20,000 nucleotides of DNA from an uncultured virus (IMG/VR IMGVR_UViG_3300025736_000012) (lineage: Duplodnaviria; Heunggongvirae; Uroviricota; Caudoviricetes). Within the stretch, counting starts at the first letter, position 1; every line of letters begins with the position of its first letter. Positions 1-20,000 of this stretch are shown here, piece after piece. Location: IMG/VR virus record IMGVR_UViG_3300025736_000012. One strand, given 5' to 3'. The position numbers and the translations under genes were made by a program. Under the pieces are notes generated by a model. It searched no databases, was not told the DNA's origin, and was given only the letters and a program-made list of their open reading frames with translations.

Positions 1-452
1 TTTGATTCCCTACTCAACACCGATCGTGCTGCTGAATCATCCTCCGATGAACTAGGTTCCCTTGCCGCCCAATTGGGTGTAACATCTCAAGCACAAGTTC
101 AAGCTAAGATGAAGATGGATTCTCTCGTCGCCGCGTGGGACAAGGGGGAAATCTCCAGTGAGGAGCTTGCAGAAGGGCTCGATGGACTTGGGGAAGCAAC
201 GCAGGATGTATCAAAGTCCTTTCGCAGTTTCAGCACGTCCTCAAAAACCGCGTTTGATTCCCTACTCAACACCGATCGTGCTGCTGAATCATCCTCCGAT
301 GAACTAGGTTCCCTTGCCGCCCAATTGGGTGTAACATCTCAAGCACAAGTTCAAGCTAAGATGAAGATGGATTCTCTCGTCGCCGCGTGGGACAAGGGGG
401 AAATCTCCAGTGAGGAGCTTGCAGAAGGGCTCGATGGACTTGGGGAAGCAAC
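1..452 (+). repeat. 252-bp-period (84-aa) direct repeat in the tape measure gene
   Basis: Bases 1-200 match 253-452 by eye. The peptide GVTSQAQVQAKMKMDSLVAAWDKGEISSEELAEGLDGLGEAT occurs twice. Confidence 0.95.
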
Positions 453-2622
453 CGAGGAAGTGGGCGATGACCTGTTCAGTCTGGAGAACATCGTCAAGGG
501 CGCTGGTGCTGCGATCACAATAGACCTCGCCAAAGAAGCCGCTGAAGCTGTTTGGGAACTTGGAAAACTTGGCGCTCAATCATTGCGTACTGAATCTGCT
601 TTTAATGCGATCTCTGGCGGTGCGGATAACGCAACGGCCAACCTGGAAGCGATGCGTTCAGCGACGCGTGGTGCACTCTCTGACCAGGAAATGATGGCCG
701 CCGCTTCCCAATCGTTGCAGATGGGAATCACCTCCAATGCTGAAGAGTTGGGTGTGATGACTAAAATGGCTGTCCAGCTAGGCGCGGCAATGGGAACGGA
801 AGCCGGGCCAGCGATGGAGAATTGGAACGCGATGCTTGCGAACCAATCTCTTCCCAGGCTTGATACGTATGGCATAAGTTCTGGACGTGTCAAGACACGG
901 ATTACTGATTTGATGGCTTCAGTCAAAGGAATGACACGTGAACAAGCGTTCAACACGGCTGTAATCGAAGAAGGTACTTTGGCAATGAATCGCCTGGGAG
1001 ACGCAGCGGGCGACGAACTACTGGCCTTTGAACAACTTGACGCCACGATGGTCAACCTTAAAACAACGATGGCAGAAAAAGCCGCACCTGCCGTGTCACA
1101 GTTTGCCGGAACGCTTAATTTGCTTCTGAATTGGAGTGACAAATTAGCAGAGGCGCAAAGCCGGAATACTGAAGAGGCAGAGAAAACATCTGAAACATAC
1201 GTGGAATATAGATCTCGTATGGAACAAGTGGCGGCAGCGACAGGCAAAACGATAGATGCGACAGGTAATCTAATCAATACAGATCACATCCTCAACAAGA
1301 CAATCATAGGGCTGATAGCTCCTATCGAGCGTGTATCAAAAGAAAACTTTGCACTAACCGAATCAGCTTGGAATGCTGCGCAGAGCCAGGAAGCACTCAA
1401 TGAAAAGATGGAACGCCAAACTCAGGTTGCGGCAAATCTGGCAGAGATAACGAAGGATGAAGTCGTAAACGCGATCCTCGAAGCCGATGACGCGATGATT
1501 ATATACACTGATGCGCTCGAGGCGGGAAACTTGTCTGCGGAGAGTATAGCGTGGAACATTGAATTGCTCTCCCAATCGCTAGGAGTCGTCACGACCGCCG
1601 AACAGCAGGCACAACAAGACGCTCAACTGCTAACCGAGGCATACGCAGCAGGCACAATCTCGGCAGGCGAGTACCGCCAGCGATTAGAAGGGGTGGCACA
1701 AGGAACAAATGCGCTGACTGAAGCCGAGCGCCAAGCTATTCAAACAGAGATGGCTACCGCCGACGCCACTCGTAAATTGGCCGATGCTCACCGAGATGCC
1801 GCCACTGCCGCGGCAGGACAAGCGCAACAAACGCTTGCATTAGCTGGAAGCCTCAAGGATGCTACTTCTTCTCAGATAGCACAGCAAATGATAGGGATGC
1901 TCGATCCCAAGAAAATGGGGGCTGATGCGTACAGTGCGGCCGTCAAAGATATTGGAATCGCCTTTGGCACAATGGATGAGGAAAGCATAGCCTTGTCTGA
2001 GAATATCGGTGGACTGGCTTTGATGATCGAGGAAGGCATTATACCCACAGAGAATGCCGATGAAGCATTGGCAGCCTTGATCGAGGATGCCCAAGACGGC
2101 GCTGTGGATATGGATAAACTGACAGATGAATTTGGAAAAGTACCACGAAGCGCCGGGCAAGCCACGGTTGCCATAGATGGCACGTCAACTTCTGTCGCTG
2201 GCGCGTCAACCGCTATCGAACTGGCCGACCCCAATTTTATCCAGCTAAACAAGCGCGGGTTGCAAATTGAGGAAAACTATCGCCGTGCTGAATTGGCAGT
2301 CTGGGGGCTGATTGACGCGCTCGATAATATACCAAGCGATACGGGGGGGGGAGGTAGCGGCGGCGGGGGTGCTACGCGATGTCCTGATGGCTCATTGCCG
2401 CCCTGAGAGTACCAACACGGCACGAGTTTCGTGCCAAGCACCGGACTGGCATTGCTTCATCAAGGCGAAATGGTTATCCCGGCAGATCGAGCGCAGGAAC
2501 TAAGGGGAGGCGTAGGAATGGAGAAAACGATCGTAGTCGCACCTATCATTATACAGTCAGACGATTATATGACTGGCGGCGAGTTTGATTATAGAGCCTT
2601 GGCTAAGGCGGTGTTGGGATAA
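1..2622 (+). CDS. Tail tape measure protein, 5' truncated. In-frame TGA at 2404-2406; stop at 2622 if read through.
   Basis: Frame 1 is open from base 1 (FDSLLNTDR...). Long Ala/Glu-rich helical protein directly upstream of tail genes. The typical TMP C-terminal motif (YQHGTSFVPSTGLALLHQGEMVIP) lies in the same frame just after the TGA. The TAA at 2620-2622 overlaps the next ATG. Confidence 0.88.
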
Positions 2623-4094
2623 TGGCTGCTGTTGCGACAATTACTTGGCTGAATACAGCTTTTATCAACGCTGATGACGTCTCTAATATCCGAGACACGC
2701 TACCACTGCTTGCGGGTGATCCTACTGCTAATTATGGCTGGCACATTGAGAAATGGGTTCCTGCTGTTGCAGAAATAGAAGAAGATGGCAGTGTGCTGCC
2801 AGTTACCGAAAAAGTAACGTGTCTTGTGACTGCATCAAGCAAAGCAAATCTGGAAAGTGAATTTGCTGATTTAAGTCTTATGGCAAGTGTAGCGCGGATG
2901 GGAGCAACGGATTCATCATCTTGCAGTGTTGTTTATCTGGCAATGAATCCTGATGGCGGTCAACAGATCAACTCTTATATCCGCAATATCAACTATAAAA
3001 TACTGGAACCTATAACTGATTCTTGTGGTTACATCGAAGACAATATGGCGCGAGTTAAGCTGGAAATAACCAGAGAGCCTTACTGGGAAGAGTTGAGCCT
3101 TGCCAGTAAGGGTACTGGCTTTGGGCCTGGAGCCTCTACTATGAGAGATTATCGTGTAGGCGGTACAGACATATCTTGTGATGCTCCAGTTCGTATGGTT
3201 GCTGTAAACTTCGCCCCCAACACGGCGGGGATGGAAGTGGACAGATTGTGGGTAGGATTGAGAACAGAGAAACATTGCCCTAATCCATCTCAGTTTGTAG
3301 ATACCTGGGAGCTCGAGGATGGTACAAGAAATGCAGCAGAAAGTGGTATAACTTTCGACGCTGATGCAACGGCGAGTGGCAATGTTCGAGTCACAGTGGC
3401 AGATGTAGATCTTAACTGGGATGATACGTGGAACAAGGTCTTGACTATCAAAATGTCAGAAATTGTTGGAGCAAATAGATATAGAGCGCAGTTTGGCTTT
3501 TTCAAATGGCTTCTACGGGCAAAGGTTACAGCCGGAGAATGGCAAACCCAATTGAGATTTGGCTATAACTATATGTCCGATGATGAGTTAGCAGAAAACG
3601 GCATTGTCACTGTTGATAACACAAACTGGGACTTTTTCGATATGGGGCAACGTCAAGTACCATTTCGTGATTCTCGTGGATATTGGCCCGACTACTCGTA
3701 TGAAGCTATCAATTCCGAATCTGAAGAGTTTATCATTCAGGTGTGGGCAAGGCGAACCAGTGGGACGGATAATTTGTACGTTGATTGTCTATGCCCCATT
3801 CCACTTGATGAGGGGTATTTCTTTACAAGCGGAGCCGCAGCTAATAAGGCTGGCGCTGACACAGACTTTATTTATTACGTAGAATCTCCATACAGAACGG
3901 CGGATTGTATAGTTACCCGCGTTTTTGACATTAGAAAAAAGATTAAGTTTAACGCGAATAAGTTCAACTTTCTCCCCAGTTGCGAGGGTTATATAGTTGG
4001 GGTTTTTGCCCGTAGCGACCAGAGTGTTATAACCGACCGAGCCGACATAGGATGGGCTTATGCCAGGCGATGGCGCATTATTCGAGGTACATAA
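2622..4094 (+). CDS. Probable distal tail (Dit-like) protein with inserted carbohydrate-binding-like domain
   Basis: 490 aa, immediately after the TMP with TAATG coupling. Beta-rich, with a Dit-like 'LEITREPYW' segment. Assignment rests mainly on synteny. Confidence 0.6.
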   Translation: MAAVATITWLNTAFINADDVSNIRDTLPLLAGDPTANYGWHIEKWVPAVAEIEEDGSVLPVTEKVTCLVTASSKANLESEFADLSLMASVARMGATDSSSCSVVYLAMNPDGGQQINSYIRNINYKILEPITDSCGYIEDNMARVKLEITREPYWEELSLASKGTGFGPGASTMRDYRVGGTDISCDAPVRMVAVNFAPNTAGMEVDRLWVGLRTEKHCPNPSQFVDTWELEDGTRNAAESGITFDADATASGNVRVTVADVDLNWDDTWNKVLTIKMSEIVGANRYRAQFGFFKWLLRAKVTAGEWQTQLRFGYNYMSDDELAENGIVTVDNTNWDFFDMGQRQVPFRDSRGYWPDYSYEAINSESEEFIIQVWARRTSGTDNLYVDCLCPIPLDEGYFFTSGAAANKAGADTDFIYYVESPYRTADCIVTRVFDIRKKIKFNANKFNFLPSCEGYIVGVFARSDQSVITDRADIGWAYARRWRIIRGT

Positions 4095-5507
4095 ATGTTT
4101 TCCTTGAATCTCTATGGCCCACTAACGGGCAACGCATTCATCGAATCAGATAATCTCGCAGAGATAGCAAAAAACTGGAGTAGAACTTCACTTGCAATCG
4201 GCGGATTTGATGAGGGATCTTTCACAGTTGAAAACCTGGCGAGAAGCACCCTAACTGAATATTTTGACCGTTGGTTGGGCTATAGGCTAGTGGAGGAGTC
4301 ATACGGCAAGCTTAGTTGGGAGGGCATCATTTGGCAACTTGACCTAGTGCTCGACGGCATCAACTTCCGTCGTACATTTGATGTAGAGTGGTGGGCAAAT
4401 AAAGTAAAGGCAGTCTACTCCTATCCTACCGTCGAAGATACCCAGCAAGGCAACTTGTTCTATAGGGCATTCCCGTTTGCTCATAGTTTTCAAGACGACG
4501 GGCAAGACTTTTCAGATTGGGATACCAATCCGGCTGCCCCACCAGCAGTTTATCGCATCAGTGTCATAAACGACGATGATACCACGGCCAATGGTTTTCT
4601 AGGGCTTGCATTTACTATAACAAACGCAAACGATAGCATTTATGTTTATACAGATGTTAGCCTGACCGTTGCAGGCTGGAATGGAACTGTAGCCGGTAAA
4701 ACACCGGTTAGCTATATAGTGAGCAACGTGTTGCTTTCTGGAGTGCGCCAGGATACTGGATGGACAACTAATAATGACTGTGTTGAGCAATATGGCAGGC
4801 AAGAATATGTGATCAGCTTGCCGGGCACAAAGCCAGCTGCGGCGACAGCCTTGCGAGACCGATACCTGAATGAATATGCGTGGCCTAGCTCAAGAATGGT
4901 TGGCAGTGACATTGTGATCGGGAAAAGAAAAAAGACTCGAGATGTGCTGGAAGTAACTGTCAAGGGATACTGGCACACGCTCAATTGGAGACACAGAGAA
5001 ACATCAGGAGCCGGGACGACCTCTGAATTGATAACCAGTTTGACGGGGGATTCTGAGTTCGTAACTGTTGGACGCATTGAGACAAACAGTGATGATTCAT
5101 TTGTGGATTGTGATCCTAATATACAGGGGCTTGGCGATCTAGTTGAAATGCTGATTGACCAGGGAGATATATCTGGAAACATCTGGCAGGGCGGTGTGTA
5201 CGAAAACCGGGGGATGATCTACAAACAAGCACCAAGCAAAGAAACGCATATTCTCACAGATGGGATGCTTTACGACCTGGGTAGTAGTCTAGTGATTCCG
5301 ACCTTGCTCAAACCAGGGTTCTATCTAAGAAACACGAATGCGCCAGCAGGACAGTTGCCACCAGGGTCATACAATTTTTGGGACGATCCACAAGTTTCAT
5401 ATATTGACGAAGTAAAATTCAGTGCGCCTGATAAACTGTCACTAAAACTGGCAGACACAAAAACAAGTGTTAGTTTGATGCTATCACAGATTATAGGCAA
5501 ATTATGA
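4095..5507 (+). CDS. Probable baseplate hub / Tal-like tail protein
   Basis: 470 aa, between the Dit-like gene and the fibre gene. Contains 'LSWEGIIWQL' and 'CVEQYGRQEYV' segments resembling tail hub proteins. Confidence 0.55.
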   Translation: MFSLNLYGPLTGNAFIESDNLAEIAKNWSRTSLAIGGFDEGSFTVENLARSTLTEYFDRWLGYRLVEESYGKLSWEGIIWQLDLVLDGINFRRTFDVEWWANKVKAVYSYPTVEDTQQGNLFYRAFPFAHSFQDDGQDFSDWDTNPAAPPAVYRISVINDDDTTANGFLGLAFTITNANDSIYVYTDVSLTVAGWNGTVAGKTPVSYIVSNVLLSGVRQDTGWTTNNDCVEQYGRQEYVISLPGTKPAAATALRDRYLNEYAWPSSRMVGSDIVIGKRKKTRDVLEVTVKGYWHTLNWRHRETSGAGTTSELITSLTGDSEFVTVGRIETNSDDSFVDCDPNIQGLGDLVEMLIDQGDISGNIWQGGVYENRGMIYKQAPSKETHILTDGMLYDLGSSLVIPTLLKPGFYLRNTNAPAGQLPPGSYNFWDDPQVSYIDEVKFSAPDKLSLKLADTKTSVSLMLSQIIGKL

Positions 5508-8500
5508 AAGCGAGACAAAAACTACTTGAGGGTAAGACATTAGGTTGGTGGGCAAACCGACTGCGTACTAATATACAAAATACCACGACAGTATATTCAC
5601 CCGCTACAGCAGCGGGCAATGATCAAGAAATCCAGGTCAATGTCGGTGGGATACTTGGAACCGATCCTCTTTTCGTTTATGATTACACCCAGGATCGTCT
5701 AGGGGCGGGCGTTGCCGCCCCTGATGCCACGGGTCATTTTCTCTCAACGACTGAGCAACTACGCCTCGGTTATGACGCCGATAGCTATGTCTCCTTCACC
5801 GTGCAATCCGACAGCGACCTGCTAGTAGTTCCTGCCGAGTCTGGCCGTGTTATGTTCCAACCAACGACCGATTCAGTGACGTTTTTCCAGGTGTTGGCGA
5901 ACAAAGGCGGGACGCCGATTCTAAACGTGGACACGACGAATGGGTGGGTTGGGATTGGGACGGCAGCGCCCGATAATCTACTTGAACTTCGCTCCGTCGC
6001 GATGCCTCAATTCCGCATCACCCATACCGACGCCACGGACTATGCCACGTTCGCAGTGGACGGTGACGGGCAACTCGACATCACGACGGTTGACGGGGTT
6101 GCGGCTGGTGGGCACATTTGTCTGATGCCTGATGGTTTTGTGGGAGTTGGGACATTAGCCCCAAGCGCCAAACTTGAGAGCCTAGCAACGACCGAGCAGT
6201 TACGTCTCAGTTACGACGTGGACAGTTTCGTCTCATTTACCGTGCAGGCCGACAGTGACCTTCTCGTAGTCCCCGCCGAAACTGGTCGTGTGATGTTCCA
6301 ACCGACGACCGATTCAGTGACTTTCTTCCAGGTACTCGACGCCGACGGGGGGACGCCGGTCGTCAACGTGGATACCACGAATGAGCGGTTTGGAGTTGGG
6401 ACGGCAGCGCCTGAGGTACTCGGTCATTTTTATGATGCCACACCTCGTGTCTGGCTACAAGACTCCGCTGGTGGTGCTGCGGCTTTAACGAGGACAATGG
6501 CAGGCGTTGAGCTATCTGCAAATGCGATGTGGCTGACGCCGAAGTACACACCGGCGCTCAAATTTATGTCTACCGATGCGCAATTTACGACGGAAAACCC
6601 CAAGTTCCTGGCGGCGGTGGTGGGGCGGGCAACCGAGGGGTATAATGCGGACACTGACGGTGGAATGGCGCTCGATTTTGCTACAACACCAGACAATCCC
6701 GGCGCAGCGAGTGTGCCGGTTGTGAGATTGGCGATTGGCAACGACGGAATATTGCAAATAAGTGCCTACGGCGCAGGTGTTATTCAGTCGGATGCAGCTG
6801 GTATACTGTCGAGCGGCGCTGTTCCATTGGTTGACCTGGCAGGATGGGCTGAAGGTAGTCTGATAATAGGTGGCGCTGCTGATTGGACAACACTGGCAGA
6901 ACCTGGAGCGGCTGGTTACGCCCTGGTCTCCGATGGCACTACTTTTGCCTGGGATCAAACCCCGACCTGGACAGGCGACCACACTTGGACTTCGGCGGTT
7001 TCTGCCAAGCCAGTGCTGACAATTGAAAATACTAACGCCGATGGGGAAGCGCCAACGATTGACTTCTACAAGAACAGCGTTAGCCCAGCTGCTAATGATG
7101 ACCTGGGCGCGTTCGACTTTTACGGTGAAACGTCCACCGGAGCCAAAGACCGTTATGCCTACTGGCTGGCCGAAAGCCTTGACGTGACGAACGGAGCCAC
7201 CGGCGGCGGGATGGCCTTTATGGTTACGATGAACGGCACTGACCGGTTCCTACTACGGTTGGCTGGATTCAATGGCGCAGCCGATCAGGGCGAGGTAACT
7301 ATCAATGAGGCAGGACAAGACGTTGATTTCATCGTAGAGGCCGTTGGTGTAGCTGATGCTATATACGTGCAAGGTAGTAGTGGCTACGTGGGCATCAACT
7401 GGTCAACTCCCACCTGTGCCCTTTCCATCGAAGGCCAGTTCGTCGGCGGTGACATGGCGACCTCGATCTCGGCGGGTAAACATTCGTTTTCGTGGGGCCA
7501 CAATTGCGACGTGGCCGGGGACTATGCCTCTATCTCTGGTGGCTACTCGTGTTCGATCACCGCAGCCGGTGATTATTCCGCGATTGGGAGTGGCCGCTAC
7601 AATAACATTGAGGCTACATACGCCAGCATCGCAGGCGGGTATGGCAACGATATACAGGCAATCGGCGGGAGTATAGGTGGTGGTTATTACAATGCCGTCT
7701 CTGGCAAATACGGTGCAATCCCCGGTGGCGCTTGGAACGATGTAGTTGGAGATTACGGATTCGCTGCTGGCCGCCGCGCTCACGCTGCTCACGATGGCGC
7801 GATGGTTTTTGCAGACCATACGAACGCTGATGCTACATCGGACAGGGCCGACCAGTTCTTTTTCCGGTGTGGGGGTGGCTTTCGGGTTGATGCTGGCAAT
7901 GCAATTTTGTTTCAAACGACCGCTGATAGTGTGACGGCGTTCCAGGTGTTTGACGCCGATGGCGGTGTGCCAGTTTTCAACATTGATACCACGAATGAGC
8001 GGGTTGGAATTGGGACGGCAGCGCCGACAAGCACCTTGACTGTTGCTGGCGATGTTGATGCCCAGGGAAATAAATATATCCTTGATGCTGATGGGGACAG
8101 TTATCTGACAGAATTTGCTGATGATATAATTTCAATGTTTCTGGCGGGTGGATTTGTTTATGCTTTCGCTGCGGATACTTTTTACTGTGGGGGTAATGTA
8201 GATCTAAAAGATGATGCTTGGGTAGGATTGGACGCGGCGAAAGCAAGGTTTGTTTTTGATGGTACACCCGCAACTGATGAGATAAGATTGGTTGATGGCG
8301 TCCTAGACCTTAATGGCATAGCTGATGTGCTGATATTAGACGCCGATGGCGATACGACAATATCCGCCCCGACCGACGATCAGATTGACATTGAAATTGG
8401 AGGAGCGGATATTGGGCACTGGCTGGCTGATGGATTGTATATCAATGAAACCTCAAACGCTTTTCAAAGTATGGGCGCCACTATTAACCAGGGAGCCTAT

Positions 8501-9139
8501 GATAATGAGATACTAGCGTTCAAATCAAGCGACGTGGCTCACGGCATAACAGATGATACCGAAACAGACACGTTTGCAACGTTCAAGAAATATAGCGCAA
8601 CCGGCGGCGGCCTAAAGGTACGAGGATATACGGAGTATGGCATAGGCCTTGAGTTTGAGAGTATCTATACAACTGGTATAGATACCAGTAAGGGAAATAA
8701 TTCATACGGGGCAATAATGATCATGGTAGCAAAAAAGGACGGCACGGACGACGAGGGAACCATAGATACCAATGGCAATCTGGTTGTCATACGAACCCAC
8801 GCTGCGACTCAATTTATCTTTGATGCTGAAGGTTCAGCACACGCCGAAGTAGAATGGACAACGTTTGACGAACACGATGACGTAAGTTTGTTGGCTGACC
8901 TGGAAGCATTGGCAACCGATGATAGCATCTTACGCAACTTTGGCAGTTTTATGGAGGATAAACGAGATGAAATAGAGAAACTTGGCATAGCGCATTTTGA
9001 TGATAATAAGCCTGGGCACGCAATGGTTAACTTTACACGGTTATCAATGTTATTGACCGGGGCAATTAGACAACTAAATGAAAGAGTAGAGCAACAAGAG
9101 GCGCTAACTGAGCGCATAGAGATATTGGAGGCAAGATGA
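5504..9139 (+). CDS. Tail fibre / receptor-binding protein
   Basis: 1211 aa. Repeated 'GIGTAAP' fibre motifs, Gly-rich 'SI.GGY.N' beta-helix-like repeats, and a C-terminal 'VNFTRLSMLLTGAIRQL...IEILEAR' tail resembling the end of an intramolecular chaperone domain. Confidence 0.8.
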   Translation: MKARQKLLEGKTLGWWANRLRTNIQNTTTVYSPATAAGNDQEIQVNVGGILGTDPLFVYDYTQDRLGAGVAAPDATGHFLSTTEQLRLGYDADSYVSFTVQSDSDLLVVPAESGRVMFQPTTDSVTFFQVLANKGGTPILNVDTTNGWVGIGTAAPDNLLELRSVAMPQFRITHTDATDYATFAVDGDGQLDITTVDGVAAGGHICLMPDGFVGVGTLAPSAKLESLATTEQLRLSYDVDSFVSFTVQADSDLLVVPAETGRVMFQPTTDSVTFFQVLDADGGTPVVNVDTTNERFGVGTAAPEVLGHFYDATPRVWLQDSAGGAAALTRTMAGVELSANAMWLTPKYTPALKFMSTDAQFTTENPKFLAAVVGRATEGYNADTDGGMALDFATTPDNPGAASVPVVRLAIGNDGILQISAYGAGVIQSDAAGILSSGAVPLVDLAGWAEGSLIIGGAADWTTLAEPGAAGYALVSDGTTFAWDQTPTWTGDHTWTSAVSAKPVLTIENTNADGEAPTIDFYKNSVSPAANDDLGAFDFYGETSTGAKDRYAYWLAESLDVTNGATGGGMAFMVTMNGTDRFLLRLAGFNGAADQGEVTINEAGQDVDFIVEAVGVADAIYVQGSSGYVGINWSTPTCALSIEGQFVGGDMATSISAGKHSFSWGHNCDVAGDYASISGGYSCSITAAGDYSAIGSGRYNNIEATYASIAGGYGNDIQAIGGSIGGGYYNAVSGKYGAIPGGAWNDVVGDYGFAAGRRAHAAHDGAMVFADHTNADATSDRADQFFFRCGGGFRVDAGNAILFQTTADSVTAFQVFDADGGVPVFNIDTTNERVGIGTAAPTSTLTVAGDVDAQGNKYILDADGDSYLTEFADDIISMFLAGGFVYAFAADTFYCGGNVDLKDDAWVGLDAAKARFVFDGTPATDEIRLVDGVLDLNGIADVLILDADGDTTISAPTDDQIDIEIGGADIGHWLADGLYINETSNAFQSMGATINQGAYDNEILAFKSSDVAHGITDDTETDTFATFKKYSATGGGLKVRGYTEYGIGLEFESIYTTGIDTSKGNNSYGAIMIMVAKKDGTDDEGTIDTNGNLVVIRTHAATQFIFDAEGSAHAEVEWTTFDEHDDVSLLADLEALATDDSILRNFGSFMEDKRDEIEKLGIAHFDDNKPGHAMVNFTRLSMLLTGAIRQLNERVEQQEALTERIEILEAR

Positions 9140-9519
9140 GCAGCAAAAAGAGACTAGAGCTTGACCTGTCAATCTGGCAGCGGTATATGATTGGCTTGAT
9201 CGTTCGCGGACAACGTTTGACGATGGAAAACTCACACCGAGGGCATAAAATCCTTGATGCTGTGAATTTCATAGACGCGGAGGCTGAAGCGATCAGCTTC
9301 ACCATTTACCCCAACGGTTCGGCGTCGTGGAATCAGAAAGCGACTAACAGGTATGCAATCGTTCTCAAGGGCAGGCCGTTGATCCGCTGGCTCAAAGAAG
9401 TTGTTGAAAAATTTGCCGGCTGGCCGCCCGACAAATACGAGGAATCATTGCATCTGCGGGCGCAACTCGGAATAATTGATGAGTTTGACGACGAGGATGA
9501 AGAGGATGAGATCGAATGA
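9136..9519 (+). CDS. Hypothetical protein (possible fibre assembly factor)
   Basis: 127 aa, ATGA overlap with the fibre gene, GGAGG RBS, acidic C-terminus. Confidence 0.7.
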   Translation: MSSKKRLELDLSIWQRYMIGLIVRGQRLTMENSHRGHKILDAVNFIDAEAEAISFTIYPNGSASWNQKATNRYAIVLKGRPLIRWLKEVVEKFAGWPPDKYEESLHLRAQLGIIDEFDDEDEEDEIE

Positions 9520-9845
9520 ACACAGAAAAGACCGCCACACTCACGCTCGCCCTGAACTTTCCAGGACGAGAGCCAATCGTTTTCAGCTTTGAGTGCTCTG
9601 ATGAAGGGATGCAGAATCTTCTCAATGACAGCACATTGGCGATGTGGGGCGAGGGGCACAGCGATCACGGCACTGAGGAAGAGCCGATCAAGTATGCCGA
9701 CCTGGATGAACGAGGGCGGGCGGCTATCGTGTGGGAGTATTTCCTTCGCGTGCTAAAAAGTCACGCGGGGGCGCACTATACCCGTGAGGCTGAGAAGGCG
9801 GCGAAAGAGAAGGCCCAACAGGAAAAGGGAGGGCGGTACAAATGA
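9516..9845 (+). CDS. Hypothetical protein
   Basis: 109 aa, ATGA-coupled on both sides. Confidence 0.7.
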   Translation: MNTEKTATLTLALNFPGREPIVFSFECSDEGMQNLLNDSTLAMWGEGHSDHGTEEEPIKYADLDERGRAAIVWEYFLRVLKSHAGAHYTREAEKAAKEKAQQEKGGRYK

Positions 9846-10078
9846 GCACAGGAATCGTGGTAAATAACCCTACGGCAAAGTTAGACATATCGGGCGATGT
9901 AAAGCCTATGTCATTGGATGAATTTGAACAGGGATATGCCAGCCGTAGCAATGTCACTGTTGAATGGTTGCATCAGCACGGTCAGTGTGGTGCTCCTTGC
10001 GATTGTGGCGAGGAAGGTTGTCAGGGCTGGCAGATGCTGACTATTGAGACTGATGGTCGTGTTGGAATTGGCGTGTAA
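9842..10078 (+). CDS. Small Cys-rich hypothetical protein
   Basis: 78 aa, ATGA overlap, CGAPCDCGEEGCQGW motif. Confidence 0.65.
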   Translation: MSTGIVVNNPTAKLDISGDVKPMSLDEFEQGYASRSNVTVEWLHQHGQCGAPCDCGEEGCQGWQMLTIETDGRVGIGV

Positions 10079-10086
10079 GGAGTGCT

Positions 10087-12159
10087 ATGAACCTATTGAA
10101 AAATGGAAACTTTGAGGCCGATTGGGGCAATGAAAAGAGCCACCGGTGTCTGGTTATTCCAGAAGCGCCAGCGCCGATGTATGAAAAGGATGTGGAAAAC
10201 ATACACACGCCTCCCGGTTGGCTCGTTTGGTTTCGTCATACTGGCAAATTCGCGCAGCCAGAAGTCAAAGACGCCTGGATAACTCACGATGCAAACCGTG
10301 TTCATTCTGGCAAGAAAGGAATCAAGTTCTTCACGACAGGACGTCTTCACGACGGCGGGTTTCTCCAACAGGTAAACGTGAAACTGGGTACAGAGTTGCG
10401 TTTGGCGGCTTTCGCGCACTCGTGGTCAAACCACAAAGACCCTGATATGTTTCAATGCTGGGACTGCTTTGCCAACGTTCCTATTGAAAAGGAGTTTGAC
10501 TTTGCACCTTGTCCGAAATGTGGAACGGGGATCAACCGCGATTGCCTGTTGGCATTCCCCCACCCTGATGACGGGCGCTGGAGCGAGGGCGCGGAACACG
10601 AGGCAGTCTCAATCCTCAAAGGCGAAACGGATGACGCCAACCTGTGCAACTTCACTTTCTACCTGGGGATTGATCCGACCGGTGGGACTGACCCGCTGGC
10701 CGATAGTGTAATCTGGGGGATAGGAGCGCACATCTTTAATGAATATGCATCTGTTCCACCCGTCGAGGCGGTAGCGCAAGGCGACACGGTGACGGTGTTC
10801 GTTCGCAGCGTCACTTTATATGCTTTCAAACACAATGACTTTTACCTCGACGACGTTGAACTGGTTGCACTCAACGGAGCACCACCAGCAGACCCCATTG
10901 AGTGGGATTATCCCGTCATCGAGAAGGGAGGCAAGCTGGGCGTTCACACGCTCAGGCCGAACAGGGTACAGGACTACGCTCAGATGCTCGCTGATGGCGG
11001 TGCGCGGTTTTCAGTCGTCAAAGCTGTTGACGACCTGAGCACATTGATAGCAATCAAGCAACGTCACCCCGACACGATCACGATAGGCCGGCTTACCTCA
11101 AAAGAGTGGGAGCACTGTCAAGAAGTATCAACACCGGGCGCTGACCTGGACAGGCTGGCGGACAGGTTGCTGGGCAAAATCTTGAAAAAGATCGCGTCCG
11201 ATTCCCTGCTCATCGCTGCGGTGGACTACTGGGAGATTTGCAACGAACCTGACCCACCCCACGCGGACGGCTATACCAGGCTGTCTGAGTTGATGATCAT
11301 CTGTATGGAAAAGGCCGAAAAGCACGGCCTCAAGCTCGCTATCTTTTCGCTCAATTTTGGTACACCGGAATGGGATGAGATGCAAGCGATGGTCGCTTCC
11401 GACGTATTTACCAGAGCTAGGGCGGGCGGGCACATTATGACGCTCCACGAGGGCCTTCACAGCGCCAAAGACCCGATAGACAAGTGGCACGGCAACACGA
11501 TACCGGGTAGCCCGGTAGTCGAGGGCGCTGGTTCGCTGAACTTCCGTTATCGTTACCTTTACTCACTCATTCCTGACGAACAGAAAATACCGCTTGTCGT
11601 GAGTGAGTGGTGCGGTTATGACCAGCGAGGACTATCGGCGCAGAATATCTTGGAGCGCATCGTGTGGTACGACACACTGATGAGGCGCGACTATTATGCC
11701 TGGGCCTTCTGTCCATTCACCCTCGGGCCGACCGGAGAATGGAAAACTCACGACTATGAGAAGGTTTACCCGATGGCAGTAGAGTATATGGTTAAAACGA
11801 AAGATGAACCGAACGCGCTACTGCCTACCCAGCCAGAACCACAACCGCCATCTGGACGAGGTGCACCACGTGAGCAATATGCCAGAACATACGTACTCCT
11901 ACCGCCGCCTGCCGGTGCTGCCTGGGCACACGCCGTCGTTGCCGCGACCTGGGACAACAGACGGTACACAATTGGCCCAAGCGCCGACGATGCCGGTCTC
12001 GGTGACTTGGATGTTCGCAACGTGATCGCTGTCAATCCTGGTGACTGGCCTACCGACTTACTAGAGTTCTACCGAAAATACTACCCCGGCGTCAACGTGA
12101 CGTGCATCGAGGCCAAGTCGCCACCCGAACTGCTGGCGCTGTTGTCGGAGGCGTTATGA
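10087..12159 (+). CDS. Multidomain glycoside hydrolase, putative lysin (CBM-like + Zn ribbon + GH-A TIM barrel + C-terminal binding domain)
   Basis: AAGGAG RBS. N-terminal 'NLLKNGNFE...YLDDVEL' CBM-like jelly roll. GH-A-type catalytic motifs WEICNEP and VVSEW. Pro-rich linkers and a C-terminal 'RGAPREQYARTYVLLP...SADDAG' domain. Confidence 0.7.
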   Translation: MNLLKNGNFEADWGNEKSHRCLVIPEAPAPMYEKDVENIHTPPGWLVWFRHTGKFAQPEVKDAWITHDANRVHSGKKGIKFFTTGRLHDGGFLQQVNVKLGTELRLAAFAHSWSNHKDPDMFQCWDCFANVPIEKEFDFAPCPKCGTGINRDCLLAFPHPDDGRWSEGAEHEAVSILKGETDDANLCNFTFYLGIDPTGGTDPLADSVIWGIGAHIFNEYASVPPVEAVAQGDTVTVFVRSVTLYAFKHNDFYLDDVELVALNGAPPADPIEWDYPVIEKGGKLGVHTLRPNRVQDYAQMLADGGARFSVVKAVDDLSTLIAIKQRHPDTITIGRLTSKEWEHCQEVSTPGADLDRLADRLLGKILKKIASDSLLIAAVDYWEICNEPDPPHADGYTRLSELMIICMEKAEKHGLKLAIFSLNFGTPEWDEMQAMVASDVFTRARAGGHIMTLHEGLHSAKDPIDKWHGNTIPGSPVVEGAGSLNFRYRYLYSLIPDEQKIPLVVSEWCGYDQRGLSAQNILERIVWYDTLMRRDYYAWAFCPFTLGPTGEWKTHDYEKVYPMAVEYMVKTKDEPNALLPTQPEPQPPSGRGAPREQYARTYVLLPPPAGAAWAHAVVAATWDNRRYTIGPSADDAGLGDLDVRNVIAVNPGDWPTDLLEFYRKYYPGVNVTCIEAKSPPELLALLSEAL

Positions 12160-12320
12160 GAGAAAAACTAGCAGCACACGCTCACGAAATGTGGGCGGTT
12201 AAACGCTGGCAACGGCAAATACAGACCCCGTATGCTGAATTATCAGAGACCGAAAAGGAAAGTGATCGTAAAGAGACCGACGAAATACTAGATATTTACT
12301 CACTAGCAGGTGTTCTGTGA
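12156..12320 (+). CDS. Small RyR-repeat-like protein (54 aa)
   Basis: GGAGG RBS, ATG at 12156 overlapping the upstream stop. 'LAAHAHEMW...PYAELSETEKESDR' resembles the RyR repeat consensus. Confidence 0.65.
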   Translation: MREKLAAHAHEMWAVKRWQRQIQTPYAELSETEKESDRKETDEILDIYSLAGVL

Positions 12321-13654
12321 GTAAAATTGCTCTCTTCCAACGAGACCCACGATGGCGCGACCACGACCTGGGGGAAGATCCGGGCGGCGAGACAATAGGT
12401 TCTCACGGTTGCTTGCTGACAGACCTAGCGATGATATGCCGCTTTCGCTACGGCACGGACGTGATTCCGCCCACGCTCAACGACGCGCTGGCGCTGGCCG
12501 GGACGCCGTTTGTGTATGATGATTTTCTGGACTGGGACAAACTACCTCCACTGTTCCACGGCTTCACAGAGAGTAAGTCGGTCAACCGCACCCACAGCGC
12601 CGACGAACTGAGGCGGATGCAGGCGGACGGATGGAGTGTGGTGTTGAGATATGGCAACTCTGTTCATTTCGTCTACTTGGACAGGGTAGAGGGTGGTAGG
12701 TTATGGGTGATCGATCCGTGGGACGGCCAGTATCACCGCAAGAATCCCAGCACGTATAGCGGGATTCGGGCGTTGAGGTGGGGAGAGGAGCCACGTGTCA
12801 AGATGCTCGTGGGCCTCCACGACGGCGGGACACTGTTCAACCTTGTTCATCGCAGTATCCACAAAGACCCGATCCGCTTGCACTTTGGCCCGCAGACCAT
12901 CGTCCGTTTGCAGCGAGGTTACGCCACAGGAACCGGGACGCTTCCCACGCCAGATGAACGAGACACCTGGGTAAAATCCGTGGTTCAGACGATAAAAGCA
13001 GCGCCGCCCGCGCTGTTGTGGCACATTGGGAACGAGATCAACAACCCAGGGGAGTGGCCCGGAAGTTATCCGAAACCGCGTTACGTCCTATCACCTGAAT
13101 ACTACGTACAGATTTACAATGCCATCGTGTCAGAATTGCCGGGTGTTCCATTTGCACCAGCGCCGCTCGATCCTTACAACGTCGTAGCGCAGGAATTCGG
13201 GCAGCCGGGCGACCCGCGAGATTGGGCAGAGTACATCTATCGGCACATCGTTCGAGCGGATGGCATTTGTCTTCACGCCAAGACGCAGACAAATCAACTG
13301 AGTGACATAGACGGCGACACTTCTTGGCAGGTATTCGGCGAACCCATCGCTGGCCGGTCGCAGCATCTTCGCACGATTGGCGATCAATTGGAATGGATAC
13401 CGTCACGTTTCGCAGATTTGCCCGTCTGGATAACAGAACTCAATCCTCAGTTTCGAGTACGTGATGTGGAACTTGGCTGGCTTGCGGAGAATTGGGAATG
13501 GGTACATCGGGCACGTGATTTTATCTATAATGAGTATCCGCAGGTACACGGTATTCTGTTCTATCGGCGCGATGCTGCAGGCGACCAAGCTAATTTCGGT
13601 TTGGCTCAATTCCCCGCGTTGATGGAAGCGATTGACAATTTTGTGGAGAGGTAG
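12317..13654 (+). CDS. Putative endolysin: peptidase C39-like domain fused to a GH-A-like barrel
   Basis: N-terminal 'QRDPRW...TIGSHGCLLT..AM', 'HFV' and 'IDPW' (Cys-His-Asp). C-terminal 'IGNEINNP' and 'WITELNP' Glu motifs. Confidence 0.75.
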   Translation: MSKIALFQRDPRWRDHDLGEDPGGETIGSHGCLLTDLAMICRFRYGTDVIPPTLNDALALAGTPFVYDDFLDWDKLPPLFHGFTESKSVNRTHSADELRRMQADGWSVVLRYGNSVHFVYLDRVEGGRLWVIDPWDGQYHRKNPSTYSGIRALRWGEEPRVKMLVGLHDGGTLFNLVHRSIHKDPIRLHFGPQTIVRLQRGYATGTGTLPTPDERDTWVKSVVQTIKAAPPALLWHIGNEINNPGEWPGSYPKPRYVLSPEYYVQIYNAIVSELPGVPFAPAPLDPYNVVAQEFGQPGDPRDWAEYIYRHIVRADGICLHAKTQTNQLSDIDGDTSWQVFGEPIAGRSQHLRTIGDQLEWIPSRFADLPVWITELNPQFRVRDVELGWLAENWEWVHRARDFIYNEYPQVHGILFYRRDAAGDQANFGLAQFPALMEAIDNFVER

Positions 13655-13666
13655 ACGCAAGTGTAA

Positions 13667-13713
13667 CCCATAGATGAGATTCTATGGGACTGTTCAGAGG
13701 TTTGTTCAGAGGT
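13667..13713 (+). promoter_or_regulatory. Hairpin plus tandem 11-bp direct repeat upstream of the holin-like gene
   Basis: CCCATAGA-tgagat-TCTATGGG at 13667-13688. TGTTCAGAGGT at 13691-13701 and 13703-13713. Confidence 0.4.
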
Positions 13714-13736
13714 CTACGGTACAATAGAGAGGTAGA

Positions 13737-14093
13737 ATGATGGCAGAAGATCGACTATATGGACAAATCTTGGAAGAGTTGCGGAATATCAAGGCTGATA
13801 ACAAGGAGCGCGGCAAGCGTGTAACGAGCGCCCTCTCCGGCCTGCGAGAAGAGGTGATCAAGTTGACCGGGCTTGCTGAAAGTACACAAACACGTTGCGG
13901 CGAGAACAAAGTCAGTATTGAATCGTTGGAAGATACTGTCAACGAGCACTCGCTCGCTCTCGTCAGGATTACTACCGTGTCAGGTTTTCAACAAGAAGAT
14001 TTGAAATGGATGCGTGGTAAAATCTGGTGGCTGCTGGGATTTTTCACTGCCGGGGCTGCCCTGGGCGCTTTGGCGAGCGAGTTGATACCGTGA
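13737..14093 (+). CDS. Holin-like protein (coiled coil plus one C-terminal TM helix)
   Basis: GAGAGG RBS, Met-Met start, coiled-coil N-terminus, hydrophobic 'IWWLLGFFTAGAALGALA'. Lies after the lysin genes. Confidence 0.6.
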   Translation: MMAEDRLYGQILEELRNIKADNKERGKRVTSALSGLREEVIKLTGLAESTQTRCGENKVSIESLEDTVNEHSLALVRITTVSGFQQEDLKWMRGKIWWLLGFFTAGAALGALASELIP

Positions 14094-14099
14094 AAGATT

Positions 14100-14285
14100 T
14101 CACGAACTTGGAGTTGCAATGCCTATTCCATATTCAACCTCGTCTTGAGTCATTGCATTGGATTCAGCTTTTATTCCTTCCAGGTATTCTCGCAAGGTCA
14201 CTTTATTTTTAGCTCTATAGCTCGTTACGATTTCTACCTGAGCATTGTAATTTGATACCATTTGTTCAATCAACTTATATCTCAT
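14100..14285 (-). CDS. Hypothetical protein
   Basis: 61 aa, purine-rich RBS (GAAGGTAGGAA), last gene of the - strand block. Confidence 0.6.
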   Translation of the reverse strand: MRYKLIEQMVSNYNAQVEIVTSYRAKNKVTLREYLEGIKAESNAMTQDEVEYGIGIATPSS

Positions 14286-14389
14286 TTCCTACCTTCTTTT
14301 GCGTCTACAGCTTTCAGTTTCTCAATCTCCCCTGCCGGAACTTCATCTCTGTGGCACAATGCACCAGGAGCGAGTTGGTTTTCTGTCCA

Positions 14390-14590
14390 TTAGGAAAAAT
14401 CCACCCCAGCACCCACAACTTCCTCGCAAACTGGACACCACAGAATTGTCACTGACACCTCTGCGTCGATCAATTCAAAGCCGCAGTCCTCTACCACACC
14501 AGCCTCAAAAGGCTCCGTATCTGGCGTGAACTCAACAATGTGTCGTGTAGCGGTGATCACTCTATGGCCTTTTTTGCACAAAATTGCCAT
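14390..14590 (-). CDS. Small Zn-binding-like protein, possibly extending past an in-frame TAA to 14282
   Basis: 66 aa, AGGAGGG RBS, CKKGH...CPVC motifs. Confidence 0.65.
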   Translation of the reverse strand: MAILCKKGHRVITATRHIVEFTPDTEPFEAGVVEDCGFELIDAEVSVTILWCPVCEEVVGAGVDFS

Positions 14591-14876
14591 CTTCCCTCCT
14601 GGGGCAAGTCCACTCGTGACATTCTAGCGTCATATTTATCGGATTGCTACAAGTGCCGTTTGGATGAGCAAAGCAGCAGGTTAGTTGAGCGCACATACCC
14701 CACGCTTCTATTCTGTTTTTCTCCATTGGGTCATTGCTATCCAGTGTGTCAAATACAACAAAATGCGCACTTGTTCCCGGCTTGGTATAGTAAATACTAA
14801 TACTGCCATCAGTACGCTCAAAAATGAACCAGGTTCGTTCTTTGCTATCGGTAAACATCTTCATCCCCCATTCCAA
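14562..14876 (-). CDS. Hypothetical Cys-rich protein
   Basis: ~100 aa with a C-terminal Cys cluster. Start uncertain (could be 14864 or 14858). Confidence 0.6.
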   Translation of the reverse strand: MEWGMKMFTDSKERTWFIFERTDGSISIYYTKPGTSAHFVVFDTLDSNDPMEKNRIEAWGMCAQLTCCFAHPNGTCSNPINMTLECHEWTCPRREDGNFVQKRP

Positions 14877-14894
14877 TAACCCGACGTCATCGAA

Positions 14895-15215
14895 TCATAC
14901 TGCACGCCCATCAGTGATGGCGTCACGTTCTACAAGATTCGCGGCGTAGCTGTTTAGCAACTTGCATTTGTCCAAGTTTAACCCACGAGCTAACCGAATT
15001 AAAATTGCAACTGACAAATTACTAGCTAGATCGCGCTCTATGAAAGAGAGATAGTTGCGTGAGATTCCAACTTTTTCGGCCATAACCTGTTGAGACATTT
15101 TAAGCTCTTTGCGCTTTCTTGCCACTATCTCTCCAAATGTGACGTAACGTAGCGGCCTTGATAAATGTGCAGGTGCTCTTGTAAGCCAGCTAGGCAATCG
15201 TTTTCTTGTGCTCAT
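14895..15215 (-). CDS. XRE-family helix-turn-helix regulator
   Basis: 'FGEIVARKRKELKMSQQVMAEKVGISRNYLSFIERD...NLSVAILIRLARGL' is a canonical HTH_3 pattern. GGGAGG RBS. Confidence 0.9.
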   Translation of the reverse strand: MSTRKRLPSWLTRAPAHLSRPLRYVTFGEIVARKRKELKMSQQVMAEKVGISRNYLSFIERDLASNLSVAILIRLARGLNLDKCKLLNSYAANLVERDAITDGRAV

Positions 15216-15408
15216 TCTATCCTCCCCAAAATGTGTATATCGCAGGGAATTGGTCTTTGACTATTTCCCTGTTCTTCGCCTTTCGGCATAATACTCGGCT
15301 TCACTTTGGATATAAAGTGTCACACCAAACAGAACCGAAACGTTAAACTCAAGCATCTGGTATTTTCATTCTGTATTTACCTGGGCTACCATCCCAGGAT
15401 CGGCTCTG

Positions 15409-15582
15409 TGGACTTGACGGGTCTCGAACCCGCGACTTCGTGACGGCCTACCTGAAAATTGTATCATCGTGTTTTAGCATCAACGATGACCAACTATGTA
15501 GCTTCACCTGGCCGGATTATAAGCCCGCGCCATCCACTACTATGGTTTTCGCTCACGTACTCTCCCCCTGAGTTACAAGTCC
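15409..15582 (-). tRNA. tRNA-like RNA with 109 nt in place of the anticodon loop (Ile-like body, internal UAU loop)
   Basis: Acceptor GGACTTG/CAAGTCC + A73; U8A9; D-arm ACTC-AGGGGGA-GAGT; stem CGTGA/TCACG; variable loop AAGTC; T-arm GCGGG-TTCGAGA-CCCGT. No encoded CCA. Confidence 0.8.
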
Positions 15583-15587
15583 AAGTC

Positions 15588-15811
15588 GGTTACAGAAGCG
15601 GGCCGGATTCCCCACTCGGCTCCTATGAGTTTTTACAGGCTCGCCCAACTGCTAGGCTGTGTTCTCACAGCGGACTAAACGCCCTGGAGCTGTCCTCTCT
15701 ATTCACCGCGATTTCCGCGTCTGGAACAGCCCTATACAGCAGTTCGTCTTTACACGGTCACATCTGTACACCCTTACCCGATGACACAACCACACCGCCG
15801 CTTCTGTAACC
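15588..15811 (-). ncRNA. Candidate 224-nt structured RNA domain
   Basis: Perfect 14-bp terminal stem GGTTACAGAAGCGG/CCGCTTCTGTAACC enclosing several nested helices. G-U pairs favour the - strand. Confidence 0.65.
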
Positions 15812-15899
15812 ACTCCCGCGCTGCCGTCTATTCGATGATTCTGCATTGGTCATTAGTCGCGCCTTACTGTGTTTGTGGCGTCACGTACAGGGCAGGAGT
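15812..15899 (-). ncRNA. Candidate 88-nt structured RNA domain
   Basis: Closing stem ACTCCTGC/GCGGGAGT with inner CTGT/GCAG and CGT/ACG pairs and two small hairpins. Confidence 0.45.
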
Positions 15900-15918
15900 T
15901 TATTCGATTTATAATGTA

Positions 15919-16569
15919 CTAATCCCAATAAGCTAGCGGGCTTCCCCATTCAGGATAATGCTCATCTAGCCAGAGCTTGCCGAGACTGCCAAGTGTGTTT
16001 TTTCTCTGATACCAATCTATCCATACACCTCTTTCTTTCTCAGTTGCACTACTGTGGCTCCCTTTCGGTTCTGGTTCAACTCGCTCCGGAGAAACCCAGA
16101 TTGTATTTCCGCAATCCATAACCACGCTTTGCCATTCCCCTGTCCTATAGTCTGAATGCTCCCACCCTAGAACAGGGACAACAGAATAGCTAAAGCGTTT
16201 TACCGCAGAGATATGAGCGTCGAGGTCATAGAAAGCAGCCTTGTAGAAAATGCTACCCCGTTCACGCCCTTGTTCATCAACGAGCTTTGACCACATAGAA
16301 TGATCGGTAGGGATTTTTTTCCATCCCTCTGGTAACTGGACGTTCACAAATAGATCGTCTACCGGCTCGCCATATACAATACCCATCTCCTCAAGTTCTG
16401 CGATCTTGCATCCGTTACATTTGATGGGCAATGTTTCGTTTGCCACAAAGTCACGCTGTCCACGTGCTTCCTGTGCCTCAATACCTCCAGGCGTTGAGGC
16501 GATGGCTGCATTTGCAAAATCTCCCTTCATAGCTGCTGTCAAAGCTGCTGTCAAAGCTGCCATATTCAT
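15919..16569 (-). CDS. Hypothetical phage protein
   Basis: 216 aa, AAGGAG RBS, globular composition ('GGIEAQEARGQ', 'LPEGWKK', 'IFYKAAFYD'). Confidence 0.8.
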   Translation of the reverse strand: MNMAALTAALTAAMKGDFANAAIASTPGGIEAQEARGQRDFVANETLPIKCNGCKIAELEEMGIVYGEPVDDLFVNVQLPEGWKKIPTDHSMWSKLVDEQGRERGSIFYKAAFYDLDAHISAVKRFSYSVVPVLGWEHSDYRTGEWQSVVMDCGNTIWVSPERVEPEPKGSHSSATEKERGVWIDWYQRKNTLGSLGKLWLDEHYPEWGSPLAYWD

Positions 16570-16596
16570 TTTGTCTTTCTCCTTTTCAGACTATCG

Positions 16597-16693
16597 GCTT
16601 CATCGCCGCTGCCGGGCAGCGTTGCCCCGGAATCCGTAAGTTCGCCTGGATGCACGTGAGTGCTACAACGCGGCCCGGCAGCGATTATGAAGC
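16597..16693. ncRNA. 97-nt intergenic long stem with branched cap
   Basis: GCTTCAT/ATGAAGC, CGCTGCCGGGC/GCCCGGCAGCG (11 bp) and GCGTTG/CAACGC stems. Confidence 0.5.
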
Positions 16694-17097
16694 TAATCAT
16701 CCAATACAATCTGCACCAGATCGGCAATCTCGCTTAACTTGGCTTCCATTTTCTCGATAACTGCTACTGCCATCTTGTGAATATCAGGATTATACGACAC
16801 GAGCAAATGAGAATTATCAGTAGCCAACTTGTGGATTCTGTTCAAAAGCTCTTCTCGATTTATTGTCATTTCTCCTCCTTGTAAATCGGGCTTCATCGCC
16901 ATCAGGGCGTGTCTTGCACCGTCCAATGCAAACCCTTGATGCTGTATCATATCAGATAACTCCATAGTCTGTCCCCATCGCCATCTGCAATCAGGACACT
17001 CAACCTGAATATCAATTTCGCCATCGTCGTCAAGCCACGCCTGGATAATCAATTCTTGTGCATCCTCTTTTCTTGTATCACATTTTGGACAGTACAT
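16693..17097 (-). CDS. Zn-finger-like hypothetical protein with a strong in-frame internal start at 16870
   Basis: CPKC...CPDC motifs. Internal AAGGAGGAGAA-ATG precedes MTINREELL. Confidence 0.7.
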   Translation of the reverse strand: MYCPKCDTRKEDAQELIIQAWLDDDGEIDIQVECPDCRWRWGQTMELSDMIQHQGFALDGARHALMAMKPDLQGGEMTINREELLNRIHKLATDNSHLLVSYNPDIHKMAVAVIEKMEAKLSEIADLVQIVLDD

Positions 17098-17118
17098 ACC
17101 CCCCCTTTTTTGTTAAAG

Positions 17119-17264
17119 CGTTGCAGAGGCTTTGAAGGATTTTCTCACCCTACAGTTGTTTCCTGCTTCCGCCTCACGGCTTCAGCTTCCTCTGCAACGG
17201 TTCGGCCTGGATTGGTGCGATTTCCGGTTCAGGCTAGTTTCCTGTTCTGCACCCGCTCCCAATC
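17119..17264 (-). ncRNA. Candidate two-domain structured leader or sRNA
   Basis: Nested stems GATTGG/CCAATC (17210-17264). An 11-bp stem CGTTGCAGAGG/CCTCTGCAACG (17119-17199) closes three hairpins. Confidence 0.5.
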
Positions 17265-17272
17265 GTGCTACT

Positions 17273-17301
17273 ATAATACCAGGTTGCGAACTGGTTTACA
17301 A
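17273..17301 (-). promoter_or_regulatory. Sigma70/SigA-like promoter
   Basis: TTGTAA-17 bp-TATTAT with an extended -10 TG. The spacer is an imperfect palindrome. Confidence 0.55.
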
Positions 17302-17327
17302 GTGACATTCGTTCTATTTCTAGGGTG

Positions 17328-17570
17328 TCAAATGCAACCTCCCTGTAACCACACACCCGCTTCTAAAATCTCGTCTTCGTACCCGTTTTTTACTGCCCAC
17401 GCCTCTAATTCTGGCCCTGACCAATTATCCCAAACCAATTCATTTGCAGTTTTCCCGGCTTCCCTGTCAAGCTGTGCCACTTGTTCAATTGTACCATCCT
17501 CTAGCCTCTCGTAGAAATCAACTATGTTGCCTCTATCATCAACACTGAAAACAGTTTCAAGGTTGGTCAT
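17328..17570 (-). CDS. Hypothetical acidic protein
   Basis: 80 aa from MTNLET, GGGAGG RBS, ATGA overlap with the upstream gene. Confidence 0.7.
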   Translation of the reverse strand: MTNLETVFSVDDRGNIVDFYERLEDGTIEQVAQLDREAGKTANELVWDNWSGPELEAWAVKNGYEDEILEAGVWLQGGCI

Positions 17571-17785
17571 TGTTCCTCCCTCTCTACCACGCACCACATC
17601 ACGTGGTCAACTGTCTGGCCCATCGTACCCAGCACCGGGGACGCGCCGAGTGTATCAGGTACAACAAACCATCCTTCATCTAAACGATAACTGACTTGTT
17701 TGTCAAATTCATAACGGATATTCGTTATGAATCGTTGGGTGGTTTTCAGTACATCTCGCATCGGGTCAAACTTTTCCTCTGTCAT
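17567..17785 (-). CDS. Small hypothetical protein (weak DUF1737-like pattern)
   Basis: 72 aa, AAGGAG RBS, 'FDKQVSYRLDEGWFVV' segment. Confidence 0.65.
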   Translation of the reverse strand: MTEEKFDPMRDVLKTTQRFITNIRYEFDKQVSYRLDEGWFVVPDTLGASPVLGTMGQTVDHVMWCVVEREEQ

Positions 17786-17786
17786 T

Positions 17787-18158
17787 TCACTCTCCTTTTA
17801 TCGTTATCAGACCAATCTGAACGCACTGCTCCAACACCAGCGCAGGTTCCAACTTCATCTCTGCTGCTATTTTTCGCACCTTCTTTTCATCGTCGGTTAT
17901 TTTTGCGAACAAGTCCCAGGATTCATACAACCGGTAAACCCGCTCAGGCTCAGGGACACTCGCCGGGCCGTGCTTGCCCACCTTGCTTTTGACGAGCTTG
18001 ACCACGTGGGGTAAAACGCGCAACCTGGTACTTTTCTTCTGGCGCTCAACGAGCGGCGTATCGAGAAGATACACGCTCCACTTGCGGGCCAATTCATAGT
18101 TTGATCCCGCTGCCGCTGCGACCTGCTTTATCGTCATCCTTTGTTTGATTTTATCCAT
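17787..18158 (-). CDS. Putative DNA-binding protein
   Basis: 123 aa, basic. N-terminal 'MTIKQVAAAAGSNYELARKW' is HTH-like. Strong GGAGG RBS. Confidence 0.7.
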   Translation of the reverse strand: MDKIKQRMTIKQVAAAAGSNYELARKWSVYLLDTPLVERQKKSTRLRVLPHVVKLVKSKVGKHGPASVPEPERVYRLYESWDLFAKITDDEKKVRKIAAEMKLEPALVLEQCVQIGLITIKGE

Positions 18159-18259
18159 AGTTTTCCCTCCCCTCCTCTCACGGACGGCTCACCTCGTCCA
18201 GTAAGCCGCCCGCGACAGGAGGCAAGCTCCTGTCCCAACACCTTAATCAGATAATGCTG

Positions 18260-18934
18260 TTACTTTTCCTTCTTCTTGGCCTTCATAATCCGCACCTCTA
18301 CTGTCGGCCAGTTGTCCTCTGGTTGGATTCTATCGTCAAGTATGACCGCCCTTCCTGGCGTGATCTGCAGGTTCACTTCTGTGACCAGTAATGGCAGTTC
18401 TGTTTTCCTGGTCTCAATCCCCAAATACTTTTTGACTTGCGTCCCCGTCGTCCAGCCTTGCGCGACGGCGTGGCGGATCGTTTCGACCGGTGTGGGGCTA
18501 TGGTGTAACGCCGTCCAGTACATATCGGGCTTGGCGTCCAGGTTGATACAGTCGGACGGTAGGCCAAACATCTTGGCTAGTTTCGTGACAGTCAGCGCCG
18601 AATAGCCCAGATACCCCGCAATATCTGTCTTTGCGCCGGGGCCCCTGGCGACCGCATCTTTGCTGATACGAATGGCATCGAGGAAAGTGGCGAACCGAGC
18701 TAACTTGTTGCCAGCAGCTTCTTGTTGCAATGCGTCGAGTGTTAGTTCAGGATCGGGCGATGGGGTGAGGCGTTCTAGTTCTGCCCAGAATACCTCTATA
18801 AATTGCATAAATTCGTCTGTGACGTCTGCTGGCTCTTTTTGGGAGAAGGCTACCAGACACTTGGTACTCATCCACTCCCCGAATGCTTGATCTAGCGCCT
18901 TTTTTACATCTTGCTTCCAGTAACTTTTAATCAT
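18260..18934 (-). CDS. Hypothetical protein, possible HTH
   Basis: Likely start at MIKSYW (GAGGG RBS, short overlap with the upstream stop). '[18 protein letters not shown]' is HTH-like. Confidence 0.7.
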
Positions 18935-19406
18935 CTTTTCCCTCTTGTATCTTGATCTCAAACTCATTCGCAATCATCTCCCAAAGTTTCCAAAGAGTTG
19001 GAGTAGCGAGTGAGTGGTTATAACAATCTCTCTGCTCATTGAAAATAAGTGACCTGGTAACTCTTGTGTCATTGTAGGGACAACTGCCACCCGCTGCCCA
19101 CGTCTCAAATGTATCTGGTTGAGGATGACTTTCGCGGTTAAACGCCATCATTTGAGCGCATAAGCCATCAGATATTTTACCATTCCAATTTGCTTGGAGA
19201 ATTGAGAGTAAATTGTATGTTGCTCCCCACAGGTCGGCCCCGCTCAGGTTGGCGTAGCGCAGGTTGGCCCCGCGCAGGTTGGCCCCGCGCAGGTTGGCCA
19301 CGCGCAGGTCGACACCACACAAGTTAATTCTACTCAGATCAGCTCCACTCAAATCGGCTCCGCTGAAATCTCTTTGCCCTTTGTTATACTCTTCTTGAAT
19401 GTTCAT
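18927..19406 (-). CDS. Pentapeptide-repeat protein with unique C-terminal domain
   Basis: '[20 protein letters not shown]...[10 protein letters not shown]' repeats, AGGAG RBS. Confidence 0.9.
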
Positions 19407-19407
19407 G

Positions 19408-20000
19408 TCACTCCTGGCTCATCTCTATTAACTGTCTCAAAACTGGTTTCCATTTACGCCACCAGTCCAGCGCGCCACGGTCCATTTTCGAGATAGTGCT
19501 ATCGTCGAATCCCCACCACTTCTCGATGGAGTGCTGCACACAGCCTATGGCCATCTCATTCTTGGTCCATGAGACGTGATGTTCTGACAAGATAACAGTC
19601 TTTATCTCGTGCCCATTCCCGATCGTCCACAGTAGTTGGCCTCCTTCTAGGTTCGTCCCGTCCAGGTTGGCCACGCACAGGTTGGCCTCGCTCAAGTTGG
19701 CCCTGCTCAGGTTGGCCCCGCGCAGGTCGGCCCCGCGCAGGTTGGCCCCGCGCAGGTTGGCCCCGCGCAGGTCGGCCCCGCTCAGGTTGGCCCCGCGCAG
19801 GTTGGCCTCGCTCAGGTTGGCCTCGCTCAGGTCGGCCCCGCGCAGGTTGGCCCCGCGCAGGTTGGCCCCGCGCAGGTCGGCCCCGCGCAGGTCGGCCCCG
19901 CGCAGGTTGGCCCCGCGCAGGTCGGCCCCGCTCAGGTTGGCCCCGCGCAGGTTGGCCTCGCTCAGGTTGGCCTCGCTCAAGTTGGCCCTGCTCAGGTTGG
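19408..20000 (-). CDS. Pentapeptide-repeat protein, 5' truncated
   Basis: More than 20 A(N/D)L(R/S)(G/E) repeats, frame open to the window edge. C-terminal '[11 protein letters not shown]...ALDWWRKWK' domain. Confidence 0.92.
19663..20000. repeat. 15-bp coding tandem repeat (caggttggccccgcg and variants)
   Basis: Directly visible near-perfect 15-mer array encoding the pentapeptides. Confidence 0.95.

Follow-up and report, generated by a model that had tools for sequence, protein, structure and literature searches.

What does a phage obtain from a gene that has the complete frame of a transfer RNA, but carries 109 nucleotides (nt) at the place of the anticodon loop? The question is raised by positions 15409-15582 on the minus strand of a 20,000-nt stretch of DNA from an uncultured virus, which was analysed over its full length and is called the window in the following. 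This salt-lake element may be a damaged gene, may merely look like a tRNA or may represent a tRNA interrupted in a new way.

A tRNA frame around a 109-nt insert

In a permissive Rfam search of positions 15000-16000 (E ≤ 10), the tRNA model (RF00005) is aligned end to end, with positions 1-71 of 71, to 15409-15582 on the minus strand with 40.1 bits (E 8.1e-7; gathering score 29), whereby 109 nt are set aside in the alignment at the site of the 7-nt loop. While a gathering-threshold scan over the whole window misses the element and ARAGORN at its default settings finds no tRNA in the window, the tRNA frame at 15409-15582 is far beyond chance, and this region is a tRNA-derived gene.

The gene, as delimited by Rfam and by ARAGORN with introns allowed, extends over 174 nt from G1 (15582) to the discriminator base A73 (15409) and does not encode the CCA end. 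The 5′ strand of the acceptor stem, GGACUUG (15576-15582), forms seven of seven pairs with the 3′ strand CAAGUCC (15410-15416), which is followed by A73. U8 and A9 stand just before the D arm ACUC-AGGGGGA-GAGU (15559-15573) and, one base past this arm and in the canonical register, begins the 5′ strand of the anticodon stem, CGUGA (15553-15557), both features being evident from the sequence itself as well as from Rfam. The insert (15444-15552) takes the place of the 7-nt anticodon loop and is followed by the 3′ strand of the anticodon stem, UCACG (15439-15443), the 5-nt variable loop AAGUC (15434-15438) and the T arm GCGGG-UUCGAGA-CCCGU (15417-15433), the sole T-arm motif of the 20-kb window. 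The arms stand in the canonical register with conserved T and D loops, and all four tRNA stems are fully paired, an argument that the tRNA shape is under selection. The acceptor, D and T arms and the stem CGTGA/TCACG around 109 nt had been described in a first-pass annotation and are all found exactly where it placed them; equally correct are the letters and coordinates of a loop CUUAUAA (15523-15517), which it had recognized inside the insert, and the boundaries of the arms to both sides.

In a functional decoder, a 7-nt loop is closed directly by the 5-bp anticodon stem, whereas this stem encloses 109 nt in the element. With introns allowed, ARAGORN reports c[15408,15582] as a tRNA-Ala(ggc) interrupted at 30/31 by a 102-nt intron, a weak call, as the resulting loop UAGGCCG is non-canonical, without U33 and without a purine at position 37. 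As none of the single-intron boundaries yields U33 (eight 7-base combinations from the insert ends), a simple single intron within an ordinary loop is excluded.

The tRNA-Ile(UAU) reading and known routes of intron removal

The removal of two segments in silico, nt 31-59 and nt 67-139 of the element, leaves a 73-nt product which standard ARAGORN calls tRNA-Ile(tat), and a 73-nt tRNA-Ile(tat) is also obtained upon removal of nt 26-54 and nt 72-144, with the inner stem used as anticodon stem. The earlier proposal that a normal tRNA-Ile(UAU) is restored by excision of the two flanking arms is thus borne out on the in silico spliced sequence, and the gene derives from a phage tRNA, probably an AUA-reading tRNA-Ile(UAU).

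From these products follows one explanation of the locus, which we regard as doubtful: the gene would encode a doubly interrupted tRNA-Ile(UAU), from which two flanks, one of 29 nt at 31/32 and one of 73 nt at 38/39 (26/27 and 43/44 in the alternative model), are spliced out by a phage or host cut-and-rejoin route, for example an endonuclease and an RtcB-type ligase, to give a 73-nt AUA decoder for AUA-rich phage genes. The loop of the spliced product is canonical (C32 U33 ... A37 A38), and AUA makes up 95 of the 313 Ile codons of the phage (30%, or 16.1 per thousand among the 5,890 codons of 19 open reading frames (ORFs)), a heavy use which would make an AUA decoder beneficial. RtcB genes are present in two of five phage records searched, but neither an RtcB nor an endonuclease gene was seen in the 20-kb window, and two excisions require four cuts and two ligations. 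Furthermore, the loop could have arisen by chance, as, when the insert is dinucleotide-shuffled 5000 times, 8.6% of the products contain an anticodon-like hairpin, defined by at least 4 bp and a 7-nt loop of the form Y-U-NNN-R-N, which renders the central CUUAUAA loop suggestive, not compelling.

The identity set of Escherichia coli tRNA-Ile consists of A73, C4:G69, U12:A23, C29:G41, the anticodon and A37/A38. C4:G69, U12:A23 and A73, which the first-pass annotation had put forward as isoleucine identity elements, are all present, but as evidence for this identity they weigh less than proposed, as the same combination is carried by 12 of the 89 phage tRNAs parsed. With three of six tRNA-Ile and nine of 83 other tRNAs, including Val, Phe, Lys and Arg tRNAs, the three-base set is enriched in Ile, which it favours about four-fold only. 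The pair 29:41 of the element, on the other hand, is U:A in contrast to the C:G of the E. coli set. Among 90 tRNA bodies compared by a simple alignment of the two body halves, tRNA-Lys(ttt) is the closest, followed by tRNA-Ile(gat).

With respect to the mode of removal, signatures of the established routes are absent. Over 15000-16000 no Rfam family besides tRNA appears at E ≤ 10, except for a plant-virus pseudoknot row of 15.6 bits (E 8.2), and the insert on its own retrieves only a lncRNA row of 5.1 bits. Group I introns are known from the anticodon loops of bacterial tRNA-Leu(UAA), tRNA-fMet and tRNA-Ile(CAU), the smallest being about 200 nt long. Like the insert, they sit within the anticodon stem-loop of tRNA genes of bacterial type, but the insert is about half their smallest size, has no Rfam match and offers no boundary that gives a canonical loop. 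A group I intron was rejected, with no match to Intron_gpI at E ≤ 10 either over 15000-16000 or in the insert alone and a length of merely 109 nt, and the previous judgement that neither a group I nor a group II intron could be as short as the insert is supported, with no match to such a family. The same applies to the BHB introns of archaea and eukaryotes, as a scan for the full hBHBh′ motif (helix, 3-nt bulge, 4-bp helix, 3-nt bulge, helix) gave none in the element, whereas 200 shuffles hold 4.6 on average and 17 at most; this substantiates the absence of this motif noted beforehand. Several BHB introns at non-canonical positions occur in tRNAs of archaea such as Thermoproteales and Micrarchaeota. 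These resemble a reading of the element with two inserts flanking the anticodon loop in that several short introns are involved, but differ from it by their BHB motifs, and the gene context of the element looks bacterial. Self-cleaving ribozymes (hammerhead, twister, pistol, hatchet, HDV-like) gave no covariance-model match at E ≤ 10. The lack of a BHB, group I or ribozyme signature speaks against splicing, and that two non-self-splicing inserts are removed by a protein-based splicing pathway new to bacteria and their viruses is, in our estimate, equally doubtful.

Introns have been described in the tRNAs of Lak megaphages, where they were termed enigmatic and, to the knowledge of the authors, had previously been unreported for phage tRNAs (Devoto et al., 2019; PMC6784885). 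According to this paper, the excision points were set from variants with and without the insert, and one Lak intron may encode a tRNA. Like the element, these are phage tRNA genes overlong through an insert of no recognized intron class in the anticodon region, with an unexplained mechanism, and such published precedents favour the view that the element is spliced. The likeness is one of description, and there are differences: no insert-free variant was found for the element, its insert holds no tRNA and no single excision gives a canonical loop. An archaeal virus is mentioned to have RNA ligases that may remove tRNA introns (Liu et al., 2021; PMC8651126). A literature search of partial coverage retrieved no description of an insert of the kind seen here.

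Other RNA classes were considered and rejected. A tmRNA, which has tRNA-Ala-like ends and a reading frame for a tag and lacks both the D stem and the anticodon arm, is not found by ARAGORN nor matched by Rfam; in the element, the D arm is full and 3:70 is A:U. YrlA, the bacterial Y RNA (RF02553) bound by Ro/Rsr, is like the element tRNA-shaped with the anticodon side replaced by a structured module, and YrlA-type tRNA-like RNAs are known from phages. YrlA is, however, circularly permuted: its acceptor is closed and both ends lie on the side of the anticodon, whereas the element has normal tRNA topology; moreover, YrlA or Y RNA is not matched in the window (E ≤ 10), and the TROVE/Ro domain is absent from 21 window ORFs and from all five phage records searched. 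The first-pass annotation had named a match to a known family such as tmRNA or Y RNA as a result that would speak against it, and neither ARAGORN nor Rfam provides one. A nested tRNA or a tRNA-invading cassette was dismissed, with no tRNA or tRNA fragment recognized in the insert and a single T-arm motif in the window, and so was a coding explanation, as none of the ORFs that cross the region has a match in Pfam or PHROG.

The insert, its neighbourhood and related phages

With the tRNA arms fixed, pair probabilities assign two hairpins to the insert. The anticodon-like hairpin (15509-15532, minus strand; nt 51-74 of the element) has an 8-bp stem with one bulged G and the 7-nt loop CUUAUAA, its pairs reaching probabilities of 0.57-0.81, while the second hairpin (15457-15495, minus strand; nt 88-126) is built from 13 bp, has one A bulged out and a loop of 12 nt, reaches pair probabilities of 0.65-0.99, includes the UCAUCGU/ACGAUGA pairing and recurs in the unconstrained minimum-energy fold. 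The four-way junction initially proposed for the anticodon arm is a possible fold but not the thermodynamically preferred one, as neither the CCAU/AUGG pairing nor the outer GGCC/GGCC pairing reaches p > 0.5 with the arms fixed. The fold of the whole element beats shuffles (z -2.51, 1 of 200 as stable), whereas the insert by itself does not (z -0.97, equalled in stability by 37 of 200 shuffles).

The first-pass annotation had offered two options, a doubly interrupted or an unspliced tRNA-like RNA, and a third one was missing from it, namely that inserted DNA has broken a tRNA gene, which no longer functions and has not yet decayed; the inserted DNA would be what is left of a tRNA-invading cassette or would consist of one or two insertions that form hairpins. 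We consider such a disruption unlikely, although several observations fit it: the insert is a singleton without detected relatives, its overall fold is no better than that of shuffles, and it contains a long, near-perfect hairpin as is typical of small palindromic elements. The four tRNA stems, on the contrary, are still fully paired, no terminal inverted repeats or target duplication were seen at the insert ends on reading the sequence, no tRNA or part of one is recognized within, and a test for a MITE- or REP-like multicopy element gave no further copy of the insert in the 20-kb window or in 93 fetched loci.

The genes for a 216-aa protein (15919-16569) and for an HTH_3 regulator (14895-15215) flank the 703-nt gap that holds the element, all three being on the minus strand. 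Four nucleotides upstream of the tRNA-shaped gene is located a strongly structured domain of 228 nt (15586-15813, minus strand), closed by a perfect 14-nt inverted repeat (15588-15601/15798-15811), with a minimum free energy of -90.9 kcal/mol (z -3.75) that none of 200 shuffles attains. This domain has no Rfam match, and no copy with its arms is present in IMG/VR. Neither a sigma-70-type promoter nor an intrinsic terminator is found between the element and the upstream gene on the minus strand. The domain may be on the same transcript as the tRNA-shaped gene. (For the disrupted gene, in turn, it would constitute a second element with perfect 14-nt inverted ends directly adjoining.)

The proximity of the two structures also gives rise to an explanation reminiscent of the MALAT1-mascRNA arrangement as generally known, in which the tRNA-shaped part would chiefly provide a handle for 3′ processing and an RNase P cut at G1 would define the 3′ end of the 228-nt upstream RNA. 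The domain stopping 4 nt short of G1 and its closure by a perfect 14-bp helix at a stability that no shuffle attains are consistent with such a handle, which we nevertheless judge improbable: the 109-nt insert is left unexplained, the upstream domain matches nothing in Rfam, no copy with the same arms occurs in IMG/VR and no homologue at the 93 fetched loci, and the perfect 14-bp repeat could be an element at the DNA level.

The window looks like it originates from a phage. Large ORFs make up a block on the plus strand, and one of them has a weak match to tail fibres. A 445-aa ORF is endolysin-like by eye, with no family match, no PDB relative and no locus (0) in IMG/VR; a minus-strand block follows, which encodes the HTH_3 regulator and pentapeptide-repeat proteins. 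Motifs similar to GGAGG/AAGGAG (Shine-Dalgarno-like) precede many starts, and most proteins are acidic. The 216-aa protein belongs to no Pfam, PHROG or NCBIfam family, with all Atlas matches below a score of 0.9; proteins related to it at less than 60% identity occur in 10 records, from phages of Brevundimonas, Gordonia and Mycobacterium. The start-site motifs and these relatives together indicate a bacterial host.

The stretch is contained in 12 DNA runs, all labelled salt lake metagenome; no RNA run is listed among them. Contigs from four of these runs, which partially cover the stretch, display no other letters, indels or joints over it, one contig spanning 15100-15762 with 0 differences, and no insert-free variant was found where they cover it. 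The identity of the sequence in the contigs of four runs indicates that it is at least no rare variant, a point against a disrupted gene.

A homologue of the element was found neither by blastn in distant mode against 50,697 phage records nor by exact IMG/VR patterns for the 3′ half and the D arm, so a close relative was not found in IMG/VR; the 15-nt D-arm pattern matched 20 stretches, only one of which is a tRNA, an unrelated tRNA-Val. Synteny was followed via the 216-aa protein, relatives of which (30-58% identity) are located at 7 viral, 35 metagenome and 9 genome-contig loci, none of them with a look-alike of the insert. Comparison of the element and of the 703-nt gap with the 93 fetched loci by blastn and nhmmer likewise yielded nothing similar.

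On the other hand, related phages possess unusual tRNA genes of their own. Three of the five viral records searched have tRNAs (31, 53 and 2 matches), and ARAGORN with introns allowed reports 85 tRNA genes in the fetched tRNA regions, 8 of them with predicted introns. Phage G004, reached via the 216-aa protein, has a 206-nt gene resembling tRNA-Arg(ACG), the anticodon loop of which holds a 134-nt insert (Rfam 47.8 bits); this gene is a clear parallel to the element and not a homologue. The same phage has four tRNA-shaped genes with a common insert of about 50 nt, which forms a conserved GUUC...GAAC hairpin, and with covarying acceptor, D and T stems; these four are not reported by Rfam at E ≤ 1. 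The genes with 134-nt and about 50-nt inserts in phage G004 demonstrate that expanded tRNA-shaped genes are not unique to the window. A 183-nt tRNA match in phage G001 (38.6 bits, 110-nt insert in the variable region) is better read as rearranged or permuted halves than as a parallel, as the T arm and the acceptor 3′ strand precede the acceptor 5′ strand, D arm and anticodon arm that match them, and rotation of the halves in silico produces a tRNA-Arg(tct). Such rearranged halves would be in line with disruption of the salt-lake gene as well. A 182-nt tRNA-Ile(tat) at a further locus (ARAGORN, introns allowed) was dropped, having no Rfam tRNA match at E ≤ 10. Cumulatively, expanded or rearranged tRNA-shaped genes recur in tRNA-rich phages, and none of them is homologous to the element.

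A tRNA-shaped RNA that may retain its insert

The reading that we prefer, tentatively, is that the insert is retained and that the product is a tRNA-shaped, non-decoding RNA, matured by the enzymes of tRNA end processing and acting as a mimic or a carrier. The gene would be transcribed leftward together with the neighbouring early genes on the same strand. As the acceptor, T and D arms, which are read by the processing enzymes, are intact, cleavage by RNase P at G1 (15582), trimming after A73 (15409) and addition of CCA would be expected by analogy with established tRNA processing. The insert would stay in the RNA, as none of the signatures of known removal routes was observed. The product would be an L-shaped RNA of about 175 nt that presents the UAU-type loop on its own 8-bp stem past the anticodon stem, beside the 13-bp hairpin. 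As this loop would be too distant for the ribosomal decoding site, the RNA would work by being bound, not by decoding. It could then serve as a tRNA look-alike that occupies tRNA-reading proteins such as IleRS, modification enzymes or host anticodon nucleases, or as a tRNA-framed stable carrier, either of its own hairpins or of the 228-nt domain just upstream.

Retention of the insert is supported by the complete, in-register tRNA frame, by the fact that no removal route fits and by the two hairpins of high probability. Further support comes from the structured 228-nt domain at a distance of only 4 nt, from the ORFs of the region matching no family and from the uninterrupted stretch, in terms of promoter and terminator, between the element and the upstream same-strand gene. 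The same reading is weakened by the failure to find a homologue of the element and by the ordinary stability of the insert alone. The canonical CUUAUAA loop, the tRNA-Ile(tat) excision products and the AUA use fit an interrupted tRNA equally well or better, a recent insertion into a dead gene would likewise leave the stems intact, and a TROVE/Ro domain is missing from the window ORFs and the five phage records.

tRNA frames serve as carriers or handles in engineered tRNA scaffolds, in MALAT1-mascRNA, in the tRNA-miRNA transcripts of gammaherpesviruses and in the stable RNAs C and D of phage T4. In such systems, a tRNA-shaped module provides an attached or embedded RNA with defined ends and stability, and engineered tRNA scaffolds, by common knowledge of their design, hold the cargo within the anticodon stem, at the same position as the insert of the element. 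We know of no natural phage RNA with cargo in the anticodon stem among these carriers.

The proposal derives from a single sequence and is to be taken as a lead, not as a result; the element is best classed among the poorly understood interrupted phage tRNAs. To our knowledge, bacteria and phages are without protein-based tRNA splicing, and the only accepted tRNA introns in them are self-splicing group I introns. The salt-lake element, the 109-nt insert of which belongs to neither the group I nor the BHB type, enlarges the small set of unexplained interrupted phage tRNAs, published so far for the Lak megaphages. Removal of the insert would imply a splicing route of a new type. If it is kept, the RNA would be the equivalent in nature of the engineered tRNA scaffold, displaying an anticodon-type loop and hairpins, and possibly a decoy in the conflict between phage and host over tRNAs.

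Structured domain upstream of the tRNA-shaped gene

Directly 5' of the tRNA-shaped gene on the same strand lies a 228-nt domain (window 15586-15813, minus strand). The arms of a perfect 14-nt inverted repeat (15588-15601 / 15798-15811) close this domain, which possesses a minimum free energy of -90.9 kcal/mol (z -3.75), with none of 200 shuffled sequences being equally stable. The domain has no match in Rfam, and a search of IMG/VR for copies sharing its arms found none. Two readings are possible, a structured RNA and a small DNA element. Where the domain meets the tRNA-shaped gene, the sequence shows the acceptor 5' strand of the gene to be contained in a tandem 6-nt repeat, GACUUG-GACUUG (window 15571-15588, minus strand). 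Elsewhere in the window, the leftward gene block of the phage includes two neighbouring pentapeptide-repeat proteins (18927-19998, minus strand; PF00805, E 2.4e-21 and 1.6e-54).

tRNA-shaped genes with inserts in phage G004

Phage G004, which encodes a relative of the 216-aa protein located beside the tRNA-shaped gene of the window, carries on the minus strand of its locus L087 four tRNA-shaped genes of 128-135 nt each (14287-14419, 15751-15885, 15895-16025 and 16036-16163). In all four, the D arm is separated from an anticodon-like hairpin by a conserved insert of about 50 nt, within which a GUUC...GAAC hairpin is invariant. The acceptor, D and T stems show covariation across the four genes, and two of the genes end with an encoded CCA. 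None was reported by Rfam at E<=1. At 18215-18420 (minus strand) of the same locus, a tRNA-Arg(ACG)-like gene, scored by Rfam at 47.8 bits, holds a 134-nt insert in its anticodon loop; the loop joined from the insert ends would read UCACGAA, with a C at position 33.

Possible rearranged tRNA halves and other tRNA-like features in phages G001 and G002

Suppressor-type tRNAs were predicted by ARAGORN in two other phages, namely with anticodon tta in G002 (L090 3335-3410, minus strand) and with anticodon cta in G001 (L093 210-283, plus strand). A second locus of G001, a phage of 105 kb with terminal repeats in IMG/VR, contains a partial match to the Y RNA-like YrlA (L004 1462-1533, minus strand; 32.5 bits versus a gathering score of 69), which covers a T arm, an acceptor hairpin that is closed, and a D arm; a search of G001 for a TROVE/Ro gene found none.

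On the same locus (L004 1639-1740, minus strand), a T arm and acceptor 3' strand come first, and approximately 25 nt downstream of them follow the acceptor 5' strand that matches, a D arm and an anticodon arm with the loop CUUCUAA. The conserved flanking motifs are not linked by any BHB motif. The acceptor strands of the separated halves pair at 7 of 7 positions, and rotation of the halves in silico gives a tRNA-Arg(tct) at all junctions tested. The arrangement resembles either a tRNA gene in circularly permuted form or the halves of a broken tRNA gene.
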